A stretch of 64,000 nucleotides of DNA from NCBI GenBank assembly GCA_027618565.1, contig JAQCEQ010000008.1, positions 688 through 64,687 on the forward strand, in the 5' to 3' direction. The notes under the pieces are model-generated. The model did no database searches. It was not told where the DNA came from and saw only the letters and a list, made by a program, of their open reading frames with translations. This DNA comes from Planctomycetota bacterium (GTDB taxonomy: Bacteria; Planctomycetota; Phycisphaerae; Phycisphaerales; SM1A02). Position numbers and translations under genes: made by a program. Shown one piece after another: positions 1 through 64,000 of the stretch (positions are counted from its first letter, which is position 1; every line of letters begins with the position of its first letter).

Positions 1-1
1 T

Positions 2-550
2 TCCAGCAATCCCCAGGAACCAGTACAGGAGTGGTATCCGGGCGATGACCTCTTCTCCGTAGCCACACGCCGACGGGGCATTCCCATCGGAAACCTCACC
101 AGCCAGTTCTTTGCCAATGTGTTTCTTGACCGCGTCGACCACATCATGATGGATCGGCTTGGCTGTGGCGAGTACATCCGGTACTGCGATGACTTCCTGG
201 TCTTTGGAGATGACTGCAGCGACCTGTGGGCTGTCCGCGAGGCCGCGTCGCAGGCGCTGACGGACCAGCGACTGACGCTCCACGAGCGCAAGGGCGGCGT
301 TCACCGCACCAGCAGTCCGGTGCCCTTTCTCGGCTTTACCCTGCGTGGATCGACCCGGCGACTCCAGCGAGCCAGTCTCGTGCGTGCCACGCGGCGACTG
401 CGGGGGTACGCGGCGGGCCTCCGCATGGGCGCGATGTCCTCGGAAGCGGTCGCGGCTGGGATTGCTGCATGGGTGGGGCATGCCCGGTATGCAACCAATC
501 CGGGGCTGGTTTCCAAGGTGTTGGCGCGCGCGGGTGTGGACTCGCGGTAG
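2..550 (+). CDS. Diversity-generating retroelement (DGR) reverse transcriptase, 3' portion (5' end cut by window edge)
   Basis: The frame is open from base 2. The translation ...[24 protein letters not shown]... carries the IGxxxSQ variant of RT motif 4 typical of DGR RTs, followed by [12 protein letters not shown] (YxDD box). Stop TAG at 548-550. An AAC-rich template repeat begins 3 nt later. Confidence 0.85.
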
Positions 551-552
551 CC

Positions 553-720
553 TGCACGGCGGTACCGCGCCGAAACTGTTCGAACCGTGTGATCCGCGGC
601 GGCAGCTGGAACAACAACTCCAACAACTGCCGGGCCTCCAACCGCAACAACAACTCACCCGGCAACACGAACAACAACATCGGCTTCCGCCTCGTCAGCA
701 CTCCGAACACAGAGCCGTGC
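553..720 (+). other. DGR template repeat (TR), boundaries approximate
   Basis: One frame reads [43 protein letters not shown], a C-type-lectin/FGE-like DGR variable-region scaffold. 13 of the 23 codons between GGSW and IGFR are AAC (610-678). That frame has no protein body upstream, because it overlaps the RT out of frame, so this is the template and not a target gene. Confidence 0.75.
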
Positions 721-926
721 CGAGTGATCGGCCGGGAGATGCACGGAGTCCAGGTGCGGGGCCAGGGTTGGTGGTGAATGGGACGCGACGATGTCGCACC
801 CGGTCCCGCCGGTCCGAATCAGCCGTGAACTGCCGCTCCCCGGGAACCCGGGTCGCGGTGGTTCTGCCGCGTGATGTAGTTATAGGACTACTAGGAGCCA
901 GTCTCTAGCGTTGTTTTTGCCAAAAG

Positions 927-954
927 TTGCACAGATCTGTGCATATGTTACACT
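927..954 (+). promoter_or_regulatory. Putative vapBC promoter with palindromic operator
   Basis: AT-rich island with TTGCAC(927-932)-N16-TACACT(949-954)-N6-ATG(961). A perfect 16-bp palindrome TGCACAGATCTGTGCA (928-943) covers the -35/spacer. Confidence 0.4.
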
Positions 955-960
955 GCATGC

Positions 961-1221
961 ATGGCGCATAAGACCATCAGCCTGGACCTGGCGGCCTACG
1001 ACGCGCTGCGCGCTCGGAGGCTCGCACCCGACGAGTCATTTTCGCGCGTGGTGCTTCGGCTCTCGGCGCACGCCCCCCAGTCTGCGAGCGGGAGCGCGCT
1101 GGTGGACAAGCTGCTCGCAGACGGAGAGTCGCTCTGGTTCCCGCCGGAAGAAGAACTGGACCGGCTTGATGCCATCCAGGCAAGCCCGCGCCCGCGTCGC
1201 GATCGCCGGAGGGAGGCGTGA
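961..1221 (+). CDS. VapB-type antitoxin
   Basis: 86 aa. The N-terminus MAHKTISLDLAAYDALRARRLAPDESFSRVVLRL matches the small antitoxin family usually paired with PIN toxins. The stop overlaps the vapC start (GTGA). Confidence 0.7.
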   Translation: MAHKTISLDLAAYDALRARRLAPDESFSRVVLRLSAHAPQSASGSALVDKLLADGESLWFPPEEELDRLDAIQASPRPRRDRRREA

Positions 1222-1604
1222 TCGCCGACACGACCTTTCTCATCGACCTCGAACGCGAGGTGAAGCGTCGCACTCCCGGCCGCGCCGCAGGTGTGCTGGC
1301 TTCACGCCAGGGCGTGGTGGTCGGCGTCAGTGTGGTGGCATCCGCTGAACTCAGCGAGGGCTACGACGACGCCAGCCGCACTTCCGTCGCCCGGTTTCTG
1401 CAGCACTTCGAGCTGCTGCCCGTGGACGCGGAGACCGCTTGGATCTGGAGTCGGCTGAGCCAACGCGCTCGCTCCGAGGGGCGGGTGGTTGGTGACAACG
1501 ACCTCTGGATCGCCGCCACGGCTGCGCGTCACGCACGCCCGCTCATCACGCGCAACGCGCGGGATTTCGCCGATCTCCCCGGCGTCGTCGTGCTGGCGTA
1601 CTGA
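1218..1604 (+). CDS. vapC: PIN-domain ribonuclease toxin VapC
   Basis: 128 aa with N-terminal IADTTFLID (first acidic residue), internal SAELSEG, GDNDLWIAATA and C-terminal ITRNARDF, the PIN acidic tetrad pattern. It is translationally coupled to the upstream antitoxin. Confidence 0.85.
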   Translation: MIADTTFLIDLEREVKRRTPGRAAGVLASRQGVVVGVSVVASAELSEGYDDASRTSVARFLQHFELLPVDAETAWIWSRLSQRARSEGRVVGDNDLWIAATAARHARPLITRNARDFADLPGVVVLAY

Positions 1605-1608
1605 CGAC

Positions 1609-1689
1609 GGGATCGCGGCGCGCGTTTACTCCACAGGGATCGCGGCGCGCGTTTACTCCACAGGGATCGCGGCGCGCGTTTACTCCCCG
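1609..1689. repeat. 27-bp tandem repeat x3 (GGGATCGCGGCGCGCGTTTACTCCACA)
   Basis: Copies at 1609-1635 and 1636-1662 are identical. The copy at 1663-1689 diverges in its last 3 nt. Located in the convergent vapC/thiG intergenic region. Confidence 0.95.
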
Positions 1690-1695
1690 AGAATC

Positions 1696-1749
1696 GCGGC
1701 ACCTGCGGCACCTGCGGCACCTGCGGCACCTGCGGCACCTGCGAGTGCC
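1696..1749. repeat. 9-bp tandem repeat x5 plus one degenerate unit (GCGGCACCT)
   Basis: Five perfect units span 1696-1740, followed by GCGAGTGCC at 1741-1749. Confidence 0.95.
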
Positions 1750-1755
1750 GCCGAC

Positions 1756-2604
1756 TCACTCGCCCGCGATCGTCCCCTCCCACGGGCTGCTCGCCGTGGC
1801 GTAGAGCTTGCGAGGAATCCGACCCGCACGCGCGCCGATATAGCCGGATTCGCAGGCCATTCGCATCGCGTGGGCCATCGCGACTGGGTCTTTCGCGTGC
1901 GCGATGCCGGTGTTGAGCAGCACGCCGTCCGCGCCAAGTTCCATCGCGATCGTGATGTCGCTGGGTGTGCCCACGCCAGCGTCCACGATGACTGGATAGT
2001 CGGCCGAGCCGCCATGCGCAGGATCCTTGAGGAGTTCAAGAATGATTCGAATGGCCGCGGGATTGGCCGTGCCACGCCCCGAGCCGATCGGGCTGCCAGC
2101 GGGCATCACGCTGGTGGCGCCCGCGTCACGAAGTCGAACCGCCATGATGGGATCGTCGCTTGAGTAGCAGAGCACGCTGAATCCGTCGGCGACCAGTTCC
2201 TTGCAGGCTTCCAGCGTGCCCACCGGATCCGGCAGCAGCGTCTTCTTGTCGCCGAGCACTTCAAGCTTCACCCAGCTGGCGCCGGGATTCCCCAGTTGCT
2301 CCAGGAGGTCGCGGCCAAGTCTGGCCACTCGCACCGCGTCGGCGGCCGTGAAGCAACCCGCGGTGTTGGGGAGAATCGTGAGTCGATCCAGCGGGAGTTC
2401 CTCAAGGAGCGACTTCCCCTCCGCGTTCACCAGCCGCTCGCGTCGCACCGCGACCGTCACCGCGTCCGCGCCGCTCGCGTCCAGCGCCCGGCGCATGGTG
2501 GCAAAGTCGGCGTACTTGCCGGTGCCAACGATGAGTCGGCTCCTCAGCGTGAAGGGGCCAATGGAGAGGGCGGGGACGAGTTCGGTGGCGGTCACGGAGG
2601 CCAT
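1756..2604 (-). CDS. thiG: Thiazole synthase ThiG
   Basis: 282 aa, full-length match by eye to ThiG (...RLIVGTGKY...ILPNTAGC...KLEVLGD...[11 protein letters not shown]...[12 protein letters not shown]...GVLLNTGIA...). Confidence 0.95.
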
Positions 2605-2630
2605 GCCGCAATCGTAGTTGGGACGACTGG

Positions 2631-2657
2631 CTCAGCTCGCTCAGCTCGCTCAGCTAC
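2631..2657. repeat. 9-bp tandem repeat x3 (CTCAGCTCG) in the thiS-thiG intercistronic spacer
   Basis: Units at 2631-2639 and 2640-2648 are perfect. The unit at 2649-2657 has 2 mismatches. Confidence 0.9.
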
Positions 2658-2660
2658 GGT

Positions 2661-2885
2661 TCACCCGCCGCCGACGAGCGTCACGATCTCGACTCGCTGT
2701 CCGTCCGCAAGCCGGCGCGTGGCGTGGTCGCGGTGGCGGACGATCTCGCCGTCCACCTCTACCGCGCATGGGCGATCCGCAAGCCCTAGGTGCACGAGCA
2801 GTTCGTGCACGGTGACACGCTCACCGCCCGCCCCGTCCGGGCCCGCGGGAATCTGGCGATCGGTGCCGTTCACTCGCAGGGTCAT
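2661..2885 (-). CDS. thiS: Sulfur-carrier protein ThiS
   Basis: 74 aa, MTLRVNGT...VEIVTLVGGG with the C-terminal GG, directly upstream of thiG. Only the last 74 codons of track ORF 2661..3626 are taken. Confidence 0.85.
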   Translation of the reverse strand: MTLRVNGTDRQIPAGPDGAGGERVTVHELLVHLGLADRPCAVEVDGEIVRHRDHATRRLADGQRVEIVTLVGGG

Positions 2886-2906
2886 CGCACCTATCCTAGA
2901 AGCAGA

Positions 2907-3707
2907 GTGCGCCAACGCCTTCGGAAGTCGATCCTCCAGTTGCTGCCCGTGCTCGCGTGCTTCCTCGCCGCCTGCGGCGACAAGCCCGCGTACGACACCT
3001 CCACGCCCGAGGCGATGCTGGCGTCGCTCCAGCAGGCGATCCAGGAGGGCCACCCCGAGATCATTCCGCAGCTGATCGACCTCCCTGCGCGTGACATCAC
3101 CTTTGCCGACGGCGTGACGGAAGCCAGTGCCATCGGCGAAGTCAAGGGCAAGGCCGGCGACATGCTGGCGCAGCTGTGGCGCATCACGGAGAAGCTCCGC
3201 GCGCGGTATCCCGACGAGTTCGGCGACGAGGCGCAGGGCGCCTTTGACAAGGTGGACGAAATGCTGCCTTTGGCCGCCTACGGCAAGTACACGGCGAAGT
3301 TTCTGGCGGATCCGTTCGGTTTCATTTCGGAGCAGCGGGAGAAACTCACCGCCGAGGACATGGGCGATGGCACCGCCGCACTCCTCTACGAGGACGAGCC
3401 GATCTTTGAGGGTGCCGTCACACTGGTCGAGACCGACGACGGCTGGAAGTTCGCGGTCCCGCTCGACACGATGCGCGGCAGCGAGTACTTCCCCGACACG
3501 CGTGAGGAATGGTCGATCCTCGCCAGCCTGCTCCTCACGATGGAGAACGCGATGATCGACTTCGAGGACGAGCTGGACGCCGGCAAGTTCAAGACGATGC
3601 GCGCCGCCAGCGAGCGCGTGGGCCAAACCGTCGGAGCCAGCGTCATCGTGCAGTCCCTCGTCTACGCCGCGATGAAGCGAGACGACTCCCCGCCGGCGAC
3701 GCCTTGA
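2907..3707 (+). CDS. Hypothetical lipoprotein
   Basis: An in-frame GTG at 2907 gives VRQRLRKSILQLLPVLACFLAACGD (signal peptide plus lipobox LAAC). The remainder is an acidic, protein-like sequence. Its stop TGA (3705-3707) lies inside the first CTTGAAACGGT half-site. Confidence 0.65.
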   Translation: MRQRLRKSILQLLPVLACFLAACGDKPAYDTSTPEAMLASLQQAIQEGHPEIIPQLIDLPARDITFADGVTEASAIGEVKGKAGDMLAQLWRITEKLRARYPDEFGDEAQGAFDKVDEMLPLAAYGKYTAKFLADPFGFISEQREKLTAEDMGDGTAALLYEDEPIFEGAVTLVETDDGWKFAVPLDTMRGSEYFPDTREEWSILASLLLTMENAMIDFEDELDAGKFKTMRAASERVGQTVGASVIVQSLVYAAMKRDDSPPATP

Positions 3708-3776
3708 AACGGTCGAACCCCCGCCGGCGACGCCTTGAAACGGTCGAACCCGCGCCGGCGACGCCTTGAAACGGTC
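3690..3776. repeat. 31-bp tandem repeat x2.8 (CCGCCGGCGACGCCTTGAAACGGTCGAACCC)
   Basis: Units 3690-3720 and 3721-3751 are identical. A partial third unit at 3752-3776 runs into the hairpin loop. Each unit carries CTTGAAACGGT (3703, 3734, 3765) and repeats the last codons and stop of the lipoprotein gene. Confidence 0.95.
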
Positions 3777-3816
3777 AGGATTTGCTGCTTAAGTCACGAT
3801 TCCCACCGTTTCAAGG
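3764..3816. repeat. Hairpin element copy 1 (12-bp stem CCTTGAAACGGT/ACCGTTTCAAGG, 29-nt AT-richer loop)
   Basis: The arms at 3764-3775 and 3805-3816 are perfect reverse complements. The loop is CAGGATTTGCTGCTTAAGTCACGATTCCC. Located between the convergent lipoprotein and DUF559 genes. Confidence 0.9.
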
Positions 3817-3896
3817 GTGAGACGGCGACGCACCGCTCGCGCGCAACCGTTTCAAGGGTGAGACGGCGACGCACCGCTCGCGCGCAACCGTTTCAG
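3805..3896. repeat. 41-bp tandem repeat x2.2 (ACCGTTTCAAGGGTGAGACGGCGACGCACCGCTCGCGCGCA)
   Basis: Units 3805-3845 and 3846-3886 are identical. A degenerate start of a third unit (ACCGTTTCAG) lies at 3887-3896. The repeat duplicates the 3' end and stop codon of the DUF559 gene. Confidence 0.95.
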
Positions 3897-4880
3897 TGTC
3901 GCTTGCACCATGCCAGCCACCGCGCGGGGGTCGTCGGTCAGCGATTTCCAGGTGGCGTGCACCACCGTCCAGCCACCCAGCTGCAGGTCGTTGCGGCGAT
4001 CTCGATCCCGCTCGAACGCGGCATCGCTCGTATGAAAAGCCTTCCCGTCCACTTCCAAGGCCAGCCGGCAATCGGGCCAGGCGAAATCGATCCGTGCCAG
4101 GCGGTGCGAGAACCCCGCCTTCTTGGCCACCGGAACCCGCACGCTGTGGTTGGCGTGCCAGCCCGATCGACCGCCGGGTCGATTCCGCGCGCTGAGGAGT
4201 GCCCGCCGCATGAGCCGTTCCGCCGCTGAGTGGGTGCCATCGCGCAGGTGCCTGAGTGCCTGGCGTTCTGCCGCGTTGGAGCGCCGTCCTTGCCGACCGG
4301 CGGATCGGCCCGCGAGCCGCCGCTGGGCCTCGTCCACGCGAATCCAGCGACGCTGCAAGCAGTGATCCAGGAAGTCCGCGCGGAGGTCCGTGGGAACCAC
4401 CTGCAACGTGTCCAGGAGAGCAGTCAATCGATCCGCAAAGACCAAGTCGCGGCGGTGAATGGCACGCCCGTCGAATTGGCGTCGCAGGACCCTCGCGCCG
4501 GCCACGCTGATGTGTCGATTGACGGACGCGTAGGCCATTGGCGTGATCGCGCAGAATCGAGTGGCCCAGTCGCCATCGCACCCCAGAATCTGCGCCGCCG
4601 CCGCGCCGGTGATGACCGCCCCAGCGCCCAGTCGAAGCGTGAGCGCCTGGGCGTCGGCGCGGGACCGGCGCGTGACGGCGGATGGAATGAGCAGGCATTC
4701 CAGGTGCTTTCGCAGAAACCCTTGGCGTTCCAGCGTCGCCAGTCGGCGGCGCGAGCAGCCAAGCGCCAGTGCTTGTGGGCGTGTGACCACGCCCTGCTGG
4801 ACGCTTGCGAGCGAAGTCAAGTCATTCGTCGCGGCAGGTGTTCGTGATCGCGGAGTGATCGAGCCACGGTAAGGCAGCAA
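3852..4880 (-). CDS. DUF559 (Vsr-like endonuclease fold) protein with AbiEi-like N-terminal wHTH
   Basis: The C-terminus ...IDFAWPDCRLALEVDGKAFHTSDAAFERDRDRRNDLQLGGWTVVHATW is the DUF559 signature. The N-terminus QQGVVTRPQALALGCSRRRLATLERQG is AbiEi_4-like. There is no ATG near the 5' end; TTG at 4880 or TTG at 4820 are the possible starts. Confidence 0.8.
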   Translation of the reverse strand: MLPYRGSITPRSRTPAATNDLTSLASVQQGVVTRPQALALGCSRRRLATLERQGFLRKHLECLLIPSAVTRRSRADAQALTLRLGAGAVITGAAAAQILGCDGDWATRFCAITPMAYASVNRHISVAGARVLRRQFDGRAIHRRDLVFADRLTALLDTLQVVPTDLRADFLDHCLQRRWIRVDEAQRRLAGRSAGRQGRRSNAAERQALRHLRDGTHSAAERLMRRALLSARNRPGGRSGWHANHSVRVPVAKKAGFSHRLARIDFAWPDCRLALEVDGKAFHTSDAAFERDRDRRNDLQLGGWTVVHATWKSLTDDPRAVAGMVQATLKRLRASGASPSHP

Positions 4881-4930
4881 GACCGCGATTCGCCAAAGCG
4901 CAGCGGAAGTTCTTTCGGGTCCCGGTCATG

Positions 4931-5023
4931 CCTTGAAACGGTCGGGATTTGCTGCTTAAGTCACAATTCCCACCGTTTCAAGCCGTGCGGCGTGCGGCAC
5001 AGGGTCGATTCCACCGTTTCAAG
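4931..5023. repeat. Hairpin element copy 2 plus one extra half-site
   Basis: Arms at 4932-4942 and 4972-4982 form an 11-bp stem. The 29-nt loop differs from copy 1 at only 2 positions. An extra ACCGTTTCAAG lies at 5013-5023, 41 bp from the previous one and 4 nt beyond the transporter stop. Confidence 0.9.
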
Positions 5024-5027
5024 CGAC

Positions 5028-6557
5028 TCACCCCCGCAGGAAGACCCAGCTCAGCACCACAAAGACCGGGATCAGCACCAGCATGCTGAATGCCATGTAA
5101 CCGAAGAAGCTGGGCATCCGCACGCCCGACCGCTCCGCAATCGCCTTGACCATGAAGTTTGGCCCGTTGCCGATGTAGGTGCTGGCACCCATAAAGACCG
5201 CGCCCAGCGAGATGGCCGCGAGCAGGTCTCCTCGCACCGCGCCGTCCGTCAGCGGAATCATCGGAATGGAGGCATCGGCCCCCACCCCCGGCCCCAGCGT
5301 TTTCGCCGTTTGGAGGAACACCAGGTAGGTCGGCGCGTTGTCCAGCATGCTGCTCAACACACCGGTCACCCAGAAGAATTTCATTGGTGTGTCCACGCCC
5401 AGCGAGGCTCCCTTCGCGTGAAGGACTTCCAGCGGCACCTGCATCGTGATGAAGATGCCCGAGAAGAGCGCGGCCACTTCCACGATCGGGAACCAGCTGA
5501 ATTCGTTTTCCTCGCGCAGCGATCGAGGCGTGGCCCACATCGCCAGTCCGGCCAGCAGCACCATGAGTCCCTCGCGCAGGTACACAAACGGATACACGTC
5601 CGTCCCGGGGATCAGTCGGCTGGGGTCCAGCAGCGCCACGCACAGGACGATGCCGGCCAGGAATGGCAGGCTCCGCAGCCCCTCCACGCGCAGCGGCTGC
5701 GCCAGCACCACATCGCGCCTGAGGTCCGACTTCGCCTCCCGCTTGTACTCAATCGAGTCCCACACGAAGTAGATCGCGAGCAGCACGCCCGCGGCGAACG
5801 CCCACTCCACCCACAGAGTGGTCGTCCAGAGGAACGGAACGCCCTTGAGGTAGCCCAGGTAGAGCGGGGGATCGCCGATGGGAAGCAGCGTGCCACCGAT
5901 GTTGCTCACCAGGAAGATGAAGAAAACGACCGTGTGGACCAGCCGCCGACGCTCGCTGTTGACCTTGAGCAGGAACCGGATGAGCAGCATGCTGGCCCCG
6001 GTCGTGCCAACGACGCTGGCCATGCCAGTGCCCGCCGCCAGAATGAGCATGTTGGTCCAGGGCGTCGCCCGAAGGTCGCCCTTGATGACGATCCCGCTGG
6101 TCACCGCGAACAGCGACCCCAAGAGCACGATGAACGGGATGAACTCGTCAAGGATTGCGTGCTTGACGGCGCCTCCAGCCGTGGCCAGGGGTGGCCCGTG
6201 GGCTTGGTGAGCCGACCACGCCAAGTACCCAAGCGTCGCCACGGCACACACCATCGCCACCATGAACTTGGATCGATTCTCCTCCCACCAGTGATGCGTG
6301 GCCGGGATCAATGGAAGGACCGCGATGCACAGGAGGAGAATCGCGAACGGTGCCACGCCCAGTCCCCACGCTGCGGGAAGAATGGCCTGGGCGTGCGTGC
6401 CAACCTCGTGCGAACCCTCGTCAACCGGCGCATGGTGCCCCGGTCCGGCCAGTGCCACGCCGAGCGCGACGAGGCACACGGCTGCGGCGCAGAGCGCGAT
6501 GATCGCCTCGATGGAGAGGCGTTGTCGAGAATTATGGTGCGCCACCATGGGGCGCAC
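5028..6557 (-). CDS. IT-superfamily (NhaD/ArsB/CitMHS-like) ion transporter, putative Na+/H+ antiporter
   Basis: 509 aa, polytopic membrane protein. Motifs such as ...LLAAGTGMASVVGTTGASMLLIRF... and ...SSMLDNAPTYLVF... are typical of this family. Start is GTG at 6557 or ATG at 6548. Confidence 0.75.
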   Translation of the reverse strand: MRPMVAHHNSRQRLSIEAIIALCAAAVCLVALGVALAGPGHHAPVDEGSHEVGTHAQAILPAAWGLGVAPFAILLLCIAVLPLIPATHHWWEENRSKFMVAMVCAVATLGYLAWSAHQAHGPPLATAGGAVKHAILDEFIPFIVLLGSLFAVTSGIVIKGDLRATPWTNMLILAAGTGMASVVGTTGASMLLIRFLLKVNSERRRLVHTVVFFIFLVSNIGGTLLPIGDPPLYLGYLKGVPFLWTTTLWVEWAFAAGVLLAIYFVWDSIEYKREAKSDLRRDVVLAQPLRVEGLRSLPFLAGIVLCVALLDPSRLIPGTDVYPFVYLREGLMVLLAGLAMWATPRSLREENEFSWFPIVEVAALFSGIFITMQVPLEVLHAKGASLGVDTPMKFFWVTGVLSSMLDNAPTYLVFLQTAKTLGPGVGADASIPMIPLTDGAVRGDLLAAISLGAVFMGASTYIGNGPNFMVKAIAERSGVRMPSFFGYMAFSMLVLIPVFVVLSWVFLRG

Positions 6558-6587
6558 TGTAGCCGAGCAGGACTACGATCAGGACCC

Positions 6588-8591
6588 ATGGCAGCAGTGG
6601 TCGCGCGAATGATGCTGGTCTCGAGGGCGTCCGCGCTGGCGCTGGCGCTGGCTGCGTGCGTCGTCGCCCAGGCATCGCAGGCGACCCAGGGGATCGAAGC
6701 GGCAGAGGTGATCGATGCGCGCACACTCCCCGCCGACCGCCCGCCGCTTCAGGCCAAGAGCATTGGAGTCATCAACGGGATCCGCGGCGCGAGCTGTGCG
6801 GTGGACGCGGCTGGGATCGCGAACCAAGCGGAGTGGCTCGTCGGAGCCGAATCAGGTCTCTGGTCGATTCACGCCGATGGCACGGCCGCGAAGCTGGAAG
6901 GCTGGACCGGTCCCGTCCGCGCGTTGGCTCGATGCCCCGGTTCTGACGGGGGCTTCTGCCTCGCGGTCGATTCCAGGAACCGAGTCCACACCGTCACGAT
7001 CAAAGATGGAGCGGTGGGACTCTCCCTGTCGGTGTCGCCACCGCTCGCCGGCCCCATCACGGCGATTGCGTGTGATGGCGTATCCGAGGAAAAGCCCGCA
7101 TCTCTCACCATCGCCGCGGCGACTCGCGACGGCGTCACGATCTGGGCCGGCGACGGCACCGTGCTCTGGTCGTCAACTCCCGGCGAGGACTTTGGCCGCC
7201 CCGGCGGCCTGGCGTTTGGCGATGATGGCACGCTCTATGTCACCGATGCCGATCGCGCGACGGTCACGGCGTTGGACCGCACCGGAAGAATGCTTGCCCG
7301 TCAAGGCTCTCGCGGGTCATTCCCCGGCCAGTTCAAGGATCCCCGCGGCGTGGCGGTACAGGGAGGTCTGGTGTACCTGGCGGATCGACTCAACCACCGC
7401 ATCGTGAGACTTCGACCGGATCTCTCGTTCACCGACTTCTGGGGCATGCACGCGGTGTGGCCGCGCGCGGCCGATGGTGCCACGCACTATCCCATCGCCG
7501 TGGCGATTTCGCTCGACGGCACGCGCGCGCTGGTCGTGGAGCCTTTCGAGCGGCGGGTGCAGCGGTTCGAGACAGAGCAGGAGCGACTGGCTGGGCTGGT
7601 GATGCCGTCAGTGGATGGCGTGCAGAGCCACTTCGGTCCCTCGGTCGACGCCGCGAATGGAAGGCTTGTCGCGTTTGACCCCGAGGGCGGCGCGATCGTC
7701 GTCTTCCTCCACACGATGGAGCAGCCCGTGCATGTCACCACGATCGGCATGCCCGGGACGCCGATGTCTGTGCAGGACGCCGCCAGGAGAAATCGATCCT
7801 TCAACGAGACCGTGGAAGGCCCGGGTCGCTTTGGGCGAGTCAAGGCACTGGCCATCTCTCCCCAGGGCGACCGCGTGCTGGTCGCGGACGACGCGATGCA
7901 GACGCTGAGCCTGTGGGAGATCGGCCCGACCCCCGAGCCGCTCCGGTTTGATCCGTTCTTGGCACGGCTGCTGCGGGTTGTTCAGTACTCGGCGCTGGAA
8001 ACAGGTCGAGTGGCGGATCTGTCGGCCAGCGGCGACGGCTGGGCGATCCTCTGGTTCGATGAGGTGGTTGATCCGGCCGCGGTCGCCAGGGTCTCGTTCG
8101 TGGATCGCGGGTTGCGTCCCATCTCGGTTCAGCAGGTGCCGCTGGGGGAAGGACCCGCGACGCGAGTGGCCGTGCACGGGGACGAACTCGCTGTGCTCTG
8201 CCCGGTCGCGCAGGAGGTCATCGTCGCAGGCCCCTCAGGAGTCCGCTCGATACACCTTCCCGCGGGGACCGAGCCGACCGATGTGTTTGCGATCGCCGGT
8301 GGATACCTGGTCACGGACGCATCAGAGGACCAATTGCTCGCGTTGGCAGTGGACGGTGCACCCGCCGCCACCCTCGGCTCGACAGGACTGAGCGACGGAC
8401 GATTCTGGTCGCCCGATGCCGTGACGCAGGACGAACTGGGCACCATCGTCGTGGTGGATGGCGGCAACCACCGACTTCAGAAACTCATTCAAGCCGAGGA
8501 CGGTTCGCTCCAGTGGGTCATGACCTTTAGCCTCGGTCGCGTGTACACGCGGCCGCGCAACCTGGACGCTCCGAAGGGAGATGGCGAATGA
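6588..8591 (+). CDS. Secreted NHL-repeat beta-propeller protein
   Basis: An in-frame ATG at 6588 gives the signal peptide MAAVVARMMLVSRASALALALAACVVAQA. NHL-like repeats are present (GLAFGDDGTLYVTDADRATV, FKDPRGVAVQGGLVYLADRLNHRIVRL, GRFWSPDAVTQDELGTIVVVDGGNHRLQKL). The upstream part of track ORF 4992..8591 is antisense to the transporter. Confidence 0.8.
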   Translation: MAAVVARMMLVSRASALALALAACVVAQASQATQGIEAAEVIDARTLPADRPPLQAKSIGVINGIRGASCAVDAAGIANQAEWLVGAESGLWSIHADGTAAKLEGWTGPVRALARCPGSDGGFCLAVDSRNRVHTVTIKDGAVGLSLSVSPPLAGPITAIACDGVSEEKPASLTIAAATRDGVTIWAGDGTVLWSSTPGEDFGRPGGLAFGDDGTLYVTDADRATVTALDRTGRMLARQGSRGSFPGQFKDPRGVAVQGGLVYLADRLNHRIVRLRPDLSFTDFWGMHAVWPRAADGATHYPIAVAISLDGTRALVVEPFERRVQRFETEQERLAGLVMPSVDGVQSHFGPSVDAANGRLVAFDPEGGAIVVFLHTMEQPVHVTTIGMPGTPMSVQDAARRNRSFNETVEGPGRFGRVKALAISPQGDRVLVADDAMQTLSLWEIGPTPEPLRFDPFLARLLRVVQYSALETGRVADLSASGDGWAILWFDEVVDPAAVARVSFVDRGLRPISVQQVPLGEGPATRVAVHGDELAVLCPVAQEVIVAGPSGVRSIHLPAGTEPTDVFAIAGGYLVTDASEDQLLALAVDGAPAATLGSTGLSDGRFWSPDAVTQDELGTIVVVDGGNHRLQKLIQAEDGSLQWVMTFSLGRVYTRPRNLDAPKGDGE

Positions 8592-9112
8592 GAGTGGCGT
8601 CTCGATTCTCGTGTCGGGTGTTGCGGCGCGTGGTCGCTTGCCTCGTGCTCTTGGCACTCTCGTTCCTCCTGGCCTCCTGCGGCGATCCGGGAACCTCCTC
8701 CACCAACGACACCGATGCGCCGCCGGGACCGGAACCGGTCTGGGGCCCGTGGCGCGAAGTGGGTTTACTCATCGACGGCCAGCACGTCCGACTGCGCTAC
8801 GGCCCGTGGCCGATCCCGGTGGGCAAAACCTTCCAGGCACAGGTGGAAGTGATTCCGTCGAACCAGGCCGACGCAGAGTCACTCAACGGGTCGATGTGCA
8901 TCGTGGACGGCACGATGCCGCACCACGGACACGGCATGAACATCCGACCCCCACGCGGGCGACTGGCACACCAGCCGGACGGCAGTCTGCGCGGCCGCGT
9001 CGATGGAGCAATGCTGTTTCACATGCAAGGCAAGTGGCTGGTGTCGGTCGATGTGGTGCGCCCCGACGGCATGATCGACCGCGCCAGCGTGGTCGAGGAT
9101 GTGCAGCCGTGA
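8588..9112 (+). CDS. FixH/YtkA-like domain lipoprotein with His-rich motif
   Basis: Signal peptide plus lipobox (LLASCGD), with DGTMPHHGHGMN...MLFHMQGKWLVSVDV resembling YtkA/FixH-type domains. ATGA overlap with the NHL gene and GTGA overlap with the peroxidase gene. Confidence 0.6.
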   Translation: MRVASRFSCRVLRRVVACLVLLALSFLLASCGDPGTSSTNDTDAPPGPEPVWGPWREVGLLIDGQHVRLRYGPWPIPVGKTFQAQVEVIPSNQADAESLNGSMCIVDGTMPHHGHGMNIRPPRGRLAHQPDGSLRGRVDGAMLFHMQGKWLVSVDVVRPDGMIDRASVVEDVQP

Positions 9113-10329
9113 ACGCGGATCCCGCGATGGCCAGCGTCGGTTCGCGCAGCGCCGTCATCCGGCGCTGGGTGGTCCTGGTCGTCGTGCTGCTCGCCACGCT
9201 GGAACTGGTGCGAGTCGTGCTGGTGCGCCTCCCGTCGGAGCCCCTTTTTCCCGCCGAACTCAAGCGACTCCTCCTCTCGCTCAGCCCGATTCCGGAGGTG
9301 CCGCTCGATCCCACCAATCGACTGGCCGACTCTCCAGCCGCGGCAGCGCTCGGCGAGGCAATCTTCTTCGATCCTCGATTCTCCGCGAACGGCCAGGTGT
9401 CGTGCGCCACATGCCATGATCCCGACCAGGGTTTCACCGATGGTGAACCACTCGCGCGAGGACTTGGCCTCGGCACGAGGAACTCGCCCACCATCATTGA
9501 CGCGGCGCACCAGCGATGGTTCACTTGGGACGGCCGGGCGGATTCGATGTGGGCACAGGCGCTGCACCCATTCCTGTCGCCAGTTGAGATGGGGCTCACG
9601 ATGCAGGATGTCATCGATCGCATCCAGCAAGATCACCAGCTCGCGCAAGCGTTCGGGGCGGCGACGGGTTCACCGATCGGCGAGCAGTCTCTCGCGCAGG
9701 CCTACGCCAATGTCGGCAAGTGCCTCGCGGCCTACGAGCGCACGGTGCGTTCGGAACACAGCAGCTTTGACGACTTCGTGGATGCCGTGCGCGCCGGCGA
9801 CCGCGAGCGCGCAGACCGCTACCCAGCACCCGCCCGGCGCGGCCTGGAGATCTTCCTGGGCAAGGCCGGCTGCGTCCGCTGCCACCACGGCGCGGTCTTG
9901 TCGGATGGCGAGTTCCACCTCGTCGGTGTGCCAGACTCGACGGGGCAACTTCCCCAGGATGTTGGTCGCCTCCAGGCGATCGAAGTGGTGCAGTCAGATC
10001 AATTCAATGCCGCCGGGCCCCACAGCGATGCCCCCGACGGCGAGCAGGCGCACCTCACGATGGCGCTCATCAAGCAGCCGGAGCTGTGGGGTGCGGTGCG
10101 GACGCCCTCCCTTCGGAGCGCCTGGGCGACCGCGCCCTACATGCACGCGGGGCAGTTGGCCACGCTGGAAGAGGTGGTGCACTTCTATAACACGCTGGAA
10201 GGTGCCGTCACCCTGGATCACCATGCGGAACGCATGCTGGCGCCGCTGGGACTGGCGCCTGAGGAAGAGGCGGATCTGGTCGCCTTTCTTCGGTCGCTCC
10301 AGCCTCGAACGCCCGCGCACGACGGCTAA
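9109..10329 (+). CDS. Di-heme cytochrome c peroxidase / MauG family protein
   Basis: Two CxxCH motifs (CATCH, CVRCH) and the family segment VRTPSLRSAWATAPYMHAGQLATLEEVVHFYN. Start is GTG at 9109 (overlaps the upstream stop) or ATG at 9127. Confidence 0.9.
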   Translation: MNADPAMASVGSRSAVIRRWVVLVVVLLATLELVRVVLVRLPSEPLFPAELKRLLLSLSPIPEVPLDPTNRLADSPAAAALGEAIFFDPRFSANGQVSCATCHDPDQGFTDGEPLARGLGLGTRNSPTIIDAAHQRWFTWDGRADSMWAQALHPFLSPVEMGLTMQDVIDRIQQDHQLAQAFGAATGSPIGEQSLAQAYANVGKCLAAYERTVRSEHSSFDDFVDAVRAGDRERADRYPAPARRGLEIFLGKAGCVRCHHGAVLSDGEFHLVGVPDSTGQLPQDVGRLQAIEVVQSDQFNAAGPHSDAPDGEQAHLTMALIKQPELWGAVRTPSLRSAWATAPYMHAGQLATLEEVVHFYNTLEGAVTLDHHAERMLAPLGLAPEEEADLVAFLRSLQPRTPAHDG

Positions 10330-10366
10330 GAGCTGCAAACTTCCGTCGATTTGGTCATCGAATTTC

Positions 10367-10394
10367 TTGATCACTGCCAAGATTGGGATAGACT
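10367..10394 (+). promoter_or_regulatory. Putative promoter of the first choice-of-anchor-B gene
   Basis: AT-rich spacer with TTGATC(10367-10372)-N16-TAGACT(10389-10394)-N6-ATG(10401). No Shine-Dalgarno sequence fits in the 6 nt. Confidence 0.3.
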
Positions 10395-10400
10395 CACTCC

Positions 10401-12671
10401 ATGCTCCACGACTCAAGGCTGGCTGTCGTTGTAGGCGCGCTTTTTGTCTCGTGCGCCAGTGCGTTCTTGGTTCCAGCGCTCGCCCACGAGGATGACCCGA
10501 AGTGGCAGGGGCGTGAGGAGTCCTTCAAGGGGCCGATCTACCGCGCCGGTCAATCCGACGGCGGCATCGCGGGCACCTTTGAGTCGAACGGTATGAGCCT
10601 GCTCAGCTGGTTCCCGCTCAACACGCTCTCTGCCGGCGCCACGTCCGGCAACGACTGCTGGGGATACACGACCCCAACGGGTCGCGAGATCGCCATGATC
10701 GGGCTCTCCAACGGAACCGCGTTCGTTAACGTGACCAATCCGACGCAGGCGTACCAGATCGGCTTCGTCGCCGGCCCCACCAGCCTGTGGCGCGACATCA
10801 AGGTCTACGACAAGTACGCCTACATCGTCAGCGAGGGCGGCAGTGGGGTCCAGGTGGTCTCGTTGATCAGCGCGGACTCCGGAGTCGTCGGGCTGGTCAA
10901 CACCGTGACGGTCGGCGGTGTCGCCTCCACCCACAATGTGGCGCTCAACACCAACAGTGGGTTCCTGTACCGGTGCGGGGGTGCAAGCAACACGGGGCTC
11001 CGCATCTACGACCTCAACCAGTCCAAGACGGCTCCGCCGTTCGTAGGCGAGTGGAGCGACCGGTATGTGCACGATGCGCAAGTCGTCAACTACACCACCG
11101 GTCCCTACGCCGGCAAGGAAGTGGCCTTCTGCTGCGCTGGCTTCAACAACGGCTCCGGCTCCACCGGCCTGTACATCGTCGACGTGACCAACAAGGCGGC
11201 GCCCGTCCTGATGGGTTCGCTGCTGTATCCCAATGCGGCGTACAGCCACCAGGGATGGCTGAGCGAGGATCGCACGCTCTTCTATCTTGGCGACGAGTTG
11301 GACGAGGGATCGACCGTCGCGAACAGCACGGTGGTCGTCATCAACGTGACCGACTTGGCCAACCCCACCTTCGTGGCGTCACGCAACAACGGCAACACGG
11401 CGATCACGCACAACTTCTATACCGACAACGGGATGCTCTACTGCGCCAACTATCGATCTGGCGTTCGCATCTTCGAGCCAGCCGCCGGCGGCAACCTGAT
11501 CGAGCGCGCGTGGTTTGACACCTACCCAGGATCAGATGCGGCCTCGTTCAATGGCTTGTGGAGCGTCTATCCGTACTTCCAGAGCGGGATCGTCATCGGC
11601 AGCGACCTCGAGCGCGGTCTTTTTGTCTGGCGTGTGGGACCGGAGCCAATCCAGTTCAGCTTCCCGGAACCGCTGCCAGAATTGATCCCGCCATCGGGCA
11701 CGTCGATCAACGTGAACCTGGAACTCCAGCCCGGCGTCATCGTGGTGCCCAGCAGCGAGCGGCTTCTCGTGACCATCAACGGTGTCGAAACTTCCTACCC
11801 GATGCAGCAACTGGGCGCCACCTCGTACCGCGCCAATGTCCCGGCGCAGGCGTGTGGTACCGAGGGTGGCTTGGCCTTCCGCGCGCAGGAGGGCGGTGGC
11901 GAGGTGTTTCGATTCCCCGACGTTGGCTCAGTCGACGTGGTGTGGGCCACCGGCACCGCCGTGGGATATGAGAACACGCTTGAGTCCGGCAGCGCGGGTT
12001 GGACCATCGGCGGCACCGGTGACGCCGCCACCTCCGGCGTCTGGGTGCTGGTCAATCCCAACGGGACCGCCGCGCAGCCCGAAGACGACCACACCGCCAA
12101 CGGCACGCAGTGCTTCGTGACGGGGCAGGGATCGATCGGTGGGGCGGTCGGGACGGACGATGTCGATGGGGGCCAGACCACGCTCACATCACCGGCGATG
12201 GACGCCACGATCGTCTCGAACCCGATCCTCTCCTTCTGGTACGCCTTCAACAATTCGGGTGGCAGCAACCCGGGCGAGGACCCGTTCACGGTGGATCTCT
12301 CGGGCAACAACGGCTCGACGTGGACCAATGCGCTCACGACGCTGGTCACGACCGCCGGATGGACCGAGCACCGCGTGGACATCGCCTCGGTAATGACGCC
12401 TACAGCCACCATGAAGTTGCGATTTCGGACAACCGATGCCGGCGTCGGTGGCTCCATTGTCGAAGCGGCGATCGATGACCTGTCGATCATCGGATTCGAG
12501 TGCGAGGAACCATCGATCCCCGGTGACGTGAACGGCGATGGCATCGTCGATGGACAGGACCTCGCCGGCTTGCTCGGGGCATGGGGTTCTTCGCTGCCCG
12601 CCGCAGATTTCAATGGTGACGGCGTTGTGGACGGCGTCGATCTTGCTTCCCTCGTCGCCAACTGGGGCTGA
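10401..12671 (+). CDS. Secreted LVIVD-repeat / choice-of-anchor-B family propeller with MAM-like domain and C-terminal twin dockerin-like module (paralog 1)
   Basis: Signal peptide, HEDDPKW...NDCWGYTTPTGREIAMIGLSNGTAFVNVTNP...WRDIKVYDKYAYIVSEGG family core, a jelly-roll-like region (QPEDDHTANGTQCFVTGQG...AAIDDLSI), and a tail GDVNGDGIVDGQDLAGLLGAWG...FNGDGVVDGVDLASLVANWG. Confidence 0.8.
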   Translation: MLHDSRLAVVVGALFVSCASAFLVPALAHEDDPKWQGREESFKGPIYRAGQSDGGIAGTFESNGMSLLSWFPLNTLSAGATSGNDCWGYTTPTGREIAMIGLSNGTAFVNVTNPTQAYQIGFVAGPTSLWRDIKVYDKYAYIVSEGGSGVQVVSLISADSGVVGLVNTVTVGGVASTHNVALNTNSGFLYRCGGASNTGLRIYDLNQSKTAPPFVGEWSDRYVHDAQVVNYTTGPYAGKEVAFCCAGFNNGSGSTGLYIVDVTNKAAPVLMGSLLYPNAAYSHQGWLSEDRTLFYLGDELDEGSTVANSTVVVINVTDLANPTFVASRNNGNTAITHNFYTDNGMLYCANYRSGVRIFEPAAGGNLIERAWFDTYPGSDAASFNGLWSVYPYFQSGIVIGSDLERGLFVWRVGPEPIQFSFPEPLPELIPPSGTSINVNLELQPGVIVVPSSERLLVTINGVETSYPMQQLGATSYRANVPAQACGTEGGLAFRAQEGGGEVFRFPDVGSVDVVWATGTAVGYENTLESGSAGWTIGGTGDAATSGVWVLVNPNGTAAQPEDDHTANGTQCFVTGQGSIGGAVGTDDVDGGQTTLTSPAMDATIVSNPILSFWYAFNNSGGSNPGEDPFTVDLSGNNGSTWTNALTTLVTTAGWTEHRVDIASVMTPTATMKLRFRTTDAGVGGSIVEAAIDDLSIIGFECEEPSIPGDVNGDGIVDGQDLAGLLGAWGSSLPAADFNGDGVVDGVDLASLVANWG

Positions 12672-12683
12672 CCCTTGACACCC

Positions 12684-14954
12684 ATGAAGAGGTTTGCAAT
12701 CGCATCGGGAACCGCCGTGGGACTCCTGTCGTGCTTCGTCCTGGCCCACGAGGACGATCCCAAGTGGCAGCACCGGGAGGCGCCATTCAACGGCCCGATC
12801 TGGCGTGCCAACGGCGTCACAAACGGCCTCGCGGGTGACGGCGGCGTCGCAGGCGCAGATTTCGACTCATCCGGCGTGGCGCTCCTGAGCTGGTTTCCGC
12901 TCAACACGCTTTCCTCCGGCGCCAACAGCGGCAATGACTGCTGGGGGTATGTGACGCCGCAGGGAAAGGAGATTGCGATCATCGGTTTGTCCAACGGCAC
13001 GGCCTTCGTGGATGTCACCGATCCGATCAACGCCTTCCAGATCGGTTTCATCTCCGGCCCCACCAGCCTGTGGCGTGACATCAAGGTCTTTGGGACGCAT
13101 GCCTACGCCGTGAGCGAAGGCGGGCAGGGGATCCAAGTCATCAACCTTGCCAACGCGGACCAGGGGCAGGTGTCGTTGACCGGAACCGTCACCTCGGGTG
13201 GCGGCCAGTCCACGCACAACGTGGCTCTCAACACGCAGAGCGGGTACCTCTACCGTTGCGGCGGCGGGAGCAATGTTGGCCTGCGGATGTACAACCTCAA
13301 CCAGTCGGCAACCAACCCGCCGTTCGCAGGCGAGTGGAGCGACCGGTATGTGCACGATGCGCAAGTCGTCAACTACACCAGCGGCCCCTACGCCGGCAAG
13401 GAAGTGGCCTTCTGCTGCGCTGGCTTCAACAACGGGTCCGGTTCCACGGGGTTGTACATCGTTGATGTCACCAACAAGGCGGCGCCGGTCCTCATGGGCT
13501 CCGTGCTCTACCCTCACGCGGCCTACTCGCATCAGGGGTGGCTCTCCGAGGATCGAAAGTGGTTCTACCTCGGTGACGAGCTGGACGAGGGCGACACCGT
13601 CGCCTACAGCACCGTGGTGGTGATCGATGTCTCCGACCTCACGGACCCGCGCTACCTGGTCGGCCGCCACAACGGCAACACGGCGATCACGCACAACTTC
13701 TACACGCACCTGGGCAAGCTCTTCTGCGCCAACTATCGATCGGGCCTGCGCGTCTTTGACATCTTGGGCAACGGCTCGCAACTCTCCGAGATTGCCTATT
13801 TAGACACCTATCCAGGATCGGATGCGGCGGCGTTCAATGGCTTGTGGGGCGTCTACCCGTACTTCCCGAGCGGCACCGTGATCGGCAGCGACCTTGAGCG
13901 CGGGCTCTTCGTGATGCGCGTCGGTCCCGATCCCATCCAGTTCTCCTTTCCGGTTGCGGTGCCGGACCTCCTCAATCCCGAGGGGCAGTCGATCGATGTC
14001 GATCTCATCCTCGTCCCGGGGCACGCCATTGTTCCTGGCTCCGCCGTGGTGACCGTGGCGTACAAGGATGTCACGGAGGACGTCGCGCTGGTACCCGTCT
14101 CGGGGACCCGGTATCGCGCCGACCTGCCTGCGATCGCTTGCGGCCTCGCCGGCTCCATCCAGTTCATCGCACAGGACACCACGGGCGAATGGATGCGATG
14201 GCCACGCAACGAATCCCATCCCGTGACCTGGGCCGAGTCGATCGATTCCATCCTTGAGGATTCCCTCGAGTCCGGGGCTCTTGGCTGGGTTGCGGGTTAC
14301 GCAGGGGACACCGCCGTGTCTGGGAAGTGGACCCTGGTGGACCCCGTCGGGACCGGCGCACAGCCCGAAGACGACCACTCGCCGACAGGCACGAAGTGCT
14401 TCGTCACGGGGCAGGGGCTGCCCGGCGGTGCGGACGGCGCCAATGACATCGATACTGGATTCACCACACTGGTCTCGCCGGCCTTCAATGCCGTGACCAT
14501 TCCCGACCCAGTCATTTCGTTCTGGTACTGGCTCAGCAGCGACACGGGAGCAAACCCCAACAGTGACCCGTTCCGAGTGGATCTGTCCTTTGACAACGGG
14601 ACGATCTGGACGACCGCGTTCGAAACCACGCAAAGCACCGGTGGCTGGCAACAGTGCAACATCCGCATCCGCGACACTGGCCCTCCTTCATTGGCGATGC
14701 GCGCACGATTCGTCGCTTCCGATGTTGGGCTCCCGTCCACCGTGGAAGCGGCGGTGGATGACTTCCGAATCGACGGCCTGACTTGCCCTGGCGCGTTGGT
14801 TCCCGGCGACCTCGATGGCGATGGGGTCGTCGGTGGGACCGACCTGAGCATCGTGCTCGGGTCCTGGGGGTCGTCGGATCCCGCAGCGGATGTCGATGCG
14901 AGCGGAGTCGTCGACGGCGCTGATCTCGCGATCCTCATGGTCAACTGGGATTGA
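12684..14954 (+). CDS. Secreted LVIVD-repeat / choice-of-anchor-B family propeller with MAM-like domain and twin dockerin-like module (paralog 2)
   Basis: Collinear with the upstream paralog over its whole length. ATG at 12684 is preferred over the track's TTG at 12675. Confidence 0.8.
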   Translation: MKRFAIASGTAVGLLSCFVLAHEDDPKWQHREAPFNGPIWRANGVTNGLAGDGGVAGADFDSSGVALLSWFPLNTLSSGANSGNDCWGYVTPQGKEIAIIGLSNGTAFVDVTDPINAFQIGFISGPTSLWRDIKVFGTHAYAVSEGGQGIQVINLANADQGQVSLTGTVTSGGGQSTHNVALNTQSGYLYRCGGGSNVGLRMYNLNQSATNPPFAGEWSDRYVHDAQVVNYTSGPYAGKEVAFCCAGFNNGSGSTGLYIVDVTNKAAPVLMGSVLYPHAAYSHQGWLSEDRKWFYLGDELDEGDTVAYSTVVVIDVSDLTDPRYLVGRHNGNTAITHNFYTHLGKLFCANYRSGLRVFDILGNGSQLSEIAYLDTYPGSDAAAFNGLWGVYPYFPSGTVIGSDLERGLFVMRVGPDPIQFSFPVAVPDLLNPEGQSIDVDLILVPGHAIVPGSAVVTVAYKDVTEDVALVPVSGTRYRADLPAIACGLAGSIQFIAQDTTGEWMRWPRNESHPVTWAESIDSILEDSLESGALGWVAGYAGDTAVSGKWTLVDPVGTGAQPEDDHSPTGTKCFVTGQGLPGGADGANDIDTGFTTLVSPAFNAVTIPDPVISFWYWLSSDTGANPNSDPFRVDLSFDNGTIWTTAFETTQSTGGWQQCNIRIRDTGPPSLAMRARFVASDVGLPSTVEAAVDDFRIDGLTCPGALVPGDLDGDGVVGGTDLSIVLGSWGSSDPAADVDASGVVDGADLAILMVNWD

Positions 14955-15004
14955 GTGCGTGGGAGCGGACGGCGAGGGGAGATGGGCTCACCTATAGTGG
15001 CTTG

Positions 15005-15850
15005 ATGCGATGCTGCGCGCTGCGATTGGGAGTTCTCGCCACGGTGCTGGGGAGTGCGGCGGCGTGCGAAAGCCAGTCGCAAGAGGTCTCCACCCCCACC
15101 GCTGCGGCCAGCCAGGCTGCGGCAGGGGAAGCGGACCGGCCATCGGCGAACGGCGCCTGCTCAGGCGAGGGCGACCCTCTGGTGATCGCCATCGCCGGCA
15201 CGCCGCACTCCATGACCTTCGTCCCGGTCGAGGTCAACGGCACGACGCTCTGGGTGGCCACGCATGAGACGGTGTGGGAGCTCTACGACACGCTGGTCTT
15301 CAAGTTTGACCAGAAGGCAGGTCACAGTGGAACCGCCGCCGCTGATGCCATCACGCGGCCGACCAAGCCGTATGTGGCCGCGGATCGCGGATTTGGGCAC
15401 AACGGGTATCCCGCCGTCAGCATCAGCTTCAACGGTGCCAAGAGTTTCTGCGAGTGGCTCAGCGCCAAGACGGGCCGGATGGTGCGCCTCCCCACCCAGT
15501 CGGAGCGCGAGGCGATGGCGACTGCCGTGGATGTCCCCGATGACCAACTGACCCAGATCGCGTGGTTCTCCGCAAACGCGGGAACCGCCACGCGAAGGGT
15601 GGGCCAGCTCAAGGCCGACCAGCTGGGGCTCTTTGACTTCCTAGGCAATGTCGGGGAGTGGGCCGTAGCCGCCGACGGTTCCGGCCTGATCATGGGCGGA
15701 TCCTTCGAGGAGCCCGCCTCGGACCTTGAACCCGCCGATGCCCGCAGCGCCACCGACGACTGGAACGCCAGCGACCCGCAGTTTCCCAAGAGCATCTGGT
15801 GGCTGACGGACGCGCCTTTTGCCGGCTTTCGCGTGGTGATCGAGCCTTGA
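15005..15850 (+). CDS. FGE/SUMF1-family (formylglycine-generating-enzyme fold) lipoprotein
   Basis: ATG at 15005 gives MRCCALRLGVLATVLGSAAAC (lipobox). ...VSISFNGAKSFCEWLSAKTGRMVRLPTQSEREAM...GNVGEWA...GGSF...FAGFRVV is FGE-sulfatase-like. Confidence 0.8.
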   Translation: MRCCALRLGVLATVLGSAAACESQSQEVSTPTAAASQAAAGEADRPSANGACSGEGDPLVIAIAGTPHSMTFVPVEVNGTTLWVATHETVWELYDTLVFKFDQKAGHSGTAAADAITRPTKPYVAADRGFGHNGYPAVSISFNGAKSFCEWLSAKTGRMVRLPTQSEREAMATAVDVPDDQLTQIAWFSANAGTATRRVGQLKADQLGLFDFLGNVGEWAVAADGSGLIMGGSFEEPASDLEPADARSATDDWNASDPQFPKSIWWLTDAPFAGFRVVIEP

Positions 15851-15887
15851 CCAACTACGCTCCAGCACGAATCCCACAGGAAAAACT

Positions 15888-17159
15888 ATGACGACTCCGA
15901 TGACGACTGATAGCAAGCGACGCACCCTCCTGGCTGCTGCGGGAGCGGCGGCACTAGTGCCAACCGTCCTCCCCGCGTTTGGCCGGCAAGACACCGGCGA
16001 GCAGCGGTGGCTCAAGGTCGGGGTCGTGGGTTGCGGTGGCCGTGGCACGGGCGCGGCGATGAACGCCCTTGAGGCCTCGGAGTCCGTCAGCATCGTGGCG
16101 CTGGGCGACGTCTTTGCGGATCGAGCCAAGGCTGCGCAAGAGGGGCTGGCGCAGCGCGGGGATCGTGGAAAGGTCGCCGATGATCGGATCTTTGTCGGAT
16201 TCGACGCCATCGCCGGCGTCCTGGCAACCGATTGCGACATTGTCATTCTGGCGACGCCGCCTGGATTCCGCCCCGGGCACTTCGAAGCGGCAATCGCCGC
16301 GGGCAAGAACGTTTTCATGGAGAAGCCGGTTGCGGTCGACCCGGTCGGCATCCGAAAGGTCATTGCTGCCGCGCATGCCGCGGACGAGAAGAAGCTCTGC
16401 GTGGTGTCGGGGACACAGCGCCGCCACGAGCAGTGCTACCTGGAGTCGATGAAGCGGATTCATGATGGCGCCCTGGGCAAGCTCTCAGCCGCACGCGCCT
16501 ACTGGAACATGGGTGGCCTGTGGGTGGTGGAGGCACAGTCGGACCGTTCGGACATGGAAAACCAGGTCCGGAACTGGCTCTACTACACCTGGCTCTCGGG
16601 CGACCACATCGTGGAGCAGCATGTCCACAACTTGGATGTCGTCAACTGGGCGTTCCAAGCGGTGCCGGAGCGGTGTGTCGCACTGGGTGGGCGGCAGGCG
16701 CGGACGGACCCGAAGTATGGGCAGATCTTCGACCACTTTGCGGTCGATTACGAATATCCGGACCAACGATTCGCGCTGAGCATGTGCCGTCAGCAGGACG
16801 GGACAGACGGTCGCGTGCAGGAACAGATCTTTGGCTCCGAGGGAGTGGCGGTCATGAGTTCCGGATCCGCCACCATCGAGGGGGCCAACGCCTGGAAGTT
16901 CAAGGGTCCGCAGCGAAACCCCTACGTGCAGGAGCACATCGACTTGCAAGAGGCCATTCGCACCGGCAAGTTGATCAACGAAGGCGTACGGGTGGCGGAG
17001 AGCACGCTCACCGCGATCATGGGCCGCATGTCGGCGTACACAGGCAAGGTCGTGACCTGGGACGAGGCCATGAACAGCGACCTGGACTTGATGCCGGCGG
17101 TCATGGAGTTCACCAGCCTCCCGACCGCGCCCGTGGCGATCCCGGGCAAGTCGACCTGA
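15888..17159 (+). CDS. Gfo/Idh/MocA family oxidoreductase with twin-arginine signal
   Basis: SKRRTLLAAAGAAAL TAT motif, Rossmann segment VGVVGCGGRG, EKPVA motif, and a typical C-terminal alpha/beta domain. Confidence 0.9.
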   Translation: MTTPMTTDSKRRTLLAAAGAAALVPTVLPAFGRQDTGEQRWLKVGVVGCGGRGTGAAMNALEASESVSIVALGDVFADRAKAAQEGLAQRGDRGKVADDRIFVGFDAIAGVLATDCDIVILATPPGFRPGHFEAAIAAGKNVFMEKPVAVDPVGIRKVIAAAHAADEKKLCVVSGTQRRHEQCYLESMKRIHDGALGKLSAARAYWNMGGLWVVEAQSDRSDMENQVRNWLYYTWLSGDHIVEQHVHNLDVVNWAFQAVPERCVALGGRQARTDPKYGQIFDHFAVDYEYPDQRFALSMCRQQDGTDGRVQEQIFGSEGVAVMSSGSATIEGANAWKFKGPQRNPYVQEHIDLQEAIRTGKLINEGVRVAESTLTAIMGRMSAYTGKVVTWDEAMNSDLDLMPAVMEFTSLPTAPVAIPGKST

Positions 17160-17163
17160 GCCA

Positions 17164-17850
17164 TCACTCGCCCCGGCCGCCCGCACCCGCCAGAAGCGTT
17201 GTCCGCACTTCGGCGAGGTCGGCGAAGCGCGCTGAGCCAGGCGGGAGCGGCTCTCCCGGCCCAGGAGCCCCGTAGCCGCCCGCGACCACCCAGATCGGCC
17301 AGCCCGCCGCGGCAGCCGTCTCAACATCAATGCGTGAGTCACCGACGAGCAGTCCCCTCGCCGGGTCAGCGCCGCAGCGCCGTGCGGCTTCCTGCAGCAT
17401 CCACGGCGATGGCTTGCGTTCCCCCGTGTCGCCCCCGATGATGCACCGAAGGAAGGGAGAGAATCCCAGTCGGTCGGCGATCCGCCAGGAGAATCGCTCC
17501 AGCTTGTTGGTCGTGATGGCACACGGCATGCCGGAGGACGAGAGGCTGGAGAGCAGTTCCATCGCGCCCGCCCTTGGCGTTGAGCCCGTCTCGCTGTGCG
17601 TGGTGTACGCCTCGACGAAGCGATCGTGCGCGGCGTCCACCTCCTCCGCACTGGGGTGCCGGCGAACGGCGTCTTGGACCGCGGAGGCGACCAGGTGGCG
17701 CGTGCCTCGCCCGATCCAGCCCTCGACGCTCGTCGATCGCGCGGGGGCATGGCCAAGTGAGGCGCGCATCTCGTTCACGGCCGCCGTCAGTCCAGGGAGT
17801 GAGTCGATGAGCGTGCCGTCCAAGTCAAACGCGACCAACTCAATCGGCAT
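17164..17850 (-). CDS. HAD-IA hydrolase, phosphoglycolate-phosphatase-like
   Basis: ATG at 17850 gives MPIELVAFDLDGTLIDS (DxDxT), ...TTNK..., ...VGDSRIDVETA.... The longer track ORF start is unsupported. Confidence 0.8.
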   Translation of the reverse strand: MPIELVAFDLDGTLIDSLPGLTAAVNEMRASLGHAPARSTSVEGWIGRGTRHLVASAVQDAVRRHPSAEEVDAAHDRFVEAYTTHSETGSTPRAGAMELLSSLSSSGMPCAITTNKLERFSWRIADRLGFSPFLRCIIGGDTGERKPSPWMLQEAARRCGADPARGLLVGDSRIDVETAAAAGWPIWVVAGGYGAPGPGEPLPPGSARFADLAEVRTTLLAGAGGRGE

Positions 17851-18889
17851 GGGGGGGCTCCGTGAGGTCCCTCGGGACCGTCGTTCCCGCCTGGGAAGGT
17901 GCCGCACGCAGGTCGGGCCAGGTACCGAAGACTTCGGCGGCGGCCGTGGCTGACCCATCCGGGGTGGCAACCACTCGCCGCGCTGCTTGCAATGGCAGCC
18001 GGGTCATCAGCAATCGCGACTCCGCCGCCGAGCACACGCACAGCGCGGTCGCCGCCGCATCCACGATGGCACCGCAGGCCCCGACCGCCGTTGCGGCGCG
18101 GCGCTCAGCGAGCGGCTGTCCATCGCGAGCGTCGATGAGATGCCCCACGCGCCGCCCATCGACGATGGCCCCTTGTTCTGAATCGCCGCTCGTCGAGACG
18201 CTCTGGTCGCGCAGGCAGAGCACGATCGACGCCTCCGTGAGCCCATCGGCCACCGCGACTCGCCAGCCGTCCGCGCCTGGAGGACATCCCTCCGCACGGA
18301 CATCTCCCGAGACGGCCACCAAGGCAGCCGTGGCGCCTGACTGGCAGGCGGCCGAGGCTGCGCGGTGAGCTCCCAAACCCTTCCCCACACCTCCAAGGTC
18401 CAGCGTGAGCGCCCCCGATGTGCATCGCAGTCGCCGATCCCCACAGAGCTGGAACTGGTCCCATCCGACGCTCGCCAGTGCCCGGCCCAGAGTCGCCGGG
18501 TCCGGGGGTCGTTCCTCGGCTCGCGCGTCGCGCCACAGGGCCACGACCTGGCCGATCGTGGGGTCAAAGGCACCCCCAGAAGCCTCGGCCACGGCCAGCG
18601 CCCCTCGCAAGCCTTCCTCGAGCATGGGGCTCATTGTGGTCCACGAGGACCACTGCCGACGGACTTGGTTGAGCTCGCTGTCGGGTCGATAGTCGGAGAG
18701 CGCGGCATCGCACGCATCCAGCGCGGCCATCGCCGCGCGTGCGGCGGTTCCCGCTGCGTCCTGGGAGTTCGCGTAGAGCACGATCGTGGCGTGCGTCCCC
18801 ATGACGGCGGTGGCGTATTCGAACCGCTCTGCGTGAGGCGGGGACGCCTGCGCGGACAGGAGCGCGATAAAGGCAGTCACGGACAGCAC
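17840..18889 (-). CDS. apbE: FAD:protein FMN transferase ApbE
   Basis: 349 aa with AMGTHATIVLY, DYRPDSELNQV, FDPTIGQVVALW, LDLGGVGKG and STSGDSEQ, all characteristic of ApbE. GTG start. Confidence 0.88.
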   Translation of the reverse strand: MLSVTAFIALLSAQASPPHAERFEYATAVMGTHATIVLYANSQDAAGTAARAAMAALDACDAALSDYRPDSELNQVRRQWSSWTTMSPMLEEGLRGALAVAEASGGAFDPTIGQVVALWRDARAEERPPDPATLGRALASVGWDQFQLCGDRRLRCTSGALTLDLGGVGKGLGAHRAASAACQSGATAALVAVSGDVRAEGCPPGADGWRVAVADGLTEASIVLCLRDQSVSTSGDSEQGAIVDGRRVGHLIDARDGQPLAERRAATAVGACGAIVDAAATALCVCSAAESRLLMTRLPLQAARRVVATPDGSATAAAEVFGTWPDLRAAPSQAGTTVPRDLTEPPHAD

Positions 18890-18898
18890 GGTCGATGC

Positions 18899-20080
18899 CT
18901 ACTCGTCGTCCGAGGTTGCGCGTGGCCCCAGGCCCGCATGCTTGACTTGCGACTGGACGCCGTGCGCCAATCCGGTCGGGAGTGGCTTGATCCGAGCGAA
19001 GTGCATCGTTCCCGCGGCCGTCTTCACGGTGTTGGTGATTTCCACCTCGACCGTCTCGCCGACGCGCGTCGCTCCGTCCTCGATCACCACCATCATCCCG
19101 TCGGGTGTGAAGGCGACGCCCTGCAGGCGCTGGTCGCCGCGCCGGACGATCTCGACCTGGAGGCCCTCGCCGATGCCAGCGCCGAGTTGAAGCGCACTCG
19201 AAAGTTCGTGCAGACTCAGGATCTGGATGCCGCGAATCGTCCCGACCTTCGCCAGCCCGGCGTCCAGCGTGAGGATCCTGTGTCCCTCGCGCTGCGCAAG
19301 GTCGATCAGTTGGCTGTCCACGCCTCGACCATCGCTGGGGGAGGGGTCCACCTCCACATCGACAAGAGGGGCCGCCTGCAGCCTGGACACCGTCTCCAGC
19401 CCACGCCGCCCCTTGGCGCGCTTGAGTCGGTCGGCACTGTCGCCCAGGGCCTGCAGTTCCGCCAGGACGAACTCCGGGACGATCAGCGGCGCATCCAAGA
19501 AGTGGCTGCTGGCCAGCAACTCCACGCGACCATCCACCAAGACCGAGGTGTCAAGCACGATGGGTCGAACGCCGCGGACCTGCTTGGAGAACTCCACGTA
19601 CGGGATGACCAGGCGAAAGTCGTCCTTGGTCGTGAGGACGATGCTCACCGAGAGGTAGCAGAGGATGATGCCGATGATCACCTTGGAGAGCGGGAGGTAG
19701 ACGCTGTAGCCACCATCGGTCAGCTCCCAGGAATTGCTGATGGTGTCGATCAGCGTTCCGATCGCGATCGCCGCTACCAGCCCCAGGCAGAGCCCCAGGT
19801 AGGCGCCCACCAGGCTGGTGAGGCGCTTTCGCGGCGTGAGCGCGTCCAGCATGACCACGGCCAGGCCCAAGCCCATGGCCGCGATGATGATGCCGGCAAC
19901 GGTCGTGAATCCAAATTCGTTGACGGTCCTTGTGCTGGACACGACCAGCATCGAGACCACCACCAGCAGCACGATGAAGACGAGCCGGATCGCGAAGAGC
20001 AGGAAGTTCCGGTTCTCTCCCGAGGACTTGCCTTTGGGTTGCGTTCGCGGAGGCAGGGGTGTGCCGTGCGGCGTGTCCAC
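18899..20080 (-). CDS. Membrane-anchored PIN + TRAM domain protein (YacL-like)
   Basis: N-terminal TM helices, a PIN core (IVLDTSVLVDGR...LIVPEFVLAELQ...ILTLDAGLAKV) and a C-terminal TRAM-like beta domain (VEIVRRGDQRLQGVAFTPDGMMVVIEDG...VEVEITNTVKT). Confidence 0.8.
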   Translation of the reverse strand: MDTPHGTPLPPRTQPKGKSSGENRNFLLFAIRLVFIVLLVVVSMLVVSSTRTVNEFGFTTVAGIIIAAMGLGLAVVMLDALTPRKRLTSLVGAYLGLCLGLVAAIAIGTLIDTISNSWELTDGGYSVYLPLSKVIIGIILCYLSVSIVLTTKDDFRLVIPYVEFSKQVRGVRPIVLDTSVLVDGRVELLASSHFLDAPLIVPEFVLAELQALGDSADRLKRAKGRRGLETVSRLQAAPLVDVEVDPSPSDGRGVDSQLIDLAQREGHRILTLDAGLAKVGTIRGIQILSLHELSSALQLGAGIGEGLQVEIVRRGDQRLQGVAFTPDGMMVVIEDGATRVGETVEVEITNTVKTAAGTMHFARIKPLPTGLAHGVQSQVKHAGLGPRATSDDE

Positions 20081-20120
20081 GCGAGGACTCTACTCAGGCG
20101 CGGGTGCTACCATCCTGCAC

Positions 20121-20242
20121 GCGATCCAGAGGACGGCCGGGCCCGTAGGTCGGGCTTCGCGTGAACCTGGTCAGGGCCTGACGGCAGCAGCCATAAGCGT
20201 TGTTGTCCGAGCCTGCGGTCACCTGGCCGTCCTCAGGGTCGC
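20121..20242 (+). ncRNA. ffs: Signal recognition particle RNA (small bacterial 4.5S type)
   Basis: A ~122-nt near-continuous hairpin (g20121-c20242 ... g20176-c20185 pairing traced by hand). The apex CCUGGUCAGGGCC-UGAC-GGCAGCAGCCAUAAG matches the conserved SRP domain IV pattern (GUCAGG...helix...AGCAGC). It sits directly upstream of dnaX, a common synteny. Confidence 0.75.
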
Positions 20243-20277
20243 GTCCTGCCGACGGCAGGGGAACCGCGCCTGCCATC

Positions 20278-21777
20278 ATGCCCCCGCGCACCGCCCAGCC
20301 CAGTTCAAATCCCAGTGCGGGCACAAGCCCCGCCCCAGGTCGTCGGGGGCAGGGTGACGGCACCTACCAGGTGCTGGCACGCCGCTACCGGTCGCGGGAA
20401 TTTGGAGAGGTGGTCGGGCAGGAGATCATCGCCAAGACCCTCCAGAACGCCATCATCCTTGGTCGGACGGCGCATGCGTACCTGTTCACCGGCACGCGCG
20501 GGGTGGGAAAGACCAGCATGGCGCGCATCTTTGCGCGTGCCCTCAATGCCCCTGTCGCCGCGGGCGATGGCGCGGAGGCCCTCCTCCCCCGGGCCGCATC
20601 CGTCGATGCGATCCTCGTCGGCCAGGACATCGACGTCATCGAGATCGATGGCGCCAGCAATCGAGGCGTGGACGACGCCAGGAGCCTGATCTCCGGGGCC
20701 GGCATCACACCCACGCGGTCGCCCTACAAGATCTACATCATCGACGAGGTCCACATGCTGACCACGCCGGCCTTCAACGCGCTCCTCAAGACGATGGAGG
20801 AACCGCCGGAGCACGTGAAGTTCATCCTGTGCACCACCGAGGCGCACAAGGTCCCCGCAACGATCCAGTCGCGCTGCCAGCGGTTTGACTTCAAGTCGAT
20901 TCCCATGGCGCGAATCCAGGCGCACCTGTCGAGCGTGCTGGAGTCCGAGGGCATCTCGTGGGAGCCGGAGGCGCTCTCCGAGGTCTCGCGCCTGGCCAAC
21001 GGGTCGATGCGCGATGGGCTGAGCCTGCTGGAGCGACTCATTGCGGCTGCCCGGGGCACGATCACGACGGGCATCGCGCGGGAAGTCCTCGGCTTGCCCG
21101 ACGCCCACCGGCTCGACGACATGCTGCGCGCGGTCGCCACGGCCGACTCATCAGGTGCCCTCCGCGCCGCGAGCGCGATGCTGGACACCGGCGTATCGGT
21201 TGAGCACCTGCTGGAACTGCTCGCGGATCGATTTCGTCTGGCGATGGTGGCGGCGACCTGCGGGCTGGATGGGCTTCCGGAGGATCTCTCGAGGGAACAC
21301 TGCCTTGGCGCCTTCGAGGCGGCATCGGGCATGGCTGTCGAAGACCTGGTCCACGCCGTTGCCCTCTGCGACTCGACCAGCCGGACGACTCGGTCGAGCT
21401 CCATCCCTCGTGCGGTCCTGGACGCGCTCTTGGTGCGGCTGGCGCTTTCGGAGCGATTTGCGAGCTCGTCGGGAGAACCTGCTTCAGCGACCACCGTCGC
21501 CCAAAAAAAAAAGGTTGAGCCAACCACTGCACCAGCCACTGCCCTCGCCGCAGTGACGGCGACGGTGACCCTCCCGCGAGCCCCCGTCTCCGGGGCCGTG
21601 CTACCTCCACCACCCCCGGCGATCAACCAGCAGGAGGCTGTCGCCGAGGCCGCACGAGATCCGGTGATCCAGGACCTTATGAGCGTGCTCGATGCGACCG
21701 TCCTGCGGGTGGAGCCGCTGGAGGGTGTCGTCCATGCATCCGTCGACACGGATGCCTCCGATGAGGGCGAGGAGTGA
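20278..21777 (+). CDS. dnaX: DNA polymerase III subunit tau/gamma DnaX
   Basis: YQVLARRYRSREFGEVVGQEIIAKTLQNAIILGRTAHAYLFTGTRGVGKTSMARIFA (AAA+ clamp-loader N-terminus). ATG at 20278 was chosen because the track start at 20200 would overlap the SRP RNA. Confidence 0.92.
   Translation: MPPRTAQPSSNPSAGTSPAPGRRGQGDGTYQVLARRYRSREFGEVVGQEIIAKTLQNAIILGRTAHAYLFTGTRGVGKTSMARIFARALNAPVAAGDGAEALLPRAASVDAILVGQDIDVIEIDGASNRGVDDARSLISGAGITPTRSPYKIYIIDEVHMLTTPAFNALLKTMEEPPEHVKFILCTTEAHKVPATIQSRCQRFDFKSIPMARIQAHLSSVLESEGISWEPEALSEVSRLANGSMRDGLSLLERLIAAARGTITTGIAREVLGLPDAHRLDDMLRAVATADSSGALRAASAMLDTGVSVEHLLELLADRFRLAMVAATCGLDGLPEDLSREHCLGAFEAASGMAVEDLVHAVALCDSTSRTTRSSSIPRAVLDALLVRLALSERFASSSGEPASATTVAQKKKVEPTTAPATALAAVTATVTLPRAPVSGAVLPPPPPAINQQEAVAEAARDPVIQDLMSVLDATVLRVEPLEGVVHASVDTDASDEGEE
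21503..21518 (+). other. A10 homopolymer / A-AAA-AAG slippery site with immediate -1 frame stop inside dnaX
   Basis: Zero-frame codons are CAA AAA AAA AAG GTT GAG. The -1 frame reads AAA AAA GGT TGA (stop 21516-21518). Confidence 0.6.
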
Positions 21778-22439
21778 ACGACCGGAGGGACTCTGCCGCA
21801 CCGGAGAGCGTGGCGAGGCTCGTCGCCAAGCTGCAGGGCCTCCCAGGCATCGGTCGGCGAAGTGCCGAGCGGATCGCCTTTTGGGTCCTCAAGGCCAGCG
21901 AGGATGAGTGCGCGGCACTGGCGGCTTCGATCAACGAGGTCAAGCGTTCCGTCCGCCACTGTGCCACGTGCTGGAACCTGGCGGACCACGATCCCTGCGC
22001 GATCTGTGCCGACAGGACTCGCGACGCATCGACCATCCTGGTGGTGGAGCAGCCGCGCGACTTGCTCAGCTTGGAGAACGCTGGGATGTACCGCGGCGTC
22101 TACCACGTGCTGATGGGACGGCTCGATCCACTGGATGGCGTCGGTCCCGACAGCCTCACCCTCCGGGACCTGGAGCGGCGCGTGCGTGAGCCGGCCACAC
22201 ATCCCTCCAGGACGGCGGTGCGCGAGGTCATCCTCGGCCTGAATCCTGACATGGAGGGAGACACCACCGCGCTCTGGATCGAGCGACAGTTGGCGGCGAC
22301 GGGCGTCCGAGTGACTCGCCTGGCACGGGGCCTCCCATCCGGCTCCCAGATCGAGTTCGCCAACGCAGCCGTGCTCGCCGACGCGCTGGCCGGCCGGAGG
22401 GCCTCGGCAGAACCAGCCTCAGGGAGCGCGCGCCCGTGA
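21774..22439 (+). CDS. recR: Recombination protein RecR
   Basis: LVAKLQGLPGIGRRSAERIAFWVL (HhH), the CATCWNLADHDPCAICAD zinc finger and a Toprim region. GTGA overlap with dnaX. Confidence 0.92.
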   Translation: MNDRRDSAAPESVARLVAKLQGLPGIGRRSAERIAFWVLKASEDECAALAASINEVKRSVRHCATCWNLADHDPCAICADRTRDASTILVVEQPRDLLSLENAGMYRGVYHVLMGRLDPLDGVGPDSLTLRDLERRVREPATHPSRTAVREVILGLNPDMEGDTTALWIERQLAATGVRVTRLARGLPSGSQIEFANAAVLADALAGRRASAEPASGSARP

Positions 22440-23842
22440 AGCACAGGCTGGAGCAGCGGCCGCTCCTGGGGCAGCGGCTGCAACAGAAGCTGGCGCCACG
22501 CATGATCCAGGCGATGGAGATCCTCCATCTTGGGCTGGACGACCTGGAGGAGCGCGTCCAGCAAGAGCTGGAGAAGAATGTCGTCCTGGAGCGAGTCGAG
22601 TCGGCGGCGCCCGAACCCGGGTCATCCAGTCACTCGCGCGCGAACGAACGCCACCGGCTCTCCGATGACGCGATGGAAGCCCGCGCGGCGATGTTCGACC
22701 AGACTCCGTCGCGCGAGATGTCTCCCACCGACATCCTTCACGAGCAATGGCAATTGGTCGAATGCACCCCTGCGGAGGCGCGACTGGGCTCGTTCCTGAT
22801 CGAGAACCTGGACGGGAACGGGTTCCTTCCCGACGACGATGAGACCCTGGCGAAGTCGGCGTCGGACGCGCTGAAGGAACCGGTGGCCGCCGCGGGCATC
22901 GCGGCGTTGCGCGCGCTGCTCACGACGGAACTTGAACCGGTGGGAGTCGCGGCTCGCGACAGGAGTGAGTCACTCACCCTGCAGTTGCAACGGGTGTCAC
23001 GCCGGGGCGTTCCGGCTGACGTGCGCGCCGATGCCCTCCGCGTGCTCAAGGGATCGCTGGAGGACCTGGAGCGGAATCGGCTGCCAATGCTTGCCAAGCG
23101 CCACAAGCTGCCGCTGGCGCGGCTCCAGGCGATTCGTGACTTGGTCACGTCGCTGGACCCGGCGCCGCTGGCTCGCCTCAATCGGGTGTCGGCACAGGCC
23201 ATCCGGCCCGAGGCCTACATCGTCTACGACGCCGAACGCGACGTGTATGTGCTCGCGATGTCCCGTGGGGCCAAGCCCGCGCTCCGCATCGCACCCGCCT
23301 ACGAAAGGATGGCAGCGGCGCCTGAAACCTCGCCAGAAGCCAAGGCGATGCTCAAGGAGGGGATCAAGAAGGCCAACTGGATCATTGACGCGATCGAGCA
23401 GCGGGCCTCGACACTCAAGCGAGTGCTCGAGGAAGTCGTTTTGCTGCAGCGGGAGTGGCTGGACAAGGGAAGGGGATACCTCCGGCCGATGCCGATGACC
23501 GAGGTGGCGGGGAGGATCGGCGTGGCGATTTCCACCGTGTCGCGGGCGGTCGCGGGCAAGTGGGTGTCCACGCCGCACGGCATGATGGAGATCCGGCGCT
23601 TCTTTTCTGGCGGCACGGTTGGTCCCGAAGGACGCCCCGTGGCCTGGGACTCGGTGAAGCGGAAGATTGGCGACCTCGTGAGGGCGGAGGACTCGCGCCA
23701 TCCGTTGAGCGACCAGGCCATCGTGAGGCGGCTGGGCGAGGAGGGCATTCAACTGGCCAGGCGGACCATCGTGAAGTATCGCGAGTCACTGGGAATCCCC
23801 TCGTCGCGACTCCGTCGCCGACACTCGGGTGAGTCTCCGTGA
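22436..23842 (+). CDS. rpoN: RNA polymerase sigma-54 factor RpoN
   Basis: N-terminal LEQRPLLGQRLQQKLAPRMIQAMEILHL, an HTH (VAGRIGVAISTVSRAVAGKW) and the RpoN box ARRTIVKYRESLGIPSS. GTGA overlap with recR. Confidence 0.92.
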   Translation: MKHRLEQRPLLGQRLQQKLAPRMIQAMEILHLGLDDLEERVQQELEKNVVLERVESAAPEPGSSSHSRANERHRLSDDAMEARAAMFDQTPSREMSPTDILHEQWQLVECTPAEARLGSFLIENLDGNGFLPDDDETLAKSASDALKEPVAAAGIAALRALLTTELEPVGVAARDRSESLTLQLQRVSRRGVPADVRADALRVLKGSLEDLERNRLPMLAKRHKLPLARLQAIRDLVTSLDPAPLARLNRVSAQAIRPEAYIVYDAERDVYVLAMSRGAKPALRIAPAYERMAAAPETSPEAKAMLKEGIKKANWIIDAIEQRASTLKRVLEEVVLLQREWLDKGRGYLRPMPMTEVAGRIGVAISTVSRAVAGKWVSTPHGMMEIRRFFSGGTVGPEGRPVAWDSVKRKIGDLVRAEDSRHPLSDQAIVRRLGEEGIQLARRTIVKYRESLGIPSSRLRRRHSGESP

Positions 23843-24981
23843 GATGCCCCCAGTGCAGCTACAGCCTCTGGGCGCTCAAGCCAGGGCTGTGCCCCGAGTG
23901 CGGGCGCGTGTTCAAGCCATCCGAGTTCCATTTCCATCGCGGCGCCGTGCTCTTCTCGTGTCCTGAATGCGGACAGAAGTACCAGGGAAACGACAAGCGT
24001 GGCCTCCCGGCGCCCCGGCAGTTCACCTGCGCCACATGCGAGTGCCCTGTCGATGTCGACGCGATGCGCGCGGAGCCGGCTCCCGGTCGGGACCCAGAGT
24101 CGTGCGAGGCGCTTCAGCATCCGTGGCTGGATCGTGGTGACCGATCTCTCCCCATCGCCCTCGTCCGGACATGGTGGGCGATGACGACGGCGCCAAGTGT
24201 GACGACCCGCGCGCTCCGCGGGAGACGGGCCCTGCCGTCCTCCGCTGCCTATGCATCGATCCTTGGCACTGGAGTGGTCGTCGCCGGCCTGGCCGTCGTT
24301 GCCGCCTGGGGGCTGATGGCGACCGGCTCCGTGGACGCGATGCGCTCGTACGCCCACGAGATGCTTGCCGTGTGTGCAGCGGCACTCGTCATCGCCCTGG
24401 TCGTGGTGACAGTCTGGATCCTGTTCGCGCACCTCATGCTGCGGATGACCAGCAACGCAGGAGCGTCGCCCATTGGTCCGCTGCGGGTTACCGCCGAGTG
24501 CTTCCTCTGGAGCCTCGGCGGCTCGATCCTCGCATCGATCCCCATGCTGGCCTGCTGCTCGGTGTTTCTCGGCGCAGGCTGGGTGGCGTTCACGACTTCG
24601 AAGGCGCTGGAAACGGCGCATTCGGTCTCGTGGGGTCGGGCCTTGCGAGCGACGCTCATCCCGATGGTGCTGGTGACCATCCTCATTTGCGGGGGGTTCA
24701 TCGGACTCCCGGCGGTCTTGCTGCCTGCTCTCGCGAGAGGGAGCAATCCGCCTCTACCCGTGGTGATCACCACTGGGGAGGATGTGAACGAGGCACCCGC
24801 GGTCCCCGAATTGCCGGCCATCGAGAAGTCCGCGGAATCACACCTTGAGCAGGTCCCACCGGCCGAACCGAAAGCGCAGCCAGAAGGCGATTCCCCGGAC
24901 GACCAGTTCGGCGCAGAGCCCGATCCAGATGCCGGTGAGCCCCCAGCCCATGGCCAGCCCGAAAAGCCAGGCCAGCGGTAG
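23839..24981 (+). CDS. Zinc-ribbon membrane protein (hypothetical)
   Basis: MRCPQCSYSLWALKPGLCPECG plus CPECG...CATCEC, then several TM helices. GTGA overlap with rpoN. The 3' end overlaps the convergent MATE gene by 144 bp. Confidence 0.6.
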   Translation: MRCPQCSYSLWALKPGLCPECGRVFKPSEFHFHRGAVLFSCPECGQKYQGNDKRGLPAPRQFTCATCECPVDVDAMRAEPAPGRDPESCEALQHPWLDRGDRSLPIALVRTWWAMTTAPSVTTRALRGRRALPSSAAYASILGTGVVVAGLAVVAAWGLMATGSVDAMRSYAHEMLAVCAAALVIALVVVTVWILFAHLMLRMTSNAGASPIGPLRVTAECFLWSLGGSILASIPMLACCSVFLGAGWVAFTTSKALETAHSVSWGRALRATLIPMVLVTILICGGFIGLPAVLLPALARGSNPPLPVVITTGEDVNEAPAVPELPAIEKSAESHLEQVPPAEPKAQPEGDSPDDQFGAEPDPDAGEPPAHGQPEKPGQR

Positions 24982-26394
24982 CCGCACCAGGTAACTGCTG
25001 AGCGCGGTGATGCCCAGGATCCAGACGGTGTCGCCCACGCCGCGGAGTCCGTTGCGGCAGACCATCCCCATCGCGAAGAAAACCTGGATGAACCCGCAGG
25101 TGAGAAGCAGGGGAGGGACCGACTCCAGGTGCACCGGTGCATCGCTGATGAGCGAGGTGAGGAATCGACCGGCAAGGATAAAGACCAAGCCGAAGACGCC
25201 CATGAGCGCCATGCCGAGCACCAGGCAGTGATTGATGCTCTTGCGGGCCATCACGGCATTGCCCGCGCCCAGGTACTGGCCAGCCAGCGTGCCGGCGGCG
25301 GTGCCGATCGCAAAGCCTGGAAGGAACGAGAACGCCTCCCACTGCACCGCGATCATGTGTGCACCCACCAGCCCGTCCTTGGGAGCGTCCCCGATGCCGC
25401 GAGCGGCGACCTCACCGATGAACCGGAGCACGAAGAGGTTGACGGCCCACAGTGCGATGCCCTCGACGAAGTTGGGGAACCCCACGCGCACCACGCGCCA
25501 GGTCATGTCTCGCGTGGGGCGCAGGTGGGTGGCCTTCGGCTTCATGTCCTTGACACCCCGCCAGAGGACGGCGAGCGTCATCATGGCCCCGACGAAGTAC
25601 GAAATCGCCGTCCCGGCCGCGATTCCCGTGACGCCCCACTGGGTGGGGTCGATGCCCAGTGCGTTTCCAAGCGTGAGCGGGCCAAGCGAAAGGGTGATCC
25701 CGGAGAGGAGCCAGCTGGCGACGACATTCACGATGTTGACGACCACCGCCACGACGCTTGGAAGTGTGGTCTCGCCCGCGCCGTGGAGTGCCATCGAGCC
25801 CACGGTCATCAGGCCGGTGAAGGGCATCGAGAGGGCGACGATCTGCACATAGTCGCGGCAGTGGTGGCGCGCGGTCTCGCTGAGTTCGATGACTCCCATC
25901 AGTGGATCGATGGCTAACCACACTCCAGCTCCGACCAGCGTCCCCCACAGGAGCGAGAGCACGATGCTCTGGCCGCTGGCCAGGTTGGCCTCGCGTGTAT
26001 CGCCACTCCCCATCGAGCGCGCGATAATCGCCTGGGTTCCCACTCCCAAGCCAGTCATCGCGATGCCGATGAACCAGCCGATGTAGGAGCCGATGCCGAT
26101 CGCATCCAGCGCCGGTACACCGACGGGATCGGGGATCGCCCCGGCGAGCATCTTGTCCACCAACCCCACAGCCGCGGCCAGGAGCTGCTGCAAGAGGACC
26201 GGCAGCGCCAGGATCCAGATGGCGGACTCCAGCGACTTTCCAGCCAGCTTGCCGCTGCGGATCTTGCCCCTGGCATCGGCGCTGGCCTCCACCTTTTCAG
26301 CTGGAGTCTCCAGTTGCGGAAAGTCATCCGGGTCGACCGTCGTCCCGCGCATCCATCCCGGATCGTCGTCCGAATCAATCGGTTCGCAGGTCAT
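24838..26394 (-). CDS. MATE family efflux transporter
   Basis: 518 aa, 12-TM-like, with the N-terminal family motif ILALPVLLQQLLAAAVGLVDKMLAG. Confidence 0.88.
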   Translation of the reverse strand: MTCEPIDSDDDPGWMRGTTVDPDDFPQLETPAEKVEASADARGKIRSGKLAGKSLESAIWILALPVLLQQLLAAAVGLVDKMLAGAIPDPVGVPALDAIGIGSYIGWFIGIAMTGLGVGTQAIIARSMGSGDTREANLASGQSIVLSLLWGTLVGAGVWLAIDPLMGVIELSETARHHCRDYVQIVALSMPFTGLMTVGSMALHGAGETTLPSVVAVVVNIVNVVASWLLSGITLSLGPLTLGNALGIDPTQWGVTGIAAGTAISYFVGAMMTLAVLWRGVKDMKPKATHLRPTRDMTWRVVRVGFPNFVEGIALWAVNLFVLRFIGEVAARGIGDAPKDGLVGAHMIAVQWEAFSFLPGFAIGTAAGTLAGQYLGAGNAVMARKSINHCLVLGMALMGVFGLVFILAGRFLTSLISDAPVHLESVPPLLLTCGFIQVFFAMGMVCRNGLRGVGDTVWILGITALSSYLVRLPLAWLFGLAMGWGLTGIWIGLCAELVVRGIAFWLRFRFGRWDLLKV

Positions 26395-27293
26395 CGGACC
26401 GTCGGCGCACTGCTTGCCGGAGGAGATGGTGACGATGGCTCTGGCGACGATGCGCCTCGGAGATCGTCCGTCGACCGCTGGCCTGGATCACTCAGGCCCG
26501 TCGGGAGACCGGGTCGCTCCCACACGCGTCGACCGAACGGATTGATCGACGCCAGCCAGCCAAACGGACGCTGGTAGGTGAGGAAGAGGTAGTCCGTGGG
26601 CGGCGTGAATCGGCTGGCGACCGGCGTTGCCTCATACCACCGCAACCACTCCGGACGGTTGAGCCCGTGGCTCTGCGCCGTCATCACCCAGAGGCTCCAC
26701 TCCGCGGCTCGATTGACCGACAGTTCTGGCTGGTCCAGGGCAGCGACCAGAGCCTGGAACGCCGCATCGGAGCGGTACTGGCCCAAGGCCAGCGCCAACT
26801 CCACGCGGATGTTGGAGTCCTCTTCCTCCGCCAAGAGGAGCGACCTCCAGAGATCGGCCTCCACCTTGGGTTGGTAGATCCGTTGCAGACCCTTGGCTGC
26901 GGCGAGCCGGACCTGTGCATTCGGCGACCGCAGTTGCTTGGCGATCATGAACGCATCGTCGGTCGTTCCGTAGCGCGCCAAGGCCAAGATTGCCGCACTC
27001 TTGACCAGCGGGTCGATCGACTCCTCGACATACACCCGGTAGAGCTTGAGGTACTGCTCCTCGCCACCAAAGGAAGCATCCCCGATGAGCGCCAGCCCTT
27101 CGCGCTGCAGGGTCGGGTTCGTTGGGTCCACGGCCCATGTCGCGGCTTCTCCCGGAGATGGCGGCGAGATCTGCTGGCCCAGCCACTGGAAGTCGCTCGT
27201 GATCGTGTCGCACCCTGCAAGGACACCAAACGCCAAGACTCCGCGCACGCATCGTGCCCATCGCGTTCGTGTCGCTGGTCCCATCGATCGCAT
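26391..27293 (-). CDS. HEAT-repeat lipoprotein
   Basis: Lipobox VLAGC. Repeated ...AAILALARYG.../...VRLAAAKGLQRI.../...VELALALGQY.../...ALVAAL... HEAT/PBS-lyase-like units. ATGA overlap with the MATE gene. Confidence 0.65.
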   Translation of the reverse strand: MRSMGPATRTRWARCVRGVLAFGVLAGCDTITSDFQWLGQQISPPSPGEAATWAVDPTNPTLQREGLALIGDASFGGEEQYLKLYRVYVEESIDPLVKSAAILALARYGTTDDAFMIAKQLRSPNAQVRLAAAKGLQRIYQPKVEADLWRSLLLAEEEDSNIRVELALALGQYRSDAAFQALVAALDQPELSVNRAAEWSLWVMTAQSHGLNRPEWLRWYEATPVASRFTPPTDYLFLTYQRPFGWLASINPFGRRVWERPGLPTGLSDPGQRSTDDLRGASSPEPSSPSPPASSAPTVR

Positions 27294-27347
27294 GCGCCGA
27301 GCATCCTACGGAGCCGCGTGTACTCCTGCCGCTGTACCCTTGCCCAG

Positions 27348-28031
27348 ATGCCGCGAGCACAGGTGAACGCTGTCCCGCTTGGGGTGTACGAAACCAACGG
27401 GCATGTCGTGTGGGATCCTGACGACGAGACCCACGCTTGCTGGCTGGTGGACACTGGGGAACACCCGGAGCCCCTCTTTGCGCTGGCTCGTCAGCAAGGG
27501 CTCGTCCCGGTTGCGATCCTCTTCACGCACGCGCATGTCGACCACATCGCGGGCACCGGCCAGGCCGTGGCGAAGTATCCGTCCATCCCGAGGTTGGCTC
27601 ACCCCCTCGAGCACGGTTGGTTCGGTGACCCCGATCGAAACCTGAGTGCCTTCAGCGGCATGCCAATGACGGTTCCGGGGCCGACTGGCAGCCTGGTTGA
27701 GGGGCAGGAGTTGGAACTTGGCTCGACGCGATGGAAGGTGATCGAAACGCCAGGGCACAGCCCCGGATCCGTGTCCCTTGTGTCCACCAATCTTGAGCAG
27801 CCGGTCGCACTCGTCGGCGACACGATCTTCGCTGGTTCGGTGGGGAGGGTCGACCTCCCCGGCTCCAGCCCCCGTGACTTTGAGGTCACGCTCTTCGAGA
27901 AACTCCTCGCGCTCCCCGACACCACCGTCATCTATCCCGGCCACGGCCCGGCGAGCTCCATTGGCAAGGAGCGGGCTTCCAATCCGTTCCTTCGATCAGG
28001 GCGCGCCGCGTTCAGCCGGTCGGTCTCTTGA
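27348..28031 (+). CDS. MBL-fold metallo-hydrolase (glyoxalase II-like)
   Basis: FTHAHVDHIAG (HxHxDH), ETPGHSPG, GDTIFAGSVGR. ATG at 27348 was chosen within the long track ORF. Confidence 0.88.
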   Translation: MPRAQVNAVPLGVYETNGHVVWDPDDETHACWLVDTGEHPEPLFALARQQGLVPVAILFTHAHVDHIAGTGQAVAKYPSIPRLAHPLEHGWFGDPDRNLSAFSGMPMTVPGPTGSLVEGQELELGSTRWKVIETPGHSPGSVSLVSTNLEQPVALVGDTIFAGSVGRVDLPGSSPRDFEVTLFEKLLALPDTTVIYPGHGPASSIGKERASNPFLRSGRAAFSRSVS

Positions 28032-29883
28032 GGCGCTGCGCCGCGGTCCAGGCCGCCATGCGCTCTTCAAGCACATCCAAGGGGAGCGCTCCGGCTCCCA
28101 GCAGGTGGTCGTGAAACGCGCGCAGGTCAAAGTCCGCGCCGAGGGCTGCTTGGGCGTCCGTGCGCATGCGGCGAATCGCGATCTCCCCGATCTTGTATCC
28201 CGTCGCCTGCCCGGGCCAGGCAATGTATCGATCGACCTCGCGCTCGATGTTGAGGTCTGAAAGGCCCGTGTTGTCGCGCATGAACGCGATCGCCCGCTCG
28301 CGGCTCCACCCGAACGTGTGGATGCCGGTGTCCACCACCAGGCGGCACGCGCGCCACTGCTCAAAGCCCAATCGGCCGAAGTCCGCGTACGGATCGCGCT
28401 CGTAGAAACCCATCTCGATTCCAAGCCGCTCGGCATACAGCGCCCAGCCCTCCACGAAGACGGTGTAGTGCAGGTCGCGGCGAAAGCGGTGGTGGCCAGT
28501 GAGTTCCTGCGAGATGGCAATCTGCAAGTGGTGTCCTGGCACCGCCTCGTGCAGCGAGAGCGGAATCATGTCGTAGGTCGGGCGCTCGCTGAGGGCGTAG
28601 GTGTTGGCGCAGAACCATCCAGGCAACCCGGTCTCCAGGCTTCCAGGCTGGTAGTAGGCGGTCGTCTGCGATGGCGCCATGAAGGCGGGGATCTCGCGAA
28701 CGCCGTAGGGGAGTTGGGGGAGCCGACCAAAGAAGCGGGGCAATTCCGCGTCGATGCGCTTGCAGATGTCGCGGTAGCCAGCGAGGAGCGACTCCGCCGA
28801 GGCCGGCACAAACTGCGGATCAGATCGCAGGAAGGAGACAAAGGAATCGAATCGATCCTGCTCAGACTGGCCCGACCCTGCCGGATGCTCCGCCGCCCAT
28901 GGGGTCTTCTCGATGACCGCCATCATCTCGGTCCGGATCCGAGCCACCTCCTCCACGCCCAGGTCATGGATCTGCTGGGCGGTGAGACGGGTGGTGGTGA
29001 ATGACCACAACTGGTGGTGGTAGTACTCGCGACCCATCGGCTGGTCAACTGCGGCTGTCGACGGATGGCACGCCGGGATGTACTGGCTGCGCAGAAACTC
29101 GGCCGTCGCCCGGAGCGCCGAAAGGGACCCAGTGCGAGCAGCATCGACCCGTGCGAGGAGAACCCCACGCTCGGCGTCGTCCATCCCAGCCCACTCACGC
29201 AGGACCGGCGCCCGCCACCCGCGCAGACCACCTCGCTCCACGGCGGCGAATTGGTCCAGCACGCCCCCCATCGCGACCGTCGAGGGCACCATGCCCTCGC
29301 GCAGGCCCTGCTCCAGGGTGGCGTGGGTCTGCGCCACGATCGTGGGCTGCTGCTCCATTCGGGTCACGAACCACCGGACATCATCCGCGTGACGAAAGGG
29401 AGTGTCGTCCGGGATCGTCGGGAGTGACTGTTGCGGGCCTCCCCGGTGGTGGACCGGCATCAGCCACCGGCGGAATCGGTGCCCTTGGGTGGACCGTTCC
29501 AGCTCGCCCAGCAGGAGAGACAGGTCCAGTCGGTCAGCCGCCTCCGCCTGGGGCAGCGCCGCGCTTGCCTGTGCCAGAAATTTTATCTCCTCACGGTGGC
29601 GTCGTTCGATGGCCCCGACCGAGTGGTCCGTGACACGAGTTGGGTCGACATTCCTTCCGCGTGCGAAGGCGCGTTCCGGGAATTCACGGTCGACCCACTG
29701 CACATACTCGTCAAGGAGGGACCGGGGAGCGGCCGCCGGAGGGGGGGGCGTGGCCTGCGCTCCCGCCGAGGCTGTCGTCAGGAGGGCCAGCGCCGCCCCG
29801 CGAAGCCACCCTGCGAGCCGGCGAGGGCGTTGTGCCGCATGGGAGTGGCTGAATTGCGTCGATTCCGCTTGGAAGAACCTCAT
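28012..29883 (-). CDS. DUF885 family protein (secreted, metallopeptidase-like)
   Basis: 623 aa with a signal peptide. HEAVPGHHLQ and the flanking sequence are typical of DUF885. Confidence 0.85.
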   Translation of the reverse strand: MRFFQAESTQFSHSHAAQRPRRLAGWLRGAALALLTTASAGAQATPPPPAAAPRSLLDEYVQWVDREFPERAFARGRNVDPTRVTDHSVGAIERRHREEIKFLAQASAALPQAEAADRLDLSLLLGELERSTQGHRFRRWLMPVHHRGGPQQSLPTIPDDTPFRHADDVRWFVTRMEQQPTIVAQTHATLEQGLREGMVPSTVAMGGVLDQFAAVERGGLRGWRAPVLREWAGMDDAERGVLLARVDAARTGSLSALRATAEFLRSQYIPACHPSTAAVDQPMGREYYHHQLWSFTTTRLTAQQIHDLGVEEVARIRTEMMAVIEKTPWAAEHPAGSGQSEQDRFDSFVSFLRSDPQFVPASAESLLAGYRDICKRIDAELPRFFGRLPQLPYGVREIPAFMAPSQTTAYYQPGSLETGLPGWFCANTYALSERPTYDMIPLSLHEAVPGHHLQIAISQELTGHHRFRRDLHYTVFVEGWALYAERLGIEMGFYERDPYADFGRLGFEQWRACRLVVDTGIHTFGWSRERAIAFMRDNTGLSDLNIEREVDRYIAWPGQATGYKIGEIAIRRMRTDAQAALGADFDLRAFHDHLLGAGALPLDVLEERMAAWTAAQRLKRPTG

Positions 29884-29933
29884 CTGGTGTTAGCCTTTAG
29901 CGAGGTTTGTACCTCAATCCAGGAGACACTCGC

Positions 29934-30773
29934 ATGGCACAGTTCGACGCCCGTTCGTGTTCGTTGGTGGTCGCCCCACTCGCTGTCCTGGCAATCGCCG
30001 GCAACGCCCTCGCCCAATCGTCCGCTGATTTGTCGATCCCCTTGGGGCAGACCTGCTCGGTGACGACGGTGATTACGATCGTCCATGGAACCTTCGGGTC
30101 GGGCTCGGACTCCAAGACCGGCACGCACTCACTCTCGGGAGGGGCGTTGCTTTCGATGCCCAACTCCGCACCGCCGTTCACTTCGGTGACCGCCGCGCCG
30201 ATGGCGTACTACATTGGTGCGAACACCTACACCTTTGAGTTCTTCTGCTTCCCGTTCATCGGTTGCCAGAACCTTGGGGTGAACCTGTCGTCCATCACGC
30301 TCACGCTTCCCAGCGGGAGCTCTGCGGTGTCGGGTTCGGGGGCGTTCAATTTCGCCGGTGCCACTTGGGACATTGTTGCCAACTACACCACGAGTGGCCT
30401 CGACAACGGCACCTACGAGCTGATCGACACCACGAACGCCGTGTATGCCGGTCGCCTGACCGCCACGACGTCCACCGCGAAGATCGACCAGATGTCCATT
30501 GGCGTAGTCCACTTCGATGTGCCCCCGGAGAGCCTCCCATCGGGAGTCAATGCCATCAGCATCGACATCACTGCGAACATCTCCAGCAACTTCATGACTG
30601 GCAACTGGGGCCCCGCCTGTGCGTCCGCCGATCTCAACTGCGACGGCAGCATCGATGGCATCGACCTTGGGCAGCTCCTGGCTGGCTGGGGCGGCCCGAC
30701 GGGTGACACGAACGGCGACGGCGTGACCGATGGCATTGACCTTGGGGCCATGCTGGCCGCCTGGGGCACCTGA
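29934..30773 (+). CDS. Secreted hypothetical protein with C-terminal twin dockerin-like module
   Basis: AGGAGA lies 8 nt upstream of ATG 29934. Signal peptide (LAIAGNALAQS). Tail ADLNCDGSIDGIDLGQLLAGWGGPTGDTNGDGVTDGIDLGAMLAAWGT. Confidence 0.7.
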   Translation: MAQFDARSCSLVVAPLAVLAIAGNALAQSSADLSIPLGQTCSVTTVITIVHGTFGSGSDSKTGTHSLSGGALLSMPNSAPPFTSVTAAPMAYYIGANTYTFEFFCFPFIGCQNLGVNLSSITLTLPSGSSAVSGSGAFNFAGATWDIVANYTTSGLDNGTYELIDTTNAVYAGRLTATTSTAKIDQMSIGVVHFDVPPESLPSGVNAISIDITANISSNFMTGNWGPACASADLNCDGSIDGIDLGQLLAGWGGPTGDTNGDGVTDGIDLGAMLAAWGT

Positions 30774-30848
30774 GTCGCGCCCGCGGAATCCCGTTGTTCG
30801 ATTGCAGCCATCGCACAGGTGCGGCTGCGCCGTATCCTTGGCAGGCTC

Positions 30849-31310
30849 ATGACCCAGATGCCTGATGTCGAGCAGGGCTACGCGCCACCGGCGGTCAGGC
30901 AATTCTCAGTCTTCCTGGACAATCGCGTGGGGAAGTTGCTGGAACTGCTCCAGGCCGTCGAGGAGCGTCCAGACCTTCACCTCGCCGCGATCAGCGTGGT
31001 GGATTCCAGCGACTACGCGGTCGTGCGCATGATCTTTTCCAACGCCGACGCGGCGCGGCACCTGCTCTCGCGCGGGAAGTTCACCTTCTCCGAGACCAGC
31101 GTGGTGGTGGTGACCCTGGAGGAACACCAGAGTGTCTCCTCGATCTGCCTCGCGCTGCTCGCCGCGGAAGTCAACATCCGGTTCGTGTACCCCGTCTTCA
31201 TGACCCATGGCGACTCCACGGTCGCCCTCTCAGCGGACGACACGCAGTTCGCGGGTCAGGTCCTCCTCCGCAAGCGATTCAGGCTCCTGGGCGAAGAAGA
31301 CTTCTGCTGA
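30849..31310 (+). CDS. ACT-domain (amino-acid-binding) protein
   Basis: RQFSVFLDNRVGKLLELLQAV... and a second half ...VVVVTLEEHQSVSSICLALLAAEVNIRFVYP resemble tandem ACT domains. The start is uncertain (30819, 30849 or 30858). Confidence 0.6.
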   Translation: MTQMPDVEQGYAPPAVRQFSVFLDNRVGKLLELLQAVEERPDLHLAAISVVDSSDYAVVRMIFSNADAARHLLSRGKFTFSETSVVVVTLEEHQSVSSICLALLAAEVNIRFVYPVFMTHGDSTVALSADDTQFAGQVLLRKRFRLLGEEDFC

Positions 31311-31372
31311 GGCGGGCGGATTGGCAGCGCCGGTTCGGCCCGCGTCGCGCACGACACGACCATCTTGCCCCC

Positions 31373-31579
31373 TCAACCTTGCTTCGGCGGCTCTACTTCG
31401 CGACGGTCTTGACCTGAATACTCAAAGGTCTTCCCTTCGGGCTCGTCGCGACAGGCCTTGTGGCTCCCGTCGCAATGGGGGAAGTTCTTGGTGAGTCCGC
31501 AGGAGCAGATGAAGTAGGGCTTTGGGGAGGGTTCCAACTTGACGGGACCTGTCCCTTCACACTTGATGATGCGAGCCAT
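31373..31579 (-). CDS. CDGSH iron-sulfur domain protein
   Basis: 68 aa with CSCGLTKNFPHCDGSH, the CDGSH 2Fe-2S signature. Confidence 0.88.
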   Translation of the reverse strand: MARIIKCEGTGPVKLEPSPKPYFICSCGLTKNFPHCDGSHKACRDEPEGKTFEYSGQDRREVEPPKQG

Positions 31580-31593
31580 ATGTCGATCTTAGG

Positions 31594-31613
31594 GCGGAAC
31601 CTCGTGGTTCCGC
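31594..31613 (-). other. Intercistronic hairpin between the queD-like and CDGSH genes
   Basis: GCGGAACC-TCGT-GGTTCCGC, a perfect 8-bp stem with no U-tract. Confidence 0.3.
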
Positions 31614-31615
31614 GG

Positions 31616-32434
31616 CTAGACCCGTTCACTGGTGGAGGCGCTCGTCCGATCGGTCTCCCACACGCGGACCCCCACGAACTTGAGCGGCGACCCCGACATC
31701 GCCTCCGCCAGGAGTGCATGGATCGTGAGTGCGATGTTTTCCACGGAGGGAAGCCGGTCCATAAAGAACGGTGTGTCCAGGTTGAGGTGCTTGTGATCGA
31801 AGTGTTTGAGCACATGCGTCTCCACGATGCGGTCCAGGTCAACAGAGCGGGCGGCGGGGTCGTCCCCCAGTTCAACCGCCACGCGCAGCCGATAGTTGTG
31901 GCCGTGGCCATTGGGACTGGAGCACTTCCCGAAGATGGCGAGGTTCTCGTCGTCGGTTCGATCCAGCAGCGCCAGGCGGTGAGAGGCCGCAAAGTCGTAA
32001 TCCCGGAGGAGGGTGACGCAGGATGGATGGTCTGGACAAGCTGTCATGGCAAGTTGGGGGGAACAGCGAACTTCAACGGAAGTGAAGCGGAGGGGGGCAC
32101 CTTGGGCCGAACAGGGCCATCCCTGACTCGCAAGCGACTGGCAGACCTGAATCTGCGTCGGGACGCCGTCGATCGACCGCGAAAGGTCGGCAATGCGGCC
32201 CCGAACCAGCCTGTCCAAGTCCGAAACGGAAACGAGATATCCCGTCGCGGGATCGAGTGATCCTTCAACCGTGACTGCACAGTCGACTGGAGCAGCTCCA
32301 AGTCCGAGACCTGAAGTCCCTGCAAACGGGTTGCTTGGCTTTCCCGATCCCTGATGCGCAGAATCCCGAGCCAGGTCGATCCGAACGACGCGGGACAGGC
32401 GGATGCGCCCAAAATCCTGACTGGATTTCCACAT
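31616..32434 (-). CDS. 6-pyruvoyl-tetrahydropterin/6-carboxytetrahydropterin synthase family protein, tandem T-fold (QueD-like)
   Basis: The C-terminal half has CSSPNGHGHNYRLRV (Cys...HGH) and ...HKHLNLD.... The N-terminal half keeps only the ATGYLVSVSDLDRLV element. ATG at 32434 is preferred over the track's TTG at 32455. Confidence 0.8.
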   Translation of the reverse strand: MWKSSQDFGRIRLSRVVRIDLARDSAHQGSGKPSNPFAGTSGLGLGAAPVDCAVTVEGSLDPATGYLVSVSDLDRLVRGRIADLSRSIDGVPTQIQVCQSLASQGWPCSAQGAPLRFTSVEVRCSPQLAMTACPDHPSCVTLLRDYDFAASHRLALLDRTDDENLAIFGKCSSPNGHGHNYRLRVAVELGDDPAARSVDLDRIVETHVLKHFDHKHLNLDTPFFMDRLPSVENIALTIHALLAEAMSGSPLKFVGVRVWETDRTSASTSERV

Positions 32435-32448
32435 TTCTTCTTGTTGGC

Positions 32449-32477
32449 TTGACAATATCGGTCAGTGAGTCTACTCT
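32449..32477 (+). promoter_or_regulatory. Putative promoter TTGACA-N17-TACTCT
   Basis: Consensus -35 hexamer at 32449-32454, and TACTCT at 32472-32477, in an AT-richer stretch. Confidence 0.35.
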
Positions 32478-32502
32478 TTCTGCATCAGTGAGCCCCCGGA
32501 AG

Positions 32503-32538
32503 GGCTCGGCGTGAGCTTTGCTCCGCCGGGCCTTTTTT
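32503..32538 (+). terminator. Intrinsic terminator (13-bp GC-rich stem + T6) in a leader or sRNA
   Basis: GGCTCGGCGTGAGC (32503-32516) pairs with GCTCCGCCGGGCC (32520-32532) with one G-U pair and one bulge, followed by TTTTTT (32533-32538). The T-tract is present only on the plus strand. Confidence 0.7.
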
Positions 32539-32574
32539 AATGCCCCCGTATCGTTGACGGCGACCCGCTACGAC

Positions 32575-33369
32575 ATGCGAATTACGAATTCAGTTCTCCT
32601 CGTGCTCGCGTGGCTCTGCGCGTGTTCAACGCCTGAGTTGCCGCCGGGGACACCATCCGCTGGAACTTGGGATGGGCGGGCAGGTCATGCGCGGACTGTT
32701 GAGATCGGTCCCGGCGTTCAGGCCGATCTCGCCACGCACTGCGTGACCGCGGACGCAGTCATTTGCCAAAACGAGGGGTTCTTGGAACAACTCGTGTGCC
32801 TTGCCGGCACCCGCGAGCATGAGTCGATCCTGGCCCTCAAGGCTCGACCTCGCGACCTGCACGCCGCACTGCTCCTGGTGGGGGCAGAACCCGGTGGCAC
32901 GGGATCTTGGCGCCAAGAGCAAACTCCCGACGGATCCATTTCAACGATCGTCACGCCGCCGACCGGAACCGCTCTCACGGTGGCCGTGCGGTGGAGCGAT
33001 TCGAGGGGGGCGATGCATCAGGACCCCATCCACCAATGGGTCCGCGATGTCAACTCGGGCGCCATGATGCCCGCGGGTCCATTCGTGTTCTCGGGCAGCG
33101 TCCTTGACGAGATCCCGGAGCGCGATGCCAATGGGCTTCCGACGGGGTCGATGCGGACCGTCTACGTGGCGGACATGGGCGGATCGGTCGTGGGACTGGT
33201 GACCTTTGGTGACGAAGTCATCGCGTGGCGACAGGTGATTCCGGACCAAGTCGAGATTTCGCCGGCCGTCTGGGTGGCCGACCCCAGCAGGATCCCTCCA
33301 TTGGGGACTCCGGTCACGCTGCTGATCTGCGTTGGCGCGGCATGCGAGTCAATCGACGCGACTCCATAG
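32575..33369 (+). CDS. Hypothetical lipoprotein
   Basis: ATG at 32575 gives MRITNSVLLVLAWLCACSTPE (lipobox). The rest has no family I can name with confidence. Confidence 0.6.
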   Translation: MRITNSVLLVLAWLCACSTPELPPGTPSAGTWDGRAGHARTVEIGPGVQADLATHCVTADAVICQNEGFLEQLVCLAGTREHESILALKARPRDLHAALLLVGAEPGGTGSWRQEQTPDGSISTIVTPPTGTALTVAVRWSDSRGAMHQDPIHQWVRDVNSGAMMPAGPFVFSGSVLDEIPERDANGLPTGSMRTVYVADMGGSVVGLVTFGDEVIAWRQVIPDQVEISPAVWVADPSRIPPLGTPVTLLICVGAACESIDATP

Positions 33370-33379
33370 ACTCAGCCCC

Positions 33380-33946
33380 GTGCGCATCCTCGGCATCGAT
33401 CCAGGCACCGTGCTCGTCGGCTACGCGCTGGCGCAGTGTGAGGCGCGTGCTGATCGCACCCGGAGCGCATCCGCGATCGCGAATCGAATCGCATTGGGTG
33501 CCGAGCCAGTCATCTGCGACGCTGGCGTCATTCGTCTGAAGAGCGGTACTCCGTTGGAGTCCAGGCTGGCGATGCTCTACCGGGAACTGAGCGAATTGCT
33601 CGAGGAATCCAAGCCTGACCTCTTGGTGGTGGAGCAGGTCTTTGTCCACGCCAAGCACGCACGCACCGCCATCGTGATGGGTCATGCGCGGGGCGTGGTC
33701 TTGCTGGCTGCGGCGCAGCGCGGCATCCCGGTCGGTGAACTCTCGCCGGCGGAAGTCAAGAAGTCGCTCACGGGCAACGGACAGGCCACCAAGCGCCAGG
33801 TGCAGCAGGCGGTGAAGGCACAGTGTCGACTGTCCAAGCTCCCCGAGCCGCCCGACCTGGCGGACGCGATCGCCATCGCGCTCTGCGGGGCACGCCGTGG
33901 CGGCGTGGTCCGACGAACGCTCTTGCGCAAGGAGGCATCGCGATGA
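33380..33946 (+). CDS. ruvC: Crossover junction endodeoxyribonuclease RuvC
   Basis: VRILGIDPGTVLVGYAL, LLVVEQVF, EVKKSLTGNGQATKRQVQ, LADAIAIAL. Confidence 0.9.
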   Translation: MRILGIDPGTVLVGYALAQCEARADRTRSASAIANRIALGAEPVICDAGVIRLKSGTPLESRLAMLYRELSELLEESKPDLLVVEQVFVHAKHARTAIVMGHARGVVLLAAAQRGIPVGELSPAEVKKSLTGNGQATKRQVQQAVKAQCRLSKLPEPPDLADAIAIALCGARRGGVVRRTLLRKEASR

Positions 33947-35481
33947 GTGCACGCACTAGCCACTCGACCACGCCACTGCTCGTCGCCTCCTGCCGCGCTT
34001 TCGCGGATCACCTCTCACCGGTCTTGGCGTATCGACGACTCGTCGCGCCCGACGCACGAACGGCTCCCAGCCTCCTGCTCGAGAGTGTGGAGCAGGGGGG
34101 AGTGATCGGCCGGTACAGCGTCGTTGCTGCGCAGCCCGCCATGACGGTCACCGCACGCGGGCACCAGGTGACGATCCTGGATCACCGCACGGGGTCGATG
34201 TCCACATCCGAAGAGAGGGACCCGCTGGAAGTGCCACGCCGACTGACGCGCGTCTACCGACCGTGCTCGTCGTCCGCGCTGCCGGCGACTTTTGTCGGAG
34301 GCTGGGGAGGCACGGTGTCCTTCGATGCGGTCCGATGGCTGGAGCCGAAGGCCCTCTCATTCCAAGGCGCCCCCCCGTGCGACCGAGGAACCGCCGACTT
34401 GGCGCTGAGCCAGTACCGCACGGTCGCTGTCTTCGATCACCTGAACAAGTCCGTGGAGGCAATTGCCGCAGTGCCTGCGGATGAGGCGGGGAGCGAGGAC
34501 GCAGCGCGCCTTGAGGCCCACGCCGCAGCGGAGCGGTTGATGGACCGGCTCTGCCACGGCCGCGAGAGCCTGGAGCCGGGTCGATTTGCGCTGGACCTGG
34601 GCGCCCCGCCCGCCGCTCTGGACTGCCCGACCTTCGCCGACGCAGACTTCCGTGCGGGCGTTGAGCGCTGCCAGGAATACATCCGCGCGGGCGATGCGTT
34701 CCAAATCGTGCTCAGCCGCCGGTTCGAGCGGTGGTCAGGCGCGGACCCCTTCGATGTCTATCGCGCCCTCAGGGTAGTCAACCCCAGCCCGTACCAGGCG
34801 TACATCCAGACCGGCGATGCGATCTTGGTCGCCGGCAGCCCGGAGATCCTCTGCCGAACGCGAGGGCGTGCGCTGGTGAATCGACCACTCGCGGGGACTC
34901 GTCCTCGAGGTCGCGACGCGGACTCAGATCGCGCCCACGAAGCAGACCTCTTGGCCGACACCAAAGAGCGCGCCGAGCATGCGATGTTGGTGGACTTGGG
35001 CCGAAATGACTTGGCGCGCGTCGCGGAGCCCCACTCCGTCGTGGTCGAGTCCTGCATGGATGTGGAGCGCTACAGCCATGTGATGCACCTCTCCAGCACC
35101 GTCACCGCAACGCTGCGCGGGGACCTTGATTCGTGGGACGCGCTGCGCGCCACGCTTCCTGTCGGAACGGTGAGCGGGGCGCCAAAGGTGAGAGCGATCC
35201 AGATCATCGATGAACTGGAACCGGTGCGTCGCGGCGCGTACGCGGGCGCCTTGGGCGTGGTGGGATGGAACGGCGACATGGACATGGCAATCACGCTCCG
35301 CACCATGGTGGTCCCCGCCTCGATGTGGGGAAACGATCGCTGGCGCTACGACCTGCAGGCGGGCGCTGGCGTGGTGCTGGACTCCCGGCCGCAGGCGGAA
35401 GCGGACGAGACTCGGCAGAAGGCCGCGGCGCTGGGTCGAGCCATTGAGCTGGCTGAAGCGGCATTCACGCGGGTGCGCTAG
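33943..35481 (+). CDS. trpE: Anthranilate synthase component I
   Basis: PSLLLESVEQGG (LLES feedback motif) and the chorismate-binding C-terminus (...GTVSGAPKVRAIQIIDELE...RGAYAGALG...). ATGA overlap with ruvC. Confidence 0.88.
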   Translation: MSARTSHSTTPLLVASCRAFADHLSPVLAYRRLVAPDARTAPSLLLESVEQGGVIGRYSVVAAQPAMTVTARGHQVTILDHRTGSMSTSEERDPLEVPRRLTRVYRPCSSSALPATFVGGWGGTVSFDAVRWLEPKALSFQGAPPCDRGTADLALSQYRTVAVFDHLNKSVEAIAAVPADEAGSEDAARLEAHAAAERLMDRLCHGRESLEPGRFALDLGAPPAALDCPTFADADFRAGVERCQEYIRAGDAFQIVLSRRFERWSGADPFDVYRALRVVNPSPYQAYIQTGDAILVAGSPEILCRTRGRALVNRPLAGTRPRGRDADSDRAHEADLLADTKERAEHAMLVDLGRNDLARVAEPHSVVVESCMDVERYSHVMHLSSTVTATLRGDLDSWDALRATLPVGTVSGAPKVRAIQIIDELEPVRRGAYAGALGVVGWNGDMDMAITLRTMVVPASMWGNDRWRYDLQAGAGVVLDSRPQAEADETRQKAAALGRAIELAEAAFTRVR

Positions 35482-36479
35482 TACACATCCGGCTTCGATC
35501 CCATGTCCTGACTGTGAGCGGGCGGTGGCGATCCGGCAATCGACCTCGGGATGTGCTCAATCGGGGTCGCAGATCCTTCGGGAACGAGTTCGATCGGTGC
35601 ATCACTCGCAGGGTCCGCGGGTGGCTGGCCACTGCCCGGGTCAGCCAACCCTTGGTTCATCGCCCGTCGTGCACCGGCCCGCTCGATCGAGGCCCATGGG
35701 TCCACCTCGCGCTCAAGCGCGCCTTGGTCCACCAAGGTGGCGGCGCGCCCCAGGGCATCGTGCGAGGCCAGGGCGGCCGCCACGGTGAACACCAGACCAG
35801 CGAGAATCGAAATGGTCGGAATCCCTGCCGCTCCGCTGAGTGGGAGCAGCCCAGCTCCCACCAGGACCAGCATCACCCCAAGCACCCACGCGACCAGTGC
35901 TCCCAGCGCCGTCCATCGAACCAGTGCCGATTGGGCGATGGCACCAACTCGGGCGGCGATCGTCGTGGAGACAATCAAACTCAACCAGCTCAAGAGGGTG
36001 AGCGCTGAGGCGATGGAGACCATCCATGAAACGATCATGTCTTCGGCCAGTAGCGCCAAGAGTGCGGTGCCAAACCCGCACCCGATTTCGACCACTCCAA
36101 GCCACCACAGGGTCGAGATCCTCGCCATCGGCGGCGGCCCGTCCCAGTCCAGCCCCTTGGCTATCCGCAGTTGATGTGCGGCCCACACCACGAACCCGCC
36201 GGCCAGCCCAAAGCCGATGAGGGCGGCCGCGGTCCCGATGGCACCTAGGAACAAAAAAAAGAACGGCAGGATCGTCACGCCGCCGGTGGTCCCCAGGCAT
36301 CGAAGGGTGCTCCCCGCGACCAACGCGCTCTCCCTGGTGTTCGCGTCGGAGACATAGCTTGACCAACTCACCCCGACCGATCGTCCGCACTCCGGGCATG
36401 GGGCAGCCACATCCAGCCCACGGATGGGGTAGGCGCAGCCTTGGCAGGTGAGGGTGGAGTCGTGGGGAATCTGCCGCAT
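35478..36479 (-). CDS. Zinc-ribbon membrane protein (hypothetical), paralogous in layout to 23839..24981
   Basis: LTCQGCAYPIRGLDVAAPCPECG followed by ~7 hydrophobic helices. Its stop overlaps the trpE stop (CTAG). Confidence 0.6.
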   Translation of the reverse strand: MRQIPHDSTLTCQGCAYPIRGLDVAAPCPECGRSVGVSWSSYVSDANTRESALVAGSTLRCLGTTGGVTILPFFFLFLGAIGTAAALIGFGLAGGFVVWAAHQLRIAKGLDWDGPPPMARISTLWWLGVVEIGCGFGTALLALLAEDMIVSWMVSIASALTLLSWLSLIVSTTIAARVGAIAQSALVRWTALGALVAWVLGVMLVLVGAGLLPLSGAAGIPTISILAGLVFTVAAALASHDALGRAATLVDQGALEREVDPWASIERAGARRAMNQGLADPGSGQPPADPASDAPIELVPEGSATPIEHIPRSIAGSPPPAHSQDMGSKPDVY

Positions 36480-36573
36480 CCGTCGCCTTGGGAGGAACTC
36501 TTTCGTGCTTGGAGCTTGAACTTCCCGATCTGGATGGGACTATAACTCTGAAGCCGTCCTCCCAAGAAACACC

Positions 36574-38889
36574 ATGCCACAGTTCATGTCATCGGTCTCC
36601 ACCGTTCGCGATCGCATTGCCCTCCCGCTCGCCATCGCACTGACGCTGGCGGGATTCTTGGGTGTGGTTCCCGCCCCCGCGGCGGATCCCGCCACGGCGC
36701 TTGCCCCAGGCTCCTTGGCCCCCTCCTCGTGGGCGCAGGACGGCACGGAGCGATGGTCCGATGAACTGGTGGCCGCAGCGCAGTCTCGAGACATCGCCAC
36801 GCTGCGCCGGCTCCTGGCCACGGCCCCCTCGCATCTTGAGGACGACGATGTGGCCAGGCTCCAGGGGCGCGTCACCAGCCTGGATAGGCACCGATCCAGG
36901 TCGTCACAGGCCAACGCCGAGGAATTGGCCAAGCGTCAGGCGGACATCCAGTCCAACCTCAAGGACGCCAAGTTGATCGACGCCCTGGTGGATGCCGCCA
37001 ATGTGCATGAACTTGCTTCCCAAGAGCAATGGGCGGCGTTCATTGCAACCGAGTCCTACAGCCAGTTGGAGGCGAAGGCGGCCGTGGACGCGCAGGTGGC
37101 CGCTGCCGAAGGCGACCTGCTCTATGCCCAGGAACTCACCTTCCGGCTCAAGTCGCTGGCAGAGGACCGCGGCGACAAGGAGCGCGTCAAGGTGCTTGAG
37201 GCGGAACTTCGAGAGATCACCTCGCGCGTGGCGCTCATCGCGAAGTATGCCCCGCACGCGTTCTACGACCTCCGGACCAGGTTGCTCAAGCGCATGGAGC
37301 CGGGAAAGGCGATCGAACCCTACAACGAGCTCTTCGCGGACGAGTGGAAGGAGGCGATCCGCGACGCCACCCCGGCGCTCCTGCTGCGCGCGCTCCGCGT
37401 CGCCGCCAATTCGCACATCACCGACACGGGCTGGGTGCCGCTCATCCAAGGCGGGCTGGAGTCGATGCAGAGCCTGGCCGCCTCTGGGCAACTGTCGGAA
37501 ACGTTCCCTGCACTGAACGATCCGGAGAAAGTGGCGGCATTCCTGAGTGCGATCGACCGCATCGCTGCACGCGAGGGGAGCACCTTCGCCGATGCCCGTG
37601 ACGCCGTGGTGGAGATCCTCACGGCCAATGACCGGACCATCAAACTTCCCGAGGAAGTGGTGGTCCTGGAGTTTGGCTCCGGGGCGACCAGCAACCTCTC
37701 CGAGGACTTTGGCGACGACTACTCCGACATCATCTGGCCCGAGCAACTGCGCCGATTCCGCCAGCAGATGGACGGGGATTTCGTGGGCGTCGGCGTCCTC
37801 ATCCGGTACGACGACAAGCACGAGATCATGGTCGTGAATCCACTCGAGGGCTCGCCCGCAGCGCGCGCTGGCGTTCGCCCCGGTGACCTCATCGTCAACG
37901 TCAACGGTGAGTCGACGGCCGGCTGGTCGCTCAACAAGGCCGTGGATCACATCACCGGACCTGCGGGAAAGCCGGTCGACCTGGTCCTCAAGCGCGAGGA
38001 TGTCGATGAGCCAGTGTCCGTCACGCTCGTTCGCCAGAGCATCCCGATGCAGAGCGTCAATGGATGGTGGAAGAGCCGGCTGGACGAGGAGGGCTCGCCC
38101 GTCTGGAACTGGTTCGTGGACCCTGACGCGGGCATCGGCTATGCGCGGGTCACGTCCTTCAACGATGACACCGTCGCCGACTTCGTCAAGGCGGTGGAGT
38201 CCATGCGCGCCGAGCGACCCTTGCGCGGCTTGATCGTGGATCTGCGAGGTAACCCGGGCGGGCTACTCCCCGCGGCCGCAGGGTTTGCCAACCTCTTTGT
38301 GAAGCGCGGACCGTTGGTGTCGATCGAAGATCGAGCCGGCAAGAAGGTGGATGAGTTGTTCGCCAATCCTTCTCGCGCGCGTTTCGCCGGATTGCCGCTG
38401 GTGGTTCTGGTGAACGGCGAGTCAGCGTCCGCCAGCGAAATCGTCTCTGGCGCGCTGCAGGCGTACGACGCCGCGATCATCGTGGGGACACAGACCTTTG
38501 GGAAGGGGAGCGTGCAGACCGTGCAGCCCGTCACTGATGGGTCCACGGCCGCGGCCGTCAAGGTGACCACTCAGTTCTACGTTCTTCCGCCGGAGCCGGG
38601 CGCCGAGCGCGGCCGCTGGGTCCATAAGCGCGCGGGAAAGGAGGAGTGGGGTGTTGTTCCCGATGTGGAGGTTGTACTCGCTCCGGCTGACTCCAAGGCT
38701 GCCGGGGAGTTGCGAGCGAAGGCAGACTTCATTGATCCAGGCGTGTTGGGTGAGCTCGCTGAGGACACGCGCCCGGATGTCGGGGACCTGGTCCGCGAAG
38801 GAATCGATCCTCAGCTCGAGGTCGCGGTTCTCCTGCTGGAATCCAGGATCCTCGCGGAGGCGGGCTCCAGCCGCGTCGCGAAGCGTTGA
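36574..38889 (+). CDS. S41 family C-terminal processing peptidase with long N-terminal extension
   Basis: PDZ segment (GVGVLIRYDDKHEIMVVNPLEGSPAARAGVRPGDLIVNVNG) and catalytic core (LIVDLRGNPGG...VVLVNGESASASEIVSGAL...GTQTFGKGSVQ). Confidence 0.88.
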   Translation: MPQFMSSVSTVRDRIALPLAIALTLAGFLGVVPAPAADPATALAPGSLAPSSWAQDGTERWSDELVAAAQSRDIATLRRLLATAPSHLEDDDVARLQGRVTSLDRHRSRSSQANAEELAKRQADIQSNLKDAKLIDALVDAANVHELASQEQWAAFIATESYSQLEAKAAVDAQVAAAEGDLLYAQELTFRLKSLAEDRGDKERVKVLEAELREITSRVALIAKYAPHAFYDLRTRLLKRMEPGKAIEPYNELFADEWKEAIRDATPALLLRALRVAANSHITDTGWVPLIQGGLESMQSLAASGQLSETFPALNDPEKVAAFLSAIDRIAAREGSTFADARDAVVEILTANDRTIKLPEEVVVLEFGSGATSNLSEDFGDDYSDIIWPEQLRRFRQQMDGDFVGVGVLIRYDDKHEIMVVNPLEGSPAARAGVRPGDLIVNVNGESTAGWSLNKAVDHITGPAGKPVDLVLKREDVDEPVSVTLVRQSIPMQSVNGWWKSRLDEEGSPVWNWFVDPDAGIGYARVTSFNDDTVADFVKAVESMRAERPLRGLIVDLRGNPGGLLPAAAGFANLFVKRGPLVSIEDRAGKKVDELFANPSRARFAGLPLVVLVNGESASASEIVSGALQAYDAAIIVGTQTFGKGSVQTVQPVTDGSTAAAVKVTTQFYVLPPEPGAERGRWVHKRAGKEEWGVVPDVEVVLAPADSKAAGELRAKADFIDPGVLGELAEDTRPDVGDLVREGIDPQLEVAVLLLESRILAEAGSSRVAKR

Positions 38890-38912
38890 TCGAGCGCCCC
38901 GGGAGCAGTACA

Positions 38913-40187
38913 ATGCTCGATTCCCCCGCGGCAGGCGGGGGTCTGGTCATGAACACGCTGATGAGCAGCCCCGCGCAACCCGCTTCGAGCCACGCATCCA
39001 GTCCAGTCTCCGGCGGTTTTGATGTTCACGGATTGGGAATCGACGCGCGACCGGACACGGCGCCGGGTGCCGTCCGTGTGTCACCGACGAACGGGCAGTG
39101 GCCGATGGTGGAACCCGGGCTGGCCCTGCAGTTCCTCCGAAAAATGGTCCTCGTCCGGGAGTTTGAGGTGCGCTGCATGCAGGCGTACCAGGACAAGAAG
39201 ATCGGCGGATTCTGCCATGTCTATATCGGCCAGGAGGCCGTGGCCGTCGGCTGCAACGCCGCGCTGCGCCCTGACGACCCGATGGTGACCGCCTATCGCG
39301 ACCACGGCCACGCACTGGCTCGCGGGATGAGCGCGCGCGCCTGCATGGCAGAGATGTTTGGGAAGGTGGATGGCTGCGCTAAGGGAAAGGGTGGGTCGAT
39401 GCACATGTTCGACCGAGCCAACAACCTCTTTGGCGGCCACGGCATCGTCGGGGCCCAGGTGCCGCTGGGCGTTGGCCTGGCGTTTGCTTGCAAGTACGAA
39501 GATGAGGTGATGGCCGGCGGCGCCCTCAAGCGCGTGGCGATGAGTTTCCTTGGTGACGGGGCGCTCAACCAGGGCTCGTTCCACGAGGGCATGAACTTGG
39601 CCGGGCTCCTGGACTTGCCCGCCATCATCGTGTGCGAGAACAACGGTTACTCGATGGGCACCGCCATCTCGCGCGGCACCACGATGGGCCACCAGATCAC
39701 CGCGAAGGCTCAGGCTTATGGGATCGATGCCTACGAAGTGGACGGCATGGATGTGCTTAGCGTGTACCACGAGATGCACCGCATCGTGGAACACTGCCGC
39801 GCGACCAGCCGTCCGGCGTTCGTGGACATGCGGACCTACCGATACAAGGGCCATTCGATGTCCGACCCGCGCAAGTACCGCACGCGCGAGGAGGAGGCGC
39901 ACTACGAGGCGGACGACCCGATCGGCCGCCTGAAGGCGAGACTGGAGGAAGAGGGGATCCTTGCGGAAGCCGGCTTCAAGGCGATGCTCAAGGAAGTCCG
40001 CGCGGAGGCGAAGGACTCCGTTGAGTTCTCGGATGCGTCGCCCGCGCCGGATTTGGCCGAGTTGCACACCGATGTCTTCGTGGAGCCGTGGGGGCCGTAC
40101 ACCGGTTCCAGCGACCCCAAGATGCTGGGCGGTGCGCCTCGCGTGCCCGGCTTCCGAGCCATTTCCAACCCGGAGACGCAGTTGTGA
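38913..40187 (+). CDS. pdhA: Pyruvate dehydrogenase E1 alpha subunit
   Basis: FLRKMVLVREFEVRCMQAYQDKKIGGFCHVYIGQEAVAVG, GKGGSMH and the TPP-binding region. The start is uncertain (38886 GTG, 38913 ATG or 38949 ATG). Confidence 0.88.
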   Translation: MLDSPAAGGGLVMNTLMSSPAQPASSHASSPVSGGFDVHGLGIDARPDTAPGAVRVSPTNGQWPMVEPGLALQFLRKMVLVREFEVRCMQAYQDKKIGGFCHVYIGQEAVAVGCNAALRPDDPMVTAYRDHGHALARGMSARACMAEMFGKVDGCAKGKGGSMHMFDRANNLFGGHGIVGAQVPLGVGLAFACKYEDEVMAGGALKRVAMSFLGDGALNQGSFHEGMNLAGLLDLPAIIVCENNGYSMGTAISRGTTMGHQITAKAQAYGIDAYEVDGMDVLSVYHEMHRIVEHCRATSRPAFVDMRTYRYKGHSMSDPRKYRTREEEAHYEADDPIGRLKARLEEEGILAEAGFKAMLKEVRAEAKDSVEFSDASPAPDLAELHTDVFVEPWGPYTGSSDPKMLGGAPRVPGFRAISNPETQL

Positions 40188-41170
40188 CCGTCCGCGAGAT
40201 TGAATACCGAGACGCGCTCAACGAGGCGATGTCTGAAGAGATGCGCCGAGACAAGCGCGTCTTCCTGCTTGGCGAGGAAGTGGCCCAGTATGACGGCGCC
40301 TACAAGGTGAGCCGCGGCATGCTGGCGGAGTTTGGCGAGCGCCGGATCATCGACACCCCCATCTCCGAGAGCGGCTTTGCCGGGATGGCGATCGGCGCGG
40401 CGATGATGGGACTTCGACCGATCGTGGAGTTCATGTCGTGGTCCTTCAGCCTGGTGGCGGCGGACCCGATCCTGAACAACGCGCCAAAGATGCTCTACAT
40501 GTCCGGCGGCCAGTTCGGATGCCCGATTGTCTTCCGAGGCAACGACGGTGCCGGCGGTCAGCTGGGGAGCACGCACTCCTGGTGCGTGGAGGGGCTGTAC
40601 TCCAATGTGCCTGGCCTCAAGATGGCGATCCCAAGCAATCCCTACGAGGCGAAGGGACTCCTCAAGACCGCGATCCGCGACGACGACCCTGTCTTCTTCC
40701 TCGAGAGCGAGCGCATGCTGGGCACCAAGGGCCATGTGCCGGAAGAGGAGTACCTGATCCCCTTTGGCCAGGCGCGCGTGGCGCGTACCGGCAAGGACAT
40801 CACGCTGGTCTCCTTTGGCCGCCCCGTGAACTTCTGCCTGGAGGCGGCCGAGGCGCTGGCGAAGGAAGGCGTTGACTGCGAAGTCCTGGACATGCGGACG
40901 ATCCGGCCGCTGGACATCGAGTCCATCGTGCGCAGCGTCAAGAAGACCAATCGTTGCGTGGTGGTGGACCAGTCCTGGAGCTTCGGTTCTCCCGGCAGCG
41001 AGGTGGCGGCGCAGGTGCATGCCCGCTGCTTTGACGACCTGGACAATTTCGTCCACCGAGTCCACACGGCGGATGTCCCCACACCCTACGCCACCAACCT
41101 GGAGGCGGAATACATGCCCAACGCGCGGCGCATCACGGAAGCGGTGCGGGCGTGTCTGTATCTCGCCTGA
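40184..41170 (+). CDS. pdhB: Pyruvate dehydrogenase E1 beta subunit
   Basis: EIEYRDALNEAMSEEMRRDKRVFLLGEEVAQYDGAYKVSRGMLAEFGERRIIDTPISE. GTGA overlap with pdhA. Confidence 0.92.
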   Translation: MTVREIEYRDALNEAMSEEMRRDKRVFLLGEEVAQYDGAYKVSRGMLAEFGERRIIDTPISESGFAGMAIGAAMMGLRPIVEFMSWSFSLVAADPILNNAPKMLYMSGGQFGCPIVFRGNDGAGGQLGSTHSWCVEGLYSNVPGLKMAIPSNPYEAKGLLKTAIRDDDPVFFLESERMLGTKGHVPEEEYLIPFGQARVARTGKDITLVSFGRPVNFCLEAAEALAKEGVDCEVLDMRTIRPLDIESIVRSVKKTNRCVVVDQSWSFGSPGSEVAAQVHARCFDDLDNFVHRVHTADVPTPYATNLEAEYMPNARRITEAVRACLYLA

Positions 41171-41210
41171 GCCGTGCCAATCAGCCGATAGACCGACAAC
41201 GACGCAGCCC

Positions 41211-42551
41211 ATGCCATCCACCATCACGATGCCCCGACTCTCCGACACCATGGAGGCTGGCACGGTCATCAAGTGGCATGTGAAGGAGGGGGATCCGGTG
41301 ACGTCTGGCAGCGTCGTCGCCGACATCGAGACCGACAAGGCCACGATGGAGATGCAGTGTTTTGACGATGGGGTGCTCAGCAAGATCCTCGTGGAGCCCG
41401 GGAAGCAGGTACCGGTGGGGACGCCGATCGCGGTCGTGGCGCTGGATGATGATGATGAGGGTGAAGGTGAGGATCAGGGTGCTTCGCCGTCGGCTGCGCC
41501 AGCGCCAGCGGCCGCCGTGGCCTCGGCTCCTTCTGCGGCTGCCCCTAGCCAGAGCCCAGTGTCGGTGCCAGCAAGCGCGGCTTACGCAGCGAGTCCGGCC
41601 CCAGTCGCCGATGCGGACCGCATGCGCGTGAGCCCGATCGCTCGCCGCCTCGCGGACGAACTCGGCGTGGATCTCAAGCGATTGCAGGGCTCAGGTCCTG
41701 GTGGTCGCATCATCAAGCGAGACATCGAGGAAGCTGCCGCCGAGGGTGGCGTGTCCGTCGCCTCGATTCCTTCAGCGGCCGCTGCGCCCAAATCATCCAC
41801 GGCCATCACCCCGATCGTGTCGCGCCCGCGCACCGACCTGGCTCTCAACCCCGAGGGTCGCGAGGTGGCGGTCTCCGGGATGCGGCAGACCATCGCGCGG
41901 CGACTGGTGGAGAGCAAGCAGCAGATCCCGCACTACCAGGTGGCGATGAGCGTCGACTGCGACGCGCTGATGGAACTGCGCGGGATGCTCAATACGCAGC
42001 TGGAGCCGCAGGGCGTCAAGCTGAGCCTGAACGACTTCGTGGTTCGCGCCTGCGCGATTGCGATGGGCCGACACCCGTTCTTCAACGCGTCGTGGGCCGG
42101 CGACCGCATCGTGATCCACGGTGCCGTGAACATCGGCATTGCCGTGTCCATACCCGCAGAGCGAGGCGGCGGGCTGGTCGTCGCCGTCCTGCGCGACGCG
42201 GACCGCCGTGGCCTGCGAGAACTGAGCGAGGAGTCCAAGTCGCTGGCCGAGAAGGCGCGCACCAAGGGACTCTCCATGGAAGACATGTCCGACGCCACCT
42301 TCACCATCTCCAACCTGGGGATGTACGGCGTGGACGATTTCACCGCGATCATCAATCCACCCAACTCCGCGATCCTCGCGGTGGGTGCGGCGATCCAGCA
42401 GCCGGTCGTGCGCAACGGCCAGCTGGCTGTGGGTACAGAGATGAAGCTCACGCTCAGCCTGGACCACCGCGTGATCGACGGCGCCATGGCCGCGCAGTTC
42501 CTCCAGACCGTCAAGCAGACGCTGGAAAACCCGGCGACGCTGTTGGTGTAA
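41211..42551 (+). CDS. pdhC: Dihydrolipoamide acetyltransferase (E2)
   Basis: Lipoyl domain (ITMPRLSDTMEAGTVIKWHVKEGD...ADIETDKATME), Ala/Pro linker, E3-binding domain (VSPIARRLADELGVDL) and catalytic DHRVIDGA. Confidence 0.92.
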   Translation: MPSTITMPRLSDTMEAGTVIKWHVKEGDPVTSGSVVADIETDKATMEMQCFDDGVLSKILVEPGKQVPVGTPIAVVALDDDDEGEGEDQGASPSAAPAPAAAVASAPSAAAPSQSPVSVPASAAYAASPAPVADADRMRVSPIARRLADELGVDLKRLQGSGPGGRIIKRDIEEAAAEGGVSVASIPSAAAAPKSSTAITPIVSRPRTDLALNPEGREVAVSGMRQTIARRLVESKQQIPHYQVAMSVDCDALMELRGMLNTQLEPQGVKLSLNDFVVRACAIAMGRHPFFNASWAGDRIVIHGAVNIGIAVSIPAERGGGLVVAVLRDADRRGLRELSEESKSLAEKARTKGLSMEDMSDATFTISNLGMYGVDDFTAIINPPNSAILAVGAAIQQPVVRNGQLAVGTEMKLTLSLDHRVIDGAMAAQFLQTVKQTLENPATLLV

Positions 42552-42652
42552 GTCGCTCGATTGTCTCTTCGAATTCCTGCGGGGGGATCCGGAAGGAATC
42601 CTCGCCAATTCCACCGCCAGGATCGCGGGCACGCTTTCGGCGCCGATCGCGG

Positions 42653-43834
42653 CTAGATCACGACCCGCTTGCGTGCCCGGATCTGCTCGTTGCCAAGTTG
42701 CCCGCACGCCGCCATCGCGCTGCGACCCTTGGTGCCCCGGCGCTTGGTGAACTGGCCGTGGTCGATGCACTGGCGGACGAACCCAGTGACTTCATCCTCC
42801 GTCGGCGCACGCCAGGGCGAGTCGCGGCGCGGGTTGTAGGGAATGATGTTGAGGCTGCACCGGATCCCCTTGAGGAAGGCGCAGGCTTCGCGGGCGTGCT
42901 CGGGGCGGTCGTTCACCTCAGGGATCAGGACATATTCCACGCACAGCGCGCTGGTGGGGCGCATCGGGAACGCGACCATCGCCTCTCGCAGCTGGGCCAT
43001 GGGCTCAGCGCGGTTGATTGGCATGATCGAGGACCGGATCTCGTCGTTGGGGGCGTTGAGGCTCACAGCGAGCGTGACACGCCGGAAGCCAGGCTGCTGA
43101 ATGAACTCGCCCAGGCGGCGGATGCCATCGGTGCGCCCGACAGTGCTCACGCACACCATGCTGGAACCGACGCCGCAGCCGTTGGAGTCGCACAGGACGC
43201 GGATCGCCTGGAGCACCGTGTCCAGGTTGTCCATCGGTTCGCCCATTCCCATGAACACGATGTTCTTGACGGGGAAGCCGCGTCGGGTGCCCGAGGACCC
43301 GCCGGCCGCTGTCGCGCGGTGCGTCGCGGGTTCGTGTTCGAATGGGTTCGCCACGGTATGCCGAGCGATCCAGAACTGCTGCACGATCTCGCGTACGGTG
43401 AGGTGGCGAAGGAGCCCCATCTGCGCGGTCTCGCAGAAGCGACAGCCCATCGCGCATCCCACCTGGCTGGAGACGCAGAGGGTCCGCGTGCGGCCTCGCG
43501 CGGTGTGGTCCATCGGGATGAGGACGCTTTCGGTCTCATAGTTGCCGTCCACCGGCAGGAGGAACTTGAGCGTGGCGTCGTCTTGCTGGACTCGGGCGAT
43601 AGCGACCAGCGGCGGTGCCATCCAGCCTGTGAACACTCCGCTGCGATGCGCCGTGCGGTAAGCGTCCAGCGCGTTGGAGTTGTGCTTGACACCGACCGCG
43701 TGCGCGGCCTGGATGAACTCGGCCGCCGTGAGACTGAGGGGGTCGGGGCGCGAGTCCGCGCCGGGCGCCCTCGGCTCGGTCGGCGCGATCAGTGGGAGAG
43801 CTCCCGTTCCAAGTTGGACCAGTGGTGAGAACAT
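42653..43834 (-). CDS. rlmN: 23S rRNA/tRNA A-C2 methyltransferase RlmN (radical SAM)
   Basis: CVSSQVGCAMGCRFCETA (CxxxCxxC), IVFMGMGEPMDN, NIIPYNP. ATG at 43834 was chosen within the longer track ORF. Confidence 0.9.
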   Translation of the reverse strand: MFSPLVQLGTGALPLIAPTEPRAPGADSRPDPLSLTAAEFIQAAHAVGVKHNSNALDAYRTAHRSGVFTGWMAPPLVAIARVQQDDATLKFLLPVDGNYETESVLIPMDHTARGRTRTLCVSSQVGCAMGCRFCETAQMGLLRHLTVREIVQQFWIARHTVANPFEHEPATHRATAAGGSSGTRRGFPVKNIVFMGMGEPMDNLDTVLQAIRVLCDSNGCGVGSSMVCVSTVGRTDGIRRLGEFIQQPGFRRVTLAVSLNAPNDEIRSSIMPINRAEPMAQLREAMVAFPMRPTSALCVEYVLIPEVNDRPEHAREACAFLKGIRCSLNIIPYNPRRDSPWRAPTEDEVTGFVRQCIDHGQFTKRRGTKGRSAMAACGQLGNEQIRARKRVVI

Positions 43835-43900
43835 GAGTGAGGACACCAGCGAATCGGACAGTCTAGGTTGCCGGGGTCGATCTCCTATCATTGGATTCCC

Positions 43901-44299
43901 ATGCACATGCGCCATGACCACACGGACCACGGACCTGCCACGGTACCGGTCGAGTTCCATCTTGAGGACCCCAAGGCGCTCACGGGAAAGTCCGACAAGG
44001 TTGTTCGTGTGATGGCGGCGAAGGGCGAGCACCTCCTGGAGGTGGCCCTGGACCACGGCATCAACATCGAGCACGCGTGCGGCGGCGTATGCGCGTGCAG
44101 CACCTGCCACATCTACATCGAGAAGGGGATGGGCTCAGTGACGGAGTCCACGGAGGCGGAGGACGACCGCGTGGAGGAAGCGCCCGGAATCCAGCGCAAC
44201 TCGCGACTCGCCTGCCAGTGCGAAGTAATGGGGGACGGCCCGATCCAGCTGCGAGTGCCCGCCTGGAACCGCAACGCAGTCAAGGAAGTGCCGCACTGA
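43901..44299 (+). CDS. fdx: 2Fe-2S ferredoxin, adrenodoxin type
   Basis: CGGVCACSTCH ... LACQ cysteine pattern. ATG at 43901 (track start 43868 is TTG). Confidence 0.85.
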   Translation: MHMRHDHTDHGPATVPVEFHLEDPKALTGKSDKVVRVMAAKGEHLLEVALDHGINIEHACGGVCACSTCHIYIEKGMGSVTESTEAEDDRVEEAPGIQRNSRLACQCEVMGDGPIQLRVPAWNRNAVKEVPH

Positions 44300-44434
44300 T
44301 CATTCGCAGCTGACCGATCCGTTCAAGGGGGAGCCGGGCGAGTTGCGCCCAGTGGCATTGGCTGGAGAGGCATGCACGAAGATGTCAAGGTCACCCGGCG
44401 CATCGGCCCCGCATCCCTCCGCTAGCCTCCGTCC

Positions 44435-45457
44435 ATGCCGCGCTACTACGCCGCCGCGATCCAGACGGCGATGGAGTGTCCAGCCAGCCGGGACGAGATT
44501 CCCGCGCGGATTGCGCGCATGCTGGCGATGGCGGATGGCGCTCGCGTCGGCTACGAACCCTTTCACGACATCCGGCTCTTTGCGTTCCCTGAGTTCGCCC
44601 ACACGGTGCCGATCAAGCTGACCGTCGAGGAACTCTTGGAGTGCTACGCCGTCGAAGTGGGGGACATCGCGCCGGCCTATGAAGTGTTCTGCCGTCGGCG
44701 CGGGTGCTTTGTGCAGACGGGGACATTCCTCGAGCGCGATCCCAGGTGGCCTGGCCATGTCTTCAACACCACGCTCCTGGTCGGTCCGTCGGGTGTCCTC
44801 TCGCGCTACCGCAAGGTGAACCCGTGGATTCCATGGGAAGTGAACACCAGCCCGCATGATTTGCTCCTCCAGGGTTACTCGGAACCACTCTTCCCCGTCG
44901 TGGAGACGGAGATCGGCCGCCTGGGCTGCGCCATCTGCTACGACTGGCTCTTTCCGGAGCCACTGCGCGAGATGGCATTCGCTGGTGCGGAAGTCCTCAT
45001 TCGCGTGAGCGCCTACATGGACCCGTGGGGTGCCACCGCGCCGATGGACTGGTGGACACTCATGAATCGCGCTCGCGCGGTGGAGAACACGGCCTTTGTG
45101 CTGGCCGCCAACCAAGGCGCGAAACTGGCCCAGTACCCGCCGTTCTCGTGGCCGGGCGCCAGCATGGTGGTGGACTTCGACGGTCGGATCCTGGCGCAGG
45201 CGGATGCTGGCGAGGGCGAGCGAGTCGTCGTGGCACCCATCGATATCGACGCCCTTCGCGCCGAACGCGCGCGCCGGCGCGGACACGACATGCGTGGACA
45301 CCATCGATCCACGGCCTACCAGTACGGCACGCACGGGTACATCCGGCCTGCCGGTGTGGCGCCCACGATGGCCTCCAACGACGAACGAATCGCCGCGGCC
45401 AAGGCGAGGCTGGGTCGGAGCGTTGGTGACACAGGGTTCGCGGGAGGTGCTGCGTGA
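44435..45457 (+). CDS. Carbon-nitrogen hydrolase (nitrilase/amidase superfamily)
   Basis: FPEF (Glu), YRKVNPW (Lys) and LGCAICYDWLFPE (Cys), the CN-hydrolase catalytic triad context. Confidence 0.85.
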   Translation: MPRYYAAAIQTAMECPASRDEIPARIARMLAMADGARVGYEPFHDIRLFAFPEFAHTVPIKLTVEELLECYAVEVGDIAPAYEVFCRRRGCFVQTGTFLERDPRWPGHVFNTTLLVGPSGVLSRYRKVNPWIPWEVNTSPHDLLLQGYSEPLFPVVETEIGRLGCAICYDWLFPEPLREMAFAGAEVLIRVSAYMDPWGATAPMDWWTLMNRARAVENTAFVLAANQGAKLAQYPPFSWPGASMVVDFDGRILAQADAGEGERVVVAPIDIDALRAERARRRGHDMRGHHRSTAYQYGTHGYIRPAGVAPTMASNDERIAAAKARLGRSVGDTGFAGGAA

Positions 45458-48400
45458 CACGCGCCGCCGTCGATCGAGCCGCACTCCTCACGGTGGTGAG
45501 TGCGCTAGTGCTTGGACTGGCGCTGGTGTGGACGGTCACGCGACCGCCAGTCGCAGTGTCGGAGCGAACCGACGAGTTGAACGCCGCGCTGGACCGGGGC
45601 GTGGGGCTCATGGGGCAGTTCGACTTTGTTGGTGCAGCCAAGGCGTTCGCGGAGGGGCAGGTGCTGGCGCCTGACGATCGCCTCGCCACGCTCAACCTGG
45701 CCATCGCCATGCTCAATGGATCTGACGATGACAGCCAGGCGCGCGCGCGCGCGATGCTGGTCTTGTTGGCGGGGGGCGAGGCCGCTCCCGGCACCGACGC
45801 CAACGATGCTGCCGGGTCCGACGGCGACATCGCCATTCGCGCCGCGTATTGCATCGGACTCATCGACCTCTTCCTCGGCGAACCTGAGTCCGCCCGAGCG
45901 ACGCTGCAGCGAGTGGCGGGTCAGCGCCCCGACGACGCGTTCGCCTCGTTCTATCTGGGGCAGTCCTTCGAGATGTTGGGCGACATGGAGCAGGCGCTGC
46001 CGCACTATGCGCGCGCCGTCGAACTGGATCCGCTCCTGCGAAGTGGCGTGCTGGGGCTGTCGCGTTGCTTCATGCGAGGGGGGAACATGGAGGAAGGTGA
46101 GCGAATGCTCGCGCGGTTCGAGGAGCTTGCCGCCGACCCTCGCGCCCACCTGGCCGAGTTCAAGTACACGCGCATGGGTCCGCTCGCGATGGCGCTGCTG
46201 GCCCGCGAGGCCATCATGGTCGTCAAGCCGGCAGGGGATCCTTTCTTGCCACCAGTCCCACTGTCGGACGAGAGCGGAGTCGTCGACGGGACATTGTTCT
46301 CCCAGACGCTGGCCATCGATCTCAACGGAGACCAGTGGACGGACCTTCTGGTGATTCCGCGGCCTGTCAGCCCCACGGGCGACCCACCTCGCCCAGCCCG
46401 CGTGTTGCTTGGGTCAAGCACGGGGCTGAGCGTTGCGAGCACGGACAACACGGCGGTGAGCGGTCTCTCAGAACTCAGTGGTGTAGCCGCTGCGGGCGAC
46501 CTGGACGGCGATGGCACAACCGAGATACTCACCCTCTCCACGGGGATCTCTCAGATTGCTCGACAAGCCAGCGACCGATCCTGGAGCGTTGACGGGTTTG
46601 GCGGTGGTGTCGTCGTGCCGGAAGCGGATGTATTGGATCTCAAGTTCGCGGACCTGGACGCCGACGCGGACCTTGATGCCGTGGTCGCCACCGACGCGGA
46701 GTGGTCCATCTGGATCAACACGGGGAATGCCACCTTCCAGCCGCTTGAGGAGGCAAGGGGTGCCGAGCCCGCCTCGCCGGGATCGTTTGCTCCACGCGAT
46801 CTTCGGACGCGCGGGCGAGGGCGCGCGGAGTCCACCACGCTGGCTGATATCGACCAGGATGGCGACATCGACCTCATCCTCAATGCAGCGGCTGGTCCGA
46901 GCGAACTTTGGCTCAATGAAGGGCTCTGGTCGTGGCGACGAGACGATTCGTGGAAGCATGGTCAAGTCGCGACGACATTCGTCCATCCCGACTCAGGCGC
47001 AACCTGTGTGGTGGTGCAGCACGGGCGACAACGGCATGGACACTGCAAGGTGTACGAACTTGCCGGAACGCCAGGCTGGCGAGCGGGTGGGGAACCGGAC
47101 CGCCTGCTGCTGGACGCGCGGGGGCACACCCTGGATACCGCCGTGATCGATGTCGCGGGCACGGGGCGTCCTTCCATCATCTCCACGCAGATGGAGCGGG
47201 AGATCGTCACGCGAGTGTGGTCCCTGGAGGGCGCACTGCTCCAGGAGTTCGAGGGCTTCTCGCTCCTCAATGTGCTGGTGGATCGGGATGATCGCGGCCC
47301 GACGCTGCTTGGCGCACTCCACAAGGATCAGGGTGGCGCAACCATTCCCAATGCGCTCGCCCTCTGCGCTCCCGGTCCCGGCCGGCTGCCGTTCGCGTCC
47401 TTCACGCTCAGCGGTCGCGTGGATCCATCGCAGAGCATGCGATCCAATGCGTCCGGCGTCGGCACCTCCTACGCGATTCGCAACGGAGCGGCCTGGGCCC
47501 AGGGGAGCGTGTTGCCGCACAGCAGTGCCGGTGCGCAGGGCGTGCAGCCGGAGGCGGTCGGGCTTGCGGGTCGCCCCGCGGCCGACTTCATGCGCCTGGA
47601 GTGGCCCGACGCGCTCTTGCAGACGGAACTTGACCTCAAGCCCGGCCACTCCATGATCGTTGAGATGCAGCGGCAAGTGTCCTCGTGCCCCGTGATCTTT
47701 GGATGGGACGGTGACGAGTTTCAGTTCGTGACGGATTGCCTTGGTGTTGGTGGCATCGGGTACCTGGCCAGCGTGGAGCGCACGGCGCAGGGGCTTGTGC
47801 CCCAGTACGCGGTGCCCACCCCGCGCGAGAGCGTGCTGCTGCCTGCGGCGGCGGTGGTGCCTCGCGACGGCGTGATCGAGCTGCGCCTTGGCGAGCCGAT
47901 GGAGGAGTCGTGCTACCTGGATGCCGCACGACTGGTGGCGTACGACCTTCCCAGCGGCTGGGACATGACGGTGGATGAGCGACTGGCGATCCTCGGACCG
48001 CCCGCCACGGGGAAGCCCATCTTCTGGAGGGACGAGTCCATCGCGCGCGTGGTGTCCGCCTCGGTGGCAGGGTGCGGAGATGCGACGACCGCTCTTGCGC
48101 AGGCCGACGGCACCGCTGCGGTGGGACCGGTTGAGCATCCCCGTCACATTGGATTGCTCTCGTCGCCGCTGGTGCTGACTCTTGTGTTTGATCGCCCCAT
48201 CCACCAACTGACCGGCGATCCCGTGCTGCTCATGGAGGGTTGGGTGGAGTACCCGTACTGCCAGACCAACTTTGCGATGTGGCAGGAGGGGATCTCGCCC
48301 AAGGCGCCCACCTTTGATGCGCTGGACCCGGCCACTGGAGACTGGGTCACGCTCCAGGAACAGTACGGATACCCCGCCGGCATGCCTCGCCTTGCGGCGT

Positions 48401-48966
48401 TCCCGCTTGACCGGGAGAAACTGCCCATGGGCTGCACGACGCTCCGCCTGACCACCACCGTCGAGCTTTACATCGATCGCATTCGCTGTGTCGGAGCCGA
48501 GCTGTGCACGAACGCTCGGGTCCAAGAGTGCCCGTTCCTCGGGGCGAGCGCCGCCGAGTGCGGGTTCCCGTTGCGCTCGACGCTCCCCCAGAAGCGCCCG
48601 CACTACGACTACTCACGCCGCGCGCCATTGTGGGACACACGCACGCAGGTCGGGTTCCTCACGGCGTTCGGTAACTGTGCGCCACTCCTCGTCGATGTCG
48701 ATGACGCCTGCGCGATGTTCGGTCCCGGCGAAGAGATCCGCCTGCGGTTCACGCCACCTGCCGAACCGATCCCCGGGTCTGAGACGACGAGGCATTGGAT
48801 CCTTCAACTGAACGGCTGGTGCAAGGACATGGATCGCTACACAGGCAGTGGTGCGACGATCGACCCGCTCCCGACTCGCGATGGCTCTGCCCCCAGCGAG
48901 ACGGCGCGCTCCCTGCACGATCGCTTCAACACTCGCCGTACGGGGAACGGCTCTGCGAGCAACTGA
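45454..48966 (+). CDS. Membrane-anchored TPR + FG-GAP/VCBS + ASPIC/UnbV protein with large C-terminal domain
   Basis: N-terminal TM helix and TPR-like helices, FG-GAP calcium loops (IDLNGDQWTDLLV, GDLDGDGTTEIL, ADLDADADLDAVV, ADIDQDGDIDLIL), a UnbV-like segment (NASGVGTSYAIRNG...RLEWPDA), then ~500 aa (SCPVIFGWDGDEFQFVTDCLG...). GTGA overlap with the nitrilase gene. Confidence 0.8.
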   Translation: MTRAAVDRAALLTVVSALVLGLALVWTVTRPPVAVSERTDELNAALDRGVGLMGQFDFVGAAKAFAEGQVLAPDDRLATLNLAIAMLNGSDDDSQARARAMLVLLAGGEAAPGTDANDAAGSDGDIAIRAAYCIGLIDLFLGEPESARATLQRVAGQRPDDAFASFYLGQSFEMLGDMEQALPHYARAVELDPLLRSGVLGLSRCFMRGGNMEEGERMLARFEELAADPRAHLAEFKYTRMGPLAMALLAREAIMVVKPAGDPFLPPVPLSDESGVVDGTLFSQTLAIDLNGDQWTDLLVIPRPVSPTGDPPRPARVLLGSSTGLSVASTDNTAVSGLSELSGVAAAGDLDGDGTTEILTLSTGISQIARQASDRSWSVDGFGGGVVVPEADVLDLKFADLDADADLDAVVATDAEWSIWINTGNATFQPLEEARGAEPASPGSFAPRDLRTRGRGRAESTTLADIDQDGDIDLILNAAAGPSELWLNEGLWSWRRDDSWKHGQVATTFVHPDSGATCVVVQHGRQRHGHCKVYELAGTPGWRAGGEPDRLLLDARGHTLDTAVIDVAGTGRPSIISTQMEREIVTRVWSLEGALLQEFEGFSLLNVLVDRDDRGPTLLGALHKDQGGATIPNALALCAPGPGRLPFASFTLSGRVDPSQSMRSNASGVGTSYAIRNGAAWAQGSVLPHSSAGAQGVQPEAVGLAGRPAADFMRLEWPDALLQTELDLKPGHSMIVEMQRQVSSCPVIFGWDGDEFQFVTDCLGVGGIGYLASVERTAQGLVPQYAVPTPRESVLLPAAAVVPRDGVIELRLGEPMEESCYLDAARLVAYDLPSGWDMTVDERLAILGPPATGKPIFWRDESIARVVSASVAGCGDATTALAQADGTAAVGPVEHPRHIGLLSSPLVLTLVFDRPIHQLTGDPVLLMEGWVEYPYCQTNFAMWQEGISPKAPTFDALDPATGDWVTLQEQYGYPAGMPRLAAFPLDREKLPMGCTTLRLTTTVELYIDRIRCVGAELCTNARVQECPFLGASAAECGFPLRSTLPQKRPHYDYSRRAPLWDTRTQVGFLTAFGNCAPLLVDVDDACAMFGPGEEIRLRFTPPAEPIPGSETTRHWILQLNGWCKDMDRYTGSGATIDPLPTRDGSAPSETARSLHDRFNTRRTGNGSASN

Positions 48967-48992
48967 GTCTCAACCGCCGATAGGATGCAACC

Positions 48993-51788
48993 ATGGAAGT
49001 CGTCACCCCGCGCCTGAAGAAGACGTACTTCGTGATTGCGGGGCTCTTCGCGCTACTCCTCGTCAATTCGCTGTATCTGGTGGGGACCACGCTGACGGAA
49101 AAGGTGCTCCAGAAAAACGTGGAGGATGGCCTCTACCTCTGGATGTTCTTGGCACACCTGATCCTCGGGTTGATCATCACGATCCCGGTGATCGGCTTTG
49201 GCATTCTCCACATGCGCATGGCATGGCAGCACCCCAACCGGCGCGCCCGAAACCTGGGGCTGGCACTCTTCTCCACGTCGATCATCCTGCTTCTCACAGG
49301 CATCGTCCTCACGCGTGTGGACATCGGTCCCGTGCGATTCGGCGTGACCGATCCCTCATGGCGGATCGCCAACTACGCACTGCATGTCATCACGCCCGTC
49401 ATGGTGATCGTGCTCTTCATCCTCCACCGCAAGGAAGCGGGGCGGATCTACTGGAAGGACGGACTCAAGTGGGGCGGCGCGGCCGTCGCGGCATTCATCG
49501 TGGTCGGACTCTGGCACGGCACGGTCATGGCCAGCAAGGGGCGCCCGCCGATTGGTGGCGAGCAGTACTTTCAGCCCAGCCTGGTTCGCACCAGCACCGG
49601 CAACCTTGCGGACCTCGACGACTTCACCTTTGACACCGAGTGCATCGCCTGCCATGAAGACTCGGTGAAGACCCACGAGCAGAGCGTCCACAACTTCAGC
49701 TCATTCAATAACCCGTTCTACGCCTTTTCGGTCCGAAACACACGCAAGGCGATGTACGAACGTGACGGCAATGTGCACGCCAGCCGCTTCTGCGCGGGTT
49801 GCCACGATCCGGTGCCATTCCTGACCGGCGCCTTTGAATTGGAGAAGTGGGACGATCCCTCCTACGACGTGGCCTCCGACCCGCTGGGCAAGGCTTCGCT
49901 CACCTGCACGGCCTGCCACGGCATCGTGGGCCTTGACGGAGTGCAGGGCAACGGTGGCTATGTCTTCGAGGCGCCCAAGCCGTACCCATTCCAGAGTTCC
50001 GGCAACCCATTCCTCACGTGGGTGAACCACTCGCTCATCAAGGCACGGCCCTCCTTCCACAAGCGGTCGTTCCTCAAGCCTGAGATCCACCGGAGTGCCG
50101 AGTTCTGCGCCTCGTGCCACAAGGTCTTCATCCCCGAGGAGCTCACGCACTACAAGTGGGCTCGCGGCCAGGACCACTATGACTCGTGGCGGACCAGCGG
50201 CGTCTCGGGCAACGGCATCGAGTCCTGGTACTACCCGCCGAAGGCCGACCTCAACTGCAATGGCTGCCACATGCAGTCGATCGCCAGCGCCGACCTTGGT
50301 GCCGAGCGCATGGACGATTCTGGCCAACTGAAAATTCCGTCGCATGCGTTCCCCTCGGGGAACCCCGCGATCGCGGCGTACCTGGACCTCCCCTGCAAGG
50401 ACGAGGTGTTGGCCAACACCATTGAGTTCAACAAGGGCGTCTTCCGCGCCGACATCATTGCGCTGCGAGAGGGCGCCAGTGTGGGGGCCGAAGCCATCGC
50501 GCCGCTCCGCCCTGAAGTCCCAGCGCTCAAGCGCGGGCAGGAGTACCTCATCGATGTGCTCATGCGTACCGTGAAGATGGGCCACATGTTCACGCAGGGG
50601 ACTTCCGATAGCAACGAGACCTGGATCGAGGTGGAACTCACTTCGGGAGACCGACGAATCGGCTTGAGCGGCGGCATGGACGATGTGGGGGCGGTGGACC
50701 CCTGGTCCAAATTCCTCAATGCGTACATCGTGGACCGTGACGGCAATCACATCGTCCTTCGCAATGTGCAGGACATCTTCACCGCTCTCTACAACCACCA
50801 GATCCCGCCTGGTGCGGCGGACCTGACGCACTACAAGTTCGTGGTTCCCGAGGATGCCGGCCCCACCGTGACGGTGACGGCGACGATGAAGTACCGCAAG
50901 TTCACCCATGTCTATACGGAGGCCGTGGCCGGCAAGCCCATCGTGATGGACTTGCCAATCCTTGTCCTGGCCACCGACAGCGTCACCTTCCCCGTCGCCC
51001 CCCGTGACGGCAACGACCCGATCGCCAAGATGGCTGTGCAGGAATCCGCCATCCCACTCTGGCAGCGGTGGTACGACTACGGGATCGGCGCGATGCGGCA
51101 CGAGGCGGGGATGACCAAGGGAAACCTGCGGCTGGCACAGCAGTGCTTCACCAAGGTGGAAGAACTGCAAGGTGGCATCGGCGCGGCAGCGCGCGGGCGT
51201 GCGTTCCTCGTGGAGGGGCGCATCGACGATGCTGCCGAAGCGTTTGCACGCGCAGGAGAGGGTGCCATGCCCGCCTTCCCCTGGATGCACGAGTATTGGG
51301 TGGCGCGGATCAACCGCGAGCGCGGTGCGCTGCAAGAGGCCGCGAAGGGATTTGAGACCGTGCTGGCCACGCCGTGGCCCATGGCGAAGGAGCGGCAGTT
51401 TGACTTCTCCCGCGATGAGCGCGTCTGGCTGGCGCTTGCAGAAGTTCGGTTCGAGCTTGCGCGCCAGGCGGAGCCGACCGACTCAACGGCGTCCACTGTG
51501 CTGCTTGCCACCGCACAAGACGCGGTGTCCGAGGCCCTCGTGCTTGACCCGGAGAACATTCGAGGGTGGTATCTGCGGATGCAATTGGCTGTTGCCCAAG
51601 GCGACACGGCGCTGGAGGGCAAGGCGCAGTCGCAATACCTCCGCTACAAGCCCGATGACAACGCCGCGGATCGTGCGCTCCGCCTGGCCCGCGAGCAGGA
51701 TGCCGCCGCCAACGCGGCCGCCGAGGCGATCGTCATTTATGACCTCCAGCGCGAAAGCGCTTTCAACAGGGTCAGCACGAATGAGTGA
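48993..51788 (+). CDS. Membrane-anchored penta-heme c-type cytochrome with C-terminal TPR-like region
   Basis: ~5 N-terminal TM helices, five CxxCH motifs (CIACH, CAGCH, CTACH, CASCH, CNGCH), and C-terminal helical repeats. Confidence 0.85.
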   Translation: MEVVTPRLKKTYFVIAGLFALLLVNSLYLVGTTLTEKVLQKNVEDGLYLWMFLAHLILGLIITIPVIGFGILHMRMAWQHPNRRARNLGLALFSTSIILLLTGIVLTRVDIGPVRFGVTDPSWRIANYALHVITPVMVIVLFILHRKEAGRIYWKDGLKWGGAAVAAFIVVGLWHGTVMASKGRPPIGGEQYFQPSLVRTSTGNLADLDDFTFDTECIACHEDSVKTHEQSVHNFSSFNNPFYAFSVRNTRKAMYERDGNVHASRFCAGCHDPVPFLTGAFELEKWDDPSYDVASDPLGKASLTCTACHGIVGLDGVQGNGGYVFEAPKPYPFQSSGNPFLTWVNHSLIKARPSFHKRSFLKPEIHRSAEFCASCHKVFIPEELTHYKWARGQDHYDSWRTSGVSGNGIESWYYPPKADLNCNGCHMQSIASADLGAERMDDSGQLKIPSHAFPSGNPAIAAYLDLPCKDEVLANTIEFNKGVFRADIIALREGASVGAEAIAPLRPEVPALKRGQEYLIDVLMRTVKMGHMFTQGTSDSNETWIEVELTSGDRRIGLSGGMDDVGAVDPWSKFLNAYIVDRDGNHIVLRNVQDIFTALYNHQIPPGAADLTHYKFVVPEDAGPTVTVTATMKYRKFTHVYTEAVAGKPIVMDLPILVLATDSVTFPVAPRDGNDPIAKMAVQESAIPLWQRWYDYGIGAMRHEAGMTKGNLRLAQQCFTKVEELQGGIGAAARGRAFLVEGRIDDAAEAFARAGEGAMPAFPWMHEYWVARINRERGALQEAAKGFETVLATPWPMAKERQFDFSRDERVWLALAEVRFELARQAEPTDSTASTVLLATAQDAVSEALVLDPENIRGWYLRMQLAVAQGDTALEGKAQSQYLRYKPDDNAADRALRLAREQDAAANAAAEAIVIYDLQRESAFNRVSTNE

Positions 51789-53682
51789 GACCAGCGTCCC
51801 CGGTCAGGAGCCCGGCCCGGAGCCCGGTCCATCCGCGATGTCGCCGACGAAAGTGGTCCTTGGCGGGGTGGCACTCGCTGCGGTGATTGCCGGACTCTGG
51901 TGGGTCTCCCGGCCCGCGCCCACGCCCATTGACAAGCCTGAGGTTGCGCCGCCCAAGCCGAAGGATGCCACCCTCGTGCAGCCTTCGTTCATGGCCGTCA
52001 CGGGGCTTCCGGCGTGGTCGCACACCACTGGGGCCCGAGGCGAACGCCTGCTCCCGGAGACCCTCGGCGGCGGCGCCGCGATCGCTGACCTGGACAACGA
52101 TGGGGCGCTGGACATCATCCTCGCGGATGGGCTCAACTGGTCGGGCGATGCCTTTGCCAGTGCGCCATCGGCGGGGTCGACAGGTCTGCGCATCCTTCGA
52201 TCCGCTGGCGGGCCGGATGCGTCGGAGCCGCGCTTTGACGCGGTGTCGCTTGCCAATCGCCCGATCTACGCGATGGGCGTCTACGCCGTCGACTTCGACG
52301 GTGACGATCGAACGGACCTCTATGTCACTGGCGTGAAGACCCCGCACACGCCGGGACATCTGCTGCTTCGCAACGTGACGCCACCCGGCGGCACGATTGC
52401 CTTTGAGGATGTCACCGAGGCTCGCGGCCTCACCACCGAGCCCGGGTGGGGCACAGCCGCGGTCTGGTTTGACGCCGATCTTGACGGAGACCTGGACCTA
52501 CTCACGGCGCAGTACGTGAAGTGGAGCCCGGAGATCGACCGAAGCGTTGGGTACACGCTCACCGGCGTCGGTCGTTCCTATGGCCCGCCCACGGGTTTTG
52601 AGGGCGCAGACCCGATTTTCTATCGACAGCAGGCGGACGGCTCCTTCGTGGATGACACGACGAGTGCCGGCTTCATCGTGCGCAACCGCGCCACTGGCGT
52701 CCCCGTCGGCAAGACCCTTGGCGCCATCGCGACCGACATCGACGGAGACGGTGACCAGGATGTCGTGCTGGCCAACGACACGGTGGCCAACTTCGTCTTC
52801 CTCAACGATGGCCAGGGGCGATTCATGGAGTCCGGAGTCTCCACCGGAATCGCGTTTGACAAGATGGGCGCAGCAACGGGCGCGATGGGGATCGACTCAG
52901 CCGTCATCGTGGATGAACGAGCAGCATCCGACACCGCTAAGGCGCGCCCCGGCAAGCTGGCCATCGCCATCGGCAACTTCGCCAACGAGCCCGATTCCTT
53001 TTTTACGTCGCCCACCGGGCGACTGCAATTCACCGACGACGCCATCCTCTGCGGCGTGGGAGTCCCCACCCGGCGCGTGTTGACCTTTGGGCTACTCCTG
53101 GAGGATGTCAATCAGGACGGCGCGCTGGATGTGGTCCAGTCCAATGGCCATCTGGAGCCCGAGATCGGCGTGGTGCAAGCGGGCCAGGAGTTCCACCAGC
53201 CTGGCCAGGTGCTGCTGCAATCACCGGGCAGGGGCATGTTCCAGCTTGCGCAACCCGAGGCGCACGGTGCCGTGGGTGCGAAGCGTGTGGGGCGCGGATT
53301 GGCATCGGGCGACCTGAACGCAGACGGTGCCGTCGATTTTGTCTTCACCTCCAACGCCGGCGCGGCGGAGGTCATCCTCGGACAGACTTCCGGCCTGCCG
53401 GGCGGCCAGGTCATCGTGGTGTCTGGCCAGGGAGCGATGGGGAATCGTCAGGGACTGGGTGCCCTGCTGGTCGCAACGCTCCAGGATGGCTCTACGCGCC
53501 TCCGGTCCATAGCACCCCATCGGGGCTATCTCTCTTCCAGCGAGCCCGTGGCACGGCTCGTGCTGGCTCCTGGAGAATCGATCCGATCGCTCACGTTGAG
53601 GTGGCCCGACGGGGTGGAGCAGGTCCTTGAAGTGCCAGCGCGCTCGGCACCAACGGCGTTGATCACCGCAACGCGAGACTGA
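51781..53682 (+). CDS. CRTAC1-family protein (FG-GAP/VCBS repeats + ASPIC/UnbV)
   Basis: ATG at 51781 overlaps the cytochrome gene by 8 nt. TM anchor, ADLDNDGALDIILADG, VDFDGDDRTDLYV, DADLDGDLDLL, TDIDGDGDQDVVLAND, NQDGALDVV, GDLNADGAVDFVF, and a UnbV-like C-terminus (NRQGLGALLVATLQDGS...LRWPDG). Confidence 0.85.
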   Translation: MSETSVPGQEPGPEPGPSAMSPTKVVLGGVALAAVIAGLWWVSRPAPTPIDKPEVAPPKPKDATLVQPSFMAVTGLPAWSHTTGARGERLLPETLGGGAAIADLDNDGALDIILADGLNWSGDAFASAPSAGSTGLRILRSAGGPDASEPRFDAVSLANRPIYAMGVYAVDFDGDDRTDLYVTGVKTPHTPGHLLLRNVTPPGGTIAFEDVTEARGLTTEPGWGTAAVWFDADLDGDLDLLTAQYVKWSPEIDRSVGYTLTGVGRSYGPPTGFEGADPIFYRQQADGSFVDDTTSAGFIVRNRATGVPVGKTLGAIATDIDGDGDQDVVLANDTVANFVFLNDGQGRFMESGVSTGIAFDKMGAATGAMGIDSAVIVDERAASDTAKARPGKLAIAIGNFANEPDSFFTSPTGRLQFTDDAILCGVGVPTRRVLTFGLLLEDVNQDGALDVVQSNGHLEPEIGVVQAGQEFHQPGQVLLQSPGRGMFQLAQPEAHGAVGAKRVGRGLASGDLNADGAVDFVFTSNAGAAEVILGQTSGLPGGQVIVVSGQGAMGNRQGLGALLVATLQDGSTRLRSIAPHRGYLSSSEPVARLVLAPGESIRSLTLRWPDGVEQVLEVPARSAPTALITATRD

Positions 53683-53711
53683 CCCGCACGGCTCCGCCGG
53701 GGATCGCCATG

Positions 53712-53743
53712 AAAAAAGGGCGAGCCTCTGAGGAGGCCCGCCC
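53712..53743 (-). terminator. Intrinsic terminator of the minus-strand FG-GAP gene (also ends the convergent plus-strand operon)
   Basis: On the minus strand GGGCGGGCCTC-CTCA-GAGGCTCGCCC (one mismatch) is followed by TTTTTTC. It lies 27 nt after the TAA at 53770-53772. Confidence 0.8.
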
Positions 53744-53769
53744 TGTGTGGCAATCACTTCAACTCAGCC

Positions 53770-56280
53770 TTACGGACAGGCGCTGCCGAAGACGCTCAGG
53801 AGCGCCGCAAGATCAGACCCGTCGGTGGTGCCGTTGCCGTCGATGTCGCCGCCAGCAGTCCCCCAGCCGGCGAGGAGACCGCCAAGGTCGGCGCCGTCGA
53901 TTACTCCGTCACCGGTGATGTCGGCAGGGCATGGCGTGCCCGAGTCGCACTGGACCTGGGAGACCGTGATGTCGTCGATTGCCGCTTCCGTCACGGAGTC
54001 GTTGGGGTTGTCGCCGATGACGAAGCGGAGCCGGAACGACTGGCCCGGGGTGCCGCCGCTGGAGAGTGTGAAGGACCGCTCCGTCCAGCCTCCCGAGCCC
54101 GTCATGCTCTGGACCGTGACCCATGCACCGTCGCCGATGGACACTTGCGTGAGCAGCGAGTCGGCAGACGTTGGGCTCGCTGCATCGTCGCAGTAAATCC
54201 AGGACCAGTAGGTCACCAGGGCGTCGCCGCCACCATTCGCAATCGCAGAGGAAGTGAGGTGGGTCGGCCCGAGGTCCACATCGCTGGCGCCCGCAGTGCT
54301 CCCAGCTGGTCCGGGGTAGGTGACAAAGCACTGCGTCCCCGAGGCTGTGTGATCGTTGCTTGGCTCAGCCGTGGCGCCGCTGGTGGTGACCGTGCCATTG
54401 GGATCGGCCCGCGCCCAAGCACCCACGCTCAGCGATGGATCACTGGTCACGGTGAAGCCGGCATCGCCGGACTCGAAGTCGGTGGCGAAGATCGTTGTCG
54501 TGCCGGTGGCGACGGTCATCGAGTACGGGTTGTTGGCTCCGCCAGTTGGCGCGACATAGATCGTTGAGCCGCCATTGGAGAGTTGTCCCGAGACATAGAA
54601 GTCAAGGCCGTCGCCGCAGGAGACGATGGGAAGCGTCGCACGGTAGTTGTTCCCGCCGGTGGAGACCAACGGCGCAGCCACCCACGCTCCGTGGTTGATG
54701 CGTGTGTGTTGCTGGGCGTTGAGGAGCGTTCCACCGCCGGCGATGGCCGCGCTGACGTCCACCGGAACGGCCTGGGCGGGTGCCACGGTCGACGGCACTC
54801 CCGCGGGGAAGGTGAACGCCAGGCTGAGCGGCGGCTGATTCATCCAGACGCGTACGCCGGAGCAGGCTCCGGACACCACGTCCAGCCAGCCGTCGCCGTT
54901 GAGGTCGAAGATCGCGACATCGAACCACGCAGCAAGCGCGCTGTTGGGGATGACATTGCCCTCCTCGACCAGCATGCCGGACGTCGTGACATTCTTGTTG
55001 TGGTAGATGTGCGTCCGGCGACCCGTGGTCGGGCAGAACGATGGCAAGTCGGCATCGACATCGACGATGATGCAATCGGGCCGGCCGTCCTTGTCCAGGT
55101 CATCGCAGTGGATGGCGTTGCCGAACTCACCGACAGCGCCGGTGAGGTTGTAGCCCGTCACCGTGATCTGTTCGTTGGCTTGCGTGCTGGTATTGATCCA
55201 GTATTTGTCGACGCCATCGTTGGCATCCACGATGTCCAGCCGACCGTCGCCGTTGAGGTCGCTGATCGCAAATTCGTAGGGCGTGCCGGTAATCAGGTCA
55301 TGTGGACCGATAAAGGCATTGCCGGGGCTTCCGCCGGAGTTCGTGTTGTAGATGATCCCGGTCGCTTGCCCCCCCGTCAGCGTGTTGGTCCGGATGATGT
55401 CCAGGAGCCCGTCGCCGTTCATGTCGGCGATTTCGGCAGCGTTGCCGAAGCCCGCGGCGAGCTGCGCAGAGGTTGCGCGCGAGGTGGTGCTATCGGTGAA
55501 ATGTCCGGGGTTGGCGGCTCCCTGGTTGATGAGGAGCTTGTTCTGGTAGTCGTTTGTTGAGCTCTCGCCCGGCGACTGCTGGCATTCTCCGGCATCGTTG
55601 GTGTCACCATCTCCATTGAGGTCGATGCACACCGTGCCGCTGGTCTCCGGCGTGTCGTAGTCGGCGAAGAAGAGGTCGGGGTAGCCGTCGCCAGTGAGGT
55701 CGCCAAAGGCAAACTCGCAGAAGCGGGGGTTGGCCGCAGTGCCGTTCGCCGCAAACAGCGTAGGGATCCGGTTATCCTCGAATCGGAAGCCCAGCCAGTT
55801 GCCCTGGGCATCGTCGCCGCGGTTCATGTACACACGCGGCTGACCGAGGTATTGCGGCAGGCCGTCGGACATCGTGGTGCAGGTGACGAGGTCCAGCCAT
55901 CCGTCCAGGTCCACATCGACGGCCTTGACATCGCGGTCGTTCGTGGCGTCCAGGAATCCCTGCGATCCGGCGTAGTCCGACGCGGTGGCAAGCGCCACGG
56001 TCCGGTCCACCAGGACACCGCCCTCGTTCATGAGGAGGTTGTTGGGGAAGCCACCCTGGATCGAGCCGGGGAACTTCTTCACCATGACCAGATCGATGTC
56101 GCCATCGTGGTCCCAGTCGCCGAAGGTGAAGTCCTTCTCCAGGTTGTCGGCGTTTTGGAGCGATGCCGGGCTCAGGCGGCTGGCAGACTCGTTGGCGAGC
56201 GTCACCCACTCGCCGAAGGCGGTGGAGCCAACGGTCAGGGCGGCGAGACACATGGCAAAGACGGTTGCTGGTCGGATCAT
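53770..56280 (-). CDS. Secreted FG-GAP/VCBS-repeat protein with MAM-like domain and C-terminal twin dockerin-like module
   Basis: Signal peptide, multiple DxDxDG loops (GDWDHDGDIDLVMV, VDLDGWLDLV, GDLTGDGYPDLFFAD, ADMNGDGLLDII, SDLNGDGRLDIV, DLNGDGWLDVV), a segment EPSNDHTASGTQCFVT...AAIDDITV homologous to the paralog pair at 10-15 kb, and the tail ADITGDGVIDGADLGGLLAGWG...DIDGNGTTDGSDLAALLSVFG. Confidence 0.8.
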   Translation of the reverse strand: MIRPATVFAMCLAALTVGSTAFGEWVTLANESASRLSPASLQNADNLEKDFTFGDWDHDGDIDLVMVKKFPGSIQGGFPNNLLMNEGGVLVDRTVALATASDYAGSQGFLDATNDRDVKAVDVDLDGWLDLVTCTTMSDGLPQYLGQPRVYMNRGDDAQGNWLGFRFEDNRIPTLFAANGTAANPRFCEFAFGDLTGDGYPDLFFADYDTPETSGTVCIDLNGDGDTNDAGECQQSPGESSTNDYQNKLLINQGAANPGHFTDSTTSRATSAQLAAGFGNAAEIADMNGDGLLDIIRTNTLTGGQATGIIYNTNSGGSPGNAFIGPHDLITGTPYEFAISDLNGDGRLDIVDANDGVDKYWINTSTQANEQITVTGYNLTGAVGEFGNAIHCDDLDKDGRPDCIIVDVDADLPSFCPTTGRRTHIYHNKNVTTSGMLVEEGNVIPNSALAAWFDVAIFDLNGDGWLDVVSGACSGVRVWMNQPPLSLAFTFPAGVPSTVAPAQAVPVDVSAAIAGGGTLLNAQQHTRINHGAWVAAPLVSTGGNNYRATLPIVSCGDGLDFYVSGQLSNGGSTIYVAPTGGANNPYSMTVATGTTTIFATDFESGDAGFTVTSDPSLSVGAWARADPNGTVTTSGATAEPSNDHTASGTQCFVTYPGPAGSTAGASDVDLGPTHLTSSAIANGGGDALVTYWSWIYCDDAASPTSADSLLTQVSIGDGAWVTVQSMTGSGGWTERSFTLSSGGTPGQSFRLRFVIGDNPNDSVTEAAIDDITVSQVQCDSGTPCPADITGDGVIDGADLGGLLAGWGTAGGDIDGNGTTDGSDLAALLSVFGSACP

Positions 56281-56382
56281 CGATCTCGGTCTCGTTTGTG
56301 GAGTGGGGTGAGGAGTCTGGAGTCGTGGATCAGTGGGAAACCGTTTCCCTCAAGTCGTCAATGGTGCAGAGTAGTCGGTCAT

Positions 56383-58041
56383 TCATGAGCAGGGGCCCCA
56401 AGCGGAGAGCATTTGGGCCAGATCCTGGCCGTCGACCGTTCCATTCCCATCAATGTCCGCGTCCGCGCCGCCCCAGCTGCTCAGGAGCGTGGCGAGGTCG
56501 GAGCCGTCCACGGCGCCGTTGCCGTCCAGATCGGCCGGGCAGGTGGCGCAGGAATCGAGGATGCCGTCGCCGTTGGAGTCGAGCGATGAATCCAAGGCGA
56601 TGTCAATCGCGTCGGGCACAGAGTTCGAGTCGCAATCGTCGGATGGGCCTTCCCAGGCGGCAAGGAATGCTGCCGCGTCAACGAAGTTAATCACTCCGTC
56701 TCGATTGATGTCGTGCACGGCGCACGGCTGGTCCGGGTCGGTTGGCCCTTCGCACGCCACAAAGTCATTGAAGTCCACGATGTCGATGACGCCGGTGAAG
56801 TCCGCATCAAACTCCAGCCGGCCAAGTGATCGGAGGAAGGCGACGAGCTGCGCCTTCTGCGCAGGCCCCAGCGCAGCGAACCCGGCAGCCGACGCCGCGC
56901 CCTCGCCAAACGGGCCGTGGGCCTCGATCGTGGCAGTCACGCGGTCCGCGAAGATGCCGCCCGCCACGCGACCATCGTGGAGCATGAGGTCGCGTGTGGC
57001 CAGGTTCCAGAGGACTGGCGTGCGGAACTCAAACTCGTTGGCATCACCCTGCTGGATGCCGTCGGCCAGCGTTCCCATGTCGTGCAGGAGGAAGTCGCTG
57101 TAGATCCTGGCGCTCTGGTTCCGGAGCGCGGGCTCCAGGTTGGGGTCATCAGGAGTCTGCCAGTCCCGAACATGGCACTTGGCACAGCCAATCTGGTTGA
57201 AGATCGTCTCACCCATCATGCCCGATAGGGGTGTCTGCGGTGGCATGCCGAGGTAACGCTGGAAGTGAGTCACTCGCTCGATGAAGGTGTACCCCGCAGC
57301 GTCAGGAACATCTTCGGGATCCGGAGCGATGTCGCACTGTGCGAGGAGGCTGTAGTCGCCATTCGGCGGGTTTTCCGTAGGCACCAGGCTGTTGGTGAAT
57401 CCCATCTCGTTTCGGGTGGCGTCACCGGAAAAGGAGAAGAGCGTGGCGACCTGGGCCTTCCAGCCAAAGCGTCCCGGTCGAAGTCCGCCGGTCGGATCTT
57501 CAAGCACTTCCACATAGTGGACCTTGCCGGAGATGCCGTCGCCGTCGCTGTCGGTCGGGTCGGCGTTGGCGACGATGTCAGCATCAGCGATCGAATCAAC
57601 GATGCCAAACGCGAGAGAGCTGTTGGTGACACGCAAGGAAACGACCGTGGCGTCCGCGGGGAGGATCTCCTTGCACGATGGGCTGATCGACTCTGCCTGG
57701 AGGAGCGATTGGACCTCACCGGGGTATTCAAAAAACTCGCCCTTCTTGTCCAGGCCAAATCGCGTCACCGTGATCGACCCCCACCCACCCGTCGGCACCG
57801 AATGGCACGACTGGCAGTTGGTCTTGTTGAAGATCGGGCCCAAGCCTTGTTCAATCGTTGGCGGAGTGGCAAACAAGACTTTTCCCACCTCAAAGAGCGC
57901 CAGTTCCTCCGGGCTCAATCCCTGCAAGGGAGCGCCCGCCTTGGGCTGCAGCGTGGATCCGCCGGCTTGGGCGAGAGCGATGCTCGCGACGGGCATGGCG
58001 AGGATGGAAGCGAGCGAAAGCAGTCGCGGGGTGAACAACAT
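56383..58041 (-). CDS. Di-heme oxidoreductase (DUF1111 family) fused to EF-hand/dockerin-like C-terminal modules
   Basis: Signal peptide, CQSCH and CAKCH heme motifs, GRFGWKAQVATL family motif, and the C-terminus DINRDGVINFVD..., DLDGNGAVDGSDLATLLSSWGGADADIDGNGTVDGQDLAQMLSAWG. Confidence 0.8.
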   Translation of the reverse strand: MLFTPRLLSLASILAMPVASIALAQAGGSTLQPKAGAPLQGLSPEELALFEVGKVLFATPPTIEQGLGPIFNKTNCQSCHSVPTGGWGSITVTRFGLDKKGEFFEYPGEVQSLLQAESISPSCKEILPADATVVSLRVTNSSLAFGIVDSIADADIVANADPTDSDGDGISGKVHYVEVLEDPTGGLRPGRFGWKAQVATLFSFSGDATRNEMGFTNSLVPTENPPNGDYSLLAQCDIAPDPEDVPDAAGYTFIERVTHFQRYLGMPPQTPLSGMMGETIFNQIGCAKCHVRDWQTPDDPNLEPALRNQSARIYSDFLLHDMGTLADGIQQGDANEFEFRTPVLWNLATRDLMLHDGRVAGGIFADRVTATIEAHGPFGEGAASAAGFAALGPAQKAQLVAFLRSLGRLEFDADFTGVIDIVDFNDFVACEGPTDPDQPCAVHDINRDGVINFVDAAAFLAAWEGPSDDCDSNSVPDAIDIALDSSLDSNGDGILDSCATCPADLDGNGAVDGSDLATLLSSWGGADADIDGNGTVDGQDLAQMLSAWGPCS

Positions 58042-58179
58042 CGTGGGGGATCCAACTCCTGCTCTACATCAAGATCAGTTGGGGCTGGCTAAAGAACAAA
58101 TTCGCCATAATGGGCGTGATTCTTTACAACCTATCACTAGATTGGCGATGGGCAAGCCTGAGTACCAGAAGTGTGTGGA

Positions 58180-58207
58180 TTCACAAATGAATTCTTGTAC
58201 CTAGGAT
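58180..58207 (+). promoter_or_regulatory. Putative promoter TTCACA-N16-TAGGAT upstream of the TPR lipoprotein gene
   Basis: Lies within the 178-bp AT-rich divergent intergenic region, 12 nt before ATG 58220. Confidence 0.25.
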
Positions 58208-58219
58208 GGATCTTCTCAG

Positions 58220-59197
58220 ATGCCAGCACATCCAGCGATGAGAGTATTGCTCCTCGGCCTCACAGCCGTGGTGGGCTGTGAGGAGAAGAAACCGGGTGCC
58301 AAGGCCGTGGTCGAATCCCAAGAAGGTCCTATAACCGACGATGTGGACCTTGGTTCGATCGTCCTCGTACCAAATGACCCAGAACTCCCGCTGATCGTGA
58401 TCGGCCAGGACCAGATGCAGGTGGCGCCGAATCAGCTGGTGGTGACCGAGGGTGCGCCAACGCTGGCAGAACAGGAGCAGTTGCGGCTCTCGGTCGGTCG
58501 GCGGCTCCTTTCCGGTGGGGATTTCGCGGGTGCGGAAGTGGTCTTCCGCGCCCTGCACGCCGCTCACCCCGACCATCCGCGCGCGCTGTTCCTTCTGGGG
58601 CTCTCCATTCACAAGCAGAAGCGGTATGCAGAGGCGCGTCCGCTCCTGGAGCGTTCGGATGCGTTGGCATCGGCGTTGGACGCTGGAGTCATCGCAACGA
58701 TCTTTCCCGAGTCGCCGCATGTCCCTCACTTCTTGGGTTGGTGCACGTATTACCTTGGTGATGTAGAGGCTGCAGCGAAGTACTTCGACGCCCACATCGC
58801 CATCGTCCCGGGGGAGTTTGACAGCCAGTTCGGGAGGGGAGTGGTCGCCATCGACCAGGACGATCTTGCCGTCGCCAAGGAGCGGCTGCGTGCCGCCCTA
58901 GCGTTGCTCGGAGCGGCTGCGGACGACGCACCGGGTGGCGCCTCGCATCCACGCGACCGCGCGAAGGTCTTGGTCCGGCTGGGAGATGTGAGCCTGCGCG
59001 AAGGCGATGTGGCGTCGGCGCGGACACAGTACGAGGAAGCCGTCCACCTCTGGCCCGCGCACCATGAGGGCTGGGCCAAGCTTGCGCGCGCACTTGATCG
59101 CTTGGGGGAGGGCGATGCGGCCCAGCACGCTCGAGAGCAGCAGCAGCGAGTGCTGGAGCAACTCGGACGGGTCGCGGGGACCGGAGCCGATTCGTGA
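58220..59197 (+). CDS. TPR-repeat lipoprotein
   Basis: MRVLLLGLTAVVGC lipobox, followed by TPR-like helical pairs (...AEVVFRALHAAHPDHPRALFLLG..., ...ARTQYEEAVHLWPAHHEGWAKLA...). Confidence 0.75.
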   Translation: MPAHPAMRVLLLGLTAVVGCEEKKPGAKAVVESQEGPITDDVDLGSIVLVPNDPELPLIVIGQDQMQVAPNQLVVTEGAPTLAEQEQLRLSVGRRLLSGGDFAGAEVVFRALHAAHPDHPRALFLLGLSIHKQKRYAEARPLLERSDALASALDAGVIATIFPESPHVPHFLGWCTYYLGDVEAAAKYFDAHIAIVPGEFDSQFGRGVVAIDQDDLAVAKERLRAALALLGAAADDAPGGASHPRDRAKVLVRLGDVSLREGDVASARTQYEEAVHLWPAHHEGWAKLARALDRLGEGDAAQHAREQQQRVLEQLGRVAGTGADS

Positions 59198-60891
59198 GCC
59201 TGGCGTTGTGCGTCGTCCTGTTGCTCACGGCACCATTCAGTGCCCCCGGCGGACAGGGCACCGACCCCGATCCCACCGCCAGAGTTGCCGCCGACCCCGC
59301 CGCCGGGGCGATTCAGTTGGTCGATGCAACCGCAGGCTCCGGGCTGTCGATGGTGACCACCAGTGGCCGCGGTCCATCGACGCACATCCTTGAAGTGAAG
59401 GGCGGCGGCATCGCCCTCATCGATGTCGATGGAGATGGGGACGAGGACTTGTTCTTTCCCAATGGCGCCACCCTCCTGGCTCCCGACGCTGGGCCGGGTG
59501 CGCGACTCTTCGAAAACCTCGGCGGCCTTCGATTCGCCGACATCACGGACCGCATGGGTGTTGCGCACCGTCGATGGAGCTTCGGTGTCGCACGCGGCGA
59601 TGTCAATGCCGACGGGCACGAGGATCTCTTCATCGCATGCCTGGGGCCAGACACCCTCCTCCTCGGTGAGGGTGGAGGTCAGTTTCGCGACGCAAGTGCC
59701 CAGTGGCTGCCTCCCGACGAGGACTGGAACACCGGCGCCGCCTTCGCCGACGTGGACGGCGATGGCGACCTGGACCTCTATGTCTGTGGGTATGTGGAGG
59801 CCGACCCCGTGCGACCCCTGCCGCCGGCGCAGTTCAAGGGGATCGAAGTGCTCTCCGGCCCGCGAGGGTATCCCGCACAGCCCGACCGGCTCCTGCTCAA
59901 CGACGGCTCGAGGTTCCTCGATGTCTCTGCCGAGCGAGGGATCCGCACCGTGCCCGACCGGTATGCCCTCAACGTCGTCGCTGCCGACTTCACCGGGGAC
60001 GGGCATGTCGACCTCTTCGTGGGAAATGATTCCCAGCCCGACACCCTGTGGGTGAATGACGGAAAGGGGAGCTTCATCGATCGAGGTACTCCCTCGGGCG
60101 TCGCCATCAACCTGGACGGCTCGGGGCAAGCGACGATGGGTATCGCCGTCGGCGATGTGGACGGGAATGGCCGCCCCGACATCGTGACCACCAACTTTTC
60201 CAGCGACACCAACACGCTCCACCTCAATCTGGACGGGCAGTTCTTTGATGACCGGACCAGTCAGTTTGGCGTTGGCGCGCCAAGCCGCACCTGGTGCGGG
60301 TGGGGTGCGGCGTTCGCCGACTTGGACCACGACGGTGATGAGGACCTGCTGGGCGTCAACGGCCATGTCTATCCGCAGGCGACGAAGACTTTGATGGACA
60401 GCGACTACCGGCAACCCGTGATGCTCATGCGGCGAGAGGGGAGTCGGTTCATCACCCAGGAGGCAGGACTCGGTTCTCATGTCGACCGGTCCATGGTGAT
60501 GGCGGATCTGGATGGCGACGGTGACCTTGATGCGGTCGTGCTGGAGCTGAACGGTCCCGTGCGCGTGATCCGCAATGAATCCGCTGGAGCGAAGCAACCG
60601 GACGGCTCCGTCCTCGTACGGCTCAGCGATGCCACGGCGCCCGGCAACCGCTCTGGAATTGGGTCGGTGGTGGCGCTCTTGGATGCGGACGGCAAGGCGA
60701 TCGCCCGACGATGGATGGTTGGTGGTGGACCATTTCAGTCGACGGCCTCCCGTGACATCCACTTCGGTGTCCCAGTCGATGCGCGCGGCTCTCCGCTCAC
60801 GGTGCTGGTTCGCTGGCCCGACGGCACTCAGACACGGACGCCTCTCACGAGTGGATCGCGAGTCGTGGTGGAGCACGCTGCGATGCCGTGA
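59194..60891 (+). CDS. CRTAC1-family protein (FG-GAP/VCBS + ASPIC/UnbV)
   Basis: GTGA overlap with the TPR gene. IDVDGDGDEDLFFPNG, GDVNADGHEDLF, ADVDGDGDLDLYV, ADFTGDGHVDLFVGND, GDVDGNGRPDIVTTN, ADLDHDGDEDLL, ADLDGDGDLDAVV, and UnbV-like NRSGIGSVVALLDADG...VRWPDG. Confidence 0.85.
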   Translation: MSLALCVVLLLTAPFSAPGGQGTDPDPTARVAADPAAGAIQLVDATAGSGLSMVTTSGRGPSTHILEVKGGGIALIDVDGDGDEDLFFPNGATLLAPDAGPGARLFENLGGLRFADITDRMGVAHRRWSFGVARGDVNADGHEDLFIACLGPDTLLLGEGGGQFRDASAQWLPPDEDWNTGAAFADVDGDGDLDLYVCGYVEADPVRPLPPAQFKGIEVLSGPRGYPAQPDRLLLNDGSRFLDVSAERGIRTVPDRYALNVVAADFTGDGHVDLFVGNDSQPDTLWVNDGKGSFIDRGTPSGVAINLDGSGQATMGIAVGDVDGNGRPDIVTTNFSSDTNTLHLNLDGQFFDDRTSQFGVGAPSRTWCGWGAAFADLDHDGDEDLLGVNGHVYPQATKTLMDSDYRQPVMLMRREGSRFITQEAGLGSHVDRSMVMADLDGDGDLDAVVLELNGPVRVIRNESAGAKQPDGSVLVRLSDATAPGNRSGIGSVVALLDADGKAIARRWMVGGGPFQSTASRDIHFGVPVDARGSPLTVLVRWPDGTQTRTPLTSGSRVVVEHAAMP

Positions 60892-60936
60892 CCAGTCCGG
60901 AGTCGCGAGGTGCGCTCCTCTCAGGCCATCTCGCCG

Positions 60937-62403
60937 CTACAGCAGCGGCGCCAGCAACCCCGCCAGCCCCTCCTGGAATCGAGCCCAATTCGTCCGCCCC
61001 GACCACTCGGCGCGTTCGTAGCGGGTGCTGGCATCGATCCAGCCCTGTTGCATCGCGCGCACGGATTCGGTGGCCCGGTTGTCGTAGACCGCTGCGGTGA
61101 CCTCGAAGTTCAACTCAAAACTCCGTCGGTCCAGGTTGGCGCTGGTCACGATGGCAAGGACACCATCCACGGTCACGGTCTTGGCATGCAACAGCCCGTT
61201 GGGAAACTCCCAGATGCGCACGCCCGCCTCCAGCAGCGGCCCTAGCAGCGCGCGGCTGGCCAGCGCCACGAGGTGCGAGTCGTTTCGTTTGGGCATCACC
61301 AGGTGCACCACGACGCCGCGGCGCGCGGCCACCGCGAGCGAGCGGAGGAACGCCGTATCCGGGACAAAATAGGGTGTGGTGAGCACAATCTCGTGCCGCG
61401 CCACCTGCACGGCGGCGTGAAGCGTCTGAGCGACAGCCTCGGAGTCGTAGGCGGGACCCGTGGGAATGACCTGGACGGGGCACTCGCCGACCGCCACCGC
61501 GCGTGCGGGATCAATCGAGACCACCTCGCCCGTCTCGAAGTTCCAGTCCACCGCGAACACGCGGTGGAGATCGGTGACCGCCGGGCCGCGGACGCGCAGC
61601 AGGCAGTCCACCCAAGGTGCGTAGGCCCTCTTCGCCAGGAACTCAGGCGCGACGATGTTCCGGCTCCCCGTGAAGCCGAGACTGCCATCGACCACCACGA
61701 TCTTGCGGTGGTTGCGCATGTCGATGCGATGGAACAGGGCTCGCAGCAGGCTGCCGGGGAGGGCGACCTGGGTCTCGATGCCGTCGCTGCGCATCTGCGC
61801 GATGAGCGAGGAGCGCAGGAATCGTGAGGAGCCAAACCCATCGACGAGGAGTCGACACCGCACGCCCCGGCGAACGGCCGCCGCAAGCCCTTTCGCCACG
61901 GCCCTCCCGCAGCGGTCGTCCTCGTAGATGTAAGTCGTGATGTCGATGTCGCTCTGGGCGGCTGCGATCGCCTCTGAGAACCACGCGTCCATGACATCGG
62001 GGTCGCAGGTGACACCAACATCGTTCCCCGGTCGGATGGGAGCCGCGTCCAGGGAGAGTGCCGCGGCCGCCACCTGGACATCATGCTGGTCCAGGGTCAT
62101 GGGTTCGCGTGGTCCCGTCTCGACCCAAGTGCTCGTCTCGCGCCGCAAGCGATCCAGCGACTTGAGGTAGCGGCGCCGGCGCGCGATGCCGAAACTGGAC
62201 TCGCCAAAGAGCAAGTACACGGCCAGCCCGATGAAGGGCAGCGCCAGCACCACGATCATCCACGGGATGGCCCGGCTCGGTTGGGTACTTCGGCGCAGGA
62301 GCACGAGCGCCGCTCCACCCAGCCGAAGTGTCAACTCGACGACGCCGAGCATATACCCCGAGAGCAGTGTTGCCTGGTCCATCGCCGTCGTCTCAGCGAA
62401 CAT
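60937..62403 (-). CDS. cls: Cardiolipin synthase (PLD superfamily)
   Basis: Two N-terminal TM helices and two HKD motifs (HRKIVVVDGSLGFTGSRN; LHAKTVTVDGVLAIVTSANLD). Confidence 0.9.
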   Translation of the reverse strand: MFAETTAMDQATLLSGYMLGVVELTLRLGGAALVLLRRSTQPSRAIPWMIVVLALPFIGLAVYLLFGESSFGIARRRRYLKSLDRLRRETSTWVETGPREPMTLDQHDVQVAAAALSLDAAPIRPGNDVGVTCDPDVMDAWFSEAIAAAQSDIDITTYIYEDDRCGRAVAKGLAAAVRRGVRCRLLVDGFGSSRFLRSSLIAQMRSDGIETQVALPGSLLRALFHRIDMRNHRKIVVVDGSLGFTGSRNIVAPEFLAKRAYAPWVDCLLRVRGPAVTDLHRVFAVDWNFETGEVVSIDPARAVAVGECPVQVIPTGPAYDSEAVAQTLHAAVQVARHEIVLTTPYFVPDTAFLRSLAVAARRGVVVHLVMPKRNDSHLVALASRALLGPLLEAGVRIWEFPNGLLHAKTVTVDGVLAIVTSANLDRRSFELNFEVTAAVYDNRATESVRAMQQGWIDASTRYERAEWSGRTNWARFQEGLAGLLAPLL

Positions 62404-62408
62404 GGCGG

Positions 62409-62876
62409 TCAGCAGCTGATCGACACGATGGTGAGCCGTCGGGTCCCGCGCGGGAGGTCCACGCGGACGGTGTCGCCGATGCGCATCTTCATCAGGGCGA
62501 TGCCCATCGGGCTTGCGCCCGAGACCTCCCGGTAGTCGTCGTGATCCTCGTCGCTGAGCGTGGCCACGATCCTGAGGCGCTCCATCGAGCCACGGTCCTC
62601 GTCACGAATCTCGATGATCGAGCCCAGGAAGACCATGTCGGCCGGGATCTCGCTGGCGTCCACGACATGCGCCGTCGCCAGGCGCTTGCGCAGCACACGC
62701 ATGCGGGAGTCGTTGAGGGCCTTGGCCTCTCGCGAGGCGTGGTACTCGGCGTTTTCGCGCAGATCGCCGTGGGCCCTGGCTTCCGCGATGCGATCGGCTA
62801 GGACCTTGTCCAGTGCCACCAACTCGGCAAGCTGTGCCTCCAGCTTCTCCTTGTCGATCTGCGTGAGCAGTTCCAT
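62409..62876 (-). CDS. greA: Transcription elongation factor GreA
   Basis: 155 aa with a coiled-coil N-terminus containing GDLRENAEYHASRE, and the C-terminal SGASPMGIALMKMRIGDTV. Confidence 0.92.
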   Translation of the reverse strand: MELLTQIDKEKLEAQLAELVALDKVLADRIAEARAHGDLRENAEYHASREAKALNDSRMRVLRKRLATAHVVDASEIPADMVFLGSIIEIRDEDRGSMERLRIVATLSDEDHDDYREVSGASPMGIALMKMRIGDTVRVDLPRGTRRLTIVSISC

Positions 62877-62885
62877 GAGTGGAGC

Positions 62886-63485
62886 CTAACGCGATGGGCG
62901 GCCGGATGCAACGCGGAGCACGAGCGCCGCGGCAACGGGGACGAAGGCGGGCCAGGAGAGGGACCAGCCGAGCTGGAGCAGCGGACCGGTCCCACGCGAG
63001 ATCGACGATGCCAGGCCCAGCGTCACTTCAAGGGACCCACCGAGCGTCGCGGCGAGCACCAGCACCGCGGCGAGCAGCGCGCGAATGCCGGCGGCGCTGC
63101 TCGACACGAGGCTCGCAGCCGTGAGCACGAACATGGTCGTCACGAACGCGCTCGCTACCAGCGTCAGTGAGATGCCGGACGGCCAACCTGCCATCCATGC
63201 CAGCGGCGCGGCGGCCAGCGCGAAGATCGTGGTGCACAGGAGGGAGGGCGTGAGCGCGCGCCCGCACCATCCGTACAGGAGCGCGCCGATGGGGAGCGCC
63301 ACGGCCAGCCCCGCCCACCAGACGGTGAAGATCCTCGCAGCAAGCGGCGACACAGATTCCTGCGTCAGCACGATCGGGAGCGAATCGCCGATCGTCACGC
63401 CGATGGCGCCGATGATCCACATCAGCATCGCGATGGCCAGCACTCTCGCGGGAACCAGTCCCGCGCCATCCCCCGGCCGCCTCAT
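62886..63485 (-). CDS. Hypothetical polytopic membrane protein
   Basis: 199 aa with ~6 hydrophobic helices. No family recognised. Confidence 0.5.
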   Translation of the reverse strand: MRRPGDGAGLVPARVLAIAMLMWIIGAIGVTIGDSLPIVLTQESVSPLAARIFTVWWAGLAVALPIGALLYGWCGRALTPSLLCTTIFALAAAPLAWMAGWPSGISLTLVASAFVTTMFVLTAASLVSSSAAGIRALLAAVLVLAATLGGSLEVTLGLASSISRGTGPLLQLGWSLSWPAFVPVAAALVLRVASGRPSR

Positions 63486-64000
63486 TGGTGGGCGGCGAGG
63501 GCAGGATCCCCCCGACGCTTGCCGACGGTGACGTCCAGCGTGAGGTCGATCTCCTCGAACCCCGCCGCATCGATCGACCCGAGGCGCGAGACGATGGTGT
63601 CCACCACCGCCAGCCGTTGCGCCGGCGGCACTTCTCCAAACAATGGAGGCAGGGACGATGCCGGTTCACCATGTCCAGTCCCGTCAAGGACCATCCCATC
63701 GGCGCTGCCCCAGCGGAGAAGGGTCCCGCCGCGGGTCCGCAGGAGGATGCCCTCGCGATCGACACTCCCAACCTCAATCGCCTCGATCTGCGTGTACCAC
63801 GGCCGGCACTCCAGGTGCGCGATCGTCGCCAGCGCAGCAGGGACGCGCGTCCCGCCCCAGAGCTCGCCGGCCAACTCGGGGACATCGTCCGTGACGCCAC
63901 GGATGCGCGGGAGCGCTGGACCGGCACCGGTCGGAAAGTCCAGGGGGAGCCTTTGCCCGCGGGAGCCAACCAGCCACTCGCGTCCGCGGTGTTCCACCAA
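63482..64000 (-). CDS. Hypothetical protein, C-terminal part (gene continues beyond window); possibly FtsQ/DivIB-like beta domain
   Basis: The frame is open to the window edge. IEAIEVGSVDREGILLRTRGGTLLRWGS is loosely FtsQ-like. ATGA-type overlap with the downstream membrane protein gene. Confidence 0.3.
   Translation of the reverse strand: MVEHRGREWLVGSRGQRLPLDFPTGAGPALPRIRGVTDDVPELAGELWGGTRVPAALATIAHLECRPWYTQIEAIEVGSVDREGILLRTRGGTLLRWGSADGMVLDGTGHGEPASSLPPLFGEVPPAQRLAVVDTIVSRLGSIDAAGFEEIDLTLDVTVGKRRGDPALAAHQ

Follow-up and report, generated by a model that had tools for sequence, protein, structure and literature searches.

A reverse transcriptase, a template repeat and a split variable repeat

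The stretch analysed here (the window, 64,000 nt) covers positions 688–64687 of contig C59, so that a contig coordinate equals the window coordinate plus 687, and it belongs to a metagenome-assembled genome (MAG) of a small-genome freshwater planctomycete comprising 62 contigs (2.26 Mb, 96.8% complete). The window opens within a reverse transcriptase (RT) gene, whose 3′ two-thirds occupy positions 1..550 of the plus strand. The RT frame runs from nt 2 and remains open until a TAG codon at 548–550, and it encodes the motifs IGNLTSQ (86–106) and YCDD (182–193). The window fragment matched Pfam RVT_1 with an E-value of 4.8e-9 and the entire frame on the contig with an E-value of 3.2e-20; the RVT_1 search found this single RT in the genome. 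The gene is followed by a 551..577 spacer, near-identical in this genome and in the sister-genome contig SXQA01000055.1 (L005) and lying outside the TR/VR homology, and then by a 128-nt template repeat (TR; 578..705, plus strand). The TR contains 35 adenines, and 14 of the 42 codons in its frame are AAC; this frame matches the last 45 positions of the FGE-sulfatase family PF03781 (E=1.2e-8). The original prediction, a diversity-generating retroelement (DGR), had taken the AAC-rich stretch for a TR rather than a target gene and had counted 13 AAC codons, a number that we recovered within 23–24 codons. Its extent had been drawn at 553–720, whereas the repeat that pairs with a variable repeat (VR) is 578–705.

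Alignment of the TR against the whole genome, a check proposed with the original prediction, revealed a paired VR split over two contig ends, both outside the window. The 3′ part of the VR lies at C59 1–48, with the target stop codon at 49–51; the contig start reads ...PGYSYGSGGFRLVRTP*, and its first 51 nt can be aligned with the 3′ portion of the TR. The 5′ part, together with the remainder of the target gene, lies on the minus strand of contig C61 (2254..1), whose reverse complement ends in ...RVIRGGGWNTNSYACRASSRGYGSPGD and whose first 90 nt (minus strand) correspond in alignment to the 5′ portion of the TR. The composite VR differs from the TR at 23 of 128 nt; all but 2 of these mismatches, 21 in total, coincide with TR adenines (P=7.3e-13). 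Where the contig ends overlap, over 10 nt, they disagree at two positions, both of them TR adenines. The target had been expected outside the window, which is correct, but also elsewhere in the genome, which is not, since the 3′ end of the VR lies on the same contig, 640 nt upstream. The order C61 (reverse complement) followed by C59 is regarded as the true adjacency because two related loci carry a target followed by avd and RT: the relative GCA_964356445.1 (contig CAYHHO010000048.1, L007) encodes a 766-aa homologous target followed directly by avd and RT, and the L005 locus starts with the orthologous target C-terminus, followed by avd and RT. The 3′ end of the TR (GGCTTCCGCCTCGTCAGCACTCCG) constitutes a putative IMH*-like segment that is one C/G apart from the VR end (CAGCACTCCG in the TR vs CAGGACTCCG in the VR). 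The candidate IMH/IMH*-type boundary is GGCTTCCGCCTCGTCAG[G/C]ACTCCG, and the same single G/C difference is kept in this genome and in L005. An RT with IGNLTSQ and YCDD motifs and a TR/VR pair with adenine-biased mismatches bear out the DGR assignment.

The target portion on C61 (2254..2, minus strand) encodes 751 aa and runs off the contig end within the VR; the complete protein, assembled from C61 and C59, would span about 765 aa. It carries a signal peptide, a TSP_3 match and a PF03781 FGE-sulfatase domain (E=3e-42 over residues 536–746). The VR corresponds to the last ~42 codons, for which the PF03781 match predicts an FGE/CLec-type binding fold. C61:2–2254 (minus strand) also encodes, downstream of the signal peptide and ahead of the FGE domain, about 10 copies of a Cys/Asp-rich unit (...DCN.NG(I/V)PDSCDI(A/T).G...), of which only the first matches Pfam TSP_3; the 766-aa target of L007 exhibits the same architecture.

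A further FGE-related gene occurs on contig C17, where a 250-codon ORF (C17:52484–53236, minus strand; L003 4482–5234) encodes an FGE-sulfatase domain reduced to its C-terminal half. Over the final 128 nt of the ORF, 36 positions differ from the TR, 18 of them TR adenines (adenine enrichment P=5e-4). We rejected C17:52484–52611 as a second current VR on account of its 18 non-adenine mismatches alongside 18 at adenines and its N-terminally truncated FGE domain; the ORF may once have been a second DGR target that has since decayed.

Deletion of avd and of the RT N-terminus

The 5′ part of the RT lies upstream of the window, from about C59 286. Its frame is open from C59 191, downstream of a TAG at 188–190, and contains no ATG, GTG or TTG ahead of a GTG at C59 374, which is codon ~61 of the frame. 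The N-terminal extension and the start codon of a complete RT ORF are both lacking. About 40 N-terminal residues that are conserved in 13 of the 14 aligned relatives are missing from this RT; in the relatives this N-terminus reads MAKGIG.(N/H)GELF..LCDP.HLIRSARAA.RGKR......F(L/M)L.LEPECFRL, and the lost part includes the clade-conserved GKR motif. In a collection of 5.8 billion proteins we found no full-length RT of the same species, the only 100% match being the same truncated gene. One entry, P0002 (318 aa, starting MLELEPE), had seemed to indicate an N-truncated RT in the sister genome; it was rejected as a gene-calling artefact because the sister DNA shows the full RT N-terminus overlapping avd.

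Between the VR end and the RT, C59 97–327 (GTG at 97 to TGA at 325–327, outside the window) holds a 76-codon remnant of avd that retains only the N-terminal Avd tail. Its frame 0 reads ...AERRPRRNPGEDRPILELKAGEARPSDPPQPGTGVFSTG*, the middle of which aligns to the Avd N-terminal tail of L007 (...KRPRERSVPELKPGEVRPSQRP...). The remnant (...AERRPRRNPGEDRPILELKAGEARPSDPP) scored 58 against this tail, compared with 28±4.9 and a maximum of 45 for shuffled sequences (0/500). The remnant gave no bAvd Pfam match; the bAvd match of the L007 Avd covers residues 47–145. The avd-derived DNA ends in ...gaggcccggccctcc (about C59 285) and the RT-derived DNA begins with gatcctcctcaacctggaacc, equivalent to cgatttctgcttgacctcgaacc in L007, which places the junction at about C59 285/286. 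Here avd residue ~31 is joined out of frame to RT residue ~40, the two frames being offset by one. At the DNA level, homology to L005 covers C59 24–92 (the VR end and a CT-rich spacer) and resumes at 299 (LEPECFRL); these blocks are separated by 206 nt in this genome vs 573 nt in L005. A deletion of about 450 nt has removed the Avd helical bundle, RT residues 1 to ~40 and the RT start codon, with a microhomology of only ~5 nt at the breakpoint.

Profile searches with PF22296 and PF05635 in this 96.8%-complete genome returned no match at E≤1, in agreement with the earlier observation that avd is missing. The absence therefore stands, and its cause is a deletion that also took the first ~40 codons and the start codon of the RT. 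A disrupted upstream RT had been named as the sign of a dead DGR, and the loss of the RT start is such a disruption. The same junction is carried by L009, a Logan contig from run SRR2027830 that starts at C59:180 and is identical across the junction, RT, TR and vapBC but for a single SNP (C59:210, A/G); hence the junction is not peculiar to the MAG assembly.

Two other readings of this region were considered and discarded. The similarity of ILELKAGE to ILLNLEPE had suggested a 37-nt tandem duplication as the cause of the frameshift, but L007 shows that ELKAGEARPS belongs to the Avd N-terminal tail. The other was a chimeric contig created by a 31-nt exact repeat (AGGCTGCGATAGCAGCCGAGGCCGCCGGCGC) that is shared by C37:1–31 and C59:179–209, inside the avd remnant and 478 to 508 nt upstream of the window; both of its flanks are avd-tail-like and the breakpoint is elsewhere. 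L009 also starts at this 31-mer, and short shared repeats of 18–94 nt are a common end point of contigs in this assembly, six of these repeats being exactly 69 nt in length. The start of C37 has no homologue in 20 relatives.

The remaining RT bears no sign of decay. It is 83% identical to the sister-genome RT, and over 316 codons of the core the comparison with L005 yielded dS=0.86, dN=0.11 and dN/dS=0.13; the RT core is under purifying selection. Its 317 codons contain no stop, all invariant columns of a 15-sequence RT alignment are retained, and it shows no singleton change at any column where the other 14 sequences are invariant, against 0–18 in the other members.

A structured RNA 3′ of the template repeat

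The sequence overlapping and following the TR 3′ end is predicted to form a structured RNA (679..863, plus strand). An RNAalifold consensus of eight loci contains 40 pairs, 18 of them with compensatory changes. In this consensus 95% of the cells are paired, vs 31–46% when the partners are slid by 1–3 columns, and none of 500 shuffles reached the observed values. The sequence of this genome can form 38 of the 40 consensus pairs. Helix 1 joins the 3′ end of the TR (682–688, GGCTTCC) to an invariant GGAGTCC at 745–751; further helices are formed by 715–723/728–735 and 765–771/809–815, and the structure ends in a 15-bp hairpin (828–843/848–863). A search of window positions 1–3000 against Rfam gave no family match. 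In the Bordetella phage DGR, the Sp RNA located 3′ of the TR forms a template:primer duplex with the TR 3′ end and bears Avd- and RT-binding stem-loops, and Sp-like elements have been predicted in 207 of 278 Avd-bearing DGRs (bioRxiv 10.1101/2023.10.23.563531). By analogy, we infer that the 679–863 region is the Sp equivalent of an RT-then-TR cassette. The covarying RNA of ~185 nt would then provide a concrete Sp-like structure for cassettes of this layout.

Relatives and chromosomal setting

The closest relatives of the RT are encoded in freshwater Planctomycetota/Phycisphaerae MAGs, and the nearest homologues are flanked by TRs and FGE-type targets. The RT-then-TR order had been described as the less common DGR layout; in this clade it is the rule, the TR lying immediately 3′ of the RT in all seven closest relatives examined, and it corresponds to the published B2 architecture, avd-RT-TR (Wu et al. 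2018, PMC5758913). In L007 and in both sister-genome contigs, L005 and SXOD01000019.1 (G001/L027), which derive from MAGs labelled 'Planctomycetia bacterium', a bAvd gene (PF22296) separates the target from the RT, whose start overlaps the 3′ end of avd. Among 40 relatives searched, a related RT was present in G001 and one distant genome only. The locus is a genuine chromosomal DGR of known architecture (target-avd-RT-TR, B2), and DGRs with FGE/CLec targets and an avd-RT-TR layout are already well catalogued.

Downstream of the TR lie two neighbours that are not DGR components, vapB (961–1221) and a PIN-domain vapC (1218–1604), both on the plus strand and identified by Pfam/NCBIfam; the vapBC pair reported next to the element is therefore real, and it occupies the same position in L005 and L009. 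The proposal that the region is island-like fared less well. The order RT-TR-vapB-vapC-thiG-thiS is syntenic in L005, which argues for a chromosomal locus that is stable within the genus rather than a recently acquired island. The repeats noted near the DGR do exist, with tandem arrays at 1609–1743. More broadly, TRF detected perfect tandem arrays at window positions 1609–1743, 2630–2655 and 3688–3895, around vapC/thiG/thiS and a DUF559-like gene, with units of 27 nt (3.4 copies), 9 nt (5.3), 9 nt (2.9), 31 nt (2.9) and 41 nt (2.2); we found no link between these arrays and the DGR.

A different, putative toxin-antitoxin arrangement was observed in L007, where the 5′ end of the RT gene (the first ~76 codons) is duplicated within 3534–4530 and the first copy stops after ...REPKP. 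Between the two copies lie HicB-like (128 aa) and HicA-like (80 aa) ORFs, assigned by reading their sequences, and it looks as though a toxin-antitoxin pair had entered the DGR cassette, with a target duplication. Together, the HicBA-like pair of L007 and the vapBC genes at the present locus suggest that these DGR cassettes attract toxin-antitoxin modules.

Past homing in this lineage

The TR of L005 differs from that of this genome at 7 of 128 nt. Six of these differences are at non-adenine positions, and at all six the VR of each genome carries the base of its own TR. Since the six non-adenine TR changes are mirrored in the cognate VRs, TR-to-VR transfer took place after the two lineages split. 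Homing has thus worked in this lineage in the past.

Functional state of the element

We consider it probable that the element is a recently inactivated DGR. In the intact cassette, the RT-TR-Sp transcript would fold with the TR 3′ end paired to the downstream GGAGTCC, and RT and Avd would produce an adenine-mutagenised cDNA of the 128-nt TR. This cDNA would replace the VR at the 3′ end of the gene for the secreted TSP3-repeat/FGE-CLec protein, whereby up to 14 Asn (AAC) codons of the ligand-binding face could be rewritten. The deletion would have ended cDNA synthesis here, and the current VR would represent a frozen last draw.

Catalysis in the Bordetella phage DGR depends on Avd, and the RT of that system touches both Avd and the template:primer duplex through its N-terminal extension (NTE), the location of a conserved Lys29 (bioRxiv 10.1101/2023.10.23.563531). 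Judged by these requirements, a loss of activity is the most likely consequence of the deletion, and because the genome holds no other Avd or RT, the element is most likely without cDNA synthesis. The deletion appears to be recent, given that the RT core, the TR and the post-TR RNA are intact. The TR retains all its AAC codons, and the RT can be used to set a limit on the time elapsed: invariant residues account for ~250 nonsynonymous sites and the own branch for ~0.43 substitutions per neutral site, so that the absence of singleton changes indicates that the RT would have been drifting freely for less than ~3% of that branch.

The lack of decay in the RT core, TR and Sp-like RNA would also be compatible with an element that still works, and the assemblies themselves supply the main contrary observations. 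Three independent MAG assemblies of this genus break in the VR or the target, at C59/C61 in this genome and, in the relatives with intact DGRs, at the contig start of L005 and at a contig end of G001 (C11, 139749). Together with the disagreement between the two VR ends, these breaks suggest that several VR alleles exist in the population and that diversification is recent or ongoing; the inactivation model can explain both only as leftover polymorphism. If VR microdiversity prevents assembly, breaks in the VR are to be expected, and contig breaks located in VRs could perhaps offer an inexpensive way of spotting active DGRs in MAG collections.

One way to accommodate such alleles is a mixed population, in which the deleted allele exists beside cells of the same species with intact avd and RT, so that the DGR is alive population-wide. 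We regard this as unlikely. The two disagreements at TR adenines, at a contig break within the VR, are what it would lead one to expect; the A/G SNP at C59:210 between the MAG and the Logan contig attests to some within-species variation, and the 31-mer shared by C37 and C59:179–209 could mark a branch in the assembly graph. Against it, the deletion is present in both available assemblies, the bin contains no avd contig, and the protein collection yielded neither a full-length RT nor an Avd-bearing contig of the same species. Likewise, a metagenome scan with a 30-mer from the avd tail returned no match, and a search with the 200-aa VR-bearing C-terminus for VR alleles of the same population found nothing above 79% identity.

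A second explanation dispenses with the missing parts, proposing that the RT lacking residues 1–40 still works and carries out Avd-independent mutagenic homing. Its translation would then have to rely on a non-canonical start, on reinitiation at the GTG at C59:374 or on a +1 shift out of the avd-remnant ORF. Roughly one in four catalogued DGRs lacks avd (PMC5758913), and homing of this kind may in principle be possible. The explanation agrees with the purifying selection on a lesion-free RT core, the intact TR and Sp-like RNA, the apparent allelic variation of the VR and the reported Avd-less lineages. It is nevertheless improbable. Every close relative has Avd and the conserved N-terminal extension, and the model system needs Avd for catalysis and uses the NTE to contact the template:primer duplex. 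Moreover, the RT frame offers no ATG, GTG or TTG before codon ~61, the frames of the avd remnant and the RT do not match, and a very recent deletion explains the intactness equally well. We give slightly less credence still to the possibility that this avd-less, NTE-less RT goes on diversifying the VR as a natural minimal DGR, at which the disagreeing VR alleles at the contig break and the undecayed RT core, TR and Sp-like RNA hint; if true, Avd and the RT N-terminal extension would be dispensable in a lineage whose relatives all have both.

Finally, a misjoin near the contig end that produced the ~450-nt gap in a cassette that is really intact would suit a junction lying less than 300 nt from that end and a 31-mer (C59:179–209) common to the start of C37, but it is very unlikely, as the avd-tail-like sequence on both sides of the 31-mer makes this stretch colinear with the relatives, the breakpoint at 285/286 lies 76 nt to its right and is covered without difference by the independent k=31 Logan contig, ~5 nt of microhomology is far too little for a de Bruijn misjoin, and the bin holds no avd sequence at all.

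Recent inactivation of the DGR is accordingly the reading that we prefer, and its importance is modest. A B2 cassette that has suffered an internal deletion can pass for an RT-TR DGR without accessory genes. Before gene content alone is taken as evidence of Avd-independent homing, surveys should therefore look for remnants of avd and ask whether the RT has its N-terminal extension. In addition, the sister pair, one intact and the other with a clean deletion of avd and the NTE but otherwise alike, offers a natural control for the roles of Avd and the NTE beyond the Bordetella phage.

Comparison with known systems

The ancestral cassette of the clade, as seen in L005/G001, L007 and four further freshwater Planctomycetota MAGs, is arranged as target-avd-RT-TR, like other B2 DGRs. 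The copy described here has the outward look of an A2 element (RT and TR, no accessory gene), yet its architecture is that of a B2 element that has lost an internal segment. The sister element of L005/G001 is its closest counterpart, from the same genus, with the same neighbourhood (vapB, vapC, thiG, thiS) and the same VR class; 22 of its 24 TR/VR mismatches are at adenines, compared with 21 of 23 here. Unlike the present copy, it encodes a 147-aa bAvd and a 360-aa RT that starts with MAKNIGIHGELF and overlaps the 3′ end of avd.

With the DGR of phage BPP-1 (mtd-avd-TR-brt), the element shares an RT with the [I/L/V]GxxxSQ motif, an AAC-rich TR and adenine-specific transfer into the C-terminal VR of a binding protein, with a CLec fold that is predicted for the present target. 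Both also have a GC-rich 3′ end that differs between TR and VR, here a candidate IMH, and an RNA 3′ of the TR for which pairing with the TR end is predicted in the present element. The BPP-1 element is phage-borne and ordered avd-TR-RT, whereas the present element is chromosomal and the order in its clade is avd-RT-TR. In contrast to the BPP-1 target, the target here bears an FGE-sulfatase-type CLec domain on a secreted TSP3-repeat protein, and, unlike the BPP-1 DGR, this element has had its avd gene and the RT NTE deleted.

Follow-up and report, generated by a model that had tools for sequence, protein, structure and literature searches.

The stretch of DNA analyzed here (the window; 64,000 nucleotides) contains a predicted nuclease gene that lies between two copies of a hairpin-forming sequence and is framed, in turn, by a lipoprotein-like gene and a convergent transporter gene. 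The features of this locus are as follows.

2790..3707, plus strand: lipoprotein-like gene, an open reading frame (ORF) with no Pfam match
3683..3775, plus strand: 31-nt tandem array, 2.9 copies, the unit consisting of 19 nt of flank and the left arm CCTTGAAACGGT
3764..3816, plus strand: hairpin A, with a 12-bp outer stem, a bulge, an imperfect 8-bp inner stem, and the conserved loop GCTGCTTAAGTCAC
3805..3895, plus strand: 41-nt tandem array, 2.2 copies, the unit consisting of the right arm ACCGTTTCAAGG and 29 nt
3852..4880, minus strand: nuclease gene of 342 codons, predicted to encode an AbiEi-like module and a Vsr/DUF559/MTES_1575-type PD-(D/E)xK domain
4931..4982, plus strand: hairpin B, with its loop oriented as in hairpin A, lying upstream of the nuclease gene at a distance of 49 nt from the predicted TTG start
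4972..5024, plus strand: right-arm repeat after hairpin B, with arms at 4972 and 5013 at a 41-nt spacing
5028..6557, minus strand: CitMHS_2-family transporter gene (Pfam E-value 6e-146), convergent with the lipoprotein gene and forming the right-hand border of the insertion described below

Both hairpins are approximately 53 nt long. Hairpin A is laid out as the arm CCTTGAAACGGT, a 29-nt loop, and the arm ACCGTTTCAAGG, and hairpins A and B are direct repeats with 92% identity across 61 nt. An earlier reading made from the sequence alone (the sequence-only reading) had described an element of approximately 52 nt at 3764–3816 and 4931–4982 in the same orientation, with loops differing at two positions; the analysis reproduced both points, the two differences being A/G and G/A. 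The stem of 11–12 bp given in that reading corresponds to the outer stem, but the complete stem is longer: past a one-base bulge it continues as the imperfect inner stem and leaves a terminal loop of approximately 12 nt. The 12-mer arm occurs eight times in the window compared with an expected 0.21 (eight or more occurrences were seen in 0 of 100 shuffles), and the 20-nt loop core occurs twice compared with an expected 0. The predicted folding energies of the hairpins are −28.9 and approximately −40 kcal/mol (z-scores of −3.3 and −2.6, respectively), and a model of the hairpin, R1, scores 82.9 bits for hairpin A and 80.8 bits for hairpin B. Complementarity within the hairpin is 82% and does not exceed 52% once the partners are slid. 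Base-pair covariation was not significant (the score was reached in 54 of 500 shuffles) because the outer stem hardly varies.

The tandem arrays are built from half-hairpins and overlap the adjoining genes. The flank in the 31-nt unit is the final 19 nt of the lipoprotein gene, while the nuclease ORF is overlapped at its 3′ end by the 41-nt array; the TGA stop of this ORF (3852–3854, minus strand) lies inside the right-arm copy at 3846–3857. A small GC hairpin separates the right arms at 4972 and 5013 (the latter spanning 5013–5024), and this repeat ends 3 nt short of the transporter stop. The DUF559 gene had been regarded as the only thing between the two hairpins; it is the sole ORF in this interval, but the interval also contains tandem repeats.

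Several familiar types of element were considered and rejected. The 12-nt arms at 41-nt spacing suggested a CRISPR-like array, but the spacers are mutually diverged copies of each other and the arms are therefore part of tandem repeats. On inspection, the arms CTTGAAAC and GTTTCAAG fit neither the R″ (RYYYAAC) nor the R′ (GTTRRRY) motif of an integron attC site on either strand, and no integrase was found in the neighborhood of the hairpins. A consensus scan revealed no U-tract or terminator-like site at hairpin A or B; given this result and a loop sequence that is kept across copies, a Rho-independent terminator was dismissed, in line with the earlier view that the element is more than a mere terminator. 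On inspection, neither hairpin has an obvious G-rich tail of the type seen in BoxC, PIT, and TMECO intrastrand-triplex repeats. The consensus scan gave no promoter either; a promoter-like sequence picked out by eye on the plus strand (TTGAAA-N17-TTAAGT) was set aside, since it is directed away from the nuclease gene and is not conserved among the hairpins of other lineages. In an Rfam 15 scan of positions 3500–5200, nothing relevant was detected, the one match being at chance level and within the ORF (snaR-A, E = 0.3).

Empty sites and selective constraint

The locus was compared between the genome of the window (G000), a sister species (G001), a member of the same genus (G002), and further relatives (G003 and L009). 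The stops of the lipoprotein and transporter genes are approximately 2, 17, and 43 nt apart in G002, G003, and L009, respectively, and neither the nuclease gene nor a hairpin is found there. Since these three relatives lack the gene and the hairpins at the junction, the 1.34-kb block at 3684–5027, which consists of hairpin, nuclease gene, and hairpin, is an inserted unit. The comparison of empty sites thus agrees with the sequence-only proposal that the gene and its hairpins form one cassette-like unit. The block also supplies the last seven codons of the lipoprotein gene (DSPPATP) and its TGA stop, which lies inside a copy of the left arm; the orthologues stop earlier, at MDRDRQTTK-stop in G002, MKRGK-stop in G003, and MKRDS-stop in L009. 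A further relative, L010, was left out as an additional empty site because its gene order differs.

At the same locus in G001, the gene is present together with both hairpins; that is, this relative does not carry the gene without duplicated hairpins. The tandem copy numbers differ from those in the window, with 1 copy in the 31-nt array, 4.3 copies in the 41-nt array, and 4 arms in the right-arm repeat that begins at hairpin B. Hairpins and tandem arrays of this kind also interrupt metagenome assemblies, for example at contig ends of G001.

The dN/dS ratio of 0.25 between G000 and G001 (dS of 0.39, compared with 0.43 in a neighboring gene) indicates that the nuclease gene is under purifying selection. 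Its base composition is not foreign, with a GC3 of 0.755 compared with a genome median of approximately 0.77. Hairpins A and B each differ from their G001 orthologues at 2 of 57 positions (4 of 114 together), while synonymous sites differ by approximately 31%; as judged from this comparison, conservation is far stronger in the flanking hairpins than at synonymous sites. The loops of the 3′ and 5′ copies are under equal constraint. In addition, each hairpin has retained its own flank signature since G000 and G001 split, an observation that speaks against hairpins A and B still exchanging sequence.

The last observation bears on the idea that the hairpins are recombination sites at which the gene is flipped or excised by a programmed switch. 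The palindromic arms would provide homology in both orientations, and a published screen found DUF559 proteins to be enriched 14-fold among the predicted targets of programmed inversion (PMC9881135). However, no recombinase was found near the nuclease gene, the orientation of the gene is identical in G000 and G001, and the preserved flank signatures are not what ongoing exchange would leave. We consider a switch of this kind very improbable.

Hairpin brackets in the protein family and solo copies

The protein family is large, comprising 8,091 clusters at 50% identity (E ≤ 1e-3). A private hairpin bracket, accepted when its score exceeded those of all 570 shuffles, was found around 41 of 57 homologues (approximately 71%) from Planctomycetota and Actinomycetota, the other 16 having none. 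Shifted windows in the same loci reached a bracket score in only 1% of 200 trials, and the association between DUF559 genes and hairpins surmised from the single locus is upheld by this difference. The bracketing repeats are strong hairpins of 45–75 nt, their sequences are lineage-specific, and in 23 of the 41 bracketed homologues the hairpin begins ahead of the stop codon. The copies are inverted in about 40% of the bracketed homologues, i.e., about as often as they are direct, and simple target-site duplication therefore does not fit. The genome of G001 encodes nine paralogues, of which approximately seven or eight each have a hairpin pair distinct from the others; hairpin pairs in G001 also bracket unrelated genes.

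Among 61 related genomes, matches to the hairpin model R1 and matches to the protein were alike confined to G000 and G001, a co-occurrence that represents one or two phylogenetically independent events. A search of G000 for further copies, as the sequence-only reading had suggested, yielded six solo hairpins in intergenic DNA, at gene ends, which together with the flanking pair make eight copies. With so few copies, confined to the two gene-bearing genomes, the hairpin is not a ubiquitous REP-like element. G000 lacks the hairpin subtypes that belong to paralogues present only in G001. A candidate second copy of the nuclease gene in G000 proved to be a weak N-terminal fragment where contig C27 begins, and no hairpin adjoins it. 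In the relative L020, the flanking pair is present but there are no solo copies. The 75-nt palindrome that flanks the gene of Arthrobacter nanjingensis A33 is found at approximately 30 sites in that genome.

Some solo sites are filled in one genome and empty in another. The site C4:134113 is filled in G000 by a 78-nt insertion with no gene remnant and is empty in G001, the efp site holds a solo hairpin in G000 and is empty in G002, and three further sites are filled in G001 and empty in G000. No convincing target-site duplication or defined element ends were detected at the filled/empty pairs; a possible 9-nt duplication at C4:134113 lies within low-complexity GC sequence. Instead of having been mobilized, the solo copies could be what remains of cassettes that were lost.

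These distributions also bear on the possibility that the hairpin is an independent REP-like element serving as the target of a homing-type nuclease gene, which would have inserted into an existing solo copy and restored the hairpin on both sides. The copies in the window are direct repeats, solo hairpins at gene ends are possible landing spots for a cassette, and the nuclease fold is closest to that of a homing endonuclease. The sequence-only reading had likewise proposed an ancestral junction that carried a hairpin, duplicated when the gene arrived. This proposal is not supported by the three empty sites, none of which has a hairpin, nor by the inverted copies that are frequent in the family. 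Moreover, the hairpin family is missing from every examined genome without the gene, and a private hairpin type for each paralogue would need a matching prior repeat family each time. Homing into a pre-existing hairpin is thus an improbable account of the locus.

The predicted nuclease and its relation to known systems

The AbiEi-like module, composed of a winged helix-turn-helix (wHTH) and an AbiEi C-domain, occupies residues ~16–202 of the protein, and the nuclease domain occupies residues ~240–335. All Pfam matches fall under the gathering thresholds: MTES_1575 (PF18741; 33.8 bits, cut-off 38.2) and DUF559 (PF04480; 18.1 bits, cut-off 20.6) at residues 262–329, and AbiEi_4 (22.3 bits, cut-off 25). 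PADLOC matched residues 16–202 to AbiEi (6e-6), NCBIfam gave a chance-level match alone, and a sequence search against solved structures gave none. The AF2 model (pLDDT of 91) was compared with solved structures by Foldseek. The closest solved fold to the nuclease domain is the homing endonuclease I-Bth0305I (3r3p; TMt of 0.71–0.79, probability of 1.0), which supports the homing-type affinity suggested earlier; NGO0050 (3hrl; TMt of 0.68) and the nuclease domains of PvuRts1I and AbaSI were also matched. The N-terminal ~200 residues matched AbiEi (6y8q) with a probability of 1.0. Across 53 homologues, D265, E276, and G279 never vary, and conservation is at least 90% at D278, H283, D292, and R293; by this conservation, the predicted endonuclease retains the catalytic acidic and His residues of a D ... 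E-x-D-G ... H arrangement. Searches of the protein by Pfam, PADLOC, and fold revealed no Y1 transposase (RAYT).

AbiEi proteins are autorepressors that bind inverted repeats in their own promoters. The locus might accordingly be a self-contained cassette whose hairpins are only cis-regulatory, with the 5′ copy as an autorepression operator and the 3′ copy as a terminator or insulator. The nuclease would then act elsewhere, for example on phage DNA or T:G mismatches, and the solos would be deletion scars from recombination between the flanking copies. The fold match to 6y8q, the 49-nt distance between hairpin B and the start codon downstream of it, and the arm spacings of 31 and 41 nt, which are near whole helical turns, are consistent with this idea, and direct repeats around a gene predict solo scars. 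A role at T:G mismatches has been proposed for VsrA, a DUF559-domain Vsr-like protein of Caulobacter, and a methylation-linked DNA-damage pathway of Caulobacter includes a DUF559 protein (PMC12907096). However, the cassette model leaves unexplained why the 3′ sequence equals the 5′ sequence in 71% of the family and why the 3′ loop is equally constrained, and no U-tract or terminator-like signature is present. The approximately 30 copies in Arthrobacter would require many past insertions, every one of them later deleted, and solo insertions are short and hold no gene remnant, as at C4:134113. Neither an AbiEii toxin partner nor a methyltransferase gene adjoins the nuclease gene. On balance, we regard a purely cis-regulatory role of the hairpins as unlikely.

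The closest parallel is found in REP/REPIN-RAYT systems, or REPtrons (Nunvar 2010; Bertels & Rainey 2011, PMC3116915, PMC3337134). In both cases, a palindromic repeat stands on either side of an enzyme gene that is usually present as a single copy; the identical repeat is dispersed in extragenic DNA, its presence tracking that of the enzyme gene (through few independent events here); each enzyme paralogue has a separate repeat family; and the gene is inherited vertically at a fixed locus under purifying selection. The enzymes differ, RAYT being an HUH Y1 tyrosine transposase, whereas the protein described here combines a wHTH/AbiEi-like module with a Vsr-type PD-(D/E)xK nuclease. REPINs are present in tens to hundreds of copies and contain a REP doublet, whereas eight copies of a single hairpin are present here. 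In addition, the stop codon of the ORF lies inside the repeat in the present system.

We consider it probable that the locus represents a nuclease–palindrome unit that resembles REPIN/RAYT but is built on an unrelated enzyme, and that it belongs to a widespread class in which an AbiEi-headed Vsr/DUF559 gene lies between its own lineage-specific palindromes, with solo copies in intergenic DNA. No published description of a partnership between an AbiEi/DUF559 nuclease and a palindrome was found in the literature. For many families of palindromic repeats in bacteria, no partner enzyme is known, and no role is known for the large nuclease family; a gene–palindrome link across the family offers both a testable protein function and a candidate mechanism for the origin, spread, and likeness of such repeats. 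The present locus contributes three clean empty sites, a positive co-occurrence of gene and repeat, and a quantified constraint on the hairpin loop.

More tentatively, we infer that the protein binds, cuts, and mobilizes the hairpin, the filled and empty solo sites being indirect evidence of cleavage and mobilization. In the proposed mechanism, the winged-helix head would recognize its cognate palindrome, likely by contacting TTGAAACGG in the outer stem and TTAAGTCAC in the constrained loop, and the nuclease domain would nick or cut the palindrome or its near vicinity. Repair might then copy, resize, or move the palindrome, mostly to the 3′ ends of genes; on rare occasions the entire unit would be affected. 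The half-hairpin arrays of variable length, with periods of 31 and 41 nt, may have arisen secondarily when slippage or repair took place at the hairpin. It is possible, though doubtful, that AbiEi-headed DUF559 nucleases in general are active partners of their private palindromes, with the head recognizing them, the Vsr-type domain cutting, and repair propagating, homogenizing, and resizing them and thereby producing half-hairpin arrays. If true, this would constitute a second kind of enzyme-dependent repeat system, evolved independently of REPIN/RAYT and present in Planctomycetota and Actinomycetota at least; thousands of DUF559-family clusters, as well as orphan palindromic repeats, would thereby gain a function.

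Each half of the protein also has relatives outside repeat systems. I-Bth0305I is an EDxHD/Vsr-like homing endonuclease (PMC3239194; 'fractured genes', PMC2677866), and the enzymes of this group share with the present protein the conserved acidic and His residues; a further likeness is that the present gene is polymorphic in its presence or absence at a conserved chromosomal site. However, I-Bth0305I is located in a group I intron of a phage, and the target of its homing codes for protein, whereas the gene described here stands by itself in an intergenic junction between palindromes and includes an AbiEi-like DNA-binding module. The N-terminal ~200 residues resemble the AbiEi antitoxin of the type IV AbiE toxin–antitoxin system in fold and, weakly, in sequence. 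In contrast to AbiE, no gene for the AbiEii toxin (a DUF1814 nucleotidyltransferase) adjoins the nuclease gene and no other ORF lies within the insert; here, the AbiEi-like module is instead fused to a nuclease.

The nuclease gene and its flanking repeats

The locus carries a lipoprotein-like gene on the forward strand, hairpin A, an AbiEi-headed DUF559 nuclease gene, hairpin B, and a CitMHS_2 transporter gene on the minus strand. The repeats and the nuclease gene are as follows.

3683-3775, 31-nt tandem unit (left arm with 19 nt of flank), 3 copies
3764-3816, hairpin A, same orientation as hairpin B
3805-3895, 41-nt tandem unit (right arm plus 29 nt), 2.2 copies
3852-4880, minus strand, nuclease ORF, 342 aa
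4931-4982, hairpin B, same orientation as hairpin A

The sequence-only reading had placed two like-oriented hairpins around the gene, and their positions were confirmed, but it overlooked the tandem arrays adjoining each of them. Hairpins A and B are 92% identical over 61 nt, with 2 loop positions unlike, and are strong folds (folding z-scores of -3.3 and -2.6) in which an imperfect 8-bp inner stem is followed by a loop of approximately 12 nt. In the window, there are 8 occurrences of the 12-nt arm (0.21 expected) and 2 of the 20-nt loop core (none expected). One additional right arm lies 41 nt past hairpin B. The TGA of the lipoprotein ORF falls within the first left-arm copy, and that of the nuclease ORF, read on the minus strand, within a right-arm copy.

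Pfam matches of the 342-aa protein were all sub-threshold (AbiEi_4 in the N-terminal part and MTES_1575/DUF559 in the C-terminal part), and its PADLOC AbiEi matches were weak (residues 16-202). An AlphaFold2 model (mean pLDDT 91) was compared by Foldseek: the N-terminal part matched the AbiEi antitoxin (6y8q), while the C-terminal part matched the catalytic domain of the homing endonuclease I-Bth0305I (3r3p; TM 0.71-0.79), the Vsr-like domains of PvuRts1I and AbaSI, and the DUF559 protein NGO0050 (3hrl). An alignment of 53 homologues shows no variation at D265, E276 and G279 and almost none at D278 and H283. The protein therefore joins a DNA-binding AbiEi-like module to a Vsr-type nuclease domain that appears intact. 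An AbiE toxin-antitoxin pair was rejected, since no AbiEii toxin gene was found among the neighbours of the nuclease gene and the module is fused to a nuclease instead. The ATG start of the sister-species orthologue (L011 3986) is ATC in the window genome (4880-4900), where no in-frame start occurs before the TTG at 4880, four codons downstream; therefore, the true start of the window gene is uncertain.

Full-text literature searches found no description of an association between DUF559 genes and hairpins. The nearest statements in print are a proposal that a Caulobacter DUF559 protein acts in mismatch repair (PMC12907096) and one table row that lists DUF559 among predicted inversion targets (PMC9881135). 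That row is the sole support for the hairpins forming an inversion switch, which we regard as very improbable.

Occupied and empty sites

The source genome (G000) is a 2.26-Mb MAG with 96.8% completeness and 66% GC. The same locus is occupied, with both hairpins present, in the sister species G001 (SXOD MAG; 85% amino-acid identity), and the arrays differ in copy number: G001 has 1 left arm versus 3 in G000, 4.3 versus 2.2 of the 41-nt units, and 4 versus 2 right arms after hairpin B. Three relatives have empty sites, with approximately 2 nt (G002, same genus), approximately 17 nt (G003, same family) and 43 nt (L009, from a more distant MAG) between the lipoprotein and transporter stops. Together with the occupied locus of G001, these sites indicate that approximately 1.34 kb (3684-5027) was inserted in the ancestor that G000 and G001 share. 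The inserted block reads arrays, hairpin, gene, hairpin, arrays, and it supplied a 7-codon new tail to the lipoprotein ORF.

The sequence-only reading had assumed that the ancestral junction already bore a hairpin. This is not supported, because neither a model search nor inspection by eye found a hairpin at any of the three empty sites. Insertion of the gene into a pre-existing hairpin is thereby weakened, as it also is by the occurrence of inverted pairs among homologues, and we consider it improbable.

For the nuclease gene, the G000-G001 comparison gives a dN/dS of 0.25 and a dS of 0.39, near that of the neighbouring lipoprotein gene (0.43); the gene was therefore passed down vertically at the locus under purifying selection. 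Each hairpin differs between the two species at only 2 of 57 positions, versus approximately 31% of synonymous sites. Hairpins A and B each retain their own flank signature; therefore, they are conserved individually and are not homogenised with each other. Covariation was uninformative because the outer stem hardly varies.

Hairpin copies across genomes and homologues

Further copies do exist genome-wide. A covariance model built from 9 hairpin copies (R1) gave 8 clear matches in G000: the 2 at the gene, the only one of its type in this genome, and 6 solo copies, all intergenic and inconsistently oriented relative to neighbouring genes. Among 61 related genomes sampled at genus, family and order level, R1 matches and nuclease protein matches were both confined to G000 and G001. 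The latter has 9 nuclease paralogues and approximately 15 hairpin sites, which fall into several loop subtypes, and the subtypes of the G001-only paralogues are absent from G000. The co-occurrence of gene and hairpin is thus clean, but one or two independent evolutionary events lie behind it.

Solo copies turn over. Two sites are common to both species (C61 = L097/L098; C2 = L099), C4:134113 is filled in G000 only, as a 78-nt insertion relative to G001, and three are filled in G001 only (L105, L106 and L107, versus C43, C16 and C4:12300 of G000). A site upstream of efp is filled in G000 and empty in G002. No convincing target-site duplication was found at the filled/empty pairs.

At L097/L098 (G001 C21 end and C74 start), the orthologue of G000 C61:2391-2484, a break in the assembly falls within the hairpin and 41-nt array, a 765-nt segment including the hairpin is present twice, and the right arms after the hairpin number at least 4, versus 2 in G000. 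Such repeats seem to fragment metagenome assemblies. At L102 (G001 C38:10900-17500), a second loop-subtype hairpin occurs at 2033-2089 and 4521-4577, 2.5 kb apart, enclosing genes for a GH5-like glycosidase and a LuxR-type regulator with no DUF559 gene between; the pair could be two neighbouring solos or a hairpin-bounded cargo block.

The protein family comprises 8,091 clusters (50% identity, E <= 1e-3). A profile-based scan gave 80 loci, the majority of them in Planctomycetota and Actinomycetota; all genomes are MAGs, except for a few isolates among these homologue loci. When the stop-codon region of each gene was compared with the 400 nt that precede the gene, a bracketing repeat scored above all 570 shuffles in 41 of 57 genes, and shifted windows in the same loci reached the bracket score in 1% of 200 trials. 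These repeats, 45-75 nt in length, form strong hairpins with lineage-specific sequences, and direct and inverted pairs are about equally numerous. The upstream copy lies approximately 60-190 nt ahead of the aligned start, and in 23 of the 41 genes the downstream copy begins ahead of the stop codon. The arm motif TTGAAA(C/T)GG is common to the planctomycete relatives at 44-46% identity, and about 7-8 of the 9 G001 paralogues have a distinct hairpin pair of their own. A Baikal Phycisphaerales MAG has only the two flanking copies, and the isolate Arthrobacter nanjingensis A33 carries its flanking 75-nt palindrome at approximately 30 sites.

We conclude with good confidence that hairpins and gene are one co-inherited unit, inserted once, in which the hairpin is cognate to the nuclease gene. 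The protein may bind and cut its hairpin, and this activity might in turn drive hairpin spread and array dynamics. The main alternative is that the hairpins are the operator and insulator of a gene cassette and the solos are deletion scars. It accounts for the upstream copy, whereas the identical, equally constrained 3' copy and the Arthrobacter solos are unexplained, and we consider it unlikely. The cognate unit resembles REPIN/RAYT systems in its enzyme gene between cognate palindromes, dispersed solo copies, private repeat family per paralogue and vertical inheritance. However, it combines a wHTH module with a Vsr-type PD-(D/E)xK nuclease, unrelated to the HUH Y1 transposase of RAYTs.

Other elements in the window

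A diversity-generating retroelement lies at 2-800, with an RT fragment (Pfam RVT_1) at 2-550 and, after it, a template-repeat-like stretch rich in AAC/Asn (approximately 578-705). Partial variable-repeat-like matches (72-83%) occur in G000 at C59:1-48, C61:2-90 and C17:52484-52611, two of them at contig ends. Overlapping small ORFs at 961-1221 and 1218-1604 form a putative antitoxin/PIN-toxin pair, judging from their translations alone. The gap between the PIN-like ORF and thiG (1756-2604, minus strand) is occupied by adjoining tandem repeats of 27 nt (3.4 copies, 1609-1700) and 9 nt (5.3 copies, 1696-1743).

Follow-up and report, generated by a model that had tools for sequence, protein, structure and literature searches.

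A candidate tau/gamma recoding site at an A10 run in a Planctomycetota dnaX gene

Described dnaX recoding systems and the gene under study

The dnaX gene of Thermus thermophilus contains a run of nine A's at which transcriptional slippage occurs (Larsen et al. 2000, summarized in PMC1088944 and PMC5009743), and stops near the run in both other frames are the signature of this system (PMC5009743, PMC1088944). The shiftiness of the heptamer A_AAA_AAG has been documented as well (PMC5009743), and the gamma proteins of E. coli and Thermus both end shortly after domain III (PMC5009743, PMC1088944). In addition, two-ORF dnaX genes that need recoding to produce tau have been described for 17 genes from 12 genera, nine of them with A10, and for Chlorobi; that study included only two Planctomycetes genomes (Antonov et al. 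2013, PMC3711429). In the searchable literature, we found no earlier report of tau/gamma recoding in Planctomycetota.

The window analyzed here (the whole 64-kb stretch of DNA, 65.6% GC) contains a gene that is confirmed as dnaX, encoding the gamma/tau subunit of the clamp loader: its product scores 363 bits against TIGR02397 dnaX_nterm (cutoff, 250) and matches E. coli tau/gamma structures with an E value of 5e-68. In the 525-amino-acid (aa) open reading frame (ORF) that begins at a TTG codon at position 20200, Pfam identified DNA_pol3_delta2 at residues 74 to 234, the ATPase lid at residues 239 to 286, and DNA_pol3_gamma3 at residues 292 to 417. However, an Rfam scan located the SRP RNA upstream of dnaX, and because it covers positions 20134 to 20232, we place the start at the ATG at 20278 and not at the TTG (Table 1). 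The A10 run encodes residues 435 to 438 of the 525-aa ORF, about 20 residues beyond the end of domain III at residue 417.

Table 1 Features of the dnaX locus in the window
Feature	Position	Strand	Description
dnaX coding sequence	20278..21777	+	Frame 0 encodes tau (499 aa; identical to P0001)
Clamp-loader domains I to III	20419..21450	+	Pfam; common to tau and the predicted gamma
A10 run (cAA AAA AAA AAg, encoding QKKK)	21503..21512	+	Slippage-prone sequence
In-frame heptamer A_AAA_AAG	21507..21513	+	Shift site shared with E. coli dnaX
Tau-only C-terminal extension, 87 aa	21514..21774	+	Pro/Ala-rich linker and terminal motif
TGA in the -1 frame	21516..21518	+	Stop codon of the predicted gamma (413 aa; C terminus ...VAQKKKG)
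TGA in the +1 frame	21554..21556	+	With A9/A12 transcripts, would end an alternative short product of 425 to 426 aa (...KK(K)RLSQPLHQPLPSPQ)
Terminal motif DPVIQDLMSVLDATVLRVEP	21658..21717	+	Conserved among tau C termini of relatives

An earlier, sequence-only reading had proposed a tau/gamma recoding site at this run, and the elements on which it built were all read directly: the A10 run and the in-frame heptamer lie within CAA AAA AAA AAG GTT GAG (21502 to 21519, in the dnaX frame), a -1 shift leads into GGT TGA, i.e., a stop one codon past the run, and the +1 frame continues as ...KKKRLSQPLHQPLPSPQ to a TGA 14 codons on. The predicted 413-aa gamma could be reached by -1 frameshifting or from A11 or A8 transcripts.

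Such a run is not expected by chance. It is the longest homopolymer of the window, followed by A8 at 36253 and G8 at 29741, and a first-order Markov model predicts about 0.0008 runs of 10 or more A's in 64 kb. In the 40 high-confidence ORFs, lysine is encoded 34 times by AAA and 305 times by AAG (10% AAA), and CAA accounts for 21% of the glutamine codons; the prior for QKKK being written as A10 is therefore about 0.002 (0.21 × 0.10 × 0.10). The two nearby stops had been considered notable on the premise that alternative frames in this genome usually stay open for hundreds of codons. This premise was overstated, since either alternative frame reaches its next stop after a median of 38 codons, but the combination is indeed rare: only 0.6% of coding positions have the -1 frame closed within 1 codon together with the +1 frame closed within 14 codons (P = 0.006). 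Taken singly, the +1 stop of the window has a P value of 0.17, and the +1 stops of its subclade are only moderately close (12 to 17 codons).

The 87 residues that follow the run in the tau frame had also been read as tau-specific. Their position and the conserved terminal motif found at the tau C termini of the phylum are the grounds for this assignment; Pfam and PDB sequence searches with the extension gave no match to a tau domain or a solved structure. A longer relative (L009) gave only a faint DnaX_C signal, which stayed below the cutoff (E = 0.0034). In relatives, the terminal motif takes the form P-x-[VI]-x6-[FL]-D-A-x-V at the tau C terminus or, in loci with reversed frames (see below), in the -1 ORF, and DPVIQDLMSVLDATVLRVEP may be a tau-specific interaction peptide.

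Conservation and frame reversal among related dnaX loci

We compared the site with related dnaX loci (≥55% identity) and with distant loci of high GC content (≥0.55). The counts that follow refer to the matches listed, and the loci counted are not phylogenetically independent. Among these matches, 45 of 55 related loci, mostly from Planctomycetota, have an A7 to A10 run at the same dnaX position, against 0 of 49 in the distant GC-rich set. Relatives vary in run length and frame, and those with 45 to 75% GC keep pure A runs. Apart from the A's of the run, alignment A2 has no invariant columns in the diverged linker, whose mean column identity is 53%; in the protein, KKK is conserved as well. 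In the closest relatives among the matches listed, L081 (A10) and L082 (A9), the -1 stop follows after two codons. The 32 sites among the matches listed that have tau in frame (type I) show median distances of 3 codons to the -1 stop and 5 codons to the +1 stop, against backgrounds of 33.5 and 20.5 codons, respectively, and 29 of them are A9 or A10. Among A9/A10 sites, the base 3' of the run can be G, C, or T. The site is not universal, as the run is absent from the Planctomycetota loci L020, L036, L065, and L100; a search for other slippery heptamers in these loci and in L069 found only G7 (L100) and A6 (L069).

In at least 11 nonidentical loci, the arrangement is reversed. The genomic frame of these loci stops 0 to 5 codons past the run, and the -1 frame encodes the tau C-terminal motif, which makes recoding obligatory there if tau is to be made. 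This two-ORF architecture was seen in L084 to L087, L001, L004, L005, L007, L008, L089 to L091, and L119; the dnaX gene of the window differs from it in having tau in frame 0. All 11 reversed relatives among the matches listed need a shift in the -1 direction only.

The conservation check suggested by the sequence-only reading, for the A run together with out-of-frame stops in relatives, was thus strongly positive among the matches listed. The A7 to A10 runs of the 45 related loci and the reversed relatives support the proposal of a recoding site, and we consider it very likely that the A10 run functions as one.

Proposed mechanism and competing explanations

The best overall explanation, to which we assign a probability of roughly 0.8, is programmed recoding that would yield two clamp-loader subunits. 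Provided that the site is functional, transcriptional slippage is probably the main route. The RNA:DNA hybrid in RNA polymerase is 8 to 9 bp long. A run of 9 or 10 A's exceeds what the heptamer needs, and we read this as the length that places the hybrid wholly within the homopolymer. Within such an rA:dT tract, RNA polymerase would realign, mostly adding A's. Then mRNAs carrying the templated A10, or A13, would yield tau (499 aa), while A11 mRNAs would lead to termination at the TGA in the -1 frame and A12 or A9 mRNAs to termination at the TGA in the +1 frame. The gamma-like protein, reached through the -1 frame past the run, would consist of domains I to III plus about 20 residues and end in ...QKKKG; some of this product may also come from -1 ribosomal frameshifting on A_AAA_AAG without stimulators. 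Slippage had previously been envisaged as the loss of one A. The gain of an A (A11), leading to the ...KKKG end that -1 frameshifting also produces, is the more likely main outcome, because all 11 reversed relatives depend on a -1 shift and bacterial transcriptional slippage has been reported to add bases (PMC5009743). In an E. coli reporter based on another gene, the shifted product amounted to 63% with A11, 40% with A9, and 10% with A7 (PMC3711429). We infer the occurrence of slippage, its efficiency, and the division between transcription and translation from the DNA sequence, which alone cannot apportion gamma between slippage and frameshifting.

The strongest competing explanation is that gamma arises mainly by -1 ribosomal frameshifting of the E. 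coli type on A_AAA_AAG, with the extra A's being incidental. The in-frame heptamer is identical to that of E. coli dnaX and is followed by a -1 stop one codon later, and in vitro, E. coli ribosomes shift frame on the heptamer alone at about 14 to 16% (bioRxiv 10.1101/2025.10.02.679949). Moreover, exactly a -1 shift is what all 11 reversed relatives among the matches listed need; a -1-only direction would suggest ribosomal frameshifting by the criterion of PMC3711429, but it is equally predicted by insertion-biased slippage. In part of the phylum, frameshifting is probably used: in relatives with A7, the minimal heptamer is correctly phased (xxA AAA AAA in 9/9 among the matches listed) and is followed after 4 to 7 nucleotides (nt) by strong hairpins, as in L003, L004, L005, and L007, with a mean downstream folding z score of -1.9. 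An Rfam search of seven A7 relatives returned the SRP RNA only.

In the window, no clear stimulators were found. The 16 nt upstream (gcgaccaccgtcgccc) contain no Shine-Dalgarno (SD)-like element, including the interval 10 to 14 nt upstream, and the nearest GGGAG lies at 21471 to 21475, 31 nt upstream. Folding of the upstream 40 nt, the downstream 60 to 82 nt, and the whole site gave nothing significant; the downstream z scores were -1.4 to -1.5, with 14 to 21 of 200 shuffles folding as well, and the structure is not conserved (z = +1.0 in L081 and -1.2 in L082). A small hairpin, GGTTG-AGC-CAACC, adjoins the run downstream but is not conserved in these two relatives. No Rfam family matched at an E value of ≤1 in positions 21200 to 21800, and a scan of the whole window gave the SRP RNA only. 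An upstream terminator-like hairpin (GCGAC-CACC-GTCGC) was likewise considered as a stimulator of slippage and was dropped, since it is not conserved in L081/L082. Because no clear stimulators of the E. coli type were found in the window, Thermus-type slippage is the most likely mechanism there; of the two mechanisms that the sequence-only reading had offered, the Thermus type fits the window better. Several other observations point away from frameshifting as the main route: the base that follows the run varies among A9/A10 sites, A9 to A10 are kept by selection despite the 90% AAG bias where seven A's would suffice, and stops in the +1 frame, which frameshifting does not require, are enriched too. 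The E. coli-type system has a single tRNA-Lys(UUU) that reads both AAA and AAG. A GC-rich genome may well carry tRNA-Lys(CUU), which lowers the shiftiness of AAG and would also count against this explanation; a scan for this tRNA found no tRNA genes within the 64-kb window. Taken as the main source of gamma, ribosomal frameshifting is unlikely here.

Clearly less probable is the absence of any recoding, in which the run would merely encode a conserved basic KKK patch in the linker, only tau would be made, and any gamma would stem from proteolysis. Gamma does arise by proteolysis in Caulobacter (PMC5009743), and the conservation of KKK in the protein agrees with such a patch, but this constraint would be satisfied by AAG, the codon for 90% of lysines, whereas relatives keep pure A runs. 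The close stops in both other frames would be left unexplained, as would the 11 loci in which frame 0 ends at the run and the tau C terminus lies in the -1 frame.

Instability of the homopolymer at the DNA level (phase variation) or an assembly error is very improbable. Long A runs are prone to indels in both replication and sequencing, and the differences in run length and frame among relatives would fit this; however, the DnaX protein containing the A10 run is identical on two contigs, under two NCBI protein accessions, and the reversed A10 form P0057 recurs identically in 28 contigs, and variants of it that differ in run length are not on record, which argues that P0057 is not an assembly error. 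An exact look-up of the predicted A9, A11, and A12 products of the window and of P0057 among about 15 billion proteins found none and thus gave no sign of length variants in DNA, the level to which such a look-up is confined, being blind to RNA. Since dnaX is essential, on/off switching is also implausible. Least probable of all is an antisense intrinsic terminator formed by the minus-strand T10 and the preceding GGTTGGCTCAACC (21525..21513, minus strand), which a terminator scan had flagged and which we rejected as a by-product of the run, given its minimal stem of five pairs (three G-C) with 0.7 such matches expected in shuffles, its position antisense within an essential gene, and the lack of conservation of its hairpin in L081/L082, where the run is kept.

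Implications and comparison with known systems

Across Planctomycetota, one recoding site in dnaX might have switched repeatedly in both mechanism and templated subunit, a reading that we offer tentatively and at slightly less than even odds. With respect to mechanism, A7 sites in phase with a 3' hairpin may use frameshifting and unstructured A9/A10 sites slippage; with respect to the templated subunit, tau may be encoded in frame at 32 or more sites and gamma at 11 or more, every such switch being equivalent to the deletion of one A. If this is true, recoding efficiency would be near 50% throughout the phylum, and the clade of the window would have a minimal tau, with a linker and a 20-residue peptide as its only tau-specific part. 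Slippage, frameshifting, tau-in-frame, and gamma-in-frame variants seem to coexist among close relatives. With such a series, one could study how recoding passes between transcription and translation and what sets the tau:gamma ratio. The site would also correct gene calls, as many planctomycete dnaX genes are called as truncated proteins of about 400 to 420 aa with the tau tail uncalled downstream, and the dnaX gene of the window hides a predicted second product. Tau/gamma recoding would thereby be extended to Planctomycetota, which confirms and extends known biology without changing it, the principle having been established with Thermus, E. coli, and two-ORF dnaX genes.

The window shares with the two-ORF dnaX genes a poly-A run at the tau/gamma junction, and its relatives share with them a -1 shift at the DNA level, but in contrast to those genes, tau is encoded in frame 0 in the window. 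As in E. coli dnaX, the in-frame A_AAA_AAG is present in identical form, the -1 frame adds one residue before UGA, and the position relative to domain III is the same; unlike in E. coli, an SD-like stimulator is missing at about 10 nt upstream, folding on the 3' side revealed no stem-loop that is significant or conserved, no Rfam family matched, and the heptamer sits inside a longer A10 run. The differences from Thermus are the phylum, a run that is one base longer, and a very short tau-only extension (87 aa) that has no recognizable DnaX_C domain; slippage in the window is a prediction from sequence. As in Thermus, tau is encoded in one ORF, a poly-A run (A9 in Thermus, A10 in the window) follows the gamma core, stops are close in both nonzero frames, and the search of the window for dedicated stimulators detected none. 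The features of a Thermus-type site that were found here are the identity of the gene as dnaX, an A run of about nine or more, its position, stops in two frames, and conservation against codon bias.

dnaX, its neighbours and the A10 run

The long open reading frame (ORF) that carries the A10 run is dnaX: its product matched DNA_pol3_delta2, the ATPase lid, and gamma/tau domain III in Pfam, scored 363 bits against NCBIfam TIGR02397 (cutoff, 250), and matched the E. coli tau/gamma structures with E = 5e-68. The mechanical ORF begins at TTG 20200, which overlaps an SRP RNA (RF00169, 55 bits) directly upstream; because the SRP RNA occupies this region, we place the dnaX start at ATG 20278, which is also the start of an identical database protein (P0001, 499 amino acids, "MAG: Planctomycetota bacterium"). 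SRP RNA and dnaX form here the classical ffs-dnaX-recR arrangement, and an SRP RNA also precedes dnaX in loci L002-L005 and L007. Downstream, the recR start overlaps the dnaX stop at 21774-21777 (GTGA) and the rpoN start overlaps the recR stop by 4 nt (22436-22439), suggesting a translationally coupled dnaX-recR-rpoN operon; this gene order is also kept in L081, L082, and L084.

The sequence-only reading had proposed the run, its in-frame A_AAA_AAG heptamer, and the stops in the -1 and +1 frames as a tau/gamma recoding site, and all of these elements were confirmed by direct reading. The dnaX frame at 21502-21519 is CAA AAA AAA AAG GTT GAG, and within the 499-residue DnaX the run corresponds to residues 410-412, about 20 residues past domain III.

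Features of the dnaX region in the window
Feature	Position	Strand	Remark
SRP RNA	20134-20232	+	RF00169
dnaX	20278-21777	+	499 amino acids
A10 run	21503-21512	+	direct reading
A_AAA_AAG heptamer	21507-21513	+	in frame, inside A10 run
-1 frame stop TGA	21516-18	+	after GGT
+1 frame stop TGA	21554-56	+	after ...KKKRLSQPLHQPLPSPQ
Tau-only extension	21514-21774		87 amino acids
Terminal motif DPVIQDLMSVLDATVLRVEP	21658-21717		20 residues
GGTTGGCTCAACC then T10	21525..21513	-	terminator-like, antisense
recR	21774-22439		downstream of dnaX
rpoN	22436-23842		downstream of recR

The run is the longest homopolymer in the 64-kb window (65.6% GC), for which a first-order Markov model gives an expectation of 0.0008 runs of at least 10 A's. 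In 40 high-confidence ORFs, lysine is encoded by 305 AAG versus 34 AAA codons, and CAA accounts for 21% of glutamine codons. Alternative frames had been thought to stay open for hundreds of codons, but the median distance to the next stop in either of them is only 38 codons in the same ORFs; a -1 stop within 1 codon and a +1 stop within 14 codons occur jointly at 0.6% of coding positions. The second-longest A run, an A8 at 36253-36260, corresponds to T8 in the coding sequence of the minus-strand ORF 35478-36479 (CTG CCG TTC TTT TTT TTG TTC; LPFFFLF, part of a hydrophobic segment) and is probably incidental to the FFF stretch. The antisense GGTTGGCTCAACC-T10 motif has a minimal 5-pair stem and is not conserved in relatives, and we judged it a by-product of the A10 run.

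The unusually short tau-only extension consists of a linker and a terminal motif, and neither Pfam nor solved structures gave a match to its 87 residues. The DnaX_C domain, a weak, sub-threshold match in longer planctomycete tau (L009, E = 0.0034), is absent from the window protein. The conserved portion of the extension is the terminal motif, a candidate tau-specific interaction element because of its position and conservation.

Conservation of the run and the two frame arrangements

In a protein search, many Phycisphaerae-like DnaX gene calls stopped at or just past the conserved KKK, and others continued through it. DNA was fetched for 167 dnaX loci among the matches listed of two collection scans, and 55 loci among the matches listed, at least 55% identical to the window protein over domains I-II, were taken as the related set. 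Its genome-collection part is mostly Planctomycetota (Phycisphaerae, Gemmata, Pirellulales, and Planctomycetaceae, by record titles); its metagenome loci carry no taxon label. The expectation that relatives would keep the run and nearby out-of-frame stops was borne out among the matches listed: A7-A10 was present at the equivalent position in 45 of the 55 related loci versus 0 of 49 more distant loci with a GC content of at least 0.55 (Fisher p ~ 1e-19, for loci that are phylogenetically non-independent), and the stops lie close in sites where tau is read in frame 0. In the two closest relatives among the matches listed, L081 (67% identity; A10 then G) and L082 (64%; A9), the -1 frame closes 2 codons past the run. 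When nine sites were aligned at the nucleotide level, no columns of the linker other than the A's of the run were invariant, and the linker's mean column identity was 53%.

Among the matches listed, 43 non-identical sites were classed: 32 as type I, with tau in frame 0, and 11 as type II, in which the genomic frame stops 0 to 5 codons past the run and would yield gamma. Type I sites carried A9 or A10 in 29 of 32 cases, with median distances of 3 codons to the -1 stop and 5 codons to the +1 stop, versus local backgrounds of 33.5 and 20.5 codons. At the type II loci (L084-L087, L001, L004, L005, L007, L008, L089-L091, and L119; 11 non-identical), 10 of the 11 have the conserved tau C-terminal motif P-x-[VI]-x6-[FL]-D-A-x-V, or a near match read by eye, in the -1 frame, and none has it in the +1 frame; for L119, the remaining one, the -1 frame is only the longest that is open. 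These loci are annotated as truncated proteins of ~390 to 430 amino acids followed by an uncalled gap of ~330 nt before recR. The reversed-form protein P0057 (A10 then TAG) was found on 28 contigs, and none of its predicted length variants occurs in a collection of ~15 billion proteins; the reversed form is therefore a stable genomic arrangement that can give tau only through recoding. In the tau linker of this lineage (L084-L087, ~3770-3900), the number of PRLEPPRVEP tandem repeats varies between near-identical assemblies, with the region 20 codons shorter in L086.

Five unlabelled metagenome loci at 48 to 54% identity (L131, L098, L161, L165, and L162; GC, 0.35 to 0.53) have A9-A10 at approximately residues 425 to 440, so this site type may extend beyond Planctomycetota; stops in both other frames fall within 1 to 7 codons in the first four and 24 and 10 codons away in L162. 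L100, a planctomycete-like dnaX without an A run, has in-frame G_GGG_GGC and G_GGG_GGG at the equivalent position (~3712-3727, about residues 432 to 435), with a -1 stop 1 to 4 codons later.

Slippage and frameshifting as possible routes to gamma

A gamma protein ending in ...QKKKG could arise by RNA polymerase slippage inserting one A, in the Thermus manner (PMC1088944, PMC5009743), or by -1 ribosomal frameshifting on A_AAA_AAG, in the E. coli manner. With slippage, mRNAs with A10 or A13 are predicted to yield tau (499 or 500 amino acids), those with A11 or A8 gamma (413 or 412 amino acids, ...KKKG or ...KKG), and those with A12 or A9 products of 426 or 425 amino acids with a 14-residue +1-frame tail. 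A9-A10 is kept against a 90% AAG bias, though A7 would suffice for frameshifting; this length, the stop enrichment in both alternative frames, and the base 3' of the run, which differs among sites, point to slippage. A10 would be expected to shift efficiently, since E. coli reporter measurements on another gene found shifted product at 63% with A11, 40% with A9, and 10% with A7 (PMC3711429).

Ribosomal frameshifting may contribute in the window, as A_AAA_AAG by itself gives ~14 to 16% with E. coli ribosomes in vitro (bioRxiv 10.1101/2025.10.02.679949). The window has no Shine-Dalgarno-like element in the 16 nt upstream of the run (a GGGAG is 31 nt away), folding 3' of the run falls short of significance (z about -1.4 to -1.5) and has no counterpart in L081 or L082, and no Rfam family matched at the site. 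The -1 direction is uniform across the type II loci, which is compatible with insertion-biased slippage as well as with -1 frameshifting.

Among the matches listed, the A7-8 runs (n = 11) were always in heptamer phase (xxA AAA AAA) and had strong GC hairpins 4 to 7 nt 3' of the run (z, -1.8 to -4.7 in L002, L003, L004, L005, L007, L001, and L089), with a mean downstream z of -1.91, whereas the A9-10 runs (n = 32) lacked such hairpins (mean z, -0.52; Mann-Whitney p = 0.006, for phylogenetically non-independent loci). Frameshift-type and slippage-type dnaX sites may thus coexist in one phylum, tentatively so because of that non-independence.

Relation to known recoding sites

The proposed tau/gamma recoding site is supported by the phylum-level conservation of the run, the nearby stops, and the type II loci, and we put the probability that it is real at about 0.85. 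No paper linking Planctomycetes dnaX to recoding was found in the searchable literature. Relatives belong to the two-ORF dnaX class described by Antonov et al. 2013 (PMC3711429), whereas the window does not. With E. coli dnaX, the window site has the heptamer and the -1 stop in common, but no Shine-Dalgarno-like element and no significant downstream stem-loop was seen. It probably works like Thermus dnaX, sharing all features that define that class at the level of sequence.
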